From Gemmatimonadota bacterium (lineage in GTDB: Bacteria > Gemmatimonadota > Gemmatimonadetes > Gemmatimonadales > Gemmatimonadaceae), in the NCBI GenBank assembly GCA_040389905.1, contig JAZJZK010000007.1:127482-191481 (forward strand): a stretch of 64,000 nt of DNA, read 5' to 3'. Shown here piece by piece: positions 1 to 64,000 of the stretch. Made by a program: the position numbers and the translations under genes. The notes under the pieces were generated by a model. The model was not told the origin of the DNA, searched no databases, and worked only from the letters and a program-made list of their open reading frames with translations. The first letter of the stretch is position 1; each line of letters begins with the position of its first letter.

Positions 1-79
1 GTGGTCGAAAGGCAAGCCAATCGACCCGCTTCCGCTGCTGCAGCATTCGTCGCGCTGAGAACGAATGCAGGACATGTTC

Positions 80-147
80 GTTTTGTCGCCCTGAGCCCTT
101 CGTCGCTCGCGCTCCTCGAGGGTAAACTCCGCGAAGGGCCTGCACCT
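80..147. repeat. Intergenic repeat family B (68 bp)
   Basis: Exact reverse complement of 1183-1250; partial copies near 14099-14130, 14258-14324 and 24253-24285. Confidence 0.9.
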
Positions 148-427
148 GCCGCAGTTGCAGTTGTGAAGTTTGCTGTAGCCGAGCGCGACCGCAGAGCGTG
201 GCACACCAACTGCTTTTAAGGAGCCCACTCATGAGTGGAGACTCCAGTATGCGCGACGGACATCGGGACGACGATCGTGGGCTTCCTCGCAAGGGCGGCG
301 GGCGCCGTCGCATCCGGCGAGCTGAAGAAGCCGCGCACCCGCCCGTCGCGCGACAGAAGTCAGACAAGAACCTCGAAAAACTCTTGAAAGCGCGCCAGGA
401 ATACCTGAAGAGTCCGCGAACGACCCT

Positions 428-1057
428 TCACTGACGAGGGGGCAGGGTCAGTGCGCTACGCGTCGTCACATCGACCGTGTAGCCGTCTTTGGCCAGCAGC
501 GATTCCAGCAATTGGCGCGCGCTCCGGTCGGCTTGGGGGAGTAAGCCGGACTGCTCCCCTGCGGCGCGCAATTGAATGCGCGTCTGCGCCTGGATCTGGT
601 CACGGTCCTCCGGCTTGAACGGAAAGAGCAGGCCGGCTGATTCATCGTACGTGTGCGAGCTCAGCACCTCGATTCCAAGAATTTCAGCGCGCGGTAGCGC
701 AATGCTGATGTGTTTCGCGCGGTCATCGATGGCGACGTCGACATGCTTCGACAAGTCGATGCCCGCGAGCACCTTTCCAGTAACGACCACCAGCATCTTG
801 CGATGCATCCCGAAGCGACTCTGGTCGAAGGTTACCACGTCGCGGAGCGTGAGCTCCGTCGACACCAGCTTGGCCACGTCCTGGATCTGCGTGACCACCA
901 GCTCGTGCGTCACCTTGGGGGGCGACGCCGTCCACGGCCAGCGGACGCCGCCGACTGCGGTCTTCAGAAGCAGCCCGCCAACAACCAGTATCACGCCCAC
1001 AAGCGCGATGCGAACAACGAACTTCGTTGCGAACTGGCGGAGCGTGGCCGGTGGCAT
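428..1057 (-). CDS. DUF4230-like membrane-anchored protein
   Basis: N-terminal TM helix, then G-x-V-x-AGIDL and LPRAEIL motifs typical of DUF4230; start moved to MPPATL. Confidence 0.75.
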   Translation of the reverse strand: MPPATLRQFATKFVVRIALVGVILVVGGLLLKTAVGGVRWPWTASPPKVTHELVVTQIQDVAKLVSTELTLRDVVTFDQSRFGMHRKMLVVVTGKVLAGIDLSKHVDVAIDDRAKHISIALPRAEILGIEVLSSHTYDESAGLLFPFKPEDRDQIQAQTRIQLRAAGEQSGLLPQADRSARQLLESLLAKDGYTVDVTTRSALTLPPRQ

Positions 1058-1138
1058 GACTGAAAGATAGCGAGAGGGTCTACAACCAGCCGCACGGCCA
1101 CCCAAGAGTGTCATGCGATACGCCGGAAACCGTCTTTC

Positions 1139-1299
1139 ACCGCAGAGGACGCAGAGGAGCAGAGGTACGCGGAGGACTACGTAGGTGCAGGCCCTTCGCG
1201 GAGTTTACCCTCGAGGAGCGCGAGCGACGAAGGGCTCAGGGCGACAAAACAACCATGGTTTTCCTCTGCGTACCTCTGCTCCTCCGCGTCCTCTGCGGT
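1139..1299. repeat. REP/MITE-like element family A, copy 1 (38-bp inverted arms enclosing a family B unit)
   Basis: accgcagaggacgcagaggagcagaggtacgcggagga (1139-1176) vs its near-exact reverse complement at 1262-1299. Confidence 0.9.
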
Positions 1300-1436
1300 A
1301 AGATGAGAATGCCAAGTTGTACTCGGACCGAGTCGTCGGTGGTGACAACATGGATCCCGCGATAAGTTCGCAGCCGTTGGTGACGTTCTCACTTTCGTGC
1401 ACAGACTTTTCACGAAGGCCGTTCATGGATCGATTT

Positions 1437-3119
1437 ATGACTTCGCGCCGAGACTTCATCGGCAGCACGGCTCTCGCGGCCGTCGGCCTCACGCTGCCAA
1501 CGAGTTCGCCACTGCCCGACGCCGCGCCGCGAGGCTTCGTCGACCTGCTGCGCAATCCGGACAGTGTTCTCGTGCAGACCGCCACCGGCGAGGTTTCCCT
1601 CGCGCGAGAAGGCAATGGCCGCTGGACCAGCGGCACCGGTATCGTGGTCACAACAGCACAGCGCGCGGCGTCACTCAACATCGCGCTCGGCGCGCCAGCC
1701 GTTGCCGTCAGGCGAATCCGCCTCCGTTGGCGCGCGCGCATGAACGACGTGCAACTCATACTCGGCGATGCGTGGGAACGCGGCTACGGTGACCTCGAAT
1801 GGCGCGCATGGGCGCCAGATCGCGTGATGCCCTGGTATGCCGCGACGCACGACGGGTTGCTCACACATTGCTACGGTGTGAAGACAGGCGCTCGCGCGTT
1901 CTGCTATTGGCACGTTGATCCACAGGGGATCAGCCTGTGGACCGACGTTCGGAGCGGCGGCGCGGGCGTTCAGCTCGGAGACCGTGTGCTCGACGTCGCG
2001 GATGTGGTGTCGAGGGCAGGGCGGTCCGGAGAAAGCGCCTTCGCGGCCCTCCATGGCTTTTGCAAGCAGATGTGCGCCACTCCGCGCCTTCCGTCGCAAC
2101 CGGTGTATGGCAGCAACGACTGGTATTGGGCGTACGGCAAGAACAGCGTCGAATCCGTGCTGGCCGATGCGCGCAACATCGTCGAGCTGTCACCGTCCGG
2201 TAGCAACCGTCCCTTCGCCGTCATCGATGATGGCTGGCAGCCGGAGCGCAGCCGGGACAAGCAGGGCGTCGGCATGTGGGATCGCGGCAACGAAAAGTTT
2301 CCCGACATGGCTGGTCTCGCCGCCGACATTCGAAAGATCGGTGCGCGGCCCGGCATCTGGATTCGGCCGCTCCTGGCGATGAAGGACACGCCGGAGAACT
2401 GGCGTCTGCCTCGCGACAAGGCGTATCTCGACCCAACGGTTCCCGAGGTTCGGAAGAAGGTCGGCGACGATATCACGCGGCTTCGCCAATGGGGCTACGA
2501 GTTGATCAAGCACGACTACACCACCTACGACCTGCTCGGCCGGTGGGGTTTTCAGATGGGCGCCGAACTGACGCGCGGCAATTGGACGTTCGCGTCGGGG
2601 CCGTCGCGAACGACGGCGGAGATCATCAGCGAGTTGTACGCGACCATTCGCACCGGCGCGGGGAGCAGCCTGGTGATCGGCTGCAACACGGTGAGTCATC
2701 TCTCGGCAGGTCACTTCGAGATCTGCCGCATTGGTGACGACACGAGCGGCACCGAATGGGCGCGCACACGCAAGATGGGCGTGAACACGCTCGCCTTTCG
2801 CGGCGTGCAACACGGCGCGTTTTACGTCGCGGACGCGGACTGTGTCGGCGTCACAAATGCGATTCCGTGGGCTGAGAACAAGCAGTGGCTCGATCTGCTT
2901 GCGCGCAGCGGCACGATGCTCTTCGTCTCGCTCGCGCCCGATGCACTCGGCGCCGAGCAACGGCGCGATTTGAAGGACGCCCTCGCGCTTGCGGCGCAGC
3001 CGCATCCCGTCGGCGAGCCGCTTGATTGGCAGCGGAGCGTGTACCCCGCGCGGTGGCGGCTGATGGGGCGGGAGAAGACGTTCGATTGGGTCGGCGCGGA
3101 TGGCGTTGGGGCGCCGTAA
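1437..3119 (+). CDS. Tat-exported alpha-galactosidase-like glycoside hydrolase (GH27/GH36 clan)
   Basis: SRRDFI Tat signal; NDWY, IDDGW, KFPDM, LDPT, IKHD, RIGDD motifs. Confidence 0.75.
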   Translation: MTSRRDFIGSTALAAVGLTLPTSSPLPDAAPRGFVDLLRNPDSVLVQTATGEVSLAREGNGRWTSGTGIVVTTAQRAASLNIALGAPAVAVRRIRLRWRARMNDVQLILGDAWERGYGDLEWRAWAPDRVMPWYAATHDGLLTHCYGVKTGARAFCYWHVDPQGISLWTDVRSGGAGVQLGDRVLDVADVVSRAGRSGESAFAALHGFCKQMCATPRLPSQPVYGSNDWYWAYGKNSVESVLADARNIVELSPSGSNRPFAVIDDGWQPERSRDKQGVGMWDRGNEKFPDMAGLAADIRKIGARPGIWIRPLLAMKDTPENWRLPRDKAYLDPTVPEVRKKVGDDITRLRQWGYELIKHDYTTYDLLGRWGFQMGAELTRGNWTFASGPSRTTAEIISELYATIRTGAGSSLVIGCNTVSHLSAGHFEICRIGDDTSGTEWARTRKMGVNTLAFRGVQHGAFYVADADCVGVTNAIPWAENKQWLDLLARSGTMLFVSLAPDALGAEQRRDLKDALALAAQPHPVGEPLDWQRSVYPARWRLMGREKTFDWVGADGVGAP

Positions 3120-3205
3120 CGAGTCCGCTGTGCGTTATGCGCTCGCCGCGATCCGCCGTACGCCTACGCCGTTCGGCCCTACGCCGTTCGCACAAGCTGG
3201 CCGTC

Positions 3206-5590
3206 CTACCGATCCAACTCCGCTCGCACGCGCCGCGCGAGCGCAGCGGACGAAAAAGGCTTCTGCAAGTACGCCGTTCCTTCGTCGATGATGTCACGCG
3301 TCGAATTGACGGCCGATGGGTATCCCGACACGAACATGCAGCGGAGTTCCGGACGCAGTGCCGTCAGCCGCTTTCCGAGCTCCACACCGTTCATCTCCGG
3401 CATCACCAGATCGAGCACTGCTAACGAGATCTTTCCCCGATTCGTCTCGAGGAGCCGTATCGCTTCGCTCGGCGCATTCGTCGAGAGCACGGTGTAGCCG
3501 AGTCCCTCGAGCATGCGTCGCGTCATGTGGAGGACCATCGGTTCGTCCTCGACCACCAGAATCGTCTCGGTTCCGCCGATCACCAGCGCCTCGTGGGCCT
3601 CTGGCGGCGTATGAACCGGCGTCGCATCATGGCGCGGCAGGTAGACAGAGACCGTGGTACCCGCGCCTAATGAGCTCTCCACGACGACGAATCCGTGATT
3701 CTGTCGCGTGATGCCGTAGACCATCGCCAAGCCGAGACCCGTGCCGTGCCCCGGACCCTTGGTCGTGAAAAACGGTTCGAAGATGTGCTCGACGGTTTCT
3801 GCGTCCATTCCCGCGCCCGTATCGGCCACGGAGAGTGCGACGAAATCGCCGGTCGTCGCATCCGGATGCGCGAGCACGAACGCCTCGTCGATCGACACGT
3901 TCGCCGTCCGGATCGTGACGCGGCCCGTTCCTTCGAGCGAATCGCGGGCGTTCACGGTGAGATTCGTGAGTACCTGGTCGATCTGCGACGGATCGACCTT
4001 CACCGGCCATGGTGCCTCACCGGGCTCCCACCGTAACTCCACGTCTTCGCCGATCAAGCGGCTCAGCATGCGCATGGCCGTGCTGACGTTGTCGTTCAGC
4101 TGTTGCACGGAGGGCGTGATCGTCTGGCGTCGTGCGAAGGCAAGGAGCTGGCGCGTGAGATCGGCCGACCGCTTGCCCGCCGCCTGGACCTCGAGCAGGT
4201 CGTTGCGCACCGGGTGGTCGGGTGGCAAGTCACCCATCGCCAACTCGATCGACCCGAGGATCACTGCGAGCATGTTGTTGAAGTCATGCGCGATGCCACC
4301 GGCAAGCCGCCCGACGGATTCCATCTTCTCCGCCTGCGTGAGACGCTCGAGCAACCGCACACGCTCCCGCTCGGCATCGCGATTCGCGGTGACGTCGCGC
4401 GACCCGCCAACGGTGCGAGACGGAGCGCCGTTCGCGAAGAAAGTCTGGGAGTGCGACTCGATCCAACGCACCGTCCCGTCATCGCGCACGATCCGGAAAT
4501 CCACCTCGAACACGCCGTTGCCAGTCGGATCATGCGCGCGCTGCACCGCGGCGCCAATCCGCGCACGATCGTCGGGATGAATACGCTGCACGAGGTCGCC
4601 AAGCGTAACGTTGCCACGGCTGGGGAAGCCGAACAGCGTACGCGCTTCGGGCGACCAATAGATCGTTCCCGTGACGTGATCGTGATCGAATACGCCGATC
4701 TGTGACACCCGCACGACCTGCGCAAGCTGGTCCTCGCGAAACGCGAGTGCGAACTCCGCCGTGCGCCGAAGGTCAGCGGTCGCGAACGCATCGAGGGCGA
4801 AGGAGATGTTCGCACCAATCTCGGTCAGCAGTTGCTGTTCGTCCTCGGAGAAAAAGCCCTGATCGGCGGAATCGAGGTCGAGCGAACCGACGACGACACC
4901 AAGACGGCTGAGTGAAACACTTGCTGTCGCGCGGTGTCCTGATGCCGCGAGATTCAGGTGGTCGTCGGCTGGGCCGGCTCGCGCCACGGGGTGGATGAGT
5001 CCTGACTCCGGGAGCGCGAGGCTGATCCGTGCCATCCGGAACTGCCCTTCGGTGACGACGATGTCGCAAATCTCCTGAAGGAGCGGCGCCTGGCTGGTGT
5101 GTCGCACAATCGCGGCGCTCACGTGGCTCAGCACGGCGTAGAGCCGAGAGAGAACCGAGATGCGATGTTCGCTCGCCCGCAGCTCCATCACGTCGGTGAA
5201 CGCGCCGATCATTCCCGTCGGCTTTCCAGCAGGGTCTCGCGTGACCGACGTCGACAGCCGCGAATAGAAGCGCCCGCCATCCCGGCGCACGCAGCGCGCT
5301 TCGCCAACCCAGATGCCGCGTGCCTCGAGGATTTGCGGGACGATCTCGTGCGCGACGTCGGAGAAGGACGACACTGGCCGCCCGACAACATCGTCCGTGG
5401 AGGAATAGCCCCACAACCGGAGGAAGGACGGATTGACGTAGGTGATGATGCCCTGAAGGTCCGCGAGCGCGATGGCCTGCGGCAGTGACTCCACCACCTG
5501 ACGCTGCTGGAGGAGTAGGTCATCCTCCCGACGCCTCGTCGAGACGTCGTTTAGGTCGTCGTCGTCGTCATCGCCGACATTCACTGGCAT
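3206..5590 (-). CDS. Hybrid PAS/GAF sensor histidine kinase with receiver domain (CckA-like)
   Basis: [11 protein letters not shown]-box, [26 protein letters not shown]-terminal VEDE/DLVMP/KPF receiver. Confidence 0.92.
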
Positions 5591-5781
5591 CTTCGCCGTC
5601 TGTAGTGTTCCGCGGGCCAACTTTTCGATGACGACGTCGCAATCGAGTTGGCAGAAGGTACGCCGACTCGCTCAGCGCGGCAAATTCTGTATGTTCGACC
5701 AGTGTTCGCGACAAGTGAACACCGAGGCATACGTACGTTTAGGTACAGAAGGCCATCTCACCGAATGGAGCGAAGGATCAC

Positions 5782-6282
5782 ATGATTCGAACGATCGAGG
5801 ATTTCGTCACCGTCTGGAACCAGGAAGCTGCCAACACGTTGAAGCTCTTCAGGGGCCTCTCGGACGCGTCGATGCCGCAGGCCATCACCGGCGAACACCG
5901 CGACCTCGGCCGCCTCGCGTGGCACATCACGACGACCATTCGCGAAATGATGGAGCGGACGGGACTTCACGTTGAAGGCCCGGAGCCCGATGCGCCCGTG
6001 CCATCCTCCGCGGAAGAAATCGTGAAGGAATACGCGCGTTCCTCCGAATCGTTCGTGAAGTCGCTGGACGCCTGGACCGACGCGACGCTCGATCAGGAAG
6101 ACAACCTGTACGGCGAGTCCTGGCGCCGGAGTCTCACGCTTCAGATTCTCCTACTCCACCAGACGCATCATCGCGGGCAGATGACGGTCCTGATGCGTCA
6201 AGCGGGGCTTCCGGTGCCGGGAATGTACGGCCCGGCGAAAGAGGACTGGGCGAAGTACGGAATGCCGACGCCTGCTATCTAG
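5782..6282 (+). CDS. DinB family protein
   Basis: LAWHI and HQTHHRGQM motifs; AAGGA RBS. Confidence 0.9.
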   Translation: MIRTIEDFVTVWNQEAANTLKLFRGLSDASMPQAITGEHRDLGRLAWHITTTIREMMERTGLHVEGPEPDAPVPSSAEEIVKEYARSSESFVKSLDAWTDATLDQEDNLYGESWRRSLTLQILLLHQTHHRGQMTVLMRQAGLPVPGMYGPAKEDWAKYGMPTPAI

Positions 6283-6317
6283 GGGCAAGGTGCGTCCCTC
6301 GTCCCCAAAGAAAGTCC

Positions 6318-6346
6318 TTGACACCAATCCGGTGTTCGCCTAAGAT
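6318..6346 (+). promoter_or_regulatory. Sigma70-type promoter for the rtcB/tRNA locus
   Basis: TTGACA (6318-6323), 17-nt spacer, TAAGAT (6341-6346). Confidence 0.75.
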
Positions 6347-6513
6347 GCTCGGCAGGGAGTCGCGTCCCGATGTTCACGTGTCGTTCAGCTATGCATATTC
6401 ATGCATTGTGAGACGGCCAGACCCGAAGGCTTAGCCCTTCGCGTTGTTCATCGGCGGCGCGATTTGTCGTTTTGGCCTCCTCGCACTTTCAGGAACTCAA
6501 TCAATCCAACTGC

Positions 6514-6702
6514 ATGACGACCTCACTTACCCACCTACTCGCGAACGACCGATGCGCCGGCTCCTGCCAGCGTGCCGCGAGCTCGATCGCGCGAATTGGT
6601 GGCGACGCACCGAGGCCAGTTGCAGTACAAAAAGCCTATCCGTGGACGCAGGTCAACGGAACGAACGACGCAGGCTCCGCAGGGGGAGGCCGTACTTCTT
6701 AG
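6514..6702 (+). CDS. Putative 62-aa leader peptide (MTTSLTHLL...SAGGGRTS)
   Basis: ATG ORF between promoter and terminator hairpin; its 3' end can pair with the terminator 5' arm; weak RBS. Confidence 0.45.
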   Translation: MTTSLTHLLANDRCAGSCQRAASSIARIGGDAPRPVAVQKAYPWTQVNGTNDAGSAGGGRTS

Positions 6703-6737
6703 AGTACGACATTCAACTTCGGACACGGGACAGCGAC

Positions 6738-6782
6738 AACGCCCCGCCTGCGCAAACGTGCCAGGCGGGGCGTTCTGCATTC
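6738..6782 (+). terminator. Attenuator-type terminator hairpin
   Basis: Perfect 13-bp stem aacgccccgcctg/caggcggggcgtt with an imperfect U-rich tail. Confidence 0.6.
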
Positions 6783-6784
6783 AC

Positions 6785-6800
6785 GCTGTTTGACAAGTGA
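6785..6800 (+). promoter_or_regulatory. boxA-like antitermination motif, copy 1
   Basis: GCTGTTTGACAAGTGA; 14/16 identical to 8475-8490; resembles rrn boxA. Confidence 0.5.
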
Positions 6801-7036
6801 TGATCCGAAATGACGTACACTCGTCGTCGGCCGGCGCGACATGATGCTCCATGCAGAGAGACACGCGACTCCCCTGTATGTGGTATCCGCTGTCGTTGCC
6901 GCGCTGACAGCGACGTCCCAACTGTTTTGCCTCTGGAGCGCTCGCGGTGCCCTCTCGCCACCTCGCTCCAGGGGCAGGTCAACCAACACCATTCAACCCC
7001 AGGAACGACGCGTATGGGCGTTCGCCGCGCGTCAAC

Positions 7037-7151
7037 GGGTCCGTAGCTCAATCAGAGCACGGTGTCGCCGCACGTACTCCCATTGCCTGACGAAGGCCGG
7101 ACCGTGAGGAGCACGCCACCGAAGATGCGGGTGCAAATCCCGCCGTCCCGA
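7037..7151 (+). ncRNA. tRNA-like RNA with a 52-nt insert replacing the anticodon loop
   Basis: TA-GCTC-aatca-GAGC D arm; CGGTG/CACCG anticodon stem (7060-64/7117-21); GCGGG-TGCAAAT-CCCGC T arm; imperfect acceptor stem. Confidence 0.7.
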
Positions 7152-7215
7152 TTCCTGCCTGGTCGGATCATCACTGCCCAGGGCAATTCAGCCACACACT
7201 CACGAGTACCGCATC

Positions 7216-8442
7216 ATGAAGATTTTTGGTCAGCACGACGAGAAGACTCTCGTCCAGTTCAATAACGTTCGCGCGCAGGCGGTCGACGCTGCGCTGATGG
7301 CCGACGGGCATGTCGGCTACGTCATGCCCATTGGTGGTGTGGCGTCATACCGGAATCAGGTGTCCGTCGTCGGAGTCGGTTTCGACATCGCGTGCGGCAA
7401 CGCCGCCATTCGTACGGACCTCACCGTTGCGTCGCTCGGTGAGAGCCCGGCCGACGTGCAGCAGGCACTCTCGTCGCTCGCCGATGAGATCGCGGGAACG
7501 ATCAGCTTCGGTATCGGCCGGAAGAACCGCGCCGATGATGCACCGGTCGATCACGCGCTCTTCACCGACGCTTCCTGGGACGCTGTGCCCGCGAAGCACC
7601 GGCAGGCGCTGCAGGTGAAGGCGCGGCAGCAGCTTGGAACAGTCGGAAGTGGCAATCACTATGTCGACGTCTTCGCGGACGAGCGGGGCACGTTGTGGGT
7701 TGGCGTGCACTTCGGTTCGCGCGGATTCGGACACACGGTCGCGTCGGCATTTCTTGCGCTCGGCCAGGGCAAGGAGTGGGGCGAGCGCGTGCCGGAGACG
7801 GAAGTGCTGCTCGACATTGGGCAGCCGGTCGGCCACGACTATTGGCACCTGATGAATCTTGCAGGCGAGTACGCGTACGCCGGACGCGAATGGGTTGCCC
7901 GCAAGGTTGTCTCGCTCCTTGGGGGGACCGAGATGGAACTCGTGCACAACCACCACAACTTCGCGTGGAAGGAAGAGCACGATGGTGAAGAGGTGATCGT
8001 CATCCGGAAGGGCGCGACGCCTGCGTTTCCTGGGCAGAAGGGTTTTGTCGGCGGTTCGATGGGTGACGACGCCGTGATCGTGAAGGGAACGTCGGCGAGC
8101 ATTGCGTCAACGGAGGTGCAGAGCGCGCAGCGCGCCTCGCTCTACTCGACGGTCCACGGCGCAGGACGCGTGATGTCGCGCACGATGGCCGCAGGAAAGC
8201 GCGTGCGTCGCACGGGCCGGCAGCTGAGCCGAGGGCTCATCTCGCCCGGCATGATGGAGAGTTGGGTGAAGGAGAAGGGCGTCACGCTCCGCGGCGGCGG
8301 TGTGGACGAGAGTCCTCACGTCTACCGTCGACTGCCTGAGGTGCTCTCTGCTCAGGAGGGGACGATCGAAGTGCTGCACGTCCTACGGCCGCTGGTTGTC
8401 GTGATGGCCGGGGAGAACGAGTTCGATCCGTACAAGGACTAG
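7216..8442 (+). CDS. rtcB: RtcB family RNA ligase (3'-phosphate/cyclic phosphate to 5'-OH)
   Basis: DGHVGYVMPIGG, VGFDIACG, GTVGSGNHY, HFGSRG, HNHHN, RKGATPA, GSMG, HGAGR, DESP motifs. Confidence 0.96.
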   Translation: MKIFGQHDEKTLVQFNNVRAQAVDAALMADGHVGYVMPIGGVASYRNQVSVVGVGFDIACGNAAIRTDLTVASLGESPADVQQALSSLADEIAGTISFGIGRKNRADDAPVDHALFTDASWDAVPAKHRQALQVKARQQLGTVGSGNHYVDVFADERGTLWVGVHFGSRGFGHTVASAFLALGQGKEWGERVPETEVLLDIGQPVGHDYWHLMNLAGEYAYAGREWVARKVVSLLGGTEMELVHNHHNFAWKEEHDGEEVIVIRKGATPAFPGQKGFVGGSMGDDAVIVKGTSASIASTEVQSAQRASLYSTVHGAGRVMSRTMAAGKRVRRTGRQLSRGLISPGMMESWVKEKGVTLRGGGVDESPHVYRRLPEVLSAQEGTIEVLHVLRPLVVVMAGENEFDPYKD

Positions 8443-8474
8443 ACACCGGTAGACGCGCGTGGGGGCATCCGGAT

Positions 8475-8490
8475 GTTGTTTGACAACTGA
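8475..8490 (+). promoter_or_regulatory. boxA-like antitermination motif, copy 2
   Basis: GTTGTTTGACAACTGA, directly upstream of the tRNA cluster. Confidence 0.5.
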
Positions 8491-8509
8491 CGTGAGTCTG
8501 TGGCACACG

Positions 8510-8596
8510 AAGTATCCGCGGGCGAGGTTCGATTCCGCGCTGTCTGATGGTGCCCCGGCAAGGCGCGTTCGAACTCGAATCTTCTCGCGGGTACTT
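8510..8596 (+). ncRNA. Long hairpin RNA containing a T-loop motif
   Basis: 13-bp closing stem aagtatccgcggg/ctcgcgggtactt; internal GGTTCGATTCC. Confidence 0.45.
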
Positions 8597-8597
8597 T

Positions 8598-8670
8598 CTC
8601 CCTGTCGGCAATGGACAGTCAACGAGCCTCCGAAGCTCGATTAGTGCGCGTTCGAATCGCGCCGGGGAGA
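8598..8670 (+). tRNA. tRNA-Arg(CCG), no encoded CCA
   Basis: Acceptor CTCCCTG/CGGGGAG; anticodon arm CGAGC-CTCCGAA-GCTCG; T arm GCGCG-TTCGAAT-CGCGC; weak 3-bp D stem. Confidence 0.8.
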
Positions 8671-8686
8671 CTCTCCGCCGCACCAC

Positions 8687-8755
8687 ACCTCCGCCTGCGG
8701 ACCAGGCAACGGGTTTCCTAAACCTGTCACGAGAGTTCGAGTCTCTCCGGGGGTT
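8687..8755 (+). tRNA. tRNA-Arg(CCT) with short atypical D region, no encoded CCA
   Basis: Acceptor ACCTCCG/CGGGGGT; anticodon arm CGGGT-TTCCTAA-ACCTG; T arm GAGAG-TTCGAGT-CTCTC. Confidence 0.75.
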
Positions 8756-8831
8756 CTGGCATTAGCAGGCTCGATGAGTGCCGCCAGCGACATCTGGCAG
8801 ACGGTGCGTTCACGTCTCACTCGGCCTATCT

Positions 8832-8904
8832 GTCTCGGTAGCTCCAGCGGTAGAGCGCCAGCCTGAAGAGCTGGGCGACGGTGGTTCGAATCCATCCCGA
8901 GACA
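8832..8904 (+). tRNA. tRNA-Phe(GAA), no encoded CCA
   Basis: Canonical cloverleaf: GTCTCGG/CCGAGAC, GCTC/GAGC, CCAGC-CTGAAGA-GCTGG, GGTGG-TTCGAAT-CCATC. Confidence 0.92.
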
Positions 8905-8910
8905 CTCAAC

Positions 8911-8982
8911 GACCGGCACCTCTGGCGAGGTGGCGCGCCTGCAAAGCGCGCAAACAGGGTTCGATTCTCTGGCCGGTCTCCA
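8911..8982 (+). tRNA. tRNA-Cys(GCA) with atypical D region, CCA encoded
   Basis: GACCGGC/GCCGGTC acceptor, U73 discriminator plus CCA; CGCGC-CTGCAAA-GCGCG; CAGGG-TTCGATT-CTCTG. Confidence 0.85.
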
Positions 8983-9206
8983 CCTTCGATTTCGCTGTTG
9001 GCGCATGTCACGCCCCATTGCGACAGGGATTTGTCGGCAGGGCGTGACTCATTGCGGTGTACGCGGCGTCTGTCAAAGGCGCCTAAGCCCCGAGGGTACA
9101 AGGACGGGCGAGTATGACCGCAGCGTGGCGGGATCGGCCTCATGCGCGACGGCCCCTCGCCACTTCGCCGGGATCGCACAGTCAGGATGATGTGCTCGCT
9201 GACCGG

Positions 9207-9237
9207 CCCCTAATCGACCCCTAATCGCCCCTAATCG
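9207..9237. repeat. Tandem repeat (CCCCTAATCG)x3
   Basis: Copies at 9207, 9218, 9228. Confidence 0.85.
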
Positions 9238-9371
9238 CCATCTGGGAAGGCTCCGGCTCAAAACACTTGGTTCGAGCGTTGCCGCAATACGATCGATGGC
9301 TCTCTTTGGCGTCGATGCCAGTCAGGATACCGGGTCAGAGTACGTCGTACGTATGTGGTTGTACGATGTAC

Positions 9372-10559
9372 TTAAATACGTCTCTCAGCCCATCGCCGCC
9401 TGTCCGCTATCAGCAACGGAATCATCACCACGTACAGCATTGCGCCAAGTATCCAGACGGCCCCGATCCACCGAGCGCGCGTGTACGTGTAGACAAACGT
9501 CCCCACGAGCGGCCCCACAATCGCCGTGAGGCTCATCAGGCTGGCGAGCACCCCTTGCAGTTCACCCTGCCGAGCCTCGCCGACCTCACGCGACATCATC
9601 GCCTGAAGCGCCGGTATCGCGACGCCACTCAACGCGAAGAGCGGCGAGATTGCGAACGCCACCCAACCCTGCGTCGCCAGCGCGAGCAGGATGAAGGCCA
9701 CCACATCGGAACAGATCCCGATGATGATCGTGCGAACCTCTCCAACGCGCGCGATCAGTGGTCCTGTGAGCAACCCTTGCGACCCTGCGTGCCAGATGCC
9801 GAACGACGCGAGCGACAAGCCGACCATCAGTCCGTTCCACTGGAACTTGTCCTGGCCGTACAGCACCCAGACCGTTCCCGGAATGTTGCCGATCAGCCCG
9901 AACAGCGTGAATACGCCGAGGAGCGGCAGGATGATCGAGAGTCCGAACGCCCAGCGCATTGGGGCAAGGGGATTGAGCGTCGCGAGCTGGAAACGCTCGA
10001 CTGATCTGGCGCGTGATTCCGGAAGGAGAAAGAAGGTGAGGGCGAGTGTGGCGCCGTTGAGTGCGGCCGCCAGCACGAAGGGCGCGCGGAGGTGCAGGTC
10101 GCCAAGCACGCCGCCGATTACCGGTCCGACAATGAAGCCGACGCCGAACGCAGCGCTCATCCATCCGAAGCGTTTCGCTCGCTCGTCCTCGGCGGTGATG
10201 TCGGCGATGTAGGCGGTCGCGACGGCCATGTTCGCGCTTGTGAGACCGGCGATGGCGCGGCCTATCAATAAAACGGCGAAGAGCGGCGCCAATGCCATGA
10301 ATACGTAGTCCACCGTCGCGCCGGCGATCGAGACAAGCAATACGGGCCGGCGCCCGTATCGGTCGCTTAGTGCGCCCAGAACCGGCGAGAAGACGAACTG
10401 CATGAACGCATAGAGCGATAACATCACGCCGTACAGCAACGAGATGTCGCTCGAGCCCGTGATCTCCCTCAGCAACCCGGGAAGGATCGGGAAGATCAAT
10501 CCGATGCCGACCGCATCGAGCGTGATGATCGAGAGAATGACGACGAGCTGCCGGTTCAT
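9372..10559 (-). CDS. TetA-like (TCR/DHA1) MFS efflux pump
   Basis: LDAVGIGLIFPILPGLL, GALSDRYGRRPVLL, AYIADIT, QGELQG; 395 aa, about 12 TM. Confidence 0.9.
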   Translation of the reverse strand: MNRQLVVILSIITLDAVGIGLIFPILPGLLREITGSSDISLLYGVMLSLYAFMQFVFSPVLGALSDRYGRRPVLLVSIAGATVDYVFMALAPLFAVLLIGRAIAGLTSANMAVATAYIADITAEDERAKRFGWMSAAFGVGFIVGPVIGGVLGDLHLRAPFVLAAALNGATLALTFFLLPESRARSVERFQLATLNPLAPMRWAFGLSIILPLLGVFTLFGLIGNIPGTVWVLYGQDKFQWNGLMVGLSLASFGIWHAGSQGLLTGPLIARVGEVRTIIIGICSDVVAFILLALATQGWVAFAISPLFALSGVAIPALQAMMSREVGEARQGELQGVLASLMSLTAIVGPLVGTFVYTYTRARWIGAVWILGAMLYVVMIPLLIADRRRWAERRI

Positions 10560-10796
10560 GGATTCGTGCGAGGGGGGACGACCGCGGACCGGATCCGTGC
10601 GCTTGACGCCGTCGGCCGATTGAGACATCATACTGTCGGCGGCGATCAACGCCCAACCTCTATGACTCCGCCCCAGCTGGAGTCCTGTGCGAGGCAAAGG
10701 GGGGTAGACCTTCTGATCAGTATCGTCGGTCCTTTGCGCCATCACGGGCGCGCTGCTGGGGAGTGGCCCGTGGTGCATCCAAAGGAGACATTGACG

Positions 10797-11495
10797 ATGA
10801 CACGCCAGAAAGACTTGAAGCGCCTCGTTCGCGCTCGCATGCAGAAGACGGGTGAAGCCTATACCGCCGCCCGCGCCAATATCATCAAGAAGCCCATCAC
10901 GCTCGCCGCCGCGGCAGCCGCAGCCGTCCCAGAACCGGCCGTCGACTACGCGAAAGTTGCCGGCATGAGCGATGCCGTCATCGCGGAGAAGACCGGGTGT
11001 TCATGGGAGCGTTGGACCTATGCGCTCGATCGCCACAAAGCGTACGAGCTCTCGCACGCCGACATCGCAAAGCTCGTCAAGGAGAAGTACAAGACGGATT
11101 CGTGGTGGACCCAGACCGTCACCGTTGGTTACGAGCGGATCAAGGGGCTGCGCACGAAGGGGCAGCAACGCAACGGCACCTTCGGCATGACCAAGTCGCG
11201 CACGTTCAACGTGCCGGTGGATGTGTTGTTCGAGGCGTGGAAGAATCCGCGCGCGCGCAAGCGCTGGCTCGATGGTGAGCGCGTTCGCGTGCGCACATCG
11301 ATACCAAACAAGTCGATGCGGCTCGACTGGACCGATGGCGCGATCGTCGCCGTCGGCTTCCTCGCGAAGGGCGACGGCAAGAGCGCGGTCGCGCTCGAGC
11401 ACAGCAAACTGCCCGACAAGGAGACGGCCGACCGCCTCAAGCAGTACTGGTCCGAGCGCCTCGACGCGCTCGGCGCGGAGCTACAGCGAGAATAG
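10797..11495 (+). CDS. SRPBCC/Aha1-like protein with a basic N-terminal module
   Basis: AAAGGAGA RBS; MTRQKDLKRLVRARMQKTGEAYTAAR N-terminus; WWTQTVTVGYERIKG; LFEAW...LEHSKL...YWSERL. Confidence 0.75.
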   Translation: MTRQKDLKRLVRARMQKTGEAYTAARANIIKKPITLAAAAAAAVPEPAVDYAKVAGMSDAVIAEKTGCSWERWTYALDRHKAYELSHADIAKLVKEKYKTDSWWTQTVTVGYERIKGLRTKGQQRNGTFGMTKSRTFNVPVDVLFEAWKNPRARKRWLDGERVRVRTSIPNKSMRLDWTDGAIVAVGFLAKGDGKSAVALEHSKLPDKETADRLKQYWSERLDALGAELQRE

Positions 11496-11525
11496 CGGCC
11501 ATCCTGAACGCTCCGCCTGTAAACA

Positions 11526-11619
11526 CGGATGTCACCCCGAGCGAGCAAAGCGAGTCGAGGGGTCTGCACCTCAACCCCAGACTGAACGTGCAGATCCCTC
11601 GACGTCGCTCGGGATGACA
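11526..11619. repeat. Palindromic repeat family C, copy 1
   Basis: gtcaccccgagcga...tcgctcgggatgac; near-identical copy at 51234-51327. Confidence 0.9.
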
Positions 11620-11654
11620 GCCACTTCCTGTTGCGCGCAACCCCTCTGCTCCTC

Positions 11655-12755
11655 ATGAACCTTCCTATCAATCCGCCCCTTCTCCCGATGCTCGCCAAGC
11701 GCGCTGGCGAGCTTCCCGAGGGGGACTCCTGGATCTTCGAACCCAAGTGGGATGGGTTCCGCACCCTCGTCTTTCGCGACGGCAACGAGATCTTCATCCA
11801 GAGCCGAGACGAGAAACCGCTCAACCGGTACTTCCCGGAATTGGCGGACGTTTTGCTCGAGCAGTTGCCTGATCGCTGCGTCCTGGATGGAGAGATCGTC
11901 ATTGCCGGCCAGCACGGACTGGAGTTCGAATCGTTGCAGCTTCGTCTGCATCCCGCGGAATCGCGCGTGCGAAAGCTCGCGGAAGCGATGCCGTCGTCTG
12001 TGGTGTTCTTCGACGTCTTGTGCATCGGTGATCGCGACCTGCGCGCGCTGCCGTTCGCGGAACGACGCGCCGAGTTGGAAGCGCTGCTGAACAGGGCGAC
12101 GGCACCGGTGCATATCACGCCGGCGACGCGCAACCGCGATATCGCCGCCGACTGGTTCCGCCGATTCGAAGGCGCGGGGCTCGATGGCGTGATTGCCAAG
12201 GGAGAAACGAGCAGCTACGAGCCGAACAAGCGCGTCATGGTCAAGGTGAAACATGAGCGCGATTGTGACTGCGTCGTCGCTGGCTTCCGTTGGCACAAGC
12301 GTGGGGACCGCGACGCCGTCGGCTCGTTGCTCCTGGGCCTCTTCGATGACTCCGGAGCACTTCATCACGTTGGCGTGTGCGCGAGCTTCACCGATGCGAA
12401 GCGGAAGGAGCTCGTCACCCTCCTCGAGCCGTTCCGTGTCGACGCCCTCGTCAACCATCCATGGCGCGAATGGGCCGCGCATCAGACGGATGACACAGGT
12501 GCGCAGCGAAAGCCCGGCGGCGGAAGCCGGTGGAGCCAAGGGAAGGACCTGTCGTGGGAGCCCTTGCGCCCGGAACTCGTCGTCGAGGTGGCCTATGACC
12601 ACATGCAGGGCGCGCGCTTTCGTCACACGGCGCAATTCCGCCGGTGGCGCAGCGACAAACGCCCAGTGGACTGCACGTTCGCGCAGCTCGAAGTTGTTCC
12701 GCCGCAGGAGTTGATGGCTATCTTCGCCGGTACATCTCGCGCCACACGCGCGTAG
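11655..12755 (+). CDS. ligC: ATP-dependent DNA ligase, LigC type
   Basis: PMLAK, EPKWDGFR, LDGEIV, FFDVL, LDGVIAK, KVKH, EVAYDH, RFRH, RSDK. Confidence 0.9.
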   Translation: MNLPINPPLLPMLAKRAGELPEGDSWIFEPKWDGFRTLVFRDGNEIFIQSRDEKPLNRYFPELADVLLEQLPDRCVLDGEIVIAGQHGLEFESLQLRLHPAESRVRKLAEAMPSSVVFFDVLCIGDRDLRALPFAERRAELEALLNRATAPVHITPATRNRDIAADWFRRFEGAGLDGVIAKGETSSYEPNKRVMVKVKHERDCDCVVAGFRWHKRGDRDAVGSLLLGLFDDSGALHHVGVCASFTDAKRKELVTLLEPFRVDALVNHPWREWAAHQTDDTGAQRKPGGGSRWSQGKDLSWEPLRPELVVEVAYDHMQGARFRHTAQFRRWRSDKRPVDCTFAQLEVVPPQELMAIFAGTSRATRA

Positions 12756-14028
12756 GATCGTCGTCTGGATCGGGCGTCACCTGCGGTGGCCGAATCGCTT
12801 CGGGCACGGCTCGAAGATTCACTCGAATGCGCGTCCACGTCGACGAGCGGCCGCGCATCGAATCGACGAGTACGTCGTCAACGGCGAGATGGGACGCGAC
12901 GTCGGGATACCGCGCCTTCCATCGTTCGAGCCCAGCGAGCGCGGCGGACTTGTCAGGCGAGTTCGCGACGACGATGAGCGGCATCTTGGCGCGCGGAGCA
13001 CGTTTGCCCGCCGTTGTCTTCGCCGCGCCCTTCGCACGCGACGGTGCCACGCGGGGCGCTTCTCCATCCATTTTGCGAAAGTGCGGCGGCCAGGGCGCGT
13101 CGCTGATCCCCGCCGCTTCATCGCGATCCGCGAGCGCGAGCAGCGCGTCGAGCGATCCAACCGAGCCATCCATCGCAGCGTGCGGATCTCCAATGTCCGC
13201 GAAGCGCGCGGGCATAGAGAGGACTGTAAAGTCCGCCGGGTCGCAGAGCGGGACTTCCGCCCACGCTAGCGGTGCGGACACACGCGCATCGGGGAGCGGC
13301 CGAATAGAGTAGGCCGACGCCGTCGTTCGATCCTTCGCGTTCTGATTGTAGTCGAGGAAAACGCCCTTACGCTCTTCCTTCCACCACTTCGATGTCGCGA
13401 GCGAGGGAATGCGTCGCTCGATCTCTCGCGAGAATGCCAGTGCCGCGCGCCGCACCTCGGTGAACGTCCACCGCTGCTCGATGCGCACGTTGACGTGCAT
13501 GCCGCGCGAGCCACTGGTCTTGGGCCACCCGCGGAGCCCGAGCTCCGTGAGCAATGCATTGGCTTCCATTGCAACCGTACGAACGTCCACCCACTCGACG
13601 CCCGGGCCCGGATCGAGATCAATGCGCAGCTCGTCGGGATGATCGAGATCGCTGGCGCGAACGGCGTGCGGATGGAGCTCGATGCAACCCAGGTTCACGA
13701 CCCACGCGAGTCCTGCCGCATCGTCGACGACGATTTCTTCGGCGGTGCGCCCGGAAGGGAATGACAGTGTCACGGTGCGCAGCCAGGCCGGTCGCTTGTC
13801 CGGCGCGCGCTTCTGATAGAAGGGCTCTGCTTCCGGGCCGTTGACGAAGCGCTTGAGCACGATCGGCCGGTCGCGGATTCCATTGATCGCACCGGCCGCC
13901 ACCGTCATGTAGTAGTGCACGATGTCGAGCTTCGAGAGCTGCACGCCTTTGGTGAAATACGGCTTGTCCGGATGCGTGATATCGACGTCGCGATCGTCAA
14001 AAGTCAGGCGGTGTGGTTTGTCGGACAT
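12718..14028 (-). CDS. LigD-type polymerase domain protein (AEP, Prim-PolC-like) with C-terminal extension
   Basis: THPDK, KRFVNG, FYQKR, DELRIDLDP, KTSGSRGMH, FLDYNQN, AYSIRP, VSAPL. Confidence 0.9.
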   Translation of the reverse strand: MSDKPHRLTFDDRDVDITHPDKPYFTKGVQLSKLDIVHYYMTVAAGAINGIRDRPIVLKRFVNGPEAEPFYQKRAPDKRPAWLRTVTLSFPSGRTAEEIVVDDAAGLAWVVNLGCIELHPHAVRASDLDHPDELRIDLDPGPGVEWVDVRTVAMEANALLTELGLRGWPKTSGSRGMHVNVRIEQRWTFTEVRRAALAFSREIERRIPSLATSKWWKEERKGVFLDYNQNAKDRTTASAYSIRPLPDARVSAPLAWAEVPLCDPADFTVLSMPARFADIGDPHAAMDGSVGSLDALLALADRDEAAGISDAPWPPHFRKMDGEAPRVAPSRAKGAAKTTAGKRAPRAKMPLIVVANSPDKSAALAGLERWKARYPDVASHLAVDDVLVDSMRGRSSTWTRIRVNLRAVPEAIRPPQVTPDPDDDPTRVWREMYRRR

Positions 14029-14177
14029 GGGAGGGGAATCTCATCAGAGGCGACAATCTCGCAATGGCGTGACGTCGTTGCACGAGGTGCACGCTCGATT
14101 TGTCGTCCTGCGCGAAGCGAAGGGCCCGCACCGGCCTTTCAGGTCTCCGCGTCACGCACACAAGTGGCGTCATCTTC

Positions 14178-14374
14178 CCGCAGAGGACGCAGAGGACGCA
14201 GAGGAGCAGAGGTACGCAGAGGAAAGCAAAAGCATTGTGAGCTGCTGTATCCCGCTCGTTTTGTCGCCTGCCTGCCCTCGAGGAGCGCAAGCGACGAAGC
14301 GAGCGAAGCGAAGGGCCTGCACCTGCTGTTTCGCATTCCTCTGCGTGCCTCTGCTCCTCCGCGTCCTCTGCGGT
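14178..14374. repeat. REP/MITE-like element family A, copy 2
   Basis: Inverted arms 14178-14223 / 14337-14374 enclosing a family B-related unit. Confidence 0.88.
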
Positions 14375-14515
14375 TCATTGACAATGATCTCTGGCTCCAC
14401 GACGATGCGCGGCGAGGTGGGATAATACGACAATACCATACGAGCATTCTGGACAGGTGCCGCCACCAACTCCAATTTCTTCTCGATACGTACGCTGTCC
14501 CGAGCCGCTCATACC

Positions 14516-15496
14516 ATGCGATCCTTCGCCCTTTTGCTCGTCTGCACGGCCGCCTCGGTCGCCGGTGCGCAGCAGTCGTCCGCACCGTCCGCGGCACCGC
14601 AGCTCCCCCGCGACGAAATCGCAGCACTCGCCCGCCTCCAGGTTGCGATCAACACCGCGCACGATTCGGCGAACGTGCACCTCGCCCAGGCGCGCAATAC
14701 CACGACCCAGGCGCAGGCCGCATTGCGCGAGAAGCTCGACCTGCAGATCGCCGACATTCTCCATCATGCCGGCCTCACTGAGGTGGACTACCGGCGCAAG
14801 ACCTTCGTACTCAGCACCGATCCCGCCTCTCGGAAGATGTTCGACAGTGTCGTGGTCGCCGTCAGTGGTGCGCCGCTTCCGGGTACATATATCGCACCAA
14901 CCGCCGTCGCCAACGTTGCCGTGCCGGCGGGCCCCTTGGGCGTCCACATCGCACATGTGATGAACGCCTTCGGCGACACGCCGAACGGGCAGGGGCTGCT
15001 ACCGACGGCGACGGCTGAAGCGCGAATCGCCATGCAGCACGCGGCGCTCGCTGGACGCCAGCCAACGAATCTCGAGTACATGAAGACACACGCCGGACAC
15101 GTCATCAATGCCATCGACCCAACCATTGAAGCCGCGGGCCCTGGATTGAAATACGGCCTCAAGAAGGCTGCGATGGGCGTGGCCACGCATATCGAGCTCG
15201 CGGCTGCCGTGCCGGGCGCTTCGGCGAATGCGCTCAACCACGCGAAGCACGTCGCCATGGCCGCCCGCAATACCGTGAGCAGGGCGGATCAACTGCTCGC
15301 GCTTGCGCAGAAGGTGCGCGCATCGACCTCCGCGGAGGAGGCCGCGGCGCTGGTGACGCAGATGTCGGCGCTCGCAGAGCAGATCATCATCGGCGTGGAC
15401 GCGAACGCCGATGGAAAGATCAGTTGGGAACAGGGTGAGGGCGGACTACAGCAGTGCGACGAACACGTGCGGTTACTGCTCGCTGGGGAACGCTGA
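14516..15496 (+). CDS. Secreted hypothetical protein with EF-hand-like motif
   Basis: Signal peptide; DANADGKISWE near the C-terminus. Confidence 0.7.
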   Translation: MRSFALLLVCTAASVAGAQQSSAPSAAPQLPRDEIAALARLQVAINTAHDSANVHLAQARNTTTQAQAALREKLDLQIADILHHAGLTEVDYRRKTFVLSTDPASRKMFDSVVVAVSGAPLPGTYIAPTAVANVAVPAGPLGVHIAHVMNAFGDTPNGQGLLPTATAEARIAMQHAALAGRQPTNLEYMKTHAGHVINAIDPTIEAAGPGLKYGLKKAAMGVATHIELAAAVPGASANALNHAKHVAMAARNTVSRADQLLALAQKVRASTSAEEAAALVTQMSALAEQIIIGVDANADGKISWEQGEGGLQQCDEHVRLLLAGER

Positions 15497-15514
15497 GAAT
15501 TCTTACTGGGTCTG

Positions 15515-15714
15515 GCCAAAGTTCGGATCGGTGCTTGGTCGACAACGTCAGACCTTCAGACGTTCAGGTGCCCAGCCGTCAGCCACAGCCTACAGCATTT
15601 CAGGGGGTGTGGCGCTCTGGTGCATCGCACCCGTTACGCCACACCCCCTGAGAATCTGTTAGCTGTGGCTGATCACTGAGCACCTGAATTCCCTGAAATC
15701 TGAACCGCTTTGGC
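15515..15714. repeat. Long imperfect palindrome between convergent genes
   Basis: Nested stems cagggggtgtggcg/cgccacaccccctg, tcagccacagc/gctgtggctga, ttcaggtgc/gcacctgaa, gccaaag/ctttggc. Confidence 0.8.
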
Positions 15715-15719
15715 AGGAG

Positions 15720-17801
15720 TCAGCAGCCCAGGCAGCGGTGACTGTTCTTCGACCCCAGCTTCTCGAGTAGCGCGATGGTCTCCGGGAAGGGACGTAGGCG
15801 TTGCACCGGCCCGTTCGCCATATCCGCCGTCGTACGAAAGTTGAGCGACACGGCCTTCGGATCCGCGCCCTTGCTCACGAGATACAGAATCATCTCATTG
15901 TCGCCACGCGCCGCGGCGTGGTGCAGTGGCGTGTAGCCGTTCAGGTCACGCTGGTTGACGTCTGCTCCAAGCTCCTCCACCAGGTACCGCATCGCCGGCA
16001 TCCAGGCGTCCGGCGCGTGACGATGCGAGTTGCCCGCGAAGCCGTTCCCGTACCCAACGCCAGCGGCACAGTGGATCGGATAGACGCCGCTGCCCGGCTT
16101 CACCGCTTTGGCCGCGGAATCGACCTGCGCATCGATAGCCACCGGCGCCGCTCCTCCTCCACCGCCTCGTCCGCCGCCACCGCCACCGCCACCGCCACCT
16201 GCAAAGCCCCCGCCGCCGGGCGGAATTGTCCCGCGACCACCCCTTGGCGCCGCCGTTGAATCACCAGCGCCGCCGCCGCGCGGCGCGCCGGGCGCAGCCA
16301 GCCGACGCCCGCCACCGGCCGCAGGCGTCGGCCGCGCAGACGGCGTAGTGGGATCAGCGCCAGCCTTCACCAACATGCGCATCACGTCGACATCGAGCGC
16401 ATATGCCGCCCGCCAGAACGGCGTCGTGCCATCGATGTTCTCGAGACCGCAGTTCGCGTTGCCGCAATTGTTGAAGGAGAAATACCAGAACTGCGACTTG
16501 AGCCTTGCGTTCGGGTTTGCCCCCTTCGCGAGCAGGGCGGTCACCAGCTCGAGGTAGTGCGTCTTCTGATTCTGGATTTCCTGCGGTTGCGGAAAGCGCG
16601 TACGCGGCGCCCACTGGGTGTTGATCGCGGCATAGAGCGGTGTGTTGCCAGAATTGCTCGCGATGTTCACGTCCGCTCCGCGGTCGATCAGGAGCTTTGC
16701 CACATCGAACTGGCCATTGATTAAAGCGACAAGCAACGGCGTCGTGCGGTCCACGTCGCTCGTGTCGTTGATGTTGGCGCCTCCGTCGAGAAGCGCGATC
16801 GCAGCACCGGCGTGACCATCCCGCGCCGCGTGATGCAACGCCGTCAGCCCGCCGACGCCGCCCACCGACCCCACATAACCAGCGACGCCCCCGTTGATCG
16901 TGTCGACTTGCTCCGTGAACGCGCCGCGCCCAGAGGCCGTCGCCAGCACTGCGCGACCGGAATCGATTGCCGCCTGAATCTGCGCGGGCGTGAACGGTCC
17001 CTTTGGCTGCGGACCGCCACCGCGCCCACCGCGACCTCCGCGGCCGGCGGCAGCGGTATCCACGGGCGCCGCCGCACCAGGAGCCATCGCACCTGGGGCC
17101 GCGGTCTTCGTCGTGTCCTTGTGCTTCTCCGGCTCGAAGGACACGAGGACTTCATTGCGTTTGCGCGCGGCGGCCTGATCGCGCGTTCCTTCTTCCGTGA
17201 GGTTCACGAGCTTCGTATGCACATTCGCGTTGGCGCCACGCTTGAGGAGCGTCTTGATCGCGTCCACGCGATCGTAGCCCGCCGCGAAGATCAACGGGGT
17301 CTGACCCCACATCGGCTCGCGGGCGTTCACGTCCGCTCCGCGGTCGACGAGCGCGTTGATGATCACGCTGTTGCCGGCCGCGGCGGCGAGATGCAGCGAC
17401 GTGGCTCCCGATTCACTCAGGGCATTCACGTCGCTGCCGGCGCTCAGCAACGCCCTCACCACAGGCGCACTCCCAACCCGGCTCGCGATCAGCAACGGCG
17501 TATACTGACCGATACGCGTCCGTGCCTTGACGTCGGCTTTGGCCTTGATGAGAAGCTCCGTCATGGCGGAATCACCACGATCGGCGGCCCAGTGAAGTGC
17601 GGTCATGCCGTCGCCCTGCGCGACATTCACGCGCTCTCCCTGCGCGATGAGCTTACGAACGGTCGCGAGGTCGCCCTTCATCGCCGCATCGGCGACTACA
17701 GCCGCCGGTGGCGTCGCGGCCCGCACCATCGTGGCAGCGGCGAGAACCGCGGCGACCGATGCGGCAAACGCCAAGCTGCGCTTCGAATTCCTCTTGATCA
17801 C
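15720..17801 (-). CDS. Secreted ankyrin-repeat protein
   Basis: Many GxTPLH/TALHxAA repeats, signal peptide, Gly/Pro-rich linkers, C-terminal HRCLGC. Confidence 0.9.
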   Translation of the reverse strand: MIKRNSKRSLAFAASVAAVLAAATMVRAATPPAAVVADAAMKGDLATVRKLIAQGERVNVAQGDGMTALHWAADRGDSAMTELLIKAKADVKARTRIGQYTPLLIASRVGSAPVVRALLSAGSDVNALSESGATSLHLAAAAGNSVIINALVDRGADVNAREPMWGQTPLIFAAGYDRVDAIKTLLKRGANANVHTKLVNLTEEGTRDQAAARKRNEVLVSFEPEKHKDTTKTAAPGAMAPGAAAPVDTAAAGRGGRGGRGGGPQPKGPFTPAQIQAAIDSGRAVLATASGRGAFTEQVDTINGGVAGYVGSVGGVGGLTALHHAARDGHAGAAIALLDGGANINDTSDVDRTTPLLVALINGQFDVAKLLIDRGADVNIASNSGNTPLYAAINTQWAPRTRFPQPQEIQNQKTHYLELVTALLAKGANPNARLKSQFWYFSFNNCGNANCGLENIDGTTPFWRAAYALDVDVMRMLVKAGADPTTPSARPTPAAGGGRRLAAPGAPRGGGAGDSTAAPRGGRGTIPPGGGGFAGGGGGGGGGGRGGGGGAAPVAIDAQVDSAAKAVKPGSGVYPIHCAAGVGYGNGFAGNSHRHAPDAWMPAMRYLVEELGADVNQRDLNGYTPLHHAAARGDNEMILYLVSKGADPKAVSLNFRTTADMANGPVQRLRPFPETIALLEKLGSKNSHRCLGC

Positions 17802-17810
17802 GGTCTCCCT

Positions 17811-19211
17811 CTAGCCGAGCGTGAGTGCACCGGTGCTGTCGCCAAAGCTCTTCATGTCGTCGAGGCCAAGCGAGTGCATCAACGCGAGCATCGCGTTGGC
17901 CATGGGCGTGCCATCCGGTGCCTTGAGATGCAGGTTGCCCGGAATGCGCCCATTGCCGTGGCCAAGCACGATCAACGGGCAGCGCCGGTGATTGTGCACG
18001 TTGGGGTCGCCCATCGGAGAGCCGTACATGATGACCGTCTTCTCCAGCAGGTTCGTGTCGCCTTCCATCGAGCTCTGAAGCCGTTCGAGGAAATACGGCA
18101 GCATGCCGACGTGATACTTGTTGATCAGGTTGAAATCCATGATTGCCGCTTCGCGGCCGCCGTGGTGTGAAGCGGGATGGAAGCCTTTGTCCGTGCCGCT
18201 CTCGGGATACGCTCGGCTCGATGCATCACGCCCCGTCTTGAACGAGAACACCCGCGTCATGTCCGACTGGAAGGCCAGGACCTGGAAATCGAACATCAAC
18301 TTCATGTGCTCCGCGAAGGAATCCGGCACACCGCTCGGCGCCTCCGGAATCTCTCGGCCCTCTCCGCTCCGGTTGCGCGCTTCCACGGCCTGAATGCGCT
18401 GCTCCAGCTCGCGAACGTCCTGGAGATACTTGTCGATGCGATGCTTGTCCTGCGGACCGAGTCCCTTCTTTACGGCCGCGACCTCACCCGTGATCCAGTC
18501 GAGGATGCTCTGGTTGGTTTTCCGCCGAGCGCCGCGATCGGTGTTGTTGTTCCCCGCACCGAAGAGGATGTCAAAGGCAACCCGCGGATTGCGGATCATC
18601 GGAAGTGGTTCGGTCGGGCTCGCCCAGCTGATGGTGTCGGTGTACGCGCAGGCATAGTTGTAATCGCACCCGCCGGCCTGGTCGAGATTCTCGATGCACA
18701 GTTGCATCGACGGAATCGCCGTATCGCCGCCGATGCGCCGCGCAACGATCTGGTCGAGCGACGTGCCGACGAAGAGATCGGAGCCTTGCGTCTGCTTCGG
18801 GTGTGACTGCGTGAGAAACACGGCGCTCGACCGGAAGTGATCGCCACCGATTTCCGGCGCGGAAAACGGCTCGGCCATTCGCACGTCGGTGTTACTCACG
18901 ATCGTGAGATGCTTGCGCCACGCGTCGAGCGGCGACAGCGCGTTGATGGGACTCAATTCGAAGTTGCGGCCGACTTCCGCCGGTGCCCACAGGTTCTTGG
19001 TCGCGCCCCACGCGTTGGATCCAGCCGCGCCGTGCACCGACTCGATTGCCACGAATCGCGTCTTCTCCGCCGCCGCCGTCGCCGCCGCGCCTCGCGCCCC
19101 GAGCTTGCCGAGTGCGGGCATCATCGCGTCGAGGTAGGGTAGGGCAATCATCGCTCCCGCACTCTTGAGAAAAGTGCGGCGGTGCATCGCCTCTCGCGTC
19201 AGGTAATTCAT
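17811..19211 (-). CDS. DUF1552 (HxxSHH) protein, Tat signal
   Basis: RRTFLK...LPYLDAM; HPASHH; SILD. Confidence 0.88.
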   Translation of the reverse strand: MNYLTREAMHRRTFLKSAGAMIALPYLDAMMPALGKLGARGAAATAAAEKTRFVAIESVHGAAGSNAWGATKNLWAPAEVGRNFELSPINALSPLDAWRKHLTIVSNTDVRMAEPFSAPEIGGDHFRSSAVFLTQSHPKQTQGSDLFVGTSLDQIVARRIGGDTAIPSMQLCIENLDQAGGCDYNYACAYTDTISWASPTEPLPMIRNPRVAFDILFGAGNNNTDRGARRKTNQSILDWITGEVAAVKKGLGPQDKHRIDKYLQDVRELEQRIQAVEARNRSGEGREIPEAPSGVPDSFAEHMKLMFDFQVLAFQSDMTRVFSFKTGRDASSRAYPESGTDKGFHPASHHGGREAAIMDFNLINKYHVGMLPYFLERLQSSMEGDTNLLEKTVIMYGSPMGDPNVHNHRRCPLIVLGHGNGRIPGNLHLKAPDGTPMANAMLALMHSLGLDDMKSFGDSTGALTLG

Positions 19212-19312
19212 TGGTTGGTCCGTTAGCTGTTTGGGTGCACCGGGCAAACTGTCGTCGTTCGCTCAACCTTCATTCCTACCGCCGAGGGCAACGCGTAATC
19301 GCAAAAGCCTTA

Positions 19313-19399
19313 ACCACAGAGGACACAGAGGACACAGAGAAAACCAGAGGCCCATCGAGTTGTTCCGCAGTCCTCTGTGTTCTCTGTGTCCCCTGTGGT
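19313..19399. repeat. Palindromic repeat family D (CACAGAGGA units), copy 1
   Basis: accacagaggacacagaggacacagag ... ctctgtgttctctgtgtcccctgtggt. Confidence 0.88.
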
Positions 19400-19419
19400 A
19401 AGTGTTTTTCAGTTCTTTA

Positions 19420-21903
19420 CTACTTGTTGTCATCCATGGTCGCCGCCACTTCATCCGCACGCTTCGACCTGAAGGCCGTACTGTTGATGATCCCCGCAAT
19501 GAACGCCGACATCTTGTATCCACTCGCTTCCGCCTGCCTGGTGATGGCCCGAACCGTCGGCTGATCGTAGTCCTCGATCCGGCGTCCGAGCGCATACGCC
19601 ATCAGGTTTTCCGTGAACGTTCGCATCAACGGAATCGGCCGAGACAGCAACGCCCGGCTCAGATCGTTCGGCGTCGCAACGTCGGTCCCGTCGTACATAC
19701 GGCCGTGCGTGTCCAGCTCGGTGGTGTTTTCGCGATAGCGCCAGCGGCCCGTCACGTCGAAGTTGTCCAGCGCCAGGCCGATGGGATCCATGTACTGGTG
19801 GCACGCATTGCACGTCGGATTTTTTCTGTGCTGCTCCATGCGTTGCCGCGTGGTAAGCGGCTTGCCGTCTTTCGCGTCAGAGGTCTCGTCGAGCCCCGGC
19901 ACGTCTGGCGGCGGTGGTGGTGGAGGCATGCCGATCAAGACCTGCATGACCCACTTGCCGCGCAGGACTGGCGACGTGCGGTTGGCGAGGGAGGTCTGCA
20001 CCAGCACGCTGCCCTGGCCAAGCAGCCCGCGGCGCGTGTTGTCCGGGTACGACACCTTGCGAAACGCCGGGCCCGAGACGTTTGGAATGCGGTAGTGCCG
20101 AGCCAGCCGCTCGTTGAGGAACGTGTAGTCAGCCGTGAAGAGATCCAGCACGCTCCGGTCGTTCTCCACGATGTCAGCGAAGAAGAGCTCCGTCTCCTTC
20201 TTCATCGCGTCGCCCAGCTGCTGGTCGTAGTCCGGAAACCAGAACACGTCCGGCCGGACTTTCTCGATGTCCTGCAATCGCAGCCACTGCGCCGCGAAGC
20301 GTGTCGACAACGCGTCGGCGCGCGGATCTGCGAGCATGCGCTTCACCTGCTTGTCGAGCGTCACCGGGTTCGACAGCTTGCCCGCCTTGGCGAGCGTGAG
20401 CAGTTCGTCATCGGGAATGCTTCCCCAGAGGAAGAACGAGAGCCGCGAGGCGAGGTCAACGTCGCTCACATTGTACATCGCGCCCGGCGCAACAGGCGGT
20501 GCCGGCGACTCGAATCGGAAGACGAAATACGGGCTCGCCAGGATCGCCTGCAGCGCCATGCGAATGCCTTCGTCGAAACCCGCGGTGGCCGCGGTGGTCC
20601 GATAGAACCCGATGAGTCCTTCCTTGTCGCGCGCGGTCAACGGACGGCGATATGCGCGCGTCGCCAGCTGCGTGATGATCTTGTCCGCGCAGGGGGCTTC
20701 CTGCGCTTTCGTCTTCGGCTGGCAGGTGAAGATCATCTTGCGGCTCGGGGTCTCCGGCGCAGCGCCGGCCTTTTCCGGCCCGATGACGCTCACGTCGATG
20801 ACGTGCGGCGGCGTCGTCGTCCCGGAACTGGCACTCCCGTGATTCGCCTGCGACCAGAGGTGCGGCTTGATGAGATCTTCGTACGGTCCTTCCGATTTCC
20901 GGACAAATGCTGCACTCACGCGACGCTGCCCCGCCTTGATCCGGATTGGCTCCGTGCGGTAATAGTCGGCACCGAGAATGTTGTCCGCGGAGTTGACGGA
21001 ACGTTCAACACCGCGCTCATAGTGAAGCAACGCGACGCGCTCGCCATCAACCGAGATATCGATGTCCTCGAGCTTCGTGCCGACCCCGCCCTCGACATTG
21101 ACGCGCAGCGTGTACATGCCGTCCGCGGGAAATGCATGCTCGGCGACGACCCCACCACGTGTGCCGTATGGCGCGCCATCGACGTGGTCCCACTCGTGCT
21201 GCGACGTGTACGGCGACGCGGTATACGTCGTCATGAGGTTTGCCGCGCTACGGTCGCCGAGTGCCATTCGGCTGACTGCCGCCGCCGCGTTGAGGTACGA
21301 CTCGAGGAGCGTCGCCGACAGCGACTGGACGTCCGCGATGTTGTCGAAGTTCGCGCTCTTGGTGTCGAGCGGCAGGTAGTCGGCGGCGTTGACGTCCACG
21401 CCGATGAGGTCCCGCACGGCACGTTCGTATTCGGGCCGATTCAGGCGGGGAAACGTGCGCGCTCCGGGCGTTGGGCGCGCCGCCTTGTCGATGATCTCCT
21501 CCATCGCGACGGCGAGCGCCGTCAGCGTGTCACCGAGAGGGCGCGATGCGCCCGGCGGCGGCATCATCTGCGCGCGCAGCTTGCGGATCATCTTCTCAGC
21601 GGTCGGCAGGCGCTCCGGCGTGAACACCGAATCGAGATTGAAGTCCGACAGCGAGAGATTTCCGCTCAGCGTGGCCGGATTGTGGCAGTCTTCGCAGAAC
21701 CGTCCGACGACGTCGTTGAGCGCGGCGGTGCGGGCACTCTTCGATACGTTGTGAACTCGCGGAGGCGGGGGCGCTGGAGGGCGGCGCTTGACCGGTTCCC
21801 GGGTGCGAGGCGCGTCGCCTCGAGACACGGCACGCGCGCCAGCATCAGCGGCGACGACCAGCCCAGCCATCATCAGTCCTACCGCGATTCGAACACCCGT
21901 CAT
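19420..21903 (-). CDS. DUF1592/1587/1588/1585/1595 cytochrome c-type protein
   Basis: CEDCH and CNACH heme motifs; RLNRPEY, LASRLSFFLW, TSPVLRGKW, DPIGLALDNFD. Confidence 0.9.
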   Translation of the reverse strand: MTGVRIAVGLMMAGLVVAADAGARAVSRGDAPRTREPVKRRPPAPPPPRVHNVSKSARTAALNDVVGRFCEDCHNPATLSGNLSLSDFNLDSVFTPERLPTAEKMIRKLRAQMMPPPGASRPLGDTLTALAVAMEEIIDKAARPTPGARTFPRLNRPEYERAVRDLIGVDVNAADYLPLDTKSANFDNIADVQSLSATLLESYLNAAAAVSRMALGDRSAANLMTTYTASPYTSQHEWDHVDGAPYGTRGGVVAEHAFPADGMYTLRVNVEGGVGTKLEDIDISVDGERVALLHYERGVERSVNSADNILGADYYRTEPIRIKAGQRRVSAAFVRKSEGPYEDLIKPHLWSQANHGSASSGTTTPPHVIDVSVIGPEKAGAAPETPSRKMIFTCQPKTKAQEAPCADKIITQLATRAYRRPLTARDKEGLIGFYRTTAATAGFDEGIRMALQAILASPYFVFRFESPAPPVAPGAMYNVSDVDLASRLSFFLWGSIPDDELLTLAKAGKLSNPVTLDKQVKRMLADPRADALSTRFAAQWLRLQDIEKVRPDVFWFPDYDQQLGDAMKKETELFFADIVENDRSVLDLFTADYTFLNERLARHYRIPNVSGPAFRKVSYPDNTRRGLLGQGSVLVQTSLANRTSPVLRGKWVMQVLIGMPPPPPPPDVPGLDETSDAKDGKPLTTRQRMEQHRKNPTCNACHQYMDPIGLALDNFDVTGRWRYRENTTELDTHGRMYDGTDVATPNDLSRALLSRPIPLMRTFTENLMAYALGRRIEDYDQPTVRAITRQAEASGYKMSAFIAGIINSTAFRSKRADEVAATMDDNK

Positions 21904-22228
21904 GAATGGTGCTTCTCCCTTCGGCTGGTTCCTGATCGCGCATCCCCTGTCATCGGGTCGCGTGTCCGCCAAATCTTTTGGCGGTTGAAGCGGCAAAATC
22001 CCCACCACGTACCCCGTCATGCACGAAGCAGGGGGCAAAGTGGGCCGGCATCGGCATCAAGGTACAGTCTTTTGCTCTCTCAAGCCATGCCAAACGTTTC
22101 CATCCCTTGCCGCCTTTTGTTTTCGCGGGCATCCTACCGCGCGGCCGTTTGGCTTTCACCCCGTCACCACGCTACCGATGCGTCGTACGACATCGATCTT
22201 TTACTACGGCTCCACCCGCAAGAGAGTT

Positions 22229-23290
22229 GTGAACCGAATTTTGGCGGCAGGGATCGCCATGATCGCGGCGTCCCCAACCATCGTTTCGGCGCAGGGGCGG
22301 TGCGGCGGTGAGCGCGCCGGTACGCCCGCGTGCGACACGACGCCGGCGAAGCTCCCATTCGCGCCGACCGGGTGGAAAACCGTGGCGCTCGACCACTTCT
22401 CCATTCAGGCGACCGACTACAAGCGCGAGGCGGCCTACTACGCGACGCTCATGAACTGGAAGGTTCGGAGCGATGACGGAACGAAGGCCGTTCTCGACAT
22501 CGGCGACGTTGGCAGCGTCGAGATTCGCGGCGGATTCGTGTCGCCTCCGCCACCGCCCGCGCGCGCCGCAACGGATACTGCCGCGGGCCGTGGACGCGGC
22601 GGCGGCGGGGCGCGCGCCCCGCGGCGCAACGCGTGGGACAACTTCTGTTGGGTGATCGCGCCGTGGGATACGAAGACCGTGGAGGCGGAGCTGCGGAAGC
22701 GCGGCCTCAACCCAGTGGCGGATCATGACGGAAAGTTCGAGAGCTTTCACGTGAAGGATCCGGACGGATTCGATGTGCAGATCAGCAACGGAGCGCACGT
22801 CGCAATGCGCAAGTCCGCTCCTGCCAACGCAGCCCTCCCGGCTCCGGCTCCGTTCGCGCCGACCGACTGGAAGACCATCTGGCTCGATCACATCTCCTTT
22901 GAAGTGACAAACTACAAGGAGAGCACGGCGTTCTACGTCGCGCTCCTCGGCTGGACGCCGACGGGGGACGAGGGCAGCCAGAACGAGGTCGAAATCGGTG
23001 ACTTGGGCAACGTCATCATTCGCGGTGGCAACCCCGCCACCTTCGCGGGCGGCGTGACACCGCCTCGGCGCGTTTCGATCGGCCACGTGTCCTTCGGGTT
23101 CACGCCCTGGGATACGGACAAAGTGAAGGCCGAGCTCGACAAGCGTGGACTCACCGGCCGAGCCGATACGGGTGGCAAGGGCGACATTCACGACGAAGCC
23201 GCGAAGTACAAGAGCTATCACACGACGACTCCTGATGGATTCGATCTCCAGATCAGTAACGCCACCAGGGCGAACCGCACGGTTCGTTGA
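22229..23290 (+). CDS. Secreted tandem VOC/glyoxalase-fold protein
   Basis: Two LDHxS...Y...L.W and PDGFDxQI modules; GTG start inferred. Confidence 0.75.
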   Translation: MNRILAAGIAMIAASPTIVSAQGRCGGERAGTPACDTTPAKLPFAPTGWKTVALDHFSIQATDYKREAAYYATLMNWKVRSDDGTKAVLDIGDVGSVEIRGGFVSPPPPPARAATDTAAGRGRGGGGARAPRRNAWDNFCWVIAPWDTKTVEAELRKRGLNPVADHDGKFESFHVKDPDGFDVQISNGAHVAMRKSAPANAALPAPAPFAPTDWKTIWLDHISFEVTNYKESTAFYVALLGWTPTGDEGSQNEVEIGDLGNVIIRGGNPATFAGGVTPPRRVSIGHVSFGFTPWDTDKVKAELDKRGLTGRADTGGKGDIHDEAAKYKSYHTTTPDGFDLQISNATRANRTVR

Positions 23291-23304
23291 CTCGAGGACT
23301 ACCA

Positions 23305-24153
23305 ATGAATCGCCTCCTGACCTCCATCTCAGTCCTCGCGCTACCCGCCGCGATGGCCTGTGCGCACGCTCCGGTCCGAAGCGCACCGAGCTCGGCTGAA
23401 CCACTCGTCGAGTTCGAGATGATGACGTGGCCAGAGGTCAAGCAGGCCTTTGCCGACGGCAAGACAACGGCCCTTGTCTACACTGGCGGCACCGAGCAGC
23501 GAGGACCGCAGAACGTGAATGGCGGTCACACGCTGATGGGTCGCGCCACCGTGAAGGCGATCGCGCAACAACTCGGTAATGCGCTAGCCCTACCCGTGCT
23601 GCCGTACACGCCGAACAACGCGAGCGCGACGCTGCCGGGTACGATTGGCCTCACCCCCGAACTCCTCGGGATGTTGCTCGAACGCATCGCGGAGCAGGCC
23701 ATTGTGACCGGCTTCAAGAACGTGGTGCTGATGGGCGACCACGGCGGAGGCCAACCGAATACCTATCGCGACGTCGCGAAGAAGCTCGATGACAGGTATG
23801 CCCCGAAGGGCATTCACGTCTACTACTGCGACGACACCTACATCAAGCAAGCGGCCGACTTCGACAAATGGTTGGCGGATAATGGCTATCCCGCGAGCTC
23901 ACATGCGGGCATTCCCGATACGTCGGAAATGATGTACCTGAGCGACGGCACGTGGGTGCGTCTCGACATCGTGAAGGACGCAGTCGGGGATTTGGTGTTG
24001 CCGCGTGGAGCGACACGTGATGCGAACGCTCCCCGGGTGAATAACGGCATCACCGGTGACGCGCGCCGGTCAAGTGCGGAGATTGGGCAGAAGGTGTTCG
24101 ATTTGAAGGTGGAGTATGCGGTGAAGCAGATCAGAGGCTTCATACCGCGATGA
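23305..24153 (+). CDS. Creatininase family protein
   Basis: MTWPEV, GGTEQRGP, DHGGG, HAGIPDTS. Confidence 0.85.
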   Translation: MNRLLTSISVLALPAAMACAHAPVRSAPSSAEPLVEFEMMTWPEVKQAFADGKTTALVYTGGTEQRGPQNVNGGHTLMGRATVKAIAQQLGNALALPVLPYTPNNASATLPGTIGLTPELLGMLLERIAEQAIVTGFKNVVLMGDHGGGQPNTYRDVAKKLDDRYAPKGIHVYYCDDTYIKQAADFDKWLADNGYPASSHAGIPDTSEMMYLSDGTWVRLDIVKDAVGDLVLPRGATRDANAPRVNNGITGDARRSSAEIGQKVFDLKVEYAVKQIRGFIPR

Positions 24154-24204
24154 GCCTCACCAGCATTTGGACTTCGGCGGCGATCACACAGGCGGCGCCA
24201 TCTT

Positions 24205-24397
24205 ACCGCGGAGGGCGCAGAGGAGCAGAGGAACGCAGAGGAAAAGCGAGGAGCAGGCCCTTCGCTTCGCTCAGGGCGACAAAACGGACCTTCGAACGTT
24301 ATTATCACCCCGAGCGAGCGCAGCGAGTCGAGGGGGTCTGCACCCTCTGTGGTCCGCAGTCCTCTGCGCTCCTCTGCTCCTCCGCGTCCTCTGCGGT
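24205..24397. repeat. REP/MITE-like element family A, copy 3, enclosing family B and half family C units
   Basis: Arms 24205-24242 / 24360-24397. Confidence 0.88.
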
Positions 24398-24404
24398 AGA
24401 ATGA

Positions 24405-25328
24405 CTACGACACTTTGGTCAACCACGATGCATACGCGGGGAGCCTCCCGTGTACGGCATCGAAGAAGACGCCCTGCAATTGTCGCGTAACCGCGCCGGG
24501 CTCCCCAGAGCCGATAACCCGCCCATCCACTTCCTTGATCGGTGTGATCTCCACCGCGGTCCCGGAGAAGAACAGTTCATCCGCCATCTCGACATCCATC
24601 AACGAAAGAGGCCGCAGGACCACGGAGAGGCCAAGATCGCGGGCAATTTCGATGACGGCGTCGCGAGTGATCCCAGCCACGATCGACGCATTGACGTCGT
24701 TCGTGATGACCGCGCCGTTCTTTACGATGAAGAGGTTCGCGCCCGATCCTTCGGCGACGTCGCCCTGGGTGTTGCACATGAGCGCGTCGTCGTAGCCGCG
24801 ACGAATCGCCTCCTGCACGGCGCGCACGGAATTGGTGTAGTGCCCGCACGCTTTCACGAAGGGCGGCAACGTCGACGAATCGATCCGTTTCACCGTGGAC
24901 ACCGTGACGCGTGCTCCGTGATCCGGTCCGCCCTGGATGTACTGCCTGCCCGGCACGGCGATAATCGCAACCGTCACGGGACAGTCCTTCGGCCACACGC
25001 TGAAGGAATACGAGTCGAAGACGGCGATCGGCCGCAGATACGCGTTCTCGAGCTTGTTCGCGCGCACGACATCGCACGCCGCGGCGCAGAGCGCGTCGAA
25101 TGAGTAGCCCAGGTCGATTTCATAGAACGATGCGGACGCGGCAAGGCGCCGCATGTGCGCGTCGAGACGAAAAATCGCCGGGCCGTCGGCGGTGTCGTAG
25201 GAGCGAATACCCTCGAAGACACCCGTTCCGTAGTGCAGGCCGTGCGCGGTGATGTGGATCTGCGCTGAATCCCACGGAACCAGCGCGCCGTTCATCCAGA
25301 TGACATCCGCCTTCGTGAATCCCGCCAT
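24405..25328 (-). CDS. ilvE: Branched-chain amino acid aminotransferase
   Basis: LHYGTGVFEGIR, KACGHY, EGSGANLF, GITR, GTAVEITP. Confidence 0.9.
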   Translation of the reverse strand: MAGFTKADVIWMNGALVPWDSAQIHITAHGLHYGTGVFEGIRSYDTADGPAIFRLDAHMRRLAASASFYEIDLGYSFDALCAAACDVVRANKLENAYLRPIAVFDSYSFSVWPKDCPVTVAIIAVPGRQYIQGGPDHGARVTVSTVKRIDSSTLPPFVKACGHYTNSVRAVQEAIRRGYDDALMCNTQGDVAEGSGANLFIVKNGAVITNDVNASIVAGITRDAVIEIARDLGLSVVLRPLSLMDVEMADELFFSGTAVEITPIKEVDGRVIGSGEPGAVTRQLQGVFFDAVHGRLPAYASWLTKVS

Positions 25329-25509
25329 TCCGTCTCCTCGCGTGTAGTCGAACCGGCCGAATAATCCGCCGTGAAAATGCCGAGACGTTCCCGTCGCGGC
25401 AATACGCGGTGGCGATCTGTTGAAGCGCGAAGGTGACGGCGGATACCCATCGTGGGTAATTCACGGCAGAGAACCGATCGAGATGGCATCACCACCACAC
25501 TCAAGGGCC

Positions 25510-26073
25510 ATGTCCTTTCGCGCCACCTGCATTCGAGCGATGTGTTTTGTGGTCGTCGGCCTCACGGCCTTCACGCGCACGGCAAGCGGGCAGTCAACGC
25601 CCCTCGACGCGCGCGTCGAAGCGGACCTCGACAGGCTTCGCTCGGCGACGCGCGCCTTCCAGACGCTCGATTCCGCCGTGGCCGCCGGCTATCCGCGCGA
25701 GGTGGCCGATTGTCTCGTCCATGAGCATCACGGCGCCATGGGGTACCACCACGTGAATCGCACCTATCTCGCGCCGACGCTCGACATCACGCGCCCGCAG
25801 ATTCTGCTGTACGAGCGCAAGCCGGATGGCGCGTACAAGCTCAACGGTGTCGAGTTCATCATCCCGTACCGCCTCTACCCCCGGGATTCCATCGCGCCGG
25901 TCTTTCTTGGCAGGACGCTCGCGCGCGAAGACAACCTCAACATCTGGTACTTGCACGTCTGGGCCTGGACCACCAACGCCGACGGCATATTCGCTAACTT
26001 CAATCCGGCCGTCTCATGTCCTGGTGCGAGCAAGGTGTACAAGCCGTTCACGCGAGACGCGGGCTCCTTCTGA
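25510..26073 (+). CDS. Hypothetical secreted protein
   Basis: GAMGYHHVN, PQILLYE, LHVWAW, FANFNP conserved-looking motifs; start uncertain. Confidence 0.65.
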   Translation: MSFRATCIRAMCFVVVGLTAFTRTASGQSTPLDARVEADLDRLRSATRAFQTLDSAVAAGYPREVADCLVHEHHGAMGYHHVNRTYLAPTLDITRPQILLYERKPDGAYKLNGVEFIIPYRLYPRDSIAPVFLGRTLAREDNLNIWYLHVWAWTTNADGIFANFNPAVSCPGASKVYKPFTRDAGSF

Positions 26074-26095
26074 TCACTCGAAACCCCTGGTCCGT

Positions 26096-26590
26096 ATGCG
26101 CTACATCATGAAGCAGAAGCTGTTCTCATGGGGCGACGATTTCTTCATCAAGGATGAGAACGAGCGCGACGTCTACTTCGTGGACGGCAAGGCATTCAGC
26201 TTTGGGGACCAACTGTCACTCCAGGACCTGAATGGCAATGAGTTGGCGTTCATCAAGCAGCGCGTGCTCGCGTGGGGCAAGACGTACGAGATCTTTCGAG
26301 ACGGTTCGCTGGCGGCAGTGGTGAAGAAGGAACTGTTCGCCTTCTTCCACCATCGTTTCACCGTCGACGTTCCTGGCCCGGACGACCTCGAGGCCGAGGG
26401 CGATTTCATGGATCACGAGTACGCATTCCGCCGAGGCGACCGTGTCGTCGCAACCGTATCGAAGAAGTGGTTCAGTTGGACGGACACCTACGGCATCGAT
26501 ATCGCCGACGGCGAGGATGACGTACTCATCCTCGCCAGCGCCGTCGTCGTCGACCAGGCCTGCCATCCCGACGACGGGAAACGCCATTAG
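26096..26590 (+). CDS. LURP-one/YxjI (Tubby C-like) protein
   Basis: MRYIMKQKLFSWGDDF, SKKWFSWTDTY. Confidence 0.88.
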   Translation: MRYIMKQKLFSWGDDFFIKDENERDVYFVDGKAFSFGDQLSLQDLNGNELAFIKQRVLAWGKTYEIFRDGSLAAVVKKELFAFFHHRFTVDVPGPDDLEAEGDFMDHEYAFRRGDRVVATVSKKWFSWTDTYGIDIADGEDDVLILASAVVVDQACHPDDGKRH

Positions 26591-29277
26591 TCGCTTCTGA
26601 GCGCCACCATCGGATCGACGCGCGCCGCCCGGAGGGCGGGCCGCAGCGTGGCAAGAATTGCGACAAGCAGCAACATCGCGGCGACGAGGCCGTAGATCGA
26701 CGGATCGTTCGCTTTCTGGGAGAAGAGGAGCGGCTCGATTTTCCTGCCGGCCCACAGCGCGATCACACTCCCAATCGCGATACCGGCGGCCGCGAACCCG
26801 ACTCCCTGGATCACGATCATGCGCAACATGTCGCCGACGCCGGCACCGAGCGCAATACGAATTCCCAACTCGTGATTGCGTTGGGCGACCATGTAAGACA
26901 CAACGCTGTACAGTCCGATCGCGGCAAGGACGAGGGCGAGCACACCGAACCCGACGAACATCTTTGCGCCGAACTCCCACGACCGTTGGCGCGGTGAGAC
27001 AAGTGACGCGAGCGTTACCGTGTTGACGTATGAGTCGCCCGGCATTTCCTGCTGGAGTCGCTTCCGAATCGGTTCGAGGGCATCTTCCGCCCGCCCGTTC
27101 ACGCGAAGGAACAAATTCGGCCCTGCTTGCCCAAAGCGCGCCGAGAACTGGCTGACCGGCAAATAGTACCAGAACTCGTCCTTGCCGGTGATATGCTGCG
27201 CTCGCGTGTTTTCCGCGACTCCGATGACAGTCATATAGGGATTGGTGTCACTCCCGATGCGCATGACCTGGCCGACCGCATCCTTTCGGGGCCAGATCGC
27301 TTTTGCCATCGCCTCGTTGACGAGCACGACCGGCGCAGTCGTCGCGCGATCGGCTTCGTTAAAGGCACGGCCGTGCAGGATGCGCGTGCCCATCGTCTTG
27401 AAGTACGAGGGTGACCCCGCCTGCAAGCGGAAACTCCCAAGCGTTCGCAACGAATCCACGCCAGGCACCTTGGGCGCGCCCCGGCCTTCGCTGCTCCAGA
27501 AGGGCACTGAGATCGTGAGCGTCGCGTTCTCGACGTGGGGAACGCTGAGTGCCGCCGCGACGAGCCGCTCCGAGAGCGACTGAACTTCCGCGCGTGTCGG
27601 CTTTACGCCTCGAGCCACTCCGTCGGCGTACACGATTGGTGAGACGTCATATCCCATGCGTTGCGAGCGGACATTCGAAAGGCTTCGGACGAAGAGTCCG
27701 GCGCCAACAAGCAGGACGACCGAGAAGGCGCCCTGAAAGAGGAGCAACGCCGTCCGAACGCCAGAGCGCCGATACGCGCCCTCACGCGAACCGGCCTTCA
27801 ACGCGTCGGCGACGTCGCCATTCAACGAATGAAGCGCGGGCGCGAGTCCCGTCAGGAGCGCGACCGACACGGTTGTTACCGCGACGAATAGCATCGTGCG
27901 GACATCAGTCGCGACGGCGGTGGCGCCATCCGCCTGAAGGAATAAACGTCGCACGATCCCCGCGCCCAGTTGCGCCACCAGCATGCCGATGACGCCGCCG
28001 AACACAGCGAGGAGCAGACTCTCGGTGAGCAGCTGTTGAAACAGCCGACGTCGTGTGACACCGAGCGCGAGGCGAAGCGCGATTTCTCGGCGGCGCTTGA
28101 CCGCGCGCGCCAGGAGAAGATTCGTCACGTTCGCACATGCGACCAGCAGCACGATGACCGCGACTCCCATGACCCATGTGGCGACGCCGCCCGTCTCGTC
28201 GGCCTCGGGACCCCGCGCGGAGAGAAGGGGAGCGGCAACGCTGCTCGTGTGCGAACTGGCCGCCGACGGGTAGCCCGACCCTGCCTTTCCTTCGAGTTCC
28301 CAACTCTGCGCATAGACACGTGACAAGTCGGCGTCCGCTGCTTCCCGGCTGACTCCCGCTCTCCGGCGTACGATCACATCCATCCACGTCCAGCCGTAGT
28401 CATGCACGTAGTTCGGGACGCTCGACGCGGCGAACGCCGTCACGGGGATGTACGCGGCTGGCTCTCCCTCTTCCGAGATCCCAGCGAATCCCTTCGGCAC
28501 AACTCCCACGATCGTGTGGACAACATTCCCGATGCGGATTTTCTTGTTGATGACGTTGGCGCCGCCGTACCGCAACTGCCAAAAGGCGCGACCGAGAACG
28601 GCCACGGGACTGCCGGATGGCGGACGATCGTCGTCTGGCGTGAGGAAGCGTCCCTGTGCCGGCCGCGCGTCGAAGAAGCGGAAGAATCCTCCGCTCACCG
28701 TCGCGATGATCATCTCCTTCGCCTCGTCGCGCGAGCCGACTGCCAATCGGCGATGTCCGACCGCCTCGACCAGATCGAACGACGACGTCATTCGAGCGAA
28801 ATCGACGAAGCGTGCATAGGACTGCGAGCTCTCGGTGTGACGGCGCCCGTCGGACAGGTACGTGACGAAGACGCGGTGGACGCGCTCCGGCACCGAGAGG
28901 TACTTCGCAGGCCGGAACATCAGCCGGTCGAGGATGTCGAACATCGCCGCGTTCGTGCCGATCCCCAGGCCGAGTGTCAGCACGATCGCCGCGGTGAAGC
29001 CCGGCGTCATGCGCAGGCCACGCAGTGCATAGCGAACGTCCTGCCGCAGCGTTTCGAACATCACGGTGCCTCGCGAGTCACGGGTGTCGTCCTTGATGCG
29101 CGTCATCCCGCCGAAGGCGAGCCGCGCCCGCCGTTCGGCTTCCCTCCGGGAAGTGCCGTCCCGCATGCATTTCTCCGTTTCACGTTCGATGTGAAATCGC
29201 AGTTCGTCGTCGAGGTCGCGCTCCATGTCGACGCGGCGGAACACTGCGCGGAGCCGAAAGCGAAGGTCCGAGAACAT
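26587..29277 (-). CDS. Duplicated MacB/FtsX-type orphan ABC permease (ADOP-like)
   Basis: DDELRFH prefix; QDVRYALR; ACANVTNLLLAR; ELGIRIALGA; DPMVALR. Confidence 0.9.
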   Translation of the reverse strand: MFSDLRFRLRAVFRRVDMERDLDDELRFHIERETEKCMRDGTSRREAERRARLAFGGMTRIKDDTRDSRGTVMFETLRQDVRYALRGLRMTPGFTAAIVLTLGLGIGTNAAMFDILDRLMFRPAKYLSVPERVHRVFVTYLSDGRRHTESSQSYARFVDFARMTSSFDLVEAVGHRRLAVGSRDEAKEMIIATVSGGFFRFFDARPAQGRFLTPDDDRPPSGSPVAVLGRAFWQLRYGGANVINKKIRIGNVVHTIVGVVPKGFAGISEEGEPAAYIPVTAFAASSVPNYVHDYGWTWMDVIVRRRAGVSREAADADLSRVYAQSWELEGKAGSGYPSAASSHTSSVAAPLLSARGPEADETGGVATWVMGVAVIVLLVACANVTNLLLARAVKRRREIALRLALGVTRRRLFQQLLTESLLLAVFGGVIGMLVAQLGAGIVRRLFLQADGATAVATDVRTMLFVAVTTVSVALLTGLAPALHSLNGDVADALKAGSREGAYRRSGVRTALLLFQGAFSVVLLVGAGLFVRSLSNVRSQRMGYDVSPIVYADGVARGVKPTRAEVQSLSERLVAAALSVPHVENATLTISVPFWSSEGRGAPKVPGVDSLRTLGSFRLQAGSPSYFKTMGTRILHGRAFNEADRATTAPVVLVNEAMAKAIWPRKDAVGQVMRIGSDTNPYMTVIGVAENTRAQHITGKDEFWYYLPVSQFSARFGQAGPNLFLRVNGRAEDALEPIRKRLQQEMPGDSYVNTVTLASLVSPRQRSWEFGAKMFVGFGVLALVLAAIGLYSVVSYMVAQRNHELGIRIALGAGVGDMLRMIVIQGVGFAAAGIAIGSVIALWAGRKIEPLLFSQKANDPSIYGLVAAMLLLVAILATLRPALRAARVDPMVALRSD

Positions 29278-29279
29278 CC

Positions 29280-29609
29280 TCAGGCCATTTTCAGCACGAG
29301 GGCGACAGCCGCAGTTAGCCGGTCCCAGGCTTCGGTGTCGGCGCCGAGTTGCTTTCGGCCGGCGCGGGTGAGTTCATAGTACTTCGCGCGTCGATTGTTG
29401 TCCGACGTGCCCCACTCGGCGCCGATCAGTCCCTGGCGTTCGAGGCGATGCAGGGCGGGATAGAGTGAGCCCTGTGGAATCTGGAGCGTGGCCAGCGACA
29501 CCTGGTGAATGCGCTCCGAAATCGCCCATCCATGTTGCGGTCCGAGCGAAAGCGCTTTGAGGATGAGCAGGTCGAGTGTGCCCTGCGGCAGGTCGAGTCG
29601 GTCGGTCAT
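29280..29609 (-). CDS. PadR family regulator
   Basis: [33 protein letters not shown]. Confidence 0.92.
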
Positions 29610-29628
29610 TCGAGTAGCTCCCTTTTCA

Positions 29629-29662
29629 CTTCTACACGAGGCTAGACGATCACTTGTAGAAG
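29629..29662. promoter_or_regulatory. Putative PadR operator
   Basis: Inverted repeat CTTCTACA...TGTAGAAG about 20 bp upstream of padR. Confidence 0.5.
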
Positions 29663-29700
29663 CGCAAGGGGTCAGCATCCTGAATACTCGAAAAGCCTTT

Positions 29701-29851
29701 ACCACAGAGGACACAGAGGACACAGAGGACACAGAGGACTACGTTGCTCGCGTCGTATGCTCCACTCTTCCTCGGCAAGAGCAATCAACGCTGAGGTCGC
29801 AGCGGAGCGCTTTCGCGCGTGGTCCTCCGTGTCCTCTGTGTCCTCTGTGGT
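29701..29851. repeat. Palindromic repeat family D, copy 2
   Basis: Four CACAGAGGA units with an inverted arm at 29823-29851. Confidence 0.88.
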
Positions 29852-29954
29852 TCATTCGTTGTTGCCGTTCCCGCGGTAGTCCACTTCCCGGACCCAACGG
29901 TCCGCCACATGCCGGAGTCTATTCACTGACGAACCATCCGGAGCCAGACGCCGA

Positions 29955-30500
29955 GTGCAGGAAACACAGCTGATCGAGCGTGTGCGCGCCGGGGACATGA
30001 CGGCCGCGCGACAGCTCTACGATGCACACATCGGTGCAGTCCACCGGCTGGCCATGCGGATGACTGGTGATGAGGCGCTCGCGCAGGACGCTGCGCAGGA
30101 CGCGTTCATCCGTGCCTTCCGTTCACTCGAGCGGTTTCGCGGTGAGGCGTCGTTCGGCACGTGGATTCACCGGATCGCGGTGTCGTCGAGCCTCAACCTG
30201 ATCCGCGCTCGAAAGCGATGGTGGGCAAGGCGGGCGGAGATTGAGGACGCCGAGTTCGTTGTGGACCCGCAGGTCAACGCGGACGCGGAATTGAAACGGC
30301 GGCTCTACGGCGCCATCGACGCGCTACCGGAGATCTATCGAACGGCGTTCGTGCTGCACGAAGTGGAAGGACACAATCACGAAGAGATCGGCGCGCTGCT
30401 CGGCATTCCGAGCGGCACGTCCAAGGCGAGACTGTCGGTTGCGCGCTCGAAGTTGCGGGACGCGCTCCGCGAATTCGAAGGAGAATGGGCCAGTGCCTGA
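29955..30500 (+). CDS. ECF RNA polymerase sigma factor
   Basis: AQDAFIRAF, FGTWIHRI, EEIG...GTSKARL. Confidence 0.92.
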   Translation: MQETQLIERVRAGDMTAARQLYDAHIGAVHRLAMRMTGDEALAQDAAQDAFIRAFRSLERFRGEASFGTWIHRIAVSSSLNLIRARKRWWARRAEIEDAEFVVDPQVNADAELKRRLYGAIDALPEIYRTAFVLHEVEGHNHEEIGALLGIPSGTSKARLSVARSKLRDALREFEGEWASA

Positions 30501-31125
30501 CGACGACAAGTTCGATGATTTCCTCAAGCACGCGGCGCGCGACTACAATGCGCCCGTCACGCCACCGGCGGATGCGATCTGGTCGCAGATCGAGCGGGAT
30601 GTTGCGGCGGCAATCCGGCCGGTCGCGGCCCGCGAGCGCGCGCCGCGGCGGACGTGGATCGCGATCGGTGTCGGCGTCGCGGCGACGCTCGTCCTCGGCG
30701 TCTCCGTCGGTCGATGGTCGGCGTCCGGTCCGTCCGTGCCGGCGCCGGTTGCTTCGACGGCGGCAGACGATTCCGCGCGACAAGTGGCGCATGCGCGTGC
30801 CGCAACGATCGAGCATCTCGAGGACGCGGAGGTGTTCCTGACGACTGTTCGCTCCGAGATACGGACCGGACGCCCTGACGCCGAGCGTGCACAGCGGAGT
30901 AGGGAACTACTCTCCCGAACACGCCTGCTACTCGGCGCCTCGTCCGATCGTTCGCCGGCAATCGAACGCCTGCTGGAGGACTTGGAGTTGATGCTCGCAG
31001 AGATCGCCGCACTGCCGGCATCGCGGCCTTCGATGGACTTGAAGCTTCTCGATGAAACCATGCGCCAGGGAAATATCCTGCCGCGCATCAGAGCCACATT
31101 GCCGGCGCAGTCGGCCGGAACCTGA
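30493..31125 (+). CDS. Putative single-pass anti-sigma factor
   Basis: Overlaps the sigma stop; one TM helix; helical outer domain. Confidence 0.65.
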   Translation: MPDDDKFDDFLKHAARDYNAPVTPPADAIWSQIERDVAAAIRPVAARERAPRRTWIAIGVGVAATLVLGVSVGRWSASGPSVPAPVASTAADDSARQVAHARAATIEHLEDAEVFLTTVRSEIRTGRPDAERAQRSRELLSRTRLLLGASSDRSPAIERLLEDLELMLAEIAALPASRPSMDLKLLDETMRQGNILPRIRATLPAQSAGT

Positions 31126-31126
31126 T

Positions 31127-32458
31127 ATGGAGATGCACATGAACTGGATGCTGATTGCAGCCACCATGGGGACGATGCTCTTCGCGTCGCCCGCCACACC
31201 GAGTGTTCAACGCGACCAGCGGATCCCACCGCCCGCGTGGGCGGACGCCGATCCCGCGGATTCGCTCTATCGTGCCGCGCGTCGTGCATTGAGCGACAAG
31301 GACTATGAATCGGCGGCGCGACTCTTCGAGTCGATCGTATCGAAGTATCCGCGCTCGGAGTACGCGCCGGATGCACTCTACTGGAAGGGATTCGCGCTCT
31401 ACCGGAGCGGAATCCTGGATGAAGCGGTCGATGCACTGGAGGCGCAGGCCAAGCGCTATCCGCAAGCCGGTACGCGGAGTGACGCCTCGGCATTGCTCAT
31501 CCAGATCAAGGGGCAACTCGCGAAGCGAGGGGACACGTCCGCGCAGCGCGACGTCGACAAGGCCGCGCAGGGATCAGGGCGCACGTGCGCCGACATGGAA
31601 ATGCAGATCGCGGCGCTCGACGCACTACAGCAGATGGACTCCGAACGCGTGATGCCGCTCCTCAGGCGCGTGCTCGCTCGTCGTGACGACTGTGCGACGC
31701 CCCTCCGCAAGAATGCACTCTTCATCCTCGCGCAGAAATCAGGCGCGGATCGCGAGAAGATCCTCCTCGATGTTGCGAAGACGGATCCCAGCATCCAGGT
31801 ACGCCAGGATGCCGTCTTCCATCTGTCGTCGGTCCGCGGTGACGCATCGATCGATGCGCTCGAAGACCTGCTGATGAACAGCGACGATCGGGGCGTGCGG
31901 CAGAACGCGCTGTTCGCACTCGCTCAGAACAAGTCCGACCGCGCGCGCAAGATCATGAGGAGCTTCGCGCTGTCCGACAAGGCGACGGTCGGGCTGCGGA
32001 ACGACGCGATCTTCCACATTGCATCGGGCGCCGATAGCCAGGACGTCGCGTGGATGAAGGAAGCCTATGCGAAGATTCCCGATCAGGAAGTCCGCAAGAA
32101 CCTGCTCTTTCACCTTGCGTCGCGCCCTGGCCCGGAAACGAGCAAGTGGCTCGTCGGCGTCGTCGTCGATCCGAAGGAATCGATGGAACAGCGGAAGGAT
32201 GCGCTCTTTCACCTCGCGTCGCGCAAGAACGACAGTAGTGACGAATTGAACGCGGTATACGACAAGGTCACCGTCCCGATGAAGAAGGAGATTCTCTTCC
32301 ATATCGCCAGCCGGCACGATTCGCCGTCACTCGACAAGCTCATCGCCATCGCGAAGAGCGACGCCAACCCCGAGCTTCGCAAGGACGCCCTCTTCTACGT
32401 CGCGCAATCGAAGGATCCGCGCGCCCTCAAGGCCCTCGAGGAGATTGTGAACCCATGA
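31127..32458 (+). CDS. Secreted TPR (BamD-like) plus HEAT-repeat protein
   Basis: YPRSEYAPDALYW; repeated RKxALF motifs. Confidence 0.8.
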   Translation: MEMHMNWMLIAATMGTMLFASPATPSVQRDQRIPPPAWADADPADSLYRAARRALSDKDYESAARLFESIVSKYPRSEYAPDALYWKGFALYRSGILDEAVDALEAQAKRYPQAGTRSDASALLIQIKGQLAKRGDTSAQRDVDKAAQGSGRTCADMEMQIAALDALQQMDSERVMPLLRRVLARRDDCATPLRKNALFILAQKSGADREKILLDVAKTDPSIQVRQDAVFHLSSVRGDASIDALEDLLMNSDDRGVRQNALFALAQNKSDRARKIMRSFALSDKATVGLRNDAIFHIASGADSQDVAWMKEAYAKIPDQEVRKNLLFHLASRPGPETSKWLVGVVVDPKESMEQRKDALFHLASRKNDSSDELNAVYDKVTVPMKKEILFHIASRHDSPSLDKLIAIAKSDANPELRKDALFYVAQSKDPRALKALEEIVNP

Positions 32459-33276
32459 GCACAACCATGACAGGCCCCATACGCAGCGCGCTGATCGTGG
32501 CGAGTGCGCTCGCGATGATGACCGAACGTGCCGTCGCGCAGTCGCTCGAGAGCCGCATCTCGGCGGCGCGAGGCACTGTTGGCTTCGAGTTCACGACGCG
32601 CCGCAACGTCTGCGGTACGGGGCGAAGCATCAGCATCAGCGACGACACATCCGCCGGTTGGAACACGCGAACCCACCGCTATGGAATCAACATTGGTCGT
32701 CGCGAGGCGGGTGAAACACTGGAATGCGAGCAGGGCCCCGCGCGCGTGATTCTCAACCGCGAGAACGGCAAGGTGAGCGACGTGCGAGTCAGTGTTGGTG
32801 GTCGAGCGGAGCGCGCCGATACGGAGCTTGGTGCAATCCCCATGGCGGAGGCGGCGCGCTACCTGTTGGCGATCGCTCCTGCCCTGGCCGGTCGACCTGC
32901 CGAAAACGCCACCATGGGCGCCGCAATTGCCGACGCGCCGATGGATTGGCGCCGCATGCTGGCCATAGCACGTGACAATGACGCCACGGAGTCGTCGCGC
33001 AAGGCGTCACTCTTCTGGGTCAGTCAGCAGGCTGGCGCCGTGGCAACGAGTGGGCTTACGGATGTTGCGATGGACAACGATGCGCAGGCGTCGGTACGGA
33101 GCGACGCGCTCTTCTTCCTCGCACAGCGGCCGAAGGGCGAGGGCATTCCTGGCCTCGTCCGAGTCGTGCGCGAGTCGAAGAGCGCGAAGCTCAGAAAGGA
33201 TGCGATCTGGCACCTGTCACAGAGCCGAGATCCGCGTGCGCTGGAGTTGTTCGAGCAGCTGTTGTCGGGAAAGTAG
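32455..33276 (+). CDS. Secreted HEAT-repeat protein
   Basis: RKASLFW, RSDALFFL, RKDAIWHL; ATGA overlap. Confidence 0.75.
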   Translation: MSTTMTGPIRSALIVASALAMMTERAVAQSLESRISAARGTVGFEFTTRRNVCGTGRSISISDDTSAGWNTRTHRYGINIGRREAGETLECEQGPARVILNRENGKVSDVRVSVGGRAERADTELGAIPMAEAARYLLAIAPALAGRPAENATMGAAIADAPMDWRRMLAIARDNDATESSRKASLFWVSQQAGAVATSGLTDVAMDNDAQASVRSDALFFLAQRPKGEGIPGLVRVVRESKSAKLRKDAIWHLSQSRDPRALELFEQLLSGK

Positions 33277-33297
33277 GCAGAGCACCTCGGACGGTCG

Positions 33298-33960
33298 TCA
33301 TTGCCCCATTTCGAGGTGCTCGAATTCCGGGTGCTCGAAGATGGGCGCCTGGATTGACCGGTCGTCACCAAGGCGATCCGCCAACTTGCCGGCGAAGGCG
33401 GCGATGAGCCGGTTCATCGCCCCCAATTCGGCCAGGAGACGCGAGATGTCACGCGTCTCCCAGTAGTGCGTCTCGTCGTGTACGGTCACATCGACACCAA
33501 GAGAGACGGCGTGATCCAGTAGCGCAACGAGCGACGTGTGGCACGCGACGAAATGCTCATCGCTCACGACGCCCGCGTATTGCGTCTTGCAGCTGCAATA
33601 CCAGAACCATTCGCGGCGCGCGTCCGTTGCCGTCGCACGAAGGAGGAAACCAACGAGGGCACTCTCACATCCTTCGCCCGGGTTGATCAGGAAGCCTCGC
33701 GCGGTCGCCTCATCACCGTACATGGGCTCGTCGTCGTCACCGTAGGGCGTCGCCACGATCGAGGACCAGAAGCCAAGCCAGCCGTTCTCCAGTCGATCGT
33801 CGCGCAACGATGGCGACGTGAGCTGGTCACCATCGATGCCGGTGACGTCGGTGAACGGAAGCGTGAGCGCAAACGTCCGTAAGGCGCCAAGCAGGGTGTC
33901 CACCTGCGCGGGAGTCGTGGTGGCGGGAAGCCGAAACTCGTAGTGAATGGAGAGGCCCAT
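33298..33960 (-). CDS. Conserved hypothetical protein
   Basis: MGLSIHY, PGEGCE, CKTQYA, DETHYWETRD. Confidence 0.7.
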   Translation of the reverse strand: MGLSIHYEFRLPATTTPAQVDTLLGALRTFALTLPFTDVTGIDGDQLTSPSLRDDRLENGWLGFWSSIVATPYGDDDEPMYGDEATARGFLINPGEGCESALVGFLLRATATDARREWFWYCSCKTQYAGVVSDEHFVACHTSLVALLDHAVSLGVDVTVHDETHYWETRDISRLLAELGAMNRLIAAFAGKLADRLGDDRSIQAPIFEHPEFEHLEMGQ

Positions 33961-34098
33961 AGCGGTTGCTCGGTGTGAACGGGTGAGGCCGACGTTCTAC
34001 TCCGTGCAACGTCGCTGGCTCGTGACGTCAATGCGTCATCGAAAAATGCATGGCGTGTATCATTTGACCGCAGCGCTTCCGGTTCGCATTCTTTGCGC

Positions 34099-35460
34099 AT
34101 GAACGTGCGTGACTGGTTCACCTTCGATACCCGCGTCAGCCGGCGAGACTACCTGACCAGTGGTCTGTTTCTGGTCGTCTTGAAGTACGCCGGAGACGTC
34201 CTGATCGTCTGGATCGGTGCGGGCGAATTCTGGCGCCCTCTCGACTACGCGAGCCCGTTGTCATCGCTGTTGTCGACGCGATTGCGAACAGCTCCGCCGA
34301 ACCTCCTTCCCATACTTGCACTCTGGTCGCTGCCGTTCCTCTGGATCGGCGTCAGCATGAGTATGCGGCGCGCGCTCGATGCCGGACGATCCGCGTGGCT
34401 GGCCCTGCTGTTCTTCGTGCCGGGCGTGAACTACGTCTTCATCGCCGTGATGTGCGCACTGCCAAGCCGCGCACCGGCGTCGCCGCCACTGCATCCTCCG
34501 CGACCATACGAGCACCGCCTCCCGAGTGCGCTGATGGCAATCGCCTGCGGCGCAACGATCGGTCTCGGCATGCTCGCGCTCAGTGTCTACGGCTTGCAGC
34601 GCTACGGCGCGGCGCTCTTCCTGGGCACGCCGTTCGTCATTGGGGCGATGACGGCGTTTTTCTTCAACCGGCGGTACGCGGCCACCGGTCGGGAAACACA
34701 GCAGGTCGTGCTCATGACCATGGGCATCGTCGCCGGCGTGACACTCCTCACCGCTGCCGAAGGTGCCATTTGCCTGCTCATGGCCGCGCCGCTCGCCGTC
34801 ATTATCGGTGCCATGGGTGCAGTGCTTGGCCGCTTCATCGCGCTCAACGACGCCGGAGGATCGTCACATGCCGCGCTGGCCATGCTCGCCCTTCCACTCA
34901 CCGCGACGTTTGCTGGCCCCACGCCGCCCGCTCCCCTGCGCGAAGTCCGATCGTCCATCGAGATCGATGCCACGCCGATGGAAGTATGGAAGCACGTGAT
35001 TGTGTTCCCGCCGCTTCCAGAGCCGTCCGACCTAATCTTCCGCGTCGGCATCGCGTACCCGCAACGCGCCACGATCACGGGGGAAGGCGTGGGTGCCGTG
35101 CGGCGGTGCGTGTTCTCGACGGGCGCGTTCGTCGAGCCCATTACACGCTGGGAACCGGGTCGTCGCTTGTCGTTCGACGTCGACTCCCAACCAAGGCCGA
35201 TGCAGGAGTGGAGTCCCTACGCCGACATAACACCGCCACATCTCGACGGATATTTCCGCTCGCGCAAAGGAGAATTCAGGCTGATCGCACTGCCCCACGG
35301 ACGCACTCGGCTCGAAGGCAGCACGTGGTACGAGATGCGATTGCAACCCGCCGCGTATTGGGTCCTGTTTGGCGACGGAATCATTCACCGGATTCATGGA
35401 CGAGTGCTCGCCCACATCGATGCGGCAACGCGTGCCGACCGCTTACCACCGCACTCGTGA
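34099..35460 (+). CDS. DUF805-like membrane domain fused to an SRPBCC domain
   Basis: RRALDAGRSAW; EGAICLLMAAP; EVRSSIEIDA; TRLEGSTWY. Confidence 0.7.
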   Translation: MNVRDWFTFDTRVSRRDYLTSGLFLVVLKYAGDVLIVWIGAGEFWRPLDYASPLSSLLSTRLRTAPPNLLPILALWSLPFLWIGVSMSMRRALDAGRSAWLALLFFVPGVNYVFIAVMCALPSRAPASPPLHPPRPYEHRLPSALMAIACGATIGLGMLALSVYGLQRYGAALFLGTPFVIGAMTAFFFNRRYAATGRETQQVVLMTMGIVAGVTLLTAAEGAICLLMAAPLAVIIGAMGAVLGRFIALNDAGGSSHAALAMLALPLTATFAGPTPPAPLREVRSSIEIDATPMEVWKHVIVFPPLPEPSDLIFRVGIAYPQRATITGEGVGAVRRCVFSTGAFVEPITRWEPGRRLSFDVDSQPRPMQEWSPYADITPPHLDGYFRSRKGEFRLIALPHGRTRLEGSTWYEMRLQPAAYWVLFGDGIIHRIHGRVLAHIDAATRADRLPPHS

Positions 35461-35503
35461 GCCTTCACATTATGACGATCCCGCGTTCGGAGGGCATCGG
35501 GCC

Positions 35504-35992
35504 ATGGCAGAGTCAGCGAAGGCGCAGCTCGCGGCGTTCATCGCGAAGTACACACCGGAGGTCGCCGCGGAAGGACGCGCTGTGCTCAAGCGCATGCGCG
35601 CGATCATGCCCGGTGCCGTCGAACTGGTCTACGATAACTACCAGTGGCTCGTCGTCGGCTTCTGCCCGAATGAACGAGCGTCCGACGCGATCTTGTCGGT
35701 CGTCTTCACACCGAAGTGGATCACGTTGTGCTTTTTGCAGAACGGTCCGAAGTTGCCCGACCCTCACAAGCTGCTCAGGGGATCGGGCAAGCGCGTACGC
35801 AGTACGCGATTGGCGTCCGCCAAGGACATGGACATGCCGGCCATTCGCGCGCTGATCGACGCCGCAATTCAGAGCGCGCGCGAGCCGATCGACGCCAGTG
35901 AGCGTGGACGCCTCGTGATCAAGTCCATATCCGCGCGCCAAAAGCCGCGACGGCCGCCGGTCGCGACACCTCTCGCACGAGCCAGGAAATGA
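35504..35992 (+). CDS. DUF1801/YdhG-like protein
   Basis: ELVYDNY, LPDPHKLLRGSGKRVR. Confidence 0.75.
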   Translation: MAESAKAQLAAFIAKYTPEVAAEGRAVLKRMRAIMPGAVELVYDNYQWLVVGFCPNERASDAILSVVFTPKWITLCFLQNGPKLPDPHKLLRGSGKRVRSTRLASAKDMDMPAIRALIDAAIQSAREPIDASERGRLVIKSISARQKPRRPPVATPLARARK

Positions 35993-36822
35993 AACGAGCT
36001 ACGCGGATTGCCCTGACCCTCCTCGCGGCTACGAGCGGCGCGTCAGACCTCGGCGCGCAATCGGTGCAGTACCGTTCGCCGGCGGGCGTCGAGTATCGCT
36101 CGATGGCGGACACCGGCCCTGTCGCTCGTGCGCAACAAGCGCTCGCCGCCGATCCGCAAAGCGTTCAACGCATGATCGCGCTGGGCGTCGCGCAGGCGGG
36201 ACCGCGGCAAATGCAGGAGGCGGTTGCGACCTTCACGCGTGCCTTGGCGATCGCGCCAAACGATCCGATGCTCTATCGGTGGCGCGGCCACCGCAACATT
36301 TCCGTGCGAAACTTCGACCAGGCGATGGCCGACCTCACGCGAGGCTACGGTCTCGACAGTCTCAACTACGGCATCCTCTATCACCTCGGCGTTCTCCGCT
36401 TCGTGCGTGGCGACTTCAATGCCGCGGCAGACGCGTTTCGTCGCGCACAGCCCAGGGCACCAGATGGTGGCGAGCTCGCTGGATCGACCGATTGGCTCTG
36501 GATGTCACTACAGCGCGCGGGTCGTGCTACCGAGGCGACGGCGATGTTGGCGCGACGTCCGGACACGCTGCCGACGACGGCTGCCTATGCGAAACGCCTC
36601 AAGCTCTATCGCGGGGAAATTGGGCCAGACGCGCTGTTCGCGCCGAGCGACACGGGGGACGTCGAGGTCGCGACGCTGAGCTTCGGGCTTGGGAACTGGT
36701 ATCTGATCAAGGGCGACACGGCGCGCGCCCGCGCACAGTTCGAGCGGTCGGTCACGTCAGGCGGCTGGCCCGCATTCGGCTTCATCGCATCGGAGGCAGA
36801 GCTCGCTCGGCGCCGGCCGTAG
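35989..36822 (+). CDS. Secreted TPR protein
   Basis: Signal peptide; TPR-like helices. Confidence 0.75.
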   Translation: MKRATRIALTLLAATSGASDLGAQSVQYRSPAGVEYRSMADTGPVARAQQALAADPQSVQRMIALGVAQAGPRQMQEAVATFTRALAIAPNDPMLYRWRGHRNISVRNFDQAMADLTRGYGLDSLNYGILYHLGVLRFVRGDFNAAADAFRRAQPRAPDGGELAGSTDWLWMSLQRAGRATEATAMLARRPDTLPTTAAYAKRLKLYRGEIGPDALFAPSDTGDVEVATLSFGLGNWYLIKGDTARARAQFERSVTSGGWPAFGFIASEAELARRRP

Positions 36823-36830
36823 CATCCTCG

Positions 36831-36872
36831 TTGACAAAAGGACGGTTACTGAATAGCCTCCACATATGGAGG
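36831..36872 (+). promoter_or_regulatory. vapBC promoter with overlapping palindromic operator
   Basis: TTGACA-N17-TAGCCT; CCTCCA-cata-TGGAGG palindrome at 36857-36872. Confidence 0.6.
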
Positions 36873-36877
36873 TGTAT

Positions 36878-37126
36878 ATGGAGCTTTCGCAAAAGACAAC
36901 AATTCTCTTCCCGCCGGAGATGCACCGGTCGCTCACCGAGCTCGCGGCCCGCCGCGGCGTCAGCCTCGGGGTGCTGGTGCGCGAAGCATGCATCGCCATG
37001 TACGCTGTCGATCAGGATGCGCGGCTGTCCGCCGTGACCTCGTTGGCCGAACTCCAGCTGCCGGTGGGAACGCCTGCAACCATGAAGCGCGAATCTGTTC
37101 CGGACGCCGATGCACTTATGCCATGA
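36878..37126 (+). CDS. vapB: Ribbon-helix-helix antitoxin (VapB-like)
   Basis: KTTILF...LAARRGVSLGVLVREA; GGAGG RBS; upstream of a PIN gene. Confidence 0.75.
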   Translation: MELSQKTTILFPPEMHRSLTELAARRGVSLGVLVREACIAMYAVDQDARLSAVTSLAELQLPVGTPATMKRESVPDADALMP

Positions 37127-37150
37127 CGCGCCGTTCCTGAGGCGGCGCGG

Positions 37151-37549
37151 ATGATCCTCATCGACGCCAACATCCTGATGTACGCGGCGGGCAAGCCCCA
37201 CCCGCACAAGCTGCCGAGCGTTCGCTACCTCGAGCGCGTTGCCTCGGGAGATGTCGATGCGGCGATCGATGCGGAGACGCTCCAGGAGATTCTGCATCGA
37301 TACCGTGCGATCGGCCGATGGAAAGACGGACGACAGGTGTACGATCTGGCCCGGCAGATCCTGCCGACGGTACTCCCCGTCACCGCAGAGATCCTCGATC
37401 GTGCGCGCCAGTTGCTGGATGGAGACGCACGACTCATGGCGCGCGATGCTCTCCATGCTGCGGTGGTGCTCGAGGAGCGATTGGAGGCGATCTGTAGCTA
37501 CGACCGTGATTTCGATCGCCTTGCCGGGATTACGCGAGTCGAGCCGTAA
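37151..37549 (+). CDS. vapC: VapC PIN-domain ribonuclease toxin
   Basis: ILIDANILMY, LQEI, RDALHAA, SYDRDFD. Confidence 0.92.
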   Translation: MILIDANILMYAAGKPHPHKLPSVRYLERVASGDVDAAIDAETLQEILHRYRAIGRWKDGRQVYDLARQILPTVLPVTAEILDRARQLLDGDARLMARDALHAAVVLEERLEAICSYDRDFDRLAGITRVEP

Positions 37550-37646
37550 CGCCCATTTCCTCGCATCTTTGTTCGGATGAATCCTGGTGACCGCGGCAAC
37601 GTACGGTTCTGCATCGGCGTGACGATCCTTTTCCGGGGTGCACCGA

Positions 37647-38867
37647 ATGTCGAAGGTGGTTTGCCGAACATTGATCCCGATCATTACGGCGCTGAGCGCT
37701 CAGGTTACCCACGGACAAGACGGGAAGGCAGGCGTCATTCGTCGCCTCGATGGCTCGACCATCTCGATTGCCGCCGCCGATTCCTTTGCGAGGAAAACGT
37801 TGCAGGACGCGCACGTAACCGGTGCGCAAATCGCAATTGTCGATCAGGGGAAGCTGGTGTGGAGTGCGGCATACGGGCTGCGTCGTAAGCTACCGGAGCT
37901 CCCCATGGAGCGCGAGACCACGACGTGGGCGGCGTCCATTACAAAGAGCGTCTTCGCGACGTACGTCATGCAACTGGTCGAGCGTGGTGAGTTCAATCTC
38001 GACGAGCCCGTCGCGAAGCAATTGCCACGGTCACTCGAGCGTTACGAGCCGTACAAGGAGACGGCGACCGAGGTGGTGAACGACCCGGCGTGGGCAACGG
38101 TCACGCCTCGCATGTTGCTCGCCCATACATCTGGTCTCGCGAACTTCGCCTTTATCGAGCCGGACAAGAAGATGCACTTGCAATTCACGCCCGGCACACA
38201 GTACCGCTACTCAGGCGAAGGCATCAACCTCGTGCAGTTCGTGATCGAGCAGAGGCTGGGGAAGGGGCTCGATTCACTCATGCAGGCGGCGATCTTCACG
38301 CCGCTTGGCATGGCGCGCACCGGCATGATCTACCGGGCGGAGTTTGCAGCGAATGTTGCCGACCGGTTCAACGCGGACGAAGCGTTCACCAATCAGACCA
38401 AGCGCTTTCCAGCGCGCGGTGCCGGTTCGATGACGACGAGCGCCGAAGACCTCGCGCGATTCGCATCGGCGCTCTTCGCCGGGCGAATCATCAGGGCGGC
38501 GACCATGCGTGAGATGCTGCGTCCATTCATCACGATCACATCGCTTCACCAGTTCGCGCTTGCAGCGAACGAGCCGAGTGGGGTAGAGGCGAAGGACACG
38601 GGGCTTGGGTACGGCGTCGGTTGGGGATTGCTGACCACCACACCGTTCGGCCCTGCGTTCTTCAAGGAAGGGCATGGCGACGGCGCGCAGAACTACATGA
38701 TCTGCTTCGAGCGTCGCCAGGCGTGCATGATCTTGCTGACGAACAGCGACAACGGCGAGCTCGCGTTTCGCCCGCTGCTCGAGACGATCTTCGGCAACAC
38801 GGTCACGCCGTGGGAGTGGGAAGGGTATACGCCGTCGTACATTCAGCAGAGCCGGAAGAGTCCCTGA
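37647..38867 (+). CDS. Serine hydrolase, class C beta-lactamase family
   Basis: ASITK (SxxK), LLAHTSG, YRYSGEG, LLTNS. Confidence 0.88.
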   Translation: MSKVVCRTLIPIITALSAQVTHGQDGKAGVIRRLDGSTISIAAADSFARKTLQDAHVTGAQIAIVDQGKLVWSAAYGLRRKLPELPMERETTTWAASITKSVFATYVMQLVERGEFNLDEPVAKQLPRSLERYEPYKETATEVVNDPAWATVTPRMLLAHTSGLANFAFIEPDKKMHLQFTPGTQYRYSGEGINLVQFVIEQRLGKGLDSLMQAAIFTPLGMARTGMIYRAEFAANVADRFNADEAFTNQTKRFPARGAGSMTTSAEDLARFASALFAGRIIRAATMREMLRPFITITSLHQFALAANEPSGVEAKDTGLGYGVGWGLLTTTPFGPAFFKEGHGDGAQNYMICFERRQACMILLTNSDNGELAFRPLLETIFGNTVTPWEWEGYTPSYIQQSRKSP

Positions 38868-38893
38868 TTGTCAATCTCACCAACGGAGGGTCT

Positions 38894-39094
38894 GTGTCTG
38901 GTCAAGGATCCGCAGGTAACGTCATCGCCGCACTGTGCAGCTTCTTCATCCCTGGGCTTGGTCAGCTGATTCAGGGGCGCCTCCTCAAGGCGATCATCAT
39001 GTTCGTCCTGGCCGGCGTCATGTGGATTTTCCTGCTCGGATGGCTGATCCACCTCTGGTCGATCATCGACGCGGCACTCTATAAGGGCAACTGA
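38894..39094 (+). CDS. Small membrane protein
   Basis: GGAGG RBS; SFFIPGLGQL motif. Confidence 0.75.
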   Translation: MSGQGSAGNVIAALCSFFIPGLGQLIQGRLLKAIIMFVLAGVMWIFLLGWLIHLWSIIDAALYKGN

Positions 39095-39165
39095 TGCTCG
39101 CGCGCTTTTCGGCACGCTTGACCGCTCGCTCGCTTGCGCACGGCGCGAGGCGCTCGTGCGGGCTG

Positions 39166-40791
39166 TCAAGCGACGCGGGCTCGTAGAGCGGTGCCCGTCC
39201 CCACGCTAGCGCGCTGCCCTTCGCGGAGTGTCACGCCGCCATTCACGATCACCGCGGAGATGCCGGCCGGATATTGAAACGGATTCGCGAAGGTCGCGGT
39301 GTCGGCGATGCGCGCAGGATCGAAGACGACGACGTCCGCCGCAAATCCCCTCCCGATCGTTCCCCGATCCGCGAGCTTCACGCGCGCCGCGGAGAGCGAC
39401 GTCATTTTCCGGATCGCCTCCTGGAGGGGAATCACCTTGCGCTCGCGCACGTAGTGGCCCAGCACGCGCGGGAATGTTCCGGCACCGCGCGGATGCGGGC
39501 TGCCGCGGCGCGTGGGCCCGTCGACGGCGAAGCCTCCGCCGTCCGAGCACACGGTGGTCAGTGGGTGAGCGAGAATGCGTTCGAGTGTCTCCTCGCCCAT
39601 CGCAAAGCCGAGCATCCCGACGCTGCCGTTACTGCGTTTGAGCAACGCGATGGCATCCTCGTACGGATCGAGTCCCGCCGCCCGCGCGTGCGCGCCGAGT
39701 CGCTTGCCTTCCGCGTCGCGATCCTCGACCGCCCGAACCGAGGAAATCTGCACGTTGTCCCAGCCACCAATGAGGTCGACTTTCGCCAGCGCTTCCGCCT
39801 TGAGCCGCGGTGCGACGGTCGCGGAATCGAGTCGGGCCAGAAATGCCGAGGTGCCGCCGTCGCGACTCCAGACTGGGAAGAGATTGGTCAGGCCGGTCGA
39901 GTAGGCAACGTACGGATACCAGTCCCACGCGGCTTCCACGCCGGCCGCGCGTGCGTCGGCGATGCGTTTGAACACGACATCGAGCTTCGGCCAGTTTCGC
40001 GGACCCTGCGTCTTGAGGTGCGAGATCTGAAGCGGACACCCCGCGCCGCGCGCCACGGCAAGCGATTCGTCGATCGCCTCGAGCAGGCGGTCATCCTCGT
40101 TACGCATGTGCGTCGCATAGGGAAGATGTCGCGGCGCCAGCGGCTTGCAGAGCGCGATGAGCTCCGCGAGCGGCGCGAAGGCACCCGGCGTGTACTCGAG
40201 TCCAGACGACGCCCCGCACGCGCCATCGGCGAGTGCGTGCTCCACCATCTCCGTCATTCTCCGAATTTCATCGGGTGTCGCGATGCGATCCATTTCTCCG
40301 ACGACCTGACCACGCAGCGATCCCAGCCCGACCATCGACGCCACATTCGGCCCGGGGTGGAGCTGATCGAGTCCGGCGAAGTACGCCGCAAACGACTTGT
40401 CAGCGGATCCCGTTGCCCGCGAGCTTCCATCCGCGCCGACGACGATCGTCGTCACGCCTTGCCGGATGACCGACTCCGCGCGCGGATCCTCGTTCAGGTT
40501 GCCGTCGCCGTGGGAATGGATGTCGATGAATCCCGGCGCCACCGCAAGACCGCGTGCATCGATCTCCTCGGTGCCCTTTGCGGAAAGCCGCGGGCCAACG
40601 TCGACGATGCGTCCACCCGCGATGCCGACGTCGAGCTCTCGACCGGCCGCACCGCTTCCGTCGAAGACCGTGCCGTTGCGAACGATGAGATCGTGGTCAG
40701 CGCGACGCCGGACGTAGGGCGCGGCCGCCGCAGTGACGAGAGCAGTGCCGGTCACGGCAATGAACGAACGACGGTCGTAGGAAGAAGACAT
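39166..40791 (-). CDS. N-acyl-D-amino-acid deacylase (amidohydrolase)
   Basis: APGFIDIHSH, THMRNE, ISHLK, HPRGAGTFPRVL. Confidence 0.9.
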   Translation of the reverse strand: MSSSYDRRSFIAVTGTALVTAAAAPYVRRRADHDLIVRNGTVFDGSGAAGRELDVGIAGGRIVDVGPRLSAKGTEEIDARGLAVAPGFIDIHSHGDGNLNEDPRAESVIRQGVTTIVVGADGSSRATGSADKSFAAYFAGLDQLHPGPNVASMVGLGSLRGQVVGEMDRIATPDEIRRMTEMVEHALADGACGASSGLEYTPGAFAPLAELIALCKPLAPRHLPYATHMRNEDDRLLEAIDESLAVARGAGCPLQISHLKTQGPRNWPKLDVVFKRIADARAAGVEAAWDWYPYVAYSTGLTNLFPVWSRDGGTSAFLARLDSATVAPRLKAEALAKVDLIGGWDNVQISSVRAVEDRDAEGKRLGAHARAAGLDPYEDAIALLKRSNGSVGMLGFAMGEETLERILAHPLTTVCSDGGGFAVDGPTRRGSPHPRGAGTFPRVLGHYVRERKVIPLQEAIRKMTSLSAARVKLADRGTIGRGFAADVVVFDPARIADTATFANPFQYPAGISAVIVNGGVTLREGQRASVGTGTALRARVA

Positions 40792-40842
40792 GCGCGCGAA
40801 GCTACTGCCGAATTCACCCCGGGTCGAGTATGCATGCGGTGC

Positions 40843-41068
40843 ATGACGACCGTGGGAATCATCGGGGGAATCGGTCCGGAGTCGACGATCGACTACTATC
40901 GCCGCTGATTGAGTATCTGCTCGCCACGAGTCACGAATCGACGGGGTCATCCTCGGCGGAACGGAACTACCGCTGCTGTTGTCCGAGACGCACATCGACG
41001 GCATGCCCGTGATCGACGCCACGGCCGTTCATGTGGCGGCCATCCTCGAGCGACTGCGACCGACTTAG
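40843..41068 (+). pseudogene. Internally deleted aspartate/glutamate racemase remnant
   Basis: MTTVGIIGGIGPESTIDYYRR-stop, then in another frame DGVILGGTELPLLL...PVIDATAVHVAAILE. Confidence 0.8.
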
Positions 41069-41082
41069 ACTGCGGAGAGCCA

Positions 41083-41898
41083 TCAGGAGATGGTCTCAGC
41101 GGGAAGCACCTTCTCCACAACCTTCCCTCCGGCGACGCTCACGTAGTAGCACTTGGCGTCCTTTCTGGCAGATACGACGCGCTTGACGCTGTCATTCTCG
41201 AAATAGATACCGGCATCGTTGTCGCATGCGTACCCAGGTTTCATCTGCCCGGAGCCGATCAGCTTGTGATAGAGCGGACGGCGCAATGCCTCCTTGTCAT
41301 AGTGGGGACAGTGACTGCCCTTCAGAAAGCCGAGGCATTTGACGATGGAGAGCTCTTTCGGGCGCGAATCAGTGGTGCCTTCTTCGAACCAGCACAAGGA
41401 GCCTGCGCTCGCGCCGCCGAGGACGATGCCGCGGTTCCAGGCTTCACGGAGGACGATATCGATCCCCTGCGCCTTCCAGATCGCCTGCTGGTTGAGCGTG
41501 TTGCCACCGGACACGACGATCCCGTCCATCGACAGGAAGACCTCATCCCATCCCTTCGTCTGCTTGTCGCTCGCGATGAAGCTCTCCTGCACGTGCGCTT
41601 CGACGTTGAGCGAGGCGCAGACCTTGAACCACGCGATCGTGCCGGCCGGACTGTCGGCGGACGCCGTCGGCAGATAGCAGAGCCGAGGACGCGTCTTCCC
41701 GGTGAGCGTTGCCATGTAGCGAACGAAGGGCTCGACGAAGTTTCCGCCCGCGATCAGAATCTTGCGTGTTGCCGCACGCGGTGGGACGCTCGACGCGTCG
41801 GCAGCCATGAGCTCACGAGCGCCGGCGAACGGGAGTGACGCGGCCGCAACGCCCAGTGACGACATCGCTGAGGAAATGAGGAACGTGCGTCTCTGCAT
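41083..41898 (-). CDS. Peptidase S51 (peptidase E family), Tat signal
   Basis: LPTAS, VSGGNT, GASAG, CPHY. Confidence 0.88.
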   Translation of the reverse strand: MQRRTFLISSAMSSLGVAAASLPFAGARELMAADASSVPPRAATRKILIAGGNFVEPFVRYMATLTGKTRPRLCYLPTASADSPAGTIAWFKVCASLNVEAHVQESFIASDKQTKGWDEVFLSMDGIVVSGGNTLNQQAIWKAQGIDIVLREAWNRGIVLGGASAGSLCWFEEGTTDSRPKELSIVKCLGFLKGSHCPHYDKEALRRPLYHKLIGSGQMKPGYACDNDAGIYFENDSVKRVVSARKDAKCYYVSVAGGKVVEKVLPAETIS

Positions 41899-41915
41899 GG
41901 ATTCTCTCCGATGGC

Positions 41916-42380
41916 TCAACGTGGGCGCAGCGCGCGGGTCAGTGCGCGATCGAGAGCATTGGCGAACGCCTGCTTCTCCCGCACGCCGTATGGTGCATGT
42001 CCTCCAGTCTCGACGCCAGAGCTCCGCAGACCATCCATGAAGTCCCGCACCGAGAGCCGTTCACCGATCGTCTTCGGTGTGTATTCCTCGCCTCGCGGGT
42101 CGAGGACCACGACGCCCTTCGGAACGAGCAAGGCCGCCAGCGGAATGTCCGCCGTGATCGCCACATCGCCAGCGGCGGAGTGCGTAGCGATGTAGCGGTC
42201 GGCCACATCAGGCCCGCCGTCGACACGCACCGCCGTGAGGTGCGCATAGCCCACGGGAAGCTGAATCCGCTGATTGGCAACCAATATTGTCGAAAGCCGC
42301 AGACGCTCAGAGGCGCGAAAGCAGATCTCCTTCACGTCTCGCGGTGCGGCGTCCGCATCAATCCAAAGCGTGATCGGCAT
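41916..42380 (-). CDS. YaiI/YqxD (UPF0178) protein
   Basis: IDADAAP, ITADIPLA, PRGEEY. Confidence 0.9.
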   Translation of the reverse strand: MPITLWIDADAAPRDVKEICFRASERLRLSTILVANQRIQLPVGYAHLTAVRVDGGPDVADRYIATHSAAGDVAITADIPLAALLVPKGVVVLDPRGEEYTPKTIGERLSVRDFMDGLRSSGVETGGHAPYGVREKQAFANALDRALTRALRPR

Positions 42381-42461
42381 GCGTGGTGGTGGCGAGCGGG
42401 GCGACAGTCCGATCCGTAATGTACGTTAGGAGCAGTCCACTCAGCCGAGAGGAATGAACAC

Positions 42462-43781
42462 GTGAAAACAATATTCCAGATGCGTGCGCGACCGCGCTGG
42501 CACGCGGCAGCAGTGTGTCTTGCCCTGCTTGTGTCGCAACGCGGTGTCGCGATCGCTCAATCGCCGGACAGTGTCGTCCTGTCCGTCATGCTGGATCACG
42601 CCGACTGGCGCTACCACGTTGGAGACTCGGCGCGTTTTTCGGTGTCCGTGCTTCGCGGCGGGCGGCCGGTCCCGGGCGCGCGCGCGAGTGTCGAGATCGG
42701 CATGGAGCGAATGGCGCCGCTGCGACGCGATACGATGGATGCGCTGCAGCCGCGGCAGATCGCAGCGACGCTCGGTTTTCCCGGGTTTCTTCGCGCGACG
42801 GTGAGAACGATCGTCGACGGACGGACGTACACCGCGCTCGCCACCGCGGCGTTCGATCCGGAGCGGATCACGGCGACGATGACCGCGCCAAGCGACTTCG
42901 AGGCCTTCTGGCGTCGAGCGATCGAGGATGCGCGCCGCGTTCCGCTCGCTCCAATCATGACGCGACTGCCGGACCGGTCGACGCCGGAGGTCGACGTGTT
43001 TCACGTCTCGTTCCAGAATCAACGCGTGGGAAGCCGGATCTACGGCATGCTCTCCGTTCCGACGAAAGCGGGAAAGTATCCGGCGATGCTGGTGGTGCCC
43101 GGAGCGGGGGTGCGCCCGTATTTCCCGAGCGTGTCGACCGCGAAGCTCGGTGTCATTCACCTGACGATTGGTATTCACGGGATTCCCGTCGATCGCGATT
43201 CGCTGCTCTACAACGAGCTGCGTGCCACAGCGCTGCAGTCGTATTGGACCTATGGAATCGAAAGCCGTGACAGCTACTACTACAAACGCGTTTATGTGGG
43301 TGCCGTCCGTGCCGGTGATTTCATCTTCAGTCTGCCGCAGTTCGACGGATCGCACTACGTCGTGCAGGGTGAGAGCCAGGGCGGCGGTCTGTCGATCATG
43401 CTCGGCGCCATCGATCCGCGCGTGAAGGCCATCGCGGCGAGTTATCCCGCTATGTCCGATCAGTTCGGCTACTTCGCGGGCCATCCGGGTGGTTGGCCAC
43501 ACCTCTTCCAGGACACGACCGGTATCCGCGCCCTTTCGGAGAAGAAGGAGACGATCCGATACTACGACGTCATCAACTTTGCGCGCCTGTTGCGCGTGCC
43601 CGGCATCTACGCGTTCGGATTCAACGACAACACCGTCCCGCCTACGTCGTCGTACGCGACGTACAACACCATCACCGCTCCGAAGGAAGTGATCATTGTC
43701 CCGGAAACGGGTCATTTTCGAGTGCCGTCGCAGAGGAACCCCATGGATGCGTGGCTGTTGAAGCAGCTGGGACTCCCATAG
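42462..43781 (+). CDS. Acetylxylan esterase / cephalosporin-C deacetylase (CE7)
   Basis: PSDFEAFW, GESQGG, DNTVPP, GH. Confidence 0.85.
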   Translation: MKTIFQMRARPRWHAAAVCLALLVSQRGVAIAQSPDSVVLSVMLDHADWRYHVGDSARFSVSVLRGGRPVPGARASVEIGMERMAPLRRDTMDALQPRQIAATLGFPGFLRATVRTIVDGRTYTALATAAFDPERITATMTAPSDFEAFWRRAIEDARRVPLAPIMTRLPDRSTPEVDVFHVSFQNQRVGSRIYGMLSVPTKAGKYPAMLVVPGAGVRPYFPSVSTAKLGVIHLTIGIHGIPVDRDSLLYNELRATALQSYWTYGIESRDSYYYKRVYVGAVRAGDFIFSLPQFDGSHYVVQGESQGGGLSIMLGAIDPRVKAIAASYPAMSDQFGYFAGHPGGWPHLFQDTTGIRALSEKKETIRYYDVINFARLLRVPGIYAFGFNDNTVPPTSSYATYNTITAPKEVIIVPETGHFRVPSQRNPMDAWLLKQLGLP

Positions 43782-43811
43782 CTCGCGGGCGCGAATCATG
43801 GTGACTGGCAC

Positions 43812-44558
43812 GTGACGCGCGTCGCGGCGCTGTACGACATTCATGGCAACCTGCCGGCCCTCGAGGCGGTGCTGCAGGAGGTTCGGCGCGAATCCGTCGA
43901 TTGCATCGTCGTCGGCGGAGATGTGCTACCGGGTCCGATGCCAACTGAGTGCCTCGGTGTCTTGCTGGCGCTGGATATCCCCGTCCGGTTCATTCAGGGC
44001 AACGGCGAGCGCGAGGTTCTTGCGGAACGCGCTGGAATGGAGTCAGCAGCGATCCCCGAGGCATTTCGGGAGGCCATGCGCTGGTCGGCCGGCCAACTCG
44101 ACGAAACGCACGCGAACACCATCCAAGCGTGGCCCGCGACGCTTCAACTGAGCATCGCACCGCACGGTGACGTGCTGTTCTGTCACGCAACGCCGGCGAG
44201 TGATACCGACATCGTGACCGAGCGGACCTCCGATGAAAAGATCGGCGCCATGTTTGGCACGGTGGAATCGGCGCTCGTCGTCTGCGGTCATACGCACATG
44301 CAGTTCGACCGTCATGTCGGGGCGACGCGGATCGTCAATGCGGGAAGCGTCGGCATGCCGTTCGGCGCGCCCGGAGCCTACTGGTTGATGCTCGATTCGG
44401 CGCTGGCGCTCAGGTGTACAGCCTACGACCTCCGCTCGGCTGCGGCGCGCATCCGGGCGAGCCGCTATCCAGACGCCGATCAGTTCGCCGCCGGCAATGT
44501 TCTGAATCCGCCCTCGCGCGAGGCTATGCTGTCTGCATTCGGGGGCACGCAGGGATAA
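43812..44558 (+). CDS. Metallophosphoesterase
   Basis: DIHGN, GGD, GNGE, GHTH, NAGSVG. Confidence 0.9.
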   Translation: MTRVAALYDIHGNLPALEAVLQEVRRESVDCIVVGGDVLPGPMPTECLGVLLALDIPVRFIQGNGEREVLAERAGMESAAIPEAFREAMRWSAGQLDETHANTIQAWPATLQLSIAPHGDVLFCHATPASDTDIVTERTSDEKIGAMFGTVESALVVCGHTHMQFDRHVGATRIVNAGSVGMPFGAPGAYWLMLDSALALRCTAYDLRSAAARIRASRYPDADQFAAGNVLNPPSREAMLSAFGGTQG

Positions 44559-44680
44559 CGAACTGGACAGCCCGGGCCCACACGGCGCGGGGCGGGCTAT
44601 CGCGCTCGACCGCATTCCGTAAATTGTCGACGCACGACTCTCGAGTACCCGCAGTGTCCACCTCTCGCACGACGCCTGCA

Positions 44681-45001
44681 ATGGTGCTGATTCGCCAGCC
44701 GAACGCCGACGAGATAAAGGCATTCCGCCAGAAGTATCGGAGGAACAGAAGAATCGCATGGGGAGTCATCTTCGCCGCCATCGTCGCGATGATCACTTCC
44801 GTATTTGTACTGGCAGATGATGCGAATCTCGTGACGATCGGCATCGTCGGGAGCATGCTGGTCGCCGGCATCGCGTCGACGGTTTTCTGGAAGTGTCCGC
44901 GCTGCAAGACGCTGTTTGGAAGCCGCTGGCGAGTCGGGACGTGCCCTGGTTGCGGGGTTCAGCTGGACGATAGGGCACGGAACGCGCGCGACACCGACTA
45001 A
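44681..45001 (+). CDS. Small two-TM protein with zinc ribbon
   Basis: CPRC...CPGC after two hydrophobic helices. Confidence 0.65.
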   Translation: MVLIRQPNADEIKAFRQKYRRNRRIAWGVIFAAIVAMITSVFVLADDANLVTIGIVGSMLVAGIASTVFWKCPRCKTLFGSRWRVGTCPGCGVQLDDRARNARDTD

Positions 45002-45052
45002 CTTCCGGATTCGCGGCATCGTGCAGCATCATGCAGTACTGGGAGAAAACCA

Positions 45053-45280
45053 ATGGCAGAACGCATCGTCACCGACTCGGCCGGCCGAGCATGGGAGTGC
45101 GTCGCCACGCACGACGGGTTGGGTCGAAGTGTATCGTCGCAGGGGCGCGACATGACCCTCACGTGTTCAACGTCCTCCGTCGCGGTTCCGGTGAGCATCA
45201 CGGTGGGGTGGCAGTGGGAGTCAATGGCTGCGAACGGACTCGCCCGCCTCATTCTGCAAGCGTCTCCCGTTCCGCGCTGA
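45053..45280 (+). CDS. Small hypothetical protein
   Basis: GGAG RBS; DSAGRAW motif. Confidence 0.55.
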   Translation: MAERIVTDSAGRAWECVATHDGLGRSVSSQGRDMTLTCSTSSVAVPVSITVGWQWESMAANGLARLILQASPVPR

Positions 45281-45445
45281 CACCTGTTGCCTCCAGGCCG
45301 CCGAGGTCTCCAGGTTCTCGGCGGTTGATGCAGGCGGTGGGGTTAAGCATCACGTTTGTGATCCTGTTCCGCCGGCGCACTTGGCGTTCCGGCCGCCTCG
45401 TCACGGCTTCGTAACTTCCCGGCACGACCCCCCGTATGGGGAGGC

Positions 45446-47443
45446 ATGTCCACCCAGAAACCACACTTTCGGCCCGATATCGAAGGGCTGCGTGGTGCGG
45501 CGATTCTCCTCGTCGTGTTGTTTCACGCCGGGGTGCAGGGTGTATCCGGCGGTTTCGTCGGCGTGGACGTGTTTTTCGTGCTCTCGGGCTACTTCATCAC
45601 TGGGATCCTCGCCCGTGAGCTGGCCGAGAACGGTACCATCGATCTGACCGCGTTTTACGGCACGCGCTCGCTGCGCCTCCTGCCGGCGCTGCTTGTCGTC
45701 CTGCTCGCGACGCTGGCGGGGGCGATGTTCCTCTACGCGCCGATTGATCGAGCCACGATTGCAGAGAACGCGCAGGCGGTCGCGCTGTACTCCGGAAACA
45801 TCGAGTTCGCGCGCGGCGAGGTGAACTACTTCTCATCGGGCGAGAATCCTCTGCTGCACACCTGGTCCTTAGCGGTCGAGCAGCAGTTCTACTTCGTCTG
45901 GCCGCTCTTCCTGCTCGTGGTGGCGTTGATCTTTGGGCGAAAGTTCAGTGCGGCCCCCGACGACCTCGAGGGACGGCCATCGAAGCAACTCGTGCTCGGT
46001 GTCATTGTCGCGGGCATCGCGTCATTTGGTGCGTCACTGTGGCTCACGACACACTCGCAGCCTTGGGCATTTTTTGGAATGCCCACGCGCATCTGGGAGT
46101 TCGCCCTCGGTGGAGCCATTGCGCTCCGCATGCGCGCGTCGGAGCGTGAAAGCCGTTTGTCCTTCGTCCAGGTTGCGGGTGTGGCCGCGATCGCGTTCGC
46201 CGTTGTCGCGTACGATCGATCCACCCCCTATCCCGGGATTGCCGCCGTCGTGCCTGCGCTCGGGGCCGCGGCGTTGATCGCAGGTGGTCACTGGGCGCCG
46301 ACGAGCCTTGTGAGCAGACTGCTTTCCGCTCGCTGGCTCAGATGGCTCGGAACACTCTCGTACGCGTGGTATCTGTGGCATTGGCCGCTCGTGGGCCTGG
46401 GTGGCGTGCTATATCCGCAGATCGGGGTCTGGGGCAAGCAGGCGTGGTCTGGAGCGGGGCTCGCCCTCGCGTGGCTCACGTACCGCCTTGTCGAACAACC
46501 ATCGAGGTCCGGGCGCCTCTCGCGGATGTCACCCGTTGGCCTGTCGCTCAGTGCCGCCGCGGCGAGTCTCGTTGCCGCCTTCATTGCGCACGGGGCGATG
46601 CGCGCGGCCGAACGCCGAGTCGAGCAACCGGACCAGAAGCGGTTCGCGGCGGCGAGGAACGACCGGATGGAGCACGATTGCTGGGTAACGACGGTGGACG
46701 AACCTCGAGGCGCGTGCGAGTTCGGAGACACGCGCTCGTCGACGGCCGTTGTGCTTTTTGGCGATTCTCATGCGGAGCACTGGCTCGGTGCTCTCGACAG
46801 GATCGGGAAGGAGCGCGGCTGGAAGATCATCGCGCTCGTCAAGGGTGGGTGCCCGGTCGCGGACATGCCGGAAGCGGGCAACGCGAGGCGCGAGCGCTAC
46901 TACCGTGAATGCATTCGCCATCGCGAAGCGACGGTGCGGAAGATCATCGCCATGCGTCCCGCAGCGGCCATTCTTTCGAGCTGGGATCACTATCTCCCGA
47001 CCGACGGTAAGGCTTCGGATTGGCAGGTCACGCCGGAGGCGTGGTATCGCGGACTGCGACGGACGTATGAACGCGTTTCACACGCTGGCATCCCGACCAT
47101 TGCGATTCGCGGCACGCCACGCACCTGGTTCAACGTTCCGGGTTGTCTCTCACGACGCGCGGCGAAATTGCCGTTCGCGGCACCATGCGAATACGATCGA
47201 GCGCAGTCGCTCTCGATGGCGGCTTCCCGTGCCCAATCCGATGCAGCGCGAGGACTGAACATGCGCATCGTGAACATGAACGATCAGGTATGTGGCGCCG
47301 AACGATGCGGCGTCGAGAGAAATGGCGTGATCGTGTTCACCGACGACAATCATCTCACGGCGAGCTTCAGCCGGTCCGTTGCGCCAGTGCTATCGAGCCG
47401 GCTGGACGTCGCCATGGCCGAGCTTGGCCAGCATCTACCCTAA
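45446..47443 (+). CDS. OatA/OafA-type acyltransferase-3 plus SGNH O-acetyltransferase
   Basis: FRPDIEGLR, GVDVFFVLSG, HTWSLAVE, GDSHA, DDNHL. Confidence 0.92.
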   Translation: MSTQKPHFRPDIEGLRGAAILLVVLFHAGVQGVSGGFVGVDVFFVLSGYFITGILARELAENGTIDLTAFYGTRSLRLLPALLVVLLATLAGAMFLYAPIDRATIAENAQAVALYSGNIEFARGEVNYFSSGENPLLHTWSLAVEQQFYFVWPLFLLVVALIFGRKFSAAPDDLEGRPSKQLVLGVIVAGIASFGASLWLTTHSQPWAFFGMPTRIWEFALGGAIALRMRASERESRLSFVQVAGVAAIAFAVVAYDRSTPYPGIAAVVPALGAAALIAGGHWAPTSLVSRLLSARWLRWLGTLSYAWYLWHWPLVGLGGVLYPQIGVWGKQAWSGAGLALAWLTYRLVEQPSRSGRLSRMSPVGLSLSAAAASLVAAFIAHGAMRAAERRVEQPDQKRFAAARNDRMEHDCWVTTVDEPRGACEFGDTRSSTAVVLFGDSHAEHWLGALDRIGKERGWKIIALVKGGCPVADMPEAGNARRERYYRECIRHREATVRKIIAMRPAAAILSSWDHYLPTDGKASDWQVTPEAWYRGLRRTYERVSHAGIPTIAIRGTPRTWFNVPGCLSRRAAKLPFAAPCEYDRAQSLSMAASRAQSDAARGLNMRIVNMNDQVCGAERCGVERNGVIVFTDDNHLTASFSRSVAPVLSSRLDVAMAELGQHLP

Positions 47444-47456
47444 CGAAGTGAGCGCG

Positions 47457-47960
47457 ATGCGGCGTCTGCGCGGAATTATTGGAGTGGCCGTAACGTGGGG
47501 CGTCGGTCTGTCCGCGCTTGCGACGAGTTGCCTCGCAGTCGCTGTGGGCACAGGGATCGTTCCGCGCCTCGTTTTTGGGCTTGGTGAGATTGCGCAGGTC
47601 GCCCTTCGCGGGTTCCTGGTTGGCGCTGCGATTGGAGTTCTGTTCAGCGGCGCGCTCATCACGGCCGAGCGCCGTCGTACGCTGGCGTCATTGTCTACCA
47701 AGCATTCGGCGGCGTGGGGATTCCTGGCGGGTGCGTGTGTTCCGTTGCCGTTCGCGATGGCATTTGGTGTACTGCCATTGTTGTCCACACCCGTGCTCGC
47801 CGCGGGTACTTTTGGCTACGGTGTGATCGGCATGTTGCTCGCCGCAGGCACGGTGGGGATGGCGAGGCGAGCGCCCGCGTTGCCTTCGGAAACAGTACAG
47901 CCGTACCCAGTACTTGGTACAACCACGGACGTACGAGGAACCCGGAACCTGGTACCCTGA
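47457..47960 (+). CDS. Hypothetical membrane protein
   Basis: Four hydrophobic segments. Confidence 0.6.
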   Translation: MRRLRGIIGVAVTWGVGLSALATSCLAVAVGTGIVPRLVFGLGEIAQVALRGFLVGAAIGVLFSGALITAERRRTLASLSTKHSAAWGFLAGACVPLPFAMAFGVLPLLSTPVLAAGTFGYGVIGMLLAAGTVGMARRAPALPSETVQPYPVLGTTTDVRGTRNLVP

Positions 47961-48057
47961 CTGGCATCCACGCCAAAAGGAGCCGTCGACACAGGCGATC
48001 CTTCGCCGAGCGCGATGCAATGTGCATATTTCATGGCATCTGCCGACGGGAGAAGCC

Positions 48058-48324
48058 ATGTGCCGCAACATCAAAGTGCTCGCGAACTTCGAGCCGCCAG
48101 CAACGGACGACGAGATTCGCGCCTCAGCGCTTCAGTTCGTTCGTAAGCTCAGTGGAACGTCAAAGCCATCGCGCGCGAATGAGCCCGCGTTCAACCTGGC
48201 GGTCGAGGAAGTGACGGCTTCTGCCAAGCGCCTGATCGAATCACTGGAAACGAATGCGCCGCCCAAGGATCGAGAAGAGGAGCGGCGCAAGGCGAAGGAG
48301 AGGTCGCTGAAGCGTTTCGCGTAG
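48058..48324 (+). CDS. DUF2277 protein
   Basis: MCRNIKVLANFEPPAT...LQFVRKLSG. Confidence 0.88.
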   Translation: MCRNIKVLANFEPPATDDEIRASALQFVRKLSGTSKPSRANEPAFNLAVEEVTASAKRLIESLETNAPPKDREEERRKAKERSLKRFA

Positions 48325-48326
48325 GG

Positions 48327-50327
48327 CTATTTCGCCAGGTCGCGAACCGAGCGCGCGAGCAGACGAACCTTTGATGCATCGCTCGAACTGCCAGCATCGC
48401 CGTCGAGCTCCGTTGCGAGGCTCACGAGCGCATCATTGCGCTGACTTCCCGACGCGCGTTCAGCGCTTGCCAGTGACTGACGCACCGCCGCAACGCGCGC
48501 CGCGGAAAGGCCGCGTGTCCGTTCGAGTTGGTCCACGTACGCGCGCGAGAGCGCGAACGTCGCCGGCCATACGAGCTTCGGCTGCCCTTGCGTATTCAGG
48601 TAGTCGAAGTGGACGGACTTCGCCGCATCGATCTCGTTCTGGCTGAGGAACGCGCTGGGCACGAGTTCCATGATGTCCAGGCCGCGCGAAATCTCGGAGC
48701 TCACCATGTATCCGTTGTACCAGTAGACCGACCACGTTCCGCCGTTGCCCTGACGCGTCGAATCGACCGGGCCGCGGTCGTAGAAGGCGATCTCCCGCGG
48801 CCGCTTGGCATCGGTCCAGTCGAAGACGGAGACGCCGCCCTGATACCACGACTGCACCATCACATCGCGGCCGGGAATCGGAATGAGCGAGCCATTGTGT
48901 GCGACACAGTTCTCGAATGAGGTCTGCGCCGCGGGCATCTTGTAATAGCTCTGGAAGACCATGTTGCCGTTCTCGATCGTGAAGATCGCATCGGCGCCCC
49001 ATGACTGCGGATCGGATGCGCGGCACTTCGGCGCACCACCACCACCCCACTCATCGGAGAAAAGGACCTTGGTGCCATCGTTGTTGAACGTTGCCGAATG
49101 CCAGTACGAGAAATTCGAATCCGAGACGGCTCCGATGCGCACCGGGTTGGCCGGATCCTTGATGTCGAGCAACAGGCCGTACCCTTCGCAGGCTCCGCCG
49201 GCGAGCCCGATGGCGGGATAGGCGCTGATGTCGTGGCAGCTGGTTACGGCGGGGCGCGATGCATTGGGCGTTGATTCGGGGAATCTGGCGGAGATGATCC
49301 CCTGTATGCCTGCGCGGAGCGCTGCGCTATCGGCGGCGCTGTGGGTCGTCGCGCCGCGAATCCGCGCAATGCTGTCGAGCATCGGCTTCGCGTATGACGC
49401 CGGGATCACGACTTCGTTTCCAAAGATGCGCGCGACGAACTGTCCCTTTGCTTTTGCAGTCTGAATGGCAACGATGTCATCCGGTGCGAGGCCGTGCGAC
49501 TTGACGGGCGTCAGGTTGTTGAAGATGCGCGGGGAGCTGACGATCCTGGCCTGTTCGGGGTGCGCCAGCGGCACCTTGATGGCCTCGATGCGGAACTCGG
49601 CGGTATTGGGATCGTCCGGGGCCCGGACACAGCCCTTGAGCTCGGCTTCCGGGCGCACCGACGATGAACCAGAGATGTAGACATACACATTCTCCTGGTC
49701 CTTCGGATCGACAACGACAGTATGGGTGTGCGAACCGCGGCAGGTCTGCACGTTGGCCACGTTGCGCGGGTGTGCCAGATCCGAGATGTCAAAAATGCGC
49801 AGGCCCTTGATGCGATCCGTACTCACCGTGTCCTTCACTCCCTGATCACCGCAGTCGATGCGACCAGTGTTTCCTTCGGCGGAGACGAAGAGCAGGTTCC
49901 TGTAGACGGAGACGTCGCTCTGCGACGCGGGGCAGTAGTTGGCGATCCTGATCGTGGGATTCGACGCGTTCGTAATGTCCCAGATCTGGTAGCCGTTGTA
50001 GTTCCCCTGGATGACCGCATTGCCAAGGAACGCGAGGTCGGAGTTCGTGCTGCCGAGGAACTTCGCGGAGGGTCTGGTACGAGACACCACGCGCATGTTC
50101 CACGTCGCCTCCTGCGCATCGAACAGCCCGGCCTTCAACCCGACGCGCTGATCCGGCTTCGGCGTCGGAATGGCGGCCATCCATGACATGTCCATCGGCG
50201 GCGCGGAGAGCGTTGGCGCGGCTGACGACGTCGCCCTCGCGCAGCCGGCGACCGAGAGGAGCGCGGCGGCGAGCGACGCGTGTACGAGCACGGGAGCGAC
50301 TCGTCGCGCCCTGTTGCGAGAAGACAT
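48327..50327 (-). CDS. LVIVD-repeat lipoprotein
   Basis: NSDLAF, CRGSHTHT, CHDI, WHSATF, CVAHNG; VAGC lipobox. Confidence 0.8.
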   Translation of the reverse strand: MSSRNRARRVAPVLVHASLAAALLSVAGCARATSSAAPTLSAPPMDMSWMAAIPTPKPDQRVGLKAGLFDAQEATWNMRVVSRTRPSAKFLGSTNSDLAFLGNAVIQGNYNGYQIWDITNASNPTIRIANYCPASQSDVSVYRNLLFVSAEGNTGRIDCGDQGVKDTVSTDRIKGLRIFDISDLAHPRNVANVQTCRGSHTHTVVVDPKDQENVYVYISGSSSVRPEAELKGCVRAPDDPNTAEFRIEAIKVPLAHPEQARIVSSPRIFNNLTPVKSHGLAPDDIVAIQTAKAKGQFVARIFGNEVVIPASYAKPMLDSIARIRGATTHSAADSAALRAGIQGIISARFPESTPNASRPAVTSCHDISAYPAIGLAGGACEGYGLLLDIKDPANPVRIGAVSDSNFSYWHSATFNNDGTKVLFSDEWGGGGAPKCRASDPQSWGADAIFTIENGNMVFQSYYKMPAAQTSFENCVAHNGSLIPIPGRDVMVQSWYQGGVSVFDWTDAKRPREIAFYDRGPVDSTRQGNGGTWSVYWYNGYMVSSEISRGLDIMELVPSAFLSQNEIDAAKSVHFDYLNTQGQPKLVWPATFALSRAYVDQLERTRGLSAARVAAVRQSLASAERASGSQRNDALVSLATELDGDAGSSSDASKVRLLARSVRDLAK

Positions 50328-50380
50328 GTGGAACTCCTTACGATGCGAGGTGGGTCAGGCTGATAGAGGGCACGAATCGC

Positions 50381-51070
50381 TCAGGGCGGCAACGTCCCGA
50401 ACTCGAGTGCGATCCGCAGTTGCTGCATGCGGGTGATTTCGGTGGTCTGATCGATCTGCACGTCGGACGCGAACTTGAAGACCATCTCGTCCTGGCCTGC
50501 GCCCACGGTGCCGAACAGCTGCTTCACCATGCCGACGGCGCCATCATGGTGCTGCATCATGTAGACGAGGAACTTCTTGTCGAATTCAGGGCCGCGCGCC
50601 TTGTCGAGGTCGGTCATCTGCTCCTCGGTGAGCATGCCCGGCATGAGCATCATGTGCTCCATGCCGTTCATGATCATCTTCATGCCCTTGGGATTTGCCT
50701 CGGGCACCGGCTGGTTGCGATCGCGGAGCCAGCGGCTCATGAGCGCGATCTCATCGACCTGCGCATTGATGATCCGGTCGGCGAGCCGTTGAATGGGGCC
50801 GCTCGCGCCATGACTCGCCGCCCACCTGGACATGGCGACGGCCTGCGCGTGATGGCCGATCATGCCGGACATGAATTCGATGTCGGCCGAGGTATACGGG
50901 TAGCGTGCACTGTCGGCGCGCGCCTTGGCGACCGCCGCCGAGTCACTGCGTAACCTGGCGGCCGAGGAGGCTGGGTCCTGTGCTTCGACGGGGCGGGGGG
51001 ATGCGAGGGCCGTCGCGGCGACGAGAAACGCCCACACGAGGCCGCGGCGGCGACCGACGTTCACGATCAT
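50381..51070 (-). CDS. DUF305 protein
   Basis: FMSGMIGHHAQAVAM, MPGM, HHDGAVGM. Confidence 0.88.
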   Translation of the reverse strand: MIVNVGRRRGLVWAFLVAATALASPRPVEAQDPASSAARLRSDSAAVAKARADSARYPYTSADIEFMSGMIGHHAQAVAMSRWAASHGASGPIQRLADRIINAQVDEIALMSRWLRDRNQPVPEANPKGMKMIMNGMEHMMLMPGMLTEEQMTDLDKARGPEFDKKFLVYMMQHHDGAVGMVKQLFGTVGAGQDEMVFKFASDVQIDQTTEITRMQQLRIALEFGTLPP

Positions 51071-51233
51071 ATCGTTCTCCTCGATGGCGTTCGTCGGCCA
51101 TCGTGTCAATTCAGTCGAAATCAATTGTAGCTTACCGACTTGCCGGAGGAAGGGCCATGGTGCACCGTGGATGGCCGTCGCGAGCTTGGGTGGACCTGAA
51201 CCGCGCGTAGCGTCCGTCCTGAAGCGGCTATTT

Positions 51234-51327
51234 CGGATGTCACCCCGAGCGAGCGAAGCGAATCGAGGGCTCTGCACCTCAAGCCCAGACTGAAGGTGCA
51301 TATCCCTCGACGTCGCTCGGGATGACA
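51234..51327. repeat. Palindromic repeat family C, copy 2
   Basis: Near-identical to 11526-11619. Confidence 0.9.
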
Positions 51328-51395
51328 TTCATGGCTGTGCGCACGAGAAATCGCAGTCTCAGGACGGACACGAGGTAAAGACTCCAGAACACGCA

Positions 51396-51887
51396 ATGAC
51401 CATACGTATTCGTACGCCCCTTCCGTCAGACCTGGCACCGGTTCTCGACCTGGTGCCTCGCTTGCGCGCCTTCGGCGGCCAATCGCTTCGGGAGAACGAT
51501 GATCTCGACCGCGCCGAGCGTCGAGCGCTGGAGAGCGCCTTTGAGCAACTGCCGGTGGGTGCCACGCTCCTCGTGGCAATTGACGAGAACACCGGCACCG
51601 TGTGCGGCGTCGCCTACGCCGAAACGGAGATCGACTACTTCACCGGCGAAGACTACGGCCACCTGGCGATTCTCGCCGTTTCGGATGCCGCCGAGGGAAA
51701 AGGGGTCGGGCGCGCGCTGATTACGGCCGTCGAGGATTGGGCGCGGGCACAGGGCTACCGCTTCGTGAATCTCAACGTGTTCGATGGGAACGCGCGCGCG
51801 CGAGCGTTCTACGAACGGGCAGGATATGCACCGGACATGATCCGCTACGCGAAGGTGATTGCGCCTCCTCCCTCCCAGGCACCGTAA
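51396..51887 (+). CDS. GNAT acetyltransferase
   Basis: LAV...GKGVGRAL; NARARAFYERAGY. Confidence 0.88.
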   Translation: MTIRIRTPLPSDLAPVLDLVPRLRAFGGQSLRENDDLDRAERRALESAFEQLPVGATLLVAIDENTGTVCGVAYAETEIDYFTGEDYGHLAILAVSDAAEGKGVGRALITAVEDWARAQGYRFVNLNVFDGNARARAFYERAGYAPDMIRYAKVIAPPPSQAP

Positions 51888-52312
51888 TGTTTCTCGAAAT
51901 CCGGATGCTCACGCGCGCGGACGGCGACATTCTGGAGCGCATCGCGCCGGACGTTTTCGACGGCCCCGTCAAAGACCGGTGGACGCGAGAATTTCTCAAC
52001 GATTCCCGCCACCATCTCGCGGTGGCGATCGATGAGGGAGTGGTCGTCGGCATGGTGAGTGCTGTCCACTACGTGCACCCGGATAAGGCGCCACAATTGT
52101 GGATCAACGAGCTCGGCGTCGCGCCAACGCACCAGCGCCGGGGCATTGGGCGGCAGTTGCTCGACATCATGCTCGATCACGGTCGCACGCTCGGATGTAC
52201 GGAAGCCTGGCTTGGAACCGAGGAGACGAATATCGCCGCCAACGCGCTGTACAAACGGGCGGGCGGTGATGCCGAACCGTTCGTCCTCTATTCATTCCCC
52301 TTGGGGTCATAG
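51887..52312 (+). CDS. GNAT acetyltransferase
   Basis: TAATG overlap; VAPTHQRRGIG; NIAANALY. Confidence 0.88.
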   Translation: MFLEIRMLTRADGDILERIAPDVFDGPVKDRWTREFLNDSRHHLAVAIDEGVVVGMVSAVHYVHPDKAPQLWINELGVAPTHQRRGIGRQLLDIMLDHGRTLGCTEAWLGTEETNIAANALYKRAGGDAEPFVLYSFPLGS

Positions 52313-53094
52313 TGACATTGTTTGCGCTCACTCGGGCGGTGAGCCCATCGCTCGCCGAGTGCGAGCTCACGCACCTGGCGCGCGAGCCGATCGACATTCC
52401 GCGCGCCGTCGAACAGCACGCGGCGTACGAGACACTGCTCGGCGATCTGGGTGCCACCGTCGTTCGCGTGCCGCCAGCGCCCGCGTTGCCCGATGCGGTC
52501 TTCATCGAGGATACGGCCATCGTTCTCGACGAGGTTGCGGTCATCACGCGACCGGGAGCGGTCGTGCGACGCGCAGAACTGGAGGGCGTTGCCGCGGCGC
52601 TGGGCTCGTATCGGCCGCTGGTATCGCTCACGGCACCCGCGACGCTCGACGGGGGAGACGTCTTCCGGGCAGGACAGAGGCTCTACGTTGGGCGGTCGAG
52701 CCGAACGAACGATGAGGGCATCGAGCAGCTCCGGCGGGCAACAGAGCCGTACGGCATGCAGGTCATCGCCGTCGAATTTCAGGGTTGCCTGCATCTCAAG
52801 AGCGCGGTCACCACCGTCGCCGACGATGTGCTGCTCGTCAATCCCGATTGGGTTTCGGCCGCTTGCTTTCGGGGGTTCGACTGCATCGCCGTCGATCCGC
52901 GCGAGCCGCATGGTGCGAACATCCTCCGGGTGGGAGCGAGCCTGGTGTACTCCAGCGCCTACCCACGGACCGCGGAGGTCCTTGGGCGTCATGGCTTCGT
53001 TGTCTCGACTGTGGACTGCAGCGAACTCGTGAAAGCGGAGGGCGCGGTCACCTGCTGCAGTCTGGTGTTCAATCACTTCCCCGCGCACTATTAG
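52312..53094 (+). CDS. Dimethylarginine dimethylaminohydrolase
   Basis: PDAVFIED, LDGGDV, RTN, HLKS, TCCS. Confidence 0.88.
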   Translation: MTLFALTRAVSPSLAECELTHLAREPIDIPRAVEQHAAYETLLGDLGATVVRVPPAPALPDAVFIEDTAIVLDEVAVITRPGAVVRRAELEGVAAALGSYRPLVSLTAPATLDGGDVFRAGQRLYVGRSSRTNDEGIEQLRRATEPYGMQVIAVEFQGCLHLKSAVTTVADDVLLVNPDWVSAACFRGFDCIAVDPREPHGANILRVGASLVYSSAYPRTAEVLGRHGFVVSTVDCSELVKAEGAVTCCSLVFNHFPAHY

Positions 53095-53096
53095 CG

Positions 53097-53348
53097 ATGG
53101 CAGATGAAATCGTCGTACTCCGGGAGTACGGGCTCGAAGTCGAGGCGCGACTCGCCGCCACGGTCCTCGAAGCCAACGGCATTCCGGCCCGTGTCGTGAT
53201 GGACACCGCCGGCGGAGCGTTCCCCAGCATGGCATTGCTCTTTCCCATCCGGTTGCTTGTTCGAGCGGACGACGAGACACTCGCGCGCGAGCTTCTCGAT
53301 ACATCAGCTGGCGAGTCGCTGGACAGCGATGCGCCGGAGTTCGAATGA
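53097..53348 (+). CDS. DUF2007 small protein
   Basis: EARLAATVLEANGIP; RLLV. Confidence 0.75.
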   Translation: MADEIVVLREYGLEVEARLAATVLEANGIPARVVMDTAGGAFPSMALLFPIRLLVRADDETLARELLDTSAGESLDSDAPEFE

Positions 53349-54781
53349 TGCGCGCCCTGTTCCTTGCCGCTCTCGTTTCTCTTCCAGCAGCAGCCGCGGC
53401 GCAACGCACAGCGCTCGCACCGGCGGATTCCGCATTGATTGGCCGGATTCTCCTCGCCGAAGACAAGCGGGATTCGACCGACGTGGCGCTCGCGGAAGGA
53501 GCGCGCCATGCCGACATCCGCGTAAGTACGATAGCGAAGCGCGCCCGTTGGCGCATTCGCGACGCGCGGTTTGCGGCGAGAGACTCGCTTCCGCCCTTGC
53601 CGGCACCGCCATCGTATCCCGAACCCGCGTGGCGGTTGCGCTTTCGGGCCATGACGGCGCAGAAGAACGAGTGCGGCGCATTGCGCGCTGCACTGAGCGA
53701 CAGCGCATGGGCGGTGCGACTGCGCGCCGCAGACCTGGTACCGGCCACCTGCGCGACAGACGAAGCACTCCTCGGAACGCTGCGCGAATGGGTTGACGCG
53801 CTACCGGCCACGACGTCGCGGCGCGCGCCGAATGGCGTGTCTTGGCATGCGGGCGCTCACGGAGTGGTCGCGTTGGCGCGCGTGCGGCCCGACGAGGCGC
53901 GCACGAGACTCGCCAAGGTCGTGGCACACCGCCAATGGCAGGTACGCGCCTACGCGGCTCGTGCGGCCGGGCTGCTGTCGGACACGGTGCGACTACGGGT
54001 GCTCACCCGCGATCCGGACGACAACGTGAAGGAAGCCGCCATCGAGGCGCTGGCGAAGCTCACCGGTCATCTGGACGACGCGCTGTTTGTAATGGCGCTC
54101 AATGCGCCTGGTGCGCAGGCGGTGCGTGCCGCGGCGATGGCACTCAAGGGATCGCCACGCGACGACATTCAACGCCTCGCGACGGCGGCCTACACACGCT
54201 GGGCGGCGAAGGGCATCGCGTCGGCACGTGATGCGCGCGTCGCGCTACTCGAAGCGGCGGGCCGGCCAGCGACTGACGACCGGATGCCCACGCCGCGCGG
54301 CGAACTGCTTCCCGATGCCATCGCGCTCGCACTCGGCGCCGATGTGCGCCTCCGCGTGACGATGGCGCCGACCCACGGCGGCGGGTCGTTTGTCGTCAGG
54401 CTGCGCGGTGACGTGGCTCCGCTCATGGCGTCGCGCATCCTCGCGTTGGCGCGCGCGAGCTACTACGACGGACTCACGTGGCATCGCGTCGAGCCGGATT
54501 TCGTCATTCAGGGCGGGAGCCCCGGCGCGAGCGAATATGTGGGCTTATCGGACTTCATGCGCGACGAACTCGGCACCGTGCCCCACGTGCGCGGCACGGT
54601 GGGCATGAGCACACGTGGTCACGACACCGGCGATGCGCAGTGGTTCGTCAACCTGAGAGACAATGCGCGGCTCGGCCGCGACTACACGGTGTTTGCGGAA
54701 GTGATCCAAGGGATCGATGTCGTTGATGGCATTCTCGAGGGTGACATCGTCGCATCCATCACGGAAATCCAGCCACGGTAG
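53345..54781 (+). CDS. Secreted HEAT-repeat/cyclophilin PPIase fusion
   Basis: YDGLTWHRVEPDFVIQGG, RGTVGM, YTVFAEV. Confidence 0.85.
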   Translation: MMRALFLAALVSLPAAAAAQRTALAPADSALIGRILLAEDKRDSTDVALAEGARHADIRVSTIAKRARWRIRDARFAARDSLPPLPAPPSYPEPAWRLRFRAMTAQKNECGALRAALSDSAWAVRLRAADLVPATCATDEALLGTLREWVDALPATTSRRAPNGVSWHAGAHGVVALARVRPDEARTRLAKVVAHRQWQVRAYAARAAGLLSDTVRLRVLTRDPDDNVKEAAIEALAKLTGHLDDALFVMALNAPGAQAVRAAAMALKGSPRDDIQRLATAAYTRWAAKGIASARDARVALLEAAGRPATDDRMPTPRGELLPDAIALALGADVRLRVTMAPTHGGGSFVVRLRGDVAPLMASRILALARASYYDGLTWHRVEPDFVIQGGSPGASEYVGLSDFMRDELGTVPHVRGTVGMSTRGHDTGDAQWFVNLRDNARLGRDYTVFAEVIQGIDVVDGILEGDIVASITEIQPR

Positions 54782-54787
54782 CGATGC

Positions 54788-55954
54788 ATGACGAGCTCGC
54801 AGACGACGTCGCATCGTATTCAATCGCTCGACATCGTTCGCGGAGCCGTCATGGTGTTGATGGCCATCGATCACGTTCGCGTATACGCGGGCGTGCCAGC
54901 TGGCGGGCCGACGTTCGGCGTCTTCTTCACGCGATGGGTCACGCACTTCTGCGTTCCGGCGTTTGTCTTCCTCGCAGGGACTGGCGCGTTTCTCCACGGC
55001 CGGCGGCTCGGTGACACGCGCGCGCTCGCACGCTACCTGGTGACGCGCGGCGCCATCCTCGTCGCGCTCGAGCTCACGTATCTCCGCCTTGCATGGACGT
55101 TCAACGTCGACTTCGGCGAATACAACATCGCTGGTGTTATCTGGATGCTCGGCTGGTGCATGATCCTGATGGCCGGGCTCGTTCGATGCTCGACGAAAGC
55201 GATTGGTATTTTTGGAATTGTGGTCATGGCTGCACAGCAGCTCATGTTCGCGTTCGGCCACATTCCCGACGCGCGCGAGGGCCCGCTCGGTTGGCTTCTC
55301 CGTTTCCTGTACTTTGGTGGCGAGGTACACGTTGGCGGCGAAGGCGGGCCGCCGATCGCCATCCTCTATGTCATCATACCGTGGATCGGCGTGATGGCCG
55401 CGGGTTACGCATTTGGCTCCGTCATGCTCCGTGAGCCAGCGGAGCGGCGGCGCTTCTGCCTTCGAGTCGGGTTGTCGGCGACCGCGGCGTTTCTCATCAT
55501 CGCGAGCATCGTCGCCGCGAAGACGGCCTCCGAGAGCGATTTGCCCTTTGTCCTCGCCGTCCTGGCGCAGCAGAAGTATCCGGCATCACAACTCTTCCTC
55601 ATGATGACCCTCGGGCCGACCATTGCGTTGCTCCCGTCACTCGAGCGGGCCCGCGGGTGGTTTGCAGACGTGCTGGCGACGTTTGGCCGTGCGCCGCTGT
55701 TCTACTACCTCCTGCACATTCCCGCGATTCACGCTGCGGCGCTTGTGGTGTCGCTGGTGCGAGAGGGATCGGTCAATCCATGGCTCTTCGGCAACCACCC
55801 ACTCCGGCCGCCGCCGCTGCCGGACGGCTACATGTGGAGCTTGCCGCTACTATATCTCGTATTCGCACTCGTCGTGGCGATCCTGTACGTGCCATGCAAA
55901 TGGTTTGCACGAATGAAGGCCGAGCGGCGCGCGCCGTGGCTGGCCTACCTCTGA
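54788..55954 (+). CDS. DUF1624/HGSNAT-like membrane acyltransferase
   Basis: SLDIVRG, MAIDH, RWVTHFC, KYPAS, FYYLLH. Confidence 0.8.
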   Translation: MTSSQTTSHRIQSLDIVRGAVMVLMAIDHVRVYAGVPAGGPTFGVFFTRWVTHFCVPAFVFLAGTGAFLHGRRLGDTRALARYLVTRGAILVALELTYLRLAWTFNVDFGEYNIAGVIWMLGWCMILMAGLVRCSTKAIGIFGIVVMAAQQLMFAFGHIPDAREGPLGWLLRFLYFGGEVHVGGEGGPPIAILYVIIPWIGVMAAGYAFGSVMLREPAERRRFCLRVGLSATAAFLIIASIVAAKTASESDLPFVLAVLAQQKYPASQLFLMMTLGPTIALLPSLERARGWFADVLATFGRAPLFYYLLHIPAIHAAALVVSLVREGSVNPWLFGNHPLRPPPLPDGYMWSLPLLYLVFALVVAILYVPCKWFARMKAERRAPWLAYL

Positions 55955-55971
55955 TTCGCAAGGTTCTCATC

Positions 55972-58134
55972 ATGCTCGAGTTACAAACTCTGCGCCGCAT
56001 TGGCATCGCCGCGCTATCCGTGGCGACGTTCTCGCTGGCCGCCACCGCGCAGTCGCCGGCCAAGTATCCGATCACCCGAAAGGACGCGACGACTGACAAT
56101 TACTTTGGTACCGTCGTCGCGGATCCGTATCGATGGCTCGAAGACCAGAACTCGAAGGAAGTCGAACGGTGGGTGGACGCCGAGAACAAGGCGACGTTCA
56201 GCTATCTCGAGAAGATTCCATTTCGCTCGATGTTTCGCGCAGAGCTGACGAAGCTCTACAACGTGCCGCGGGTAAGTGTGCCGTTCCGCGTCGCGGGCAA
56301 GCTCTACTACAGCAAGAACACGGGCCTGCAGAACCAATCGGTCGTGTTCGAACAGGCCTCACTGAATGGCACACCTCGCAAGCTGATCGACCCCAACACG
56401 TTGTTCGCCGACGGTTCGACGCAGCTCGCTGGCTATGTGCCGTCGCCAGACGGGAAGTACTTCGCGTACTCGCTTTCGGTGGGCGGTTCGGATTGGTCGG
56501 AGGTGCACATCAAGCGACTCTCCGACATCCGCGAACTCGCCGACACGGTCCACTGGGTCAAGTATTCAGGGACGGCGTGGACCGAGGACGGGAAGGGGTT
56601 CTTCTACACGCGCTATCCGACGCCGAACAAGGATTCGGTGCTGACAGCCAAGGCGATCAATGGCAAGATCTACTATCACACCGTTGGGACGCCGGACAGC
56701 AAAGACCGGATGATCTACGAACGTCCGGACCGGCCGGACTGGTACCTCGGCGCGTCGCTGAGCGAGGACGGGCGGTTCCTGTCGATCACGATGAATCATG
56801 GAACTGAACCGAACAACCTGCTCTATGTTGCGGACCTCAAGGAGGGGAAGCATCCGGACTTGAGGGCACCGATCGTTCCGGTGTACACCGGCAATGATGC
56901 CGAGTACTACCCCCTTGGCAGCGTTGGCGACACGATCATCATGCAAACCACGGCGAATGCGCCGAAGCGAAAGGTCGTCTCTTTCGTGCTGTCGGATACG
57001 TCGCGTGCGCACTGGCGCACGGTCGTGCCCGAAGGGAAGGATGTGCTGGAGACGTCGACACTCGCTGGCCGCCGCGTGATCACGCAGACGCTGGAGGACG
57101 TAAAGAGTCGTCTTCGCATGTTCGAGATCGACGGCCGCTCGGCAGGGGACATCGAGCTCCCGGGGATTGGTACGGTGGGCGCGCTGTCGTCGCGCAACGA
57201 CACGCCGGAGCTCTTCTACGCGTACACCTCCTTTTTGACGCCGTCAACGGTGTACCGCTTCGATTTCAAGACGGGGGCGAGCACCGCATTTCAACGCCCG
57301 CGGGTTCCGTTCGATGCGGCACCGTTCGAGACGATGCAGGTGTTCTACACCTCGAAGGATGGCACGCGCGTGCCGATGTTCATCACCGCCAAGAAGGGAT
57401 TGACGCTCGATGGCTCGCATCCGACCGTGCTCTACGCTTACGGCGGATTCAACATCAGCAACACGCCGGGATTCAGCAGCAACATCGCGGTCTGGCTGCA
57501 GCATGGCGGCGTGTACGCGCTCGCGAATCTCCGGGGCGGTGGCGAATACGGAGACGCTTGGCATCGCGCGGGCATGCTCGAGAAGAAGCAGAATGTCTTC
57601 GACGATTTCATCGCGGCGGCAGAGTACCTCGTGAAAGAGAAGTACACATCGCCATCGCACCTGGCGATTCACGGCTACTCCAATGGCGGGTTGCTCGTCG
57701 GCGCGGTGCAAGAGCAGCGGCCCGATCTGTTCGCGGTGGCATATCCGGGTGCAGGCGTGATGGACATGCTGCGATACGACAAGTTCAGCGCGGGGATCGG
57801 CTGGGTTGCCGAGTATGGTTCGTCGTCGGACTCGTCCCAATTCAAGACGATCTACAAGTACTCTCCCGTGCACAACGTGAAGCCCGGTGTGTGCTATCCC
57901 GCGACGATCGTGACGACCGCGGACCATGATGATCGTGTCGTGCCCGGGCACTCGTACAAGTTTGCGGCGGCAATTCAAGCAGCGCAGGCATGTGATCGGC
58001 CGACGCTCTTACGTGTGGAGACGAAGACGAGCCACGGCTACATGCCGACGGACAAGCGGATCGCGCAGGCGGCGGACATCTGGTCCTTCACGGCGTGGAA
58101 CACCGGGATGCGTCCTCCTGCCTTGGTGCCGTGA
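55972..58134 (+). CDS. Prolyl oligopeptidase (S9A)
   Basis: DPYRWLE, RGGGEYG, GYSNGG, DDRV, SHG. Confidence 0.93.
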   Translation: MLELQTLRRIGIAALSVATFSLAATAQSPAKYPITRKDATTDNYFGTVVADPYRWLEDQNSKEVERWVDAENKATFSYLEKIPFRSMFRAELTKLYNVPRVSVPFRVAGKLYYSKNTGLQNQSVVFEQASLNGTPRKLIDPNTLFADGSTQLAGYVPSPDGKYFAYSLSVGGSDWSEVHIKRLSDIRELADTVHWVKYSGTAWTEDGKGFFYTRYPTPNKDSVLTAKAINGKIYYHTVGTPDSKDRMIYERPDRPDWYLGASLSEDGRFLSITMNHGTEPNNLLYVADLKEGKHPDLRAPIVPVYTGNDAEYYPLGSVGDTIIMQTTANAPKRKVVSFVLSDTSRAHWRTVVPEGKDVLETSTLAGRRVITQTLEDVKSRLRMFEIDGRSAGDIELPGIGTVGALSSRNDTPELFYAYTSFLTPSTVYRFDFKTGASTAFQRPRVPFDAAPFETMQVFYTSKDGTRVPMFITAKKGLTLDGSHPTVLYAYGGFNISNTPGFSSNIAVWLQHGGVYALANLRGGGEYGDAWHRAGMLEKKQNVFDDFIAAAEYLVKEKYTSPSHLAIHGYSNGGLLVGAVQEQRPDLFAVAYPGAGVMDMLRYDKFSAGIGWVAEYGSSSDSSQFKTIYKYSPVHNVKPGVCYPATIVTTADHDDRVVPGHSYKFAAAIQAAQACDRPTLLRVETKTSHGYMPTDKRIAQAADIWSFTAWNTGMRPPALVP

Positions 58135-60485
58135 CCACTGCGGCAGGCCATAACGAAGACGAATGGCTCTGGGGATGGGATCCGACGCCGGGAATCGTCT
58201 CGGTTTGGGCGGAGAGTGACGGGCGCGCCCTGATCTGGCGTCGCGTTCCCGACACAGGGGAATTGTTGCGCGAGCAGGCGCGATTCCGGCCGTGGATCCT
58301 GCTCGACCGTCTGGATGACCTGCGGCATCTGGGAGACCGGTTCGGCGCGGAGGGCAGCGATTCGGCCGACATCACTTATCGTGAGCTCGAAGGGCCGGGC
58401 GCACTTCGCTACCTCGTCACGGCGCGCGATGGCAGAGTGCTGGCCAAGGAAATATTGCGCGGTGCCGAGCTTCGGCTCGGCGAGCGGCTCGAGCACGTAA
58501 AAGAGTTGGGGGAGGGCGTGCTGGTGCTTCCACCGGAGGAACAGTACCTCGTCGCCACCGGGCGAACGTACTTCCGTGACCTCACCTTCGATCACCTGAA
58601 GCGCTTCCAGTTCGACCTCGAAACGACGGGCCTCTTTGCGGAGCGCGATCGAATCTTCATGATCGCGGTGCGCGATCCGGATGGCACGACCGACCTTCTC
58701 GAAGTGTCTGGCGACGGAGATGCAGCGGAAGCGGACCTGATCCGGCGACTTGCCGCGCGTGTAAAGGCAGTGGATCCGGACGTGATCGAGAACCATAACC
58801 TCCACGGCTTCGATCTCCCCTTCATCGATAAGCGCGCGCGGAAGCTCGGCGTGCAACTCAACCTTGGACGCATCGAGTTGAGTGGACTGCGCCAGCGCGC
58901 GGCGCGCCGAGGGGCCAAGAGTGAATCGGATGAGACGCGGCGTGTGCGCTTCATGGCGCCGGGACGAGAGCTGATCGACACACTCGACGCCGTGCGACGG
59001 TACGATTTCTCGAATCGCGATCTTCCTGGCCACGGACTCAAGGCGGTCGCTCGGCACTTCGGCATCGCGGGACCGGAGCGAGAGCTTATCCGCGGCGACC
59101 TCATCTCGACGGTGTATCGCACCGATCCGGAACGCGTGCGTCGCTATGCCACGGCGGATGTGGAGGAGGTGGCGGCGCTCTCGCGGTTGCTCAGCGGTGC
59201 CGCATTCGCGCTCGCGCGCATGGCGCCGCGACGGTATGAGCGGCTGGCCGATGCGGGCGCGGCGACGGGCGTGATCGATCCCTTGCTGGTTCGTGCGTAT
59301 CTCAGGGCAGGGACGGCGTTGCCAGCGCATGAGGATGGCGACGGCACGGAACACCAAGGGGCGGCGCTCCATCTCTTTGCCACTGGCGTGGCGCACCGCG
59401 TCGTGAAGGCCGATGTGGCGAGCCTGTATCCGTCGTTGATGCGCGCATACCGCATCGGGCCCTCGCGTGATAGGCTCGGTGCGTTGTTGGCGCTGGTCGA
59501 CCGCCTGGTCGAGCGCCGGCTCGCCGCGAAGGCAAGCGCGCGCGCTGCACCCGCCGGCTCGTCGGAGCGGTATACACACGAGGCGATGTCGGCCGCGATG
59601 AAGCTCGTCGTCAACTCCGCCTATGGCTATCTGGCTGCGGGCGGAGGACTGACGCGCTTTGCCGATGTCCATGCCGCGAACGAGGTCACGCGGCGTGGTC
59701 GCGAGACGCTGGACATGATGTGTCGCGAGCTTGCCGCTCGGGGAGTCACGTTGCTCGAGGCGGACACCGACGGCGTGTACTTCGCCGTGCCCGACCGCTG
59801 GACTGAAGTCGATGAACGCCGAGTGGTGTCGGAGGTCGCGGCCCTGCTTCCGTCGCTCGTGCAACTCGAGTTCGATGGCCGCTATGCGGCGATGCTGTCG
59901 CATGAGCCAAAGAATTACGCGCTGCTGCGCTATGACGGCTCGCTCATCCTTCGTGGCGTGGCGTTTCGTTCGAGTCGCGCGGAGCCGTATGGGGAATCAT
60001 TTCTCCGGCGCGCCATCGCGAGACTTCTCGTGGGAGACGTCGTCGGAGTCAGGGATGTCTATCTGGCCACGCTCGACGCACTCCAGCGGCGAGACCTCCC
60101 GACGCTCGACGTATCGTCGAAGGTCCGGATGACGAAGACGCCGGTAGAGTACCAGCAGACGCGCGAGAGCCGGCGCGAGCTGACGTACGAGGCGATGTTG
60201 GCGAGCGGGCGTACGACATGGAGTGTCGGCGATCGGGCGCGCGTCTATCGGACCAGGTCCGGCGGAGGATCGGTCGTCTCGGAGGCCGATGATCCAGGCG
60301 GCGCAACGGACCCGCGCGACTACGACGCCGAGTACTATGCTCGACAACTTCGAGAGACGTACGCCGCTCGGCTGGCGCGTGCGTTCTCGGCGGAGGACTT
60401 CAGCACGTTATTCGCTGATCCGGAGCAGTTGTCGTTGTTTGCGCCGCTGATCAGTGACATTCGAGCGGTGCTGCAGCAAACATGA
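58131..60485 (+). CDS. Family B DNA polymerase with 3'-5' exonuclease
   Basis: DLETTG, NLHGFDLPF, YATAD; DVASLYPS, KLVVNSAYG, ADTDG; GTGA overlap with upstream gene. Confidence 0.9.
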   Translation: MTTAAGHNEDEWLWGWDPTPGIVSVWAESDGRALIWRRVPDTGELLREQARFRPWILLDRLDDLRHLGDRFGAEGSDSADITYRELEGPGALRYLVTARDGRVLAKEILRGAELRLGERLEHVKELGEGVLVLPPEEQYLVATGRTYFRDLTFDHLKRFQFDLETTGLFAERDRIFMIAVRDPDGTTDLLEVSGDGDAAEADLIRRLAARVKAVDPDVIENHNLHGFDLPFIDKRARKLGVQLNLGRIELSGLRQRAARRGAKSESDETRRVRFMAPGRELIDTLDAVRRYDFSNRDLPGHGLKAVARHFGIAGPERELIRGDLISTVYRTDPERVRRYATADVEEVAALSRLLSGAAFALARMAPRRYERLADAGAATGVIDPLLVRAYLRAGTALPAHEDGDGTEHQGAALHLFATGVAHRVVKADVASLYPSLMRAYRIGPSRDRLGALLALVDRLVERRLAAKASARAAPAGSSERYTHEAMSAAMKLVVNSAYGYLAAGGGLTRFADVHAANEVTRRGRETLDMMCRELAARGVTLLEADTDGVYFAVPDRWTEVDERRVVSEVAALLPSLVQLEFDGRYAAMLSHEPKNYALLRYDGSLILRGVAFRSSRAEPYGESFLRRAIARLLVGDVVGVRDVYLATLDALQRRDLPTLDVSSKVRMTKTPVEYQQTRESRRELTYEAMLASGRTTWSVGDRARVYRTRSGGGSVVSEADDPGGATDPRDYDAEYYARQLRETYAARLARAFSAEDFSTLFADPEQLSLFAPLISDIRAVLQQT

Positions 60486-60495
60486 AACTGATTTT

Positions 60496-60565
60496 ACCAC
60501 AGAGGACACAGAGGACACAGAGGACTACGTATGCTGTTCTCCGTGTCCTCTGTGTCCTCCGTGGT
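60496..60565. repeat. Palindromic repeat family D, copy 3
   Basis: Three CACAGAGGA units plus inverted arm. Confidence 0.88.
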
Positions 60566-60602
60566 TCATTGCTGTTGCCTTGTTCATAGACCAAATTCTG
60601 GC

Positions 60603-61214
60603 ATGCAAAAGTTCACGACCCTCCTGCTCGCGCTTGTCGTCGTCAGCGCTGCCTGCAGGGAGAAAGCGCCCGATGTCGTTCCTCCTGCCGGGCCGGCGCC
60701 GGACTCTTTCCGTGTGGCATTCCAGACGAGCAAAGGACAATTCACTGTCCAGGTGAATCGCGCGTGGTCGCCGAATGGTGCAGACCGGTTTCGCGACCTC
60801 GTTTACGTGCAGTTCTTCGACGAGAACAGGTTCTTTCGCGTGCTTCCGGAGTTCATCGCGCAATTCGGAATCAACGACGACAAGAAGGTCAATGAAAAGT
60901 GGGATGTCATGCGCATCCCCGACGACGCGCTCGTCGCGAAAAACCTCCGCGGCACGCTCACGTTCGCAACGGATGGGAAGGATTCGCGCTCCCATCAGCT
61001 GTTTTTCAACCTCAAGGACAACACGAGTCTCGACAAGCAGGGCTTTACGCCGATCGGAAGGGTCGTCGACGGGATGAACGTTGTTGACTCCATCTACAGC
61101 GGGTACGGTGAAAGGCCGAGCGGCCACATGATCTCGACGCTCGGCAACAGTTATCTCAGGCGAATGTTTCCGAAGCTTGATTTTATCCAGACGGCCAGAA
61201 TCCTGACGCCATGA
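60603..61214 (+). CDS. Cyclophilin-type PPIase lipoprotein
   Basis: SAAC lipobox; FFRVLPEFIAQFG; QLFFN. Confidence 0.88.
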   Translation: MQKFTTLLLALVVVSAACREKAPDVVPPAGPAPDSFRVAFQTSKGQFTVQVNRAWSPNGADRFRDLVYVQFFDENRFFRVLPEFIAQFGINDDKKVNEKWDVMRIPDDALVAKNLRGTLTFATDGKDSRSHQLFFNLKDNTSLDKQGFTPIGRVVDGMNVVDSIYSGYGERPSGHMISTLGNSYLRRMFPKLDFIQTARILTP

Positions 61215-61245
61215 GCGACTCGATGGTTCATGCGGAGAGCGTCCA

Positions 61246-63036
61246 GTGAGTCGTGCTCGTCGCGTGATGAAAAACCTTCGGCTCGGAATGTCGCTCGCGT
61301 GGACGGCGTCGCCCGAGTCGCTGGTCCGCTACTCGGTCCTCGGCGTGCTCAGCTCGATGATGCCGCCGGTCTCCGTCTACCTCGGCGCGAGTCTCGTCAA
61401 TCGGATTGCCGAGGCGCGCGTCCACGCGATCGAGTTCCGCGCGATGGTTCCCATTCTCCTCGGAATGTGGATCACCACAGGACTTCAGCGGGCGATCGGC
61501 GCGTACATGGGCTACGGCAGGAATCTGTTCGTCCGCCGTGTGCAACTCGAGGCCGAACGCCGATTGCTGGCGAAGGCGTCGAAGCTGGATCTCGGTCATT
61601 TCGATGATTCCGATTGGCACGACCGGCTGGCGCGCGCGAAGCGAGATGTCTCGTGGCGGCCCGGCGACCTCACCTGGTCCGTGCTCGGCCTGTCGGGCAA
61701 TATCGTGACGATCGTGTTGATGGCGTCGCTGCTGGCGAGCCTGCATTACGTGCTCGTTCTGCTCGCACTGGCGGCGTCCGTACTCTCGCTGCTGCTCGAG
61801 CGGCGCGTGACGACCAAGATGTATGAATTCTTCTACAAGGAAACGCCCGAAGATCGCGAGCGCGAATACCTCGGTGACCTCCTCGTGCAGCCACGGAATA
61901 CCAAGGAGATCCGTGCATACGTCCTGGCCGACTATCTGTTGGCCAGGCATCGGAAGATTTCGGAGGACTTGTTCGCTCAACGGGAGCTGATGTACAAGTC
62001 CGGCACGCGGATCTCGCTGCTGACGGGGCTGGTGAGTGGAACGACGCTGGCGCTGGCGTACGTGTTCGTCGCCATGAAGGGTGCGGCGGGTGAAATCGAT
62101 CCCGGTGGCGTCGTGCTTGTCATTGGTGCATTCACCGCCGTTGCGGGCACGCTGGGACAGATTTCCAGCACCTTCGTGGCGGTGGACCAGCACACGACCT
62201 TCCTCGACGATTACTTCTCCTTCCTGGCGATCGAGCCGCTCATTCCGGTGCCAGCGGCGCCGAAGAGTATCCCCGCCAGCGTTACCGAGGGGATCGAGTT
62301 CAGGGACGTTGGGTTCAAGTATCCGGGCGGGAGTGGCGCAGCCGTTGAAGGGCTGAACCTGCACATCCGGCCGGGGGAGCTCATTGCACTCGTCGGAGAA
62401 AACGGAGCAGGGAAGAGCACGCTCGTGAAGCTGCTGCTCCGTTTCTACGATGTCGACCGTGGGTCGGTGCGGGTTGGTGGAGTGGATCTCAAGGAGATCG
62501 ATGCGGAGACGCTGCGCAGCCGAATCGGCGTGCTGTTTCAGGACTACGCGCAGTACGAGCTCTCCGTCCGTGAGAACGTCGCGATGGGCCGACCCGGCGG
62601 TGATGTGGACGACGCCCGCGTGATGGACGCACTGCGCACGTCGCGCAGCGAGTGGCTGGTGGGCAAGATGACGAGCGGGCTCGATTCTAAGGTTGGGCGG
62701 CTGTTCGAGGGGGGCCACGACCTGTCCGGTGGCGAGTGGCAGCGTCTCGCGCTCGCGCGCATCATGTATCGCGATGCTGATATCTGGATTCTCGACGAAC
62801 CGACGGCGTCGCTGGATCCTGAGGCCGAAGCGGCGATCTTCGCGGAGTTGAAGGAAAACTTGCGCGGACGGATCGGGATCGTGATCTCACACCGTTTCTC
62901 GACGGTTCGGATTGCGGACCGGATCGCCGTGGTGGCCGACGGGCATATCACGGAGCTCGGAACGCACGAAGAGCTGCTCGCAGCGAATGGTCGCTACGCG
63001 CAGCTCTTCGAACTGCAAGCCGCCGGGTACCGCTAA
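61246..63036 (+). CDS. ABC exporter, fused permease/ATPase
   Basis: GENGAGKS, LSGGEWQ, LDEPT, SHR. Confidence 0.92.
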   Translation: MSRARRVMKNLRLGMSLAWTASPESLVRYSVLGVLSSMMPPVSVYLGASLVNRIAEARVHAIEFRAMVPILLGMWITTGLQRAIGAYMGYGRNLFVRRVQLEAERRLLAKASKLDLGHFDDSDWHDRLARAKRDVSWRPGDLTWSVLGLSGNIVTIVLMASLLASLHYVLVLLALAASVLSLLLERRVTTKMYEFFYKETPEDREREYLGDLLVQPRNTKEIRAYVLADYLLARHRKISEDLFAQRELMYKSGTRISLLTGLVSGTTLALAYVFVAMKGAAGEIDPGGVVLVIGAFTAVAGTLGQISSTFVAVDQHTTFLDDYFSFLAIEPLIPVPAAPKSIPASVTEGIEFRDVGFKYPGGSGAAVEGLNLHIRPGELIALVGENGAGKSTLVKLLLRFYDVDRGSVRVGGVDLKEIDAETLRSRIGVLFQDYAQYELSVRENVAMGRPGGDVDDARVMDALRTSRSEWLVGKMTSGLDSKVGRLFEGGHDLSGGEWQRLALARIMYRDADIWILDEPTASLDPEAEAAIFAELKENLRGRIGIVISHRFSTVRIADRIAVVADGHITELGTHEELLAANGRYAQLFELQAAGYR

Positions 63037-63038
63037 GG

Positions 63039-63746
63039 TTACGGCTTCGTCATGGTGAGGCCCGTTACGGTCGCGTCGGTGTTGTGGGCGAAGCGGATGC
63101 CGTAGACGCCGTCGGTGGACTTGAGCTTGCCGGCGCCGACCGCGGTGGCCTTGTCATAGCTGCCGACGACCGTGCCGTTGATGTTGCACTCGATCTTGTC
63201 GCCCTTCACGGAGAGCGCGATGGTCTGGGTGACCGGTGCATCCTTGGCGGCGGCCTTGTTGATTGCCGGATTGGCTTCCGGGCGACGCGGGCTCACCTGG
63301 AACGGAGCGGGGCCAAAGCCGCGTACGATGAAGGTGCCGTTGCCGTAGGCCGTACAGTACAGCAGGCTCTGGTTCTCCGTACCCAGATCATTGCCGGCGA
63401 TCATGATGCCGTACGGGTGCGGGTGATCGTTCAGGTTCATGTACTTGGGCTCGGTGAACGTGGCTTTCACCGTGTAGTCTCCGCTCGCCTTGTTGGCCGG
63501 ATTCCAATAGCTGACGGCCGGACCGGTCGTCACGTGAAGCGACGGCCCTTCGGCGGCGAGCCTCGAGTCGTTGAGAACCCGGCCGGCCTTTTCCTCATTG
63601 GCATCGATCTTTCCCGTCCAGCCCGGCACGGAAATGCCGCCACCTGCAACCTTGCTGGACTGCTCCATTGCTCCTTGTGCGCTCGCCGTCGTGGCTGTGA
63701 GCACGAAGGCGGCAATTGTGAATGCGGAACCAGTGACGCGACGCAT
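63039..63746 (-). CDS. Secreted hypothetical protein (beta-sandwich-like)
   Basis: Signal peptide; strong codon bias; GAGG RBS. Confidence 0.7.
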   Translation of the reverse strand: MRRVTGSAFTIAAFVLTATTASAQGAMEQSSKVAGGGISVPGWTGKIDANEEKAGRVLNDSRLAAEGPSLHVTTGPAVSYWNPANKASGDYTVKATFTEPKYMNLNDHPHPYGIMIAGNDLGTENQSLLYCTAYGNGTFIVRGFGPAPFQVSPRRPEANPAINKAAAKDAPVTQTIALSVKGDKIECNINGTVVGSYDKATAVGAGKLKSTDGVYGIRFAHNTDATVTGLTMTKP

Positions 63747-63882
63747 GGTAAATCCTCTCGCTGAAGGGAGTCGGCGGATAACATATGCTCGGGGAACGGC
63801 TCCCGGCTATATCCTTGCTAGTACCACTCTCAATTGCCTGCGGTTCCGGCCGCGTTTCCCGCCAGTCGATTTCGAGGTTCCT

Positions 63883-64000
63883 TTGACGAAACTACTCGCC
63901 ACTTTCTGCCTCCCCCTCCTCCTCCTCGCTGCATGTCGCGACCGGGGAGAAAGCGCCGCCTCGTCTGCCGCGGCTTCCGGTCAAGCGACCGGCGCGGGGG
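63883..64000 (+). CDS. Partial lipoprotein running off the window
   Basis: TTG start, (M)TKLLATFCLPLLLLAAC lipobox, GAGG RBS. Confidence 0.55.
   Translation, partial: MTKLLATFCLPLLLLAACRDRGESAASSAAASGQATGAG

Follow-up and report, generated by a model that had tools for sequence, protein, structure and literature searches.

The question raised by this locus is how rtcB, the gene of an RNA ligase, is switched on in a bacterium in which no RtcR was found. The window, by which we mean the whole stretch of DNA analysed (64,000 nucleotides), belongs to a Gemmatimonadota bacterium whose assembly is 84.6% complete. A first-pass annotation had listed a promoter, a leader ORF, a terminator, boxA-like motifs, a tRNA-like RNA, rtcB and tRNAs, all of which are real features, and had seen no rtcA, rtcR or Ro60/TROVE gene in the window; none of the three was found in the rest of the 84.6% complete genome either. 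Its interpretation, a stress module controlled by attenuation rather than by RtcR and supplying spare or decoy tRNAs, is retained as to an RNA-repair module of stress type with uORF attenuation, but not as to the tRNA block as its core. The unusual part of the locus is what it overlooked: the terminator-like hairpin T1, a complementary hairpin H1, and satellite leaders that carry T1 only.

Leader architecture and distribution

Table 1. Features of the rtcB locus, with coordinates counted from the first nucleotide of the window.
Feature	Position	Strand	Remarks
Sigma70-type promoter TTGACA-17-TAAGAT	6318..6346	+	-35 hexamer position kept relative to 5' motif
Near-invariant 5' motif (5' strand of T1 and predicted H1 target)	6355..6368	+	14-mer, identical in 89/91 leaders found by a search itself anchored on the motif
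Terminator-like hairpin T1 with long structured insert	6355..6473	+	z -3.1; 3' strand 6449-6465; U-rich tail to 6473
uORF (leader peptide, 62 aa)	6514..6702	+	Sequence poorly conserved; stop codon in loop of small hairpin 6692-6707
Antiterminator strand within uORF	6669..6674	+	Complementary to inner 5' arm of T2; covariation in 53 T2 hairpins
Terminator T2 (predicted uORF-coupled attenuator)	6738..6782	+	Hairpin 6738-6774, z -5.7; alignment A2
boxA-1, rrn-type antitermination element	6785..6797	+	16-nt identity to rrn spacer boxA of G326
Perfect 13-bp stalk round H1, hpD, P1 and tRNA-shaped RNA	6796..7175	+	6796-6808 pairs with 7163-7175
Hairpin RNA H1 (predicted trans-acting antiterminator)	6812..6918	+	z -4.3; 7-nt apical loop 6863-6869
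Hairpin hpD	6929..6976	+	z -5.1; asymmetric internal loop; BLAST matches in several rtcB loci
Hairpin P1	7006..7033	+	z -2.1; immediately 5' of tRNA-shaped RNA; stem covariation, 15/15 aligned sequences
tRNA-shaped RNA	7036..7150	+	Bulged acceptor stem, D arm, T arm, extended anticodon arm of ~65 nt
rtcB, RNA 3'-phosphate/5'-OH ligase family, 408 aa	7216..8442	+	PF01139, 210 bits; sole copy in assembly
boxA-2	8474..8487	+	Matches rrn boxA variants
Long hairpin with two T-loop-like motifs	8508..8598	+	z -4.6; no homolog found
tRNA-Arg(CCG), extra copy	8598..8671	+	ARAGORN; weak D stem; canonical copy on C18
tRNA-Arg(CCT)-like, likely decayed	8685..8757	+	ARAGORN; truncated D arm; canonical copy on C4
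tRNA-Phe(GAA), canonical, array-type	8832..8905	+	Rfam 60 bits
tRNA-Cys(GCA)-like	8908..8982	+	Perfect acceptor and anticodon stems, encoded CCA, 4-nt D loop
3' hairpin, not conserved	9007..9048	+	z -3.3

The gene rtcB is preceded by a leader of about 560 nt in the order sigma70 promoter, T1, uORF, T2, rrn-type boxA and H1 (Table 1). The strict leader pattern is present in 31 of 401 genomes of the phylum, and 91 distinct copies were collected; both the 5' motif and H1 are absent at 49 of 80 rtcB orthologues. The cargo is variable and comprises RtcB, Ro60, Hen1-Pnkp, tRNA-shaped Y-like RNAs and array tRNAs, with rtcB, TROVE or hen1 lying within 4 kb of 57 of the 65 long loci. RtcR was found in none of 30 leader-bearing genomes. 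Upstream of 63 leaders no shared gene occurs beyond clusters of eight close kin, and no linked regulator gene was found; a small uncharacterised protein is encoded in 32 of the 91 leader operons and was not found in the host genome. The full layout is absent among 96 viral hits and within 5 kb of the plasmid-borne rtcB of Gemmatirosa kalamazoonensis. When 4227 Rfam models were compared with the locus only tRNA reached the gathering score, and no description of the leader was found in the literature searched.

A promoter scan of the window gave one match versus 1.1 expected by chance, so the match is weak by itself. However, TTGACA lies 26-38 nt ahead of the 5' motif in 31/401 genomes (reversed-pattern control 0) and a -35 hexamer stands at a similar distance in 50 of 251 family genomes, in agreement with the promoter first annotated. 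The 5' motif, GGGA-N6-TCCC, is palindromic, lies at the predicted transcription start and by itself can first fold as a mini-hairpin of 4 bp with a 6-nt loop (-4.7 kcal/mol). Matches to rRNA carry two mismatches at best (16S, spacer and part of 23S; six loci), and complementarity to rRNA was rejected.

T1 lies ahead of the leader ORF. Its 5' strand consists of the first 12 nt and its 3' strand follows 23-109 nt later, then a U-rich tail. The hairpin folds in 90/91 leaders, with at least five T in the 10 nt past the stem in 73/91 versus 0.6% of control windows; the tail is interrupted, and the count of the terminator scan (4 versus 3.6 expected) is not above chance. The partner strand drifts, mostly through G-U wobble (position 5, C 45 and T 40; position 11, A 48 and G 37). 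T1 is a predicted transcription terminator.

The leader ORF and the terminator T2 agree with the first-pass annotation, and so does attenuation in place of RtcR, given the covarying antiterminator, the fixed spacing between uORF stop and T2 and the failure to find RtcR noted above. In whiB7/wblC, a uORF of loose sequence is followed past its stop by a terminator, an antiterminator forms on poor translation and the product amplifies itself (PMC10274678). The present leader resembles it in the distance from uORF stop to terminator (29-40 nt in 47 of 52 uORF-bearing leaders) and in a covarying alternative antiterminator that uses uORF sequence. It differs in the amplifier: WhiB7 is a protein that works at the promoter, and its proposed equivalent here is an RNA whose site of action would be an additional terminator. 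Equilibrium folding with a ribosome footprint lowered T2 from 0.85 to 0.78, which is no clean switch. A T2-only copy with its own uORF precedes a MATE-like gene in the host genome (G000:C14:55163).

Both boxA-like motifs match the rrn boxA of related genomes; such motifs occur in 5/6 complete rrn loci of relatives, and the NusB family is present in the host genome. The presence of boxA goes with tRNA cargo (12/8 versus 10/50, the kin not being independent), and none of 80 other loci has a boxA within 150 nt past rtcB.

Hairpin H1 and its complementarity to T1

The loop and weak closing stem of H1 (6863-6873) are the exact complement of +1 to +11 of the transcript, and the apex of H1 is exactly complementary to the 5' strand of T1, in cis, in 83/91 leaders. 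H1 is present in 29/31 loci chosen on promoter and 5' motif, not on H1. Among 52 metagenome loci for which T2 was the sole selection criterion, both elements occur in 30 and neither in 18; 3 and 1 have just one of them. The complement sits at the hairpin apex: loop-enclosing pairs exceed those of shuffles in 50/51, and 6.4 of the 7 loop bases are unpaired versus 2.9 in shuffles (median z -3.5). At positions 5-10 H1 always offers the same Watson-Crick partner (83/83), a constancy partly forced by the search pattern. The duplex with the target reaches -21.5 kcal/mol versus -12.1 for the same bases in T1 of the window, and cofolding with nascent leaders 25-100 nt long brings a gain of 8.5-10 kcal/mol, against 4.5 when the whole of T1 has been made.

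No compensatory change between 5' motif and H1 loop occurs in any set examined, and changes in the stem-side bases of H1 and at target position 11 are uncompensated, so the case for pairing rests on complementarity and co-occurrence. RNAalifold returned 0 pairs for the H1 sequence alignment. A changed H1 seed was found neither in T2-anchored metagenome loci (120 stretches scanned) nor in 12 viral rtcB loci, and plasmids and phages gave no match. Two leaders, L145 (G364) and L165 (G098), have T1, uORF and T2 with no H1 in cis or among the genome matches folded; a BLAST search of five genomes for H1 missed two known copies and so lacked the necessary sensitivity.

H1 is encoded past both terminators and therefore likely acts on other transcripts. 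Satellite leaders with T1 and no H1 in cis precede hen1-pnkp: promoter and T1 motif lie within 240 nt of hen1 in 8/17 genomes with a full leader (H1) elsewhere versus 0/6 without one, these cases being drawn from two genera. In G452 a T1-only leader stands ahead of rtcB with H1 on another contig, which makes three lineages.

In the T-box a tRNA decides premature termination, and the pT181 and phage P4 CI RNAs promote termination, the sign of P4 CI being negative feedback. H1 would resemble these and the sRNAs of rpoS in that a trans RNA decides premature termination; unlike the rpoS sRNAs, which concern Rho, the T-box, which uses tRNA, and pT181 and P4 CI, it would prevent T1. DsrA, ArcZ and RprA block Rho on rpoS, and the review that describes them remarks more generally, naming no case at that point, that an antiterminator may be induced by antisense RNA (PMC6524683). 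A close counterpart is the synthetic STAR, a trans-acting RNA whose sequence complements the 5' stem of an intrinsic terminator and which prevents that terminator, so that read-through follows; the 2015 preprint states that no natural transcription-activating sRNA was known until then (10.1101/022772). H1 is likewise complementary to the 5' stem of a predicted intrinsic terminator (11 nt exact in the window), but it is natural, exposes its seed in the loop of a hairpin and lies downstream of the site that it would target.

RNA cargo of the operon

Of the five hairpins first annotated between boxA-1 and the tRNA-like RNA, three were found (H1, hpD and P1). The stalk around them is a possible processing stem; as a general leader feature it was rejected, since a contiguous post-boxA stalk with changed sequence occurs in only 4/20 boxA leaders.

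The tRNA-like RNA was borne out, and it appears to be related to Y RNAs. Its elements follow the order acceptor, D, insert, T, acceptor, and it scores 26.5 bits with the Rfam tRNA model, just below the cut-off. It has no anticodon and no encoded CCA; a Y-RNA-like bulged helix (7083-7100) ends the anticodon arm in place of the anticodon loop. Over 27 sequences 93% of cells are paired and 17/38 pairs change on both sides (0/500 shuffles), with RNAalifold in agreement; the bulged C of the window subtype is kept in 17/27. The GNCGAAN0-1G motif and bulged helix are clear in TROVE-linked sister RNAs, and a Ro60 gene adjoins the tRNA-shaped RNA in L040, L053 and L061; it was found neither in the host genome nor in 8/10 genomes with the window subtype. 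Rejected alternatives are a pseudoknot between the P1 loop and the insert, which changes without compensation; a hammerhead core in the insert, which is a covarying hairpin; and one large GOLLD/ROOL-like RNA, as the modules are split by tRNAs in relatives and Rfam gave no match. An intron-containing tRNA as RtcB substrate is disfavoured because the insert forms a single unbroken helix, which is conserved and lacks an anticodon.

In the Salmonella rsr-yrlBA-rtcBA operon, RtcB, Ro60 and tRNA-mimic RNAs are joined in one stress operon (PMC7790460). The present locus shares RtcB and a tRNA-mimic RNA, with Ro60 not found in the host assembly, and differs by a sigma70-type promoter with attenuation and by no RtcR or RtcA having been found. 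The Y RNA YrlA has the order motif, V, T, closed acceptor, D (PMC4201824; 10.1101/312249). The tRNA-shaped RNAs share its conserved D and T arms and, in TROVE-linked sisters, the Ro60-type bulged helix with GNCGAAN0-1G; unlike YrlA they follow the order of an ordinary tRNA, and their helix is set within the anticodon arm. They may be of the same class as b7a-tRNA, which is described second-hand as resembling a tRNA and lying next to RtcB, in some cases also next to Rsr (PMC4201824; 10.1101/312249), and tRNA-ordered RNAs may already be listed in the supplements of PMC4201824. A flotillin-like ORF was seen once, 5 kb downstream in L154 (compare the Band-7 context of b7a-tRNA).

Past rtcB, which was confirmed, the long hairpin agrees with the first annotation. 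ARAGORN likewise calls four tRNAs, of which only tRNA-Phe passes Rfam; its best genus match lies within a long tRNA array (L468). Of the further 3' hairpins, the one in Table 1 stands, whereas 8758-8831 (z -0.1) and 9120-9180 (z +0.2) are no better than shuffles. A comparison of rtcB neighbourhoods in relatives, as had been proposed, did not show the tRNA block to be conserved: none of 54 genus genomes has a homologous block, and a tRNA call within 3 kb of rtcB occurs at only 12/80 rtcB loci, although 14 tRNAs surround rtcB in L102. The four tRNAs are the remains of an array, not conserved and in part decayed. In Anabaena the extra tRNAs of the trn L-array are co-regulated with rtcB, and hen1-pnkp is induced by translation stress (PMC8421152). 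Supernumerary array tRNAs associated with rtcB are common to both; in contrast to Anabaena, with its promoter direct repeats and 26 tRNAs, the window locus has four partly decayed tRNAs and no long array.

Regulatory model and alternatives

Judged from the sequence, ribosome stalling probably opens T2, after which H1 blocks T1 in trans and amplifies the RtcB/Ro60/Hen1-Pnkp regulon without RtcR. T1 would be leaky at a low level. When the uORF is translated to its end T2 would form, a structure visible in the sequence whose direction is taken from whiB7; when the ribosome stalls, the uORF strand would pair with the 5' arm of T2 and the polymerase would read on. boxA and Nus factors would carry it through the untranslated RNAs, and H1 would accumulate. 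The loop of H1 would then seed on the nascent 5' end, extend to 11 bp and prevent T1; through this exact complementarity to the start of T1, H1 likely activates newly begun transcripts, both those of the operon that encodes it and those of repair genes located elsewhere. Its own operon would thus open further, a positive feedback in which H1 is the counterpart of the WhiB7 protein, and so would the satellite leaders of hen1-pnkp or rtcB.

Regulation by a protein appears unlikely. In that case the 14-mer would serve as a DNA operator where transcription begins, an inverted second site lying downstream, or the T1 strand would be bound by an RNA-binding protein with H1 as decoy. The motif is indeed palindromic, placed at the predicted start and invariant, and a sequence that stays constant with no covariation is what one typically sees where proteins bind; the satellite leaders are compatible with any regulon, and both the small protein of 32/91 operons and the precedent of Anabaena TrcR, where promoter repeats control trn, rtcB and dpsA (PMC8421152), speak for it. 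A DNA site, however, needs neither a paired strand with a U-tail (90/91) nor a hairpin of ~90 nt with a second copy at its apex; the T1 3' strand, which H1 would mimic, varies, and neither a linked regulator gene nor, in the host genome, the small protein was found. It is a little harder still to believe that H1 pairs the motif in cis or after transcription, closing or stabilising the long transcript or targeting the short product of T1 for degradation; there would then be no activation, or the feedback would be negative. Complementarity fits this equally, H1 lies in cis in 83/91 leaders and cofolding keeps a favourable energy even when T1 has formed in full; yet T1-only leaders keep the motif without H1 in cis and are seen only where H1 exists elsewhere, and the target is the strand that T1 needs, so that binding opposes T1.

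The reading of the first-pass annotation, simple uORF attenuation of rtcB plus spare or decoy tRNAs, with T1 as a 5' stabilising hairpin and H1 as a further decoy RNA, seems improbable. It accommodates T2 as sole attenuator ahead of the MATE-like gene, the two leaders without H1 and the array tRNAs within some operons, but leaves unexplained the U-tail of T1 (73/91 versus 0.6%), the apical complement of H1 and the satellite leaders, and its tRNA block is not conserved.

Returning to the trans-acting reading, we lean slightly towards regarding H1 as a natural small transcription-activating RNA, the stall-dependent, protein-free master regulator of an RNA-repair regulon (its own operon, unlinked hen1-pnkp and rtcB) and possibly a bistable switch, with a cargo that includes Y-type RNAs in unpermuted tRNA order, some with a Pro, Ile or Arg anticodon arm. 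These tRNA-ordered RNAs bear on the origin of Y RNA from tRNA. The cargo is of known kinds; the newness lies in the circuit, and only if H1 works as proposed. Most known cases in which an RNA acting in trans activates transcription at an intrinsic terminator are engineered. If the model is true, a natural positive-feedback RNA that follows a ribosome-stall sensor and controls several RNA-repair systems would represent a type of regulatory circuit new to bacteria, and it would account for the activation of RtcB, Ro60 and Hen1-Pnkp in the absence of RtcR.

The leader upstream of rtcB

In the leader, a sigma70-type promoter is followed by the 5' motif (a near-invariant 14-mer forming the 5' strand of predicted terminator T1), a uORF, a second predicted terminator T2, boxA and the hairpin RNA H1, and then by a tRNA-shaped RNA and rtcB. 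The features listed for this locus in the first-pass annotation were confirmed as present. Its expectation that the non-coding elements beside rtcB are kept in relatives held for the upstream part: related rtcB loci share conserved non-coding DNA upstream of the gene, with the leader found in genomes of the family and phylum. The nearest relatives of this rtcB belong to named Gemmatimonadota genomes, mostly Gemmatimonadaceae.

Within the phylum, 31 of 401 genomes, from 16 of 147 genera, carry the exact -35 hexamer plus 5' motif pattern, against 0 hits for the reversed pattern; within the family, 50 of 251 genomes carry a slightly looser version, whose control gave 1. Pooling of genome-derived loci gave 91 distinct leaders; 65 of them come with 2.5 kb of sequence or more, and in 57 of these rtcB, TROVE or hen1 lies no more than 4 kb away. 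Among 80 rtcB loci, 25 carry motif and H1, one the motif alone, five H1 alone and 49 neither, so the leader marks a subset only. The window's assembly (84.6% complete) contains a single rtcB and gave no match to TROVE, RtcR or RtcA; none of 30 genomes with the leader yielded RtcR either, in agreement with the control without RtcR proposed earlier.

Full leaders with H1 at loci L163, L164, L453, L454 and L147, where the sequence covered shows neither rtcB nor TROVE nor hen1, are possibly stand-alone H1 producers. A protein of about 105-140 aa accompanies 32 of the 91 operons; it has no Pfam or NCBIfam match and falls into unnamed Gemmatimonadota clusters of the Atlas, with a weak FlbD lead (0.79).

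Features located in the window and at related loci
Feature	Location	Strand	Remarks
14-nt inverted repeat around rtcB	window 7191-7204 with 8491-8504		second arm directly 3' of boxA-2; conservation not seen
Three tandem 10-11-nt repeats	window 9206-9237		3' of the last hairpins
Dispersed repeat, ~80 nt, REP/MITE-like	window 9293-9372 and 47909-47989		63 BLAST matches on 20 contigs; inverted pairs frequent
Tet(A)/(B)/(C)-family efflux MFS gene	window 9372-10562	-	NF012174 above cut-off; convergent with operon 3' end
ATP-dependent DNA ligase and LigD primase-polymerase genes	window 11631-14028		2.4 kb downstream
uORF and T2 without T1 or H1	G000:C14:55163 (window's own genome)		5' of a MATE-like efflux ORF
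Protein of ~105-140 aa	L444:4862-5179		operon-linked
tRNA-ordered RNA with Ro60-type helix	L092 476-598		
tRNA-ordered RNA with Ro60-type helix	L095 92-220		

Predicted terminators, uORF and H1

In 90 of 91 leaders, the opening 12 nt of T1 pair with a strand lying 23-109 nt further on. At least five T follow within 10 nt of the stem in 73 of 91, versus 0.6% of control windows, a count that includes a few partner strands which the script picked wrongly. Changes in the partner strand are mostly of the G-U wobble kind, and the insert is free to vary. T1 is thereby a candidate, not a demonstrated, terminator.

The uORF was found in 52 of 55 leaders examined and encodes a poorly conserved peptide; its stop lies 29-40 nt 5' of T2 in 47 of the 52. 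The inner arm of T2 covaries with a strand inside the uORF (53 hairpins): CCTGCG is matched by GCAGG in 30 of 31 cases and CCTGTG by ACAGG in 8 of 11, the remaining three being would-be G-U pairs, while two more variants have the matching partner in 2 of 2 cases each. Covariation and spacing both speak for the uORF attenuation suggested in the first-pass annotation. The T2 module is also used alone, upstream of an ORF which we take to be of a MATE-like efflux family. A ribosome-footprint folding calculation did not reproduce the T2 switch, so the direction of control is taken from the whiB7 attenuator, which has the same layout as outlined in PMC10274678; by this analogy uORF and T2 are predicted to act as a ribosome-stall attenuator. 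Both boxA motifs of the window match rrn boxA sequences in related genomes, with boxA-1 doing so over 16 nt, and NusB is present in the genome. BoxA and tRNA cargo tend to occur together (12 of 20 versus 10 of 60 cases, from related genomes that are not independent).

H1, a hairpin of about 90-100 nt located 3' of T2, is present in 29 of 31 loci selected on promoter and 5' motif. Of 52 metagenome loci with enough flank, selected on T2 alone, 30 have both motif and H1, 18 lack both and 4 have just one of them. RNAalifold on the sequence alignment yields 0 pairs because H1 stems differ so strongly among loci; folded one by one, the loop is enclosed by more pairs than in shuffles in 50 of 51, with 6.4 of 7 loop bases unpaired (2.9 in shuffles). 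The exact complement of +1 to +11 comprises the loop plus a weak closing stem. The polymerase reaches H1 only about 400 nt beyond the point where T1 would act, so H1 must work in trans if it has a part in termination. In cofolding, binding is favoured by 8.5-10 kcal/mol at leader lengths of 25-100 nt and by 4.5 with T1 complete; the long T1 insert may supply the time window for binding.

The arrangement is probably a circuit in which the stall attenuator at T2 would permit synthesis of the operon-encoded H1, predicted to cancel the upstream intrinsic terminator T1 in trans. Regulation by a protein instead of H1 pairing keeps some probability, since no set shows H1 and its target changing in a compensatory way; however, no regulator gene linked to the leaders was found, and we consider this alternative unlikely.

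Besides the full leaders there are short ones made up of just a promoter and T1, and a gene starts closely behind them: rtcB in genome G452, hen1-pnkp (TIGR04074 above cut-off) in others. Of 250 family genomes searched, 23 have hen1, 17 of them with a full leader. In 8 of these 17, from two genera, the T1 motif and a promoter stand no more than 240 nt from hen1, versus 0 of the 6 without a full leader; in five others, hen1 follows a few kb 3' of the full leader itself. This distribution, a kind of natural experiment, speaks for action of H1 in trans. Against it, two seed variants located no H1 in the fragmented assemblies of G364 and G098, which carry T1, uORF and T2.

tRNA-shaped RNA and tRNA block

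The proposed fold of the tRNA-shaped RNA pairs 93% of cells over 27 sequences, with two-sided changes in 17 of 38 pairs; 0 of 500 shuffles were as good, slid controls pair 36-42%, and RNAalifold agrees. A D arm, a T arm and a bulged acceptor stem are present, and a long helix replaces the anticodon loop; CCA is not encoded. In sister RNAs located 5' of TROVE genes, a bulged helix bears the YrlA motif GNCGAAN0-1G, and some of these RNAs retain an anticodon arm. The RNAs of L092, L095, L141, L234, L253 and L287 keep tRNA order and an anticodon arm of Pro, Ile or Arg type; a Ro60-type helix separates this arm from the D arm, and these RNAs are possible tRNA-to-Y-RNA intermediates. YrlA is described as permuted (PMC4201824; 10.1101/312249), so the tRNA-ordered RNAs resemble Y RNAs yet differ from YrlA in order. 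TROVE occurs in 11 of 80 rtcB loci, and no Ro60 gene was found in 8 of 10 genomes with the window's subtype. The window's RNA may be the b7a-tRNA described at second hand in 10.1101/312249; it could plausibly serve as a decoy for nucleases or as a cofactor of RtcB.

The four tRNAs 3' of rtcB are the least general part of the locus. Spare or decoy tRNAs had been proposed as part of the module, and the comparison does not support them as its core: 54 genomes of the genus yielded no homologous block, and tRNA calls lie within 3 kb of rtcB at only 12 of 80 loci. D arms are cut down in tRNA-Arg(CCT) and tRNA-Cys, and canonical copies of both Arg species exist elsewhere in the genome. That tRNA-Phe and tRNA-Cys are sole assembled copies says little, since several other tRNA types are missing from the assembly. 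The best match of tRNA-Phe lies inside a long array, with Cys next after, and we read the block as a likely remnant of an L-array. In L102, L063 and L066, rtcB lies within larger tRNA arrays, adjoining an ORF that presumably has an HNH-like motif.

No description of the control circuit was found in the literature searched. The nearest known systems, as presented in the sources, are synthetic small transcription activating RNAs (10.1101/022772) and sRNAs blocking Rho (PMC6524683); the latter review mentions, as a general statement, that antiterminators may be induced by antisense RNAs. In its cargo the operon is a variant of known RNA-repair operons, and the new part is the predicted control circuit.
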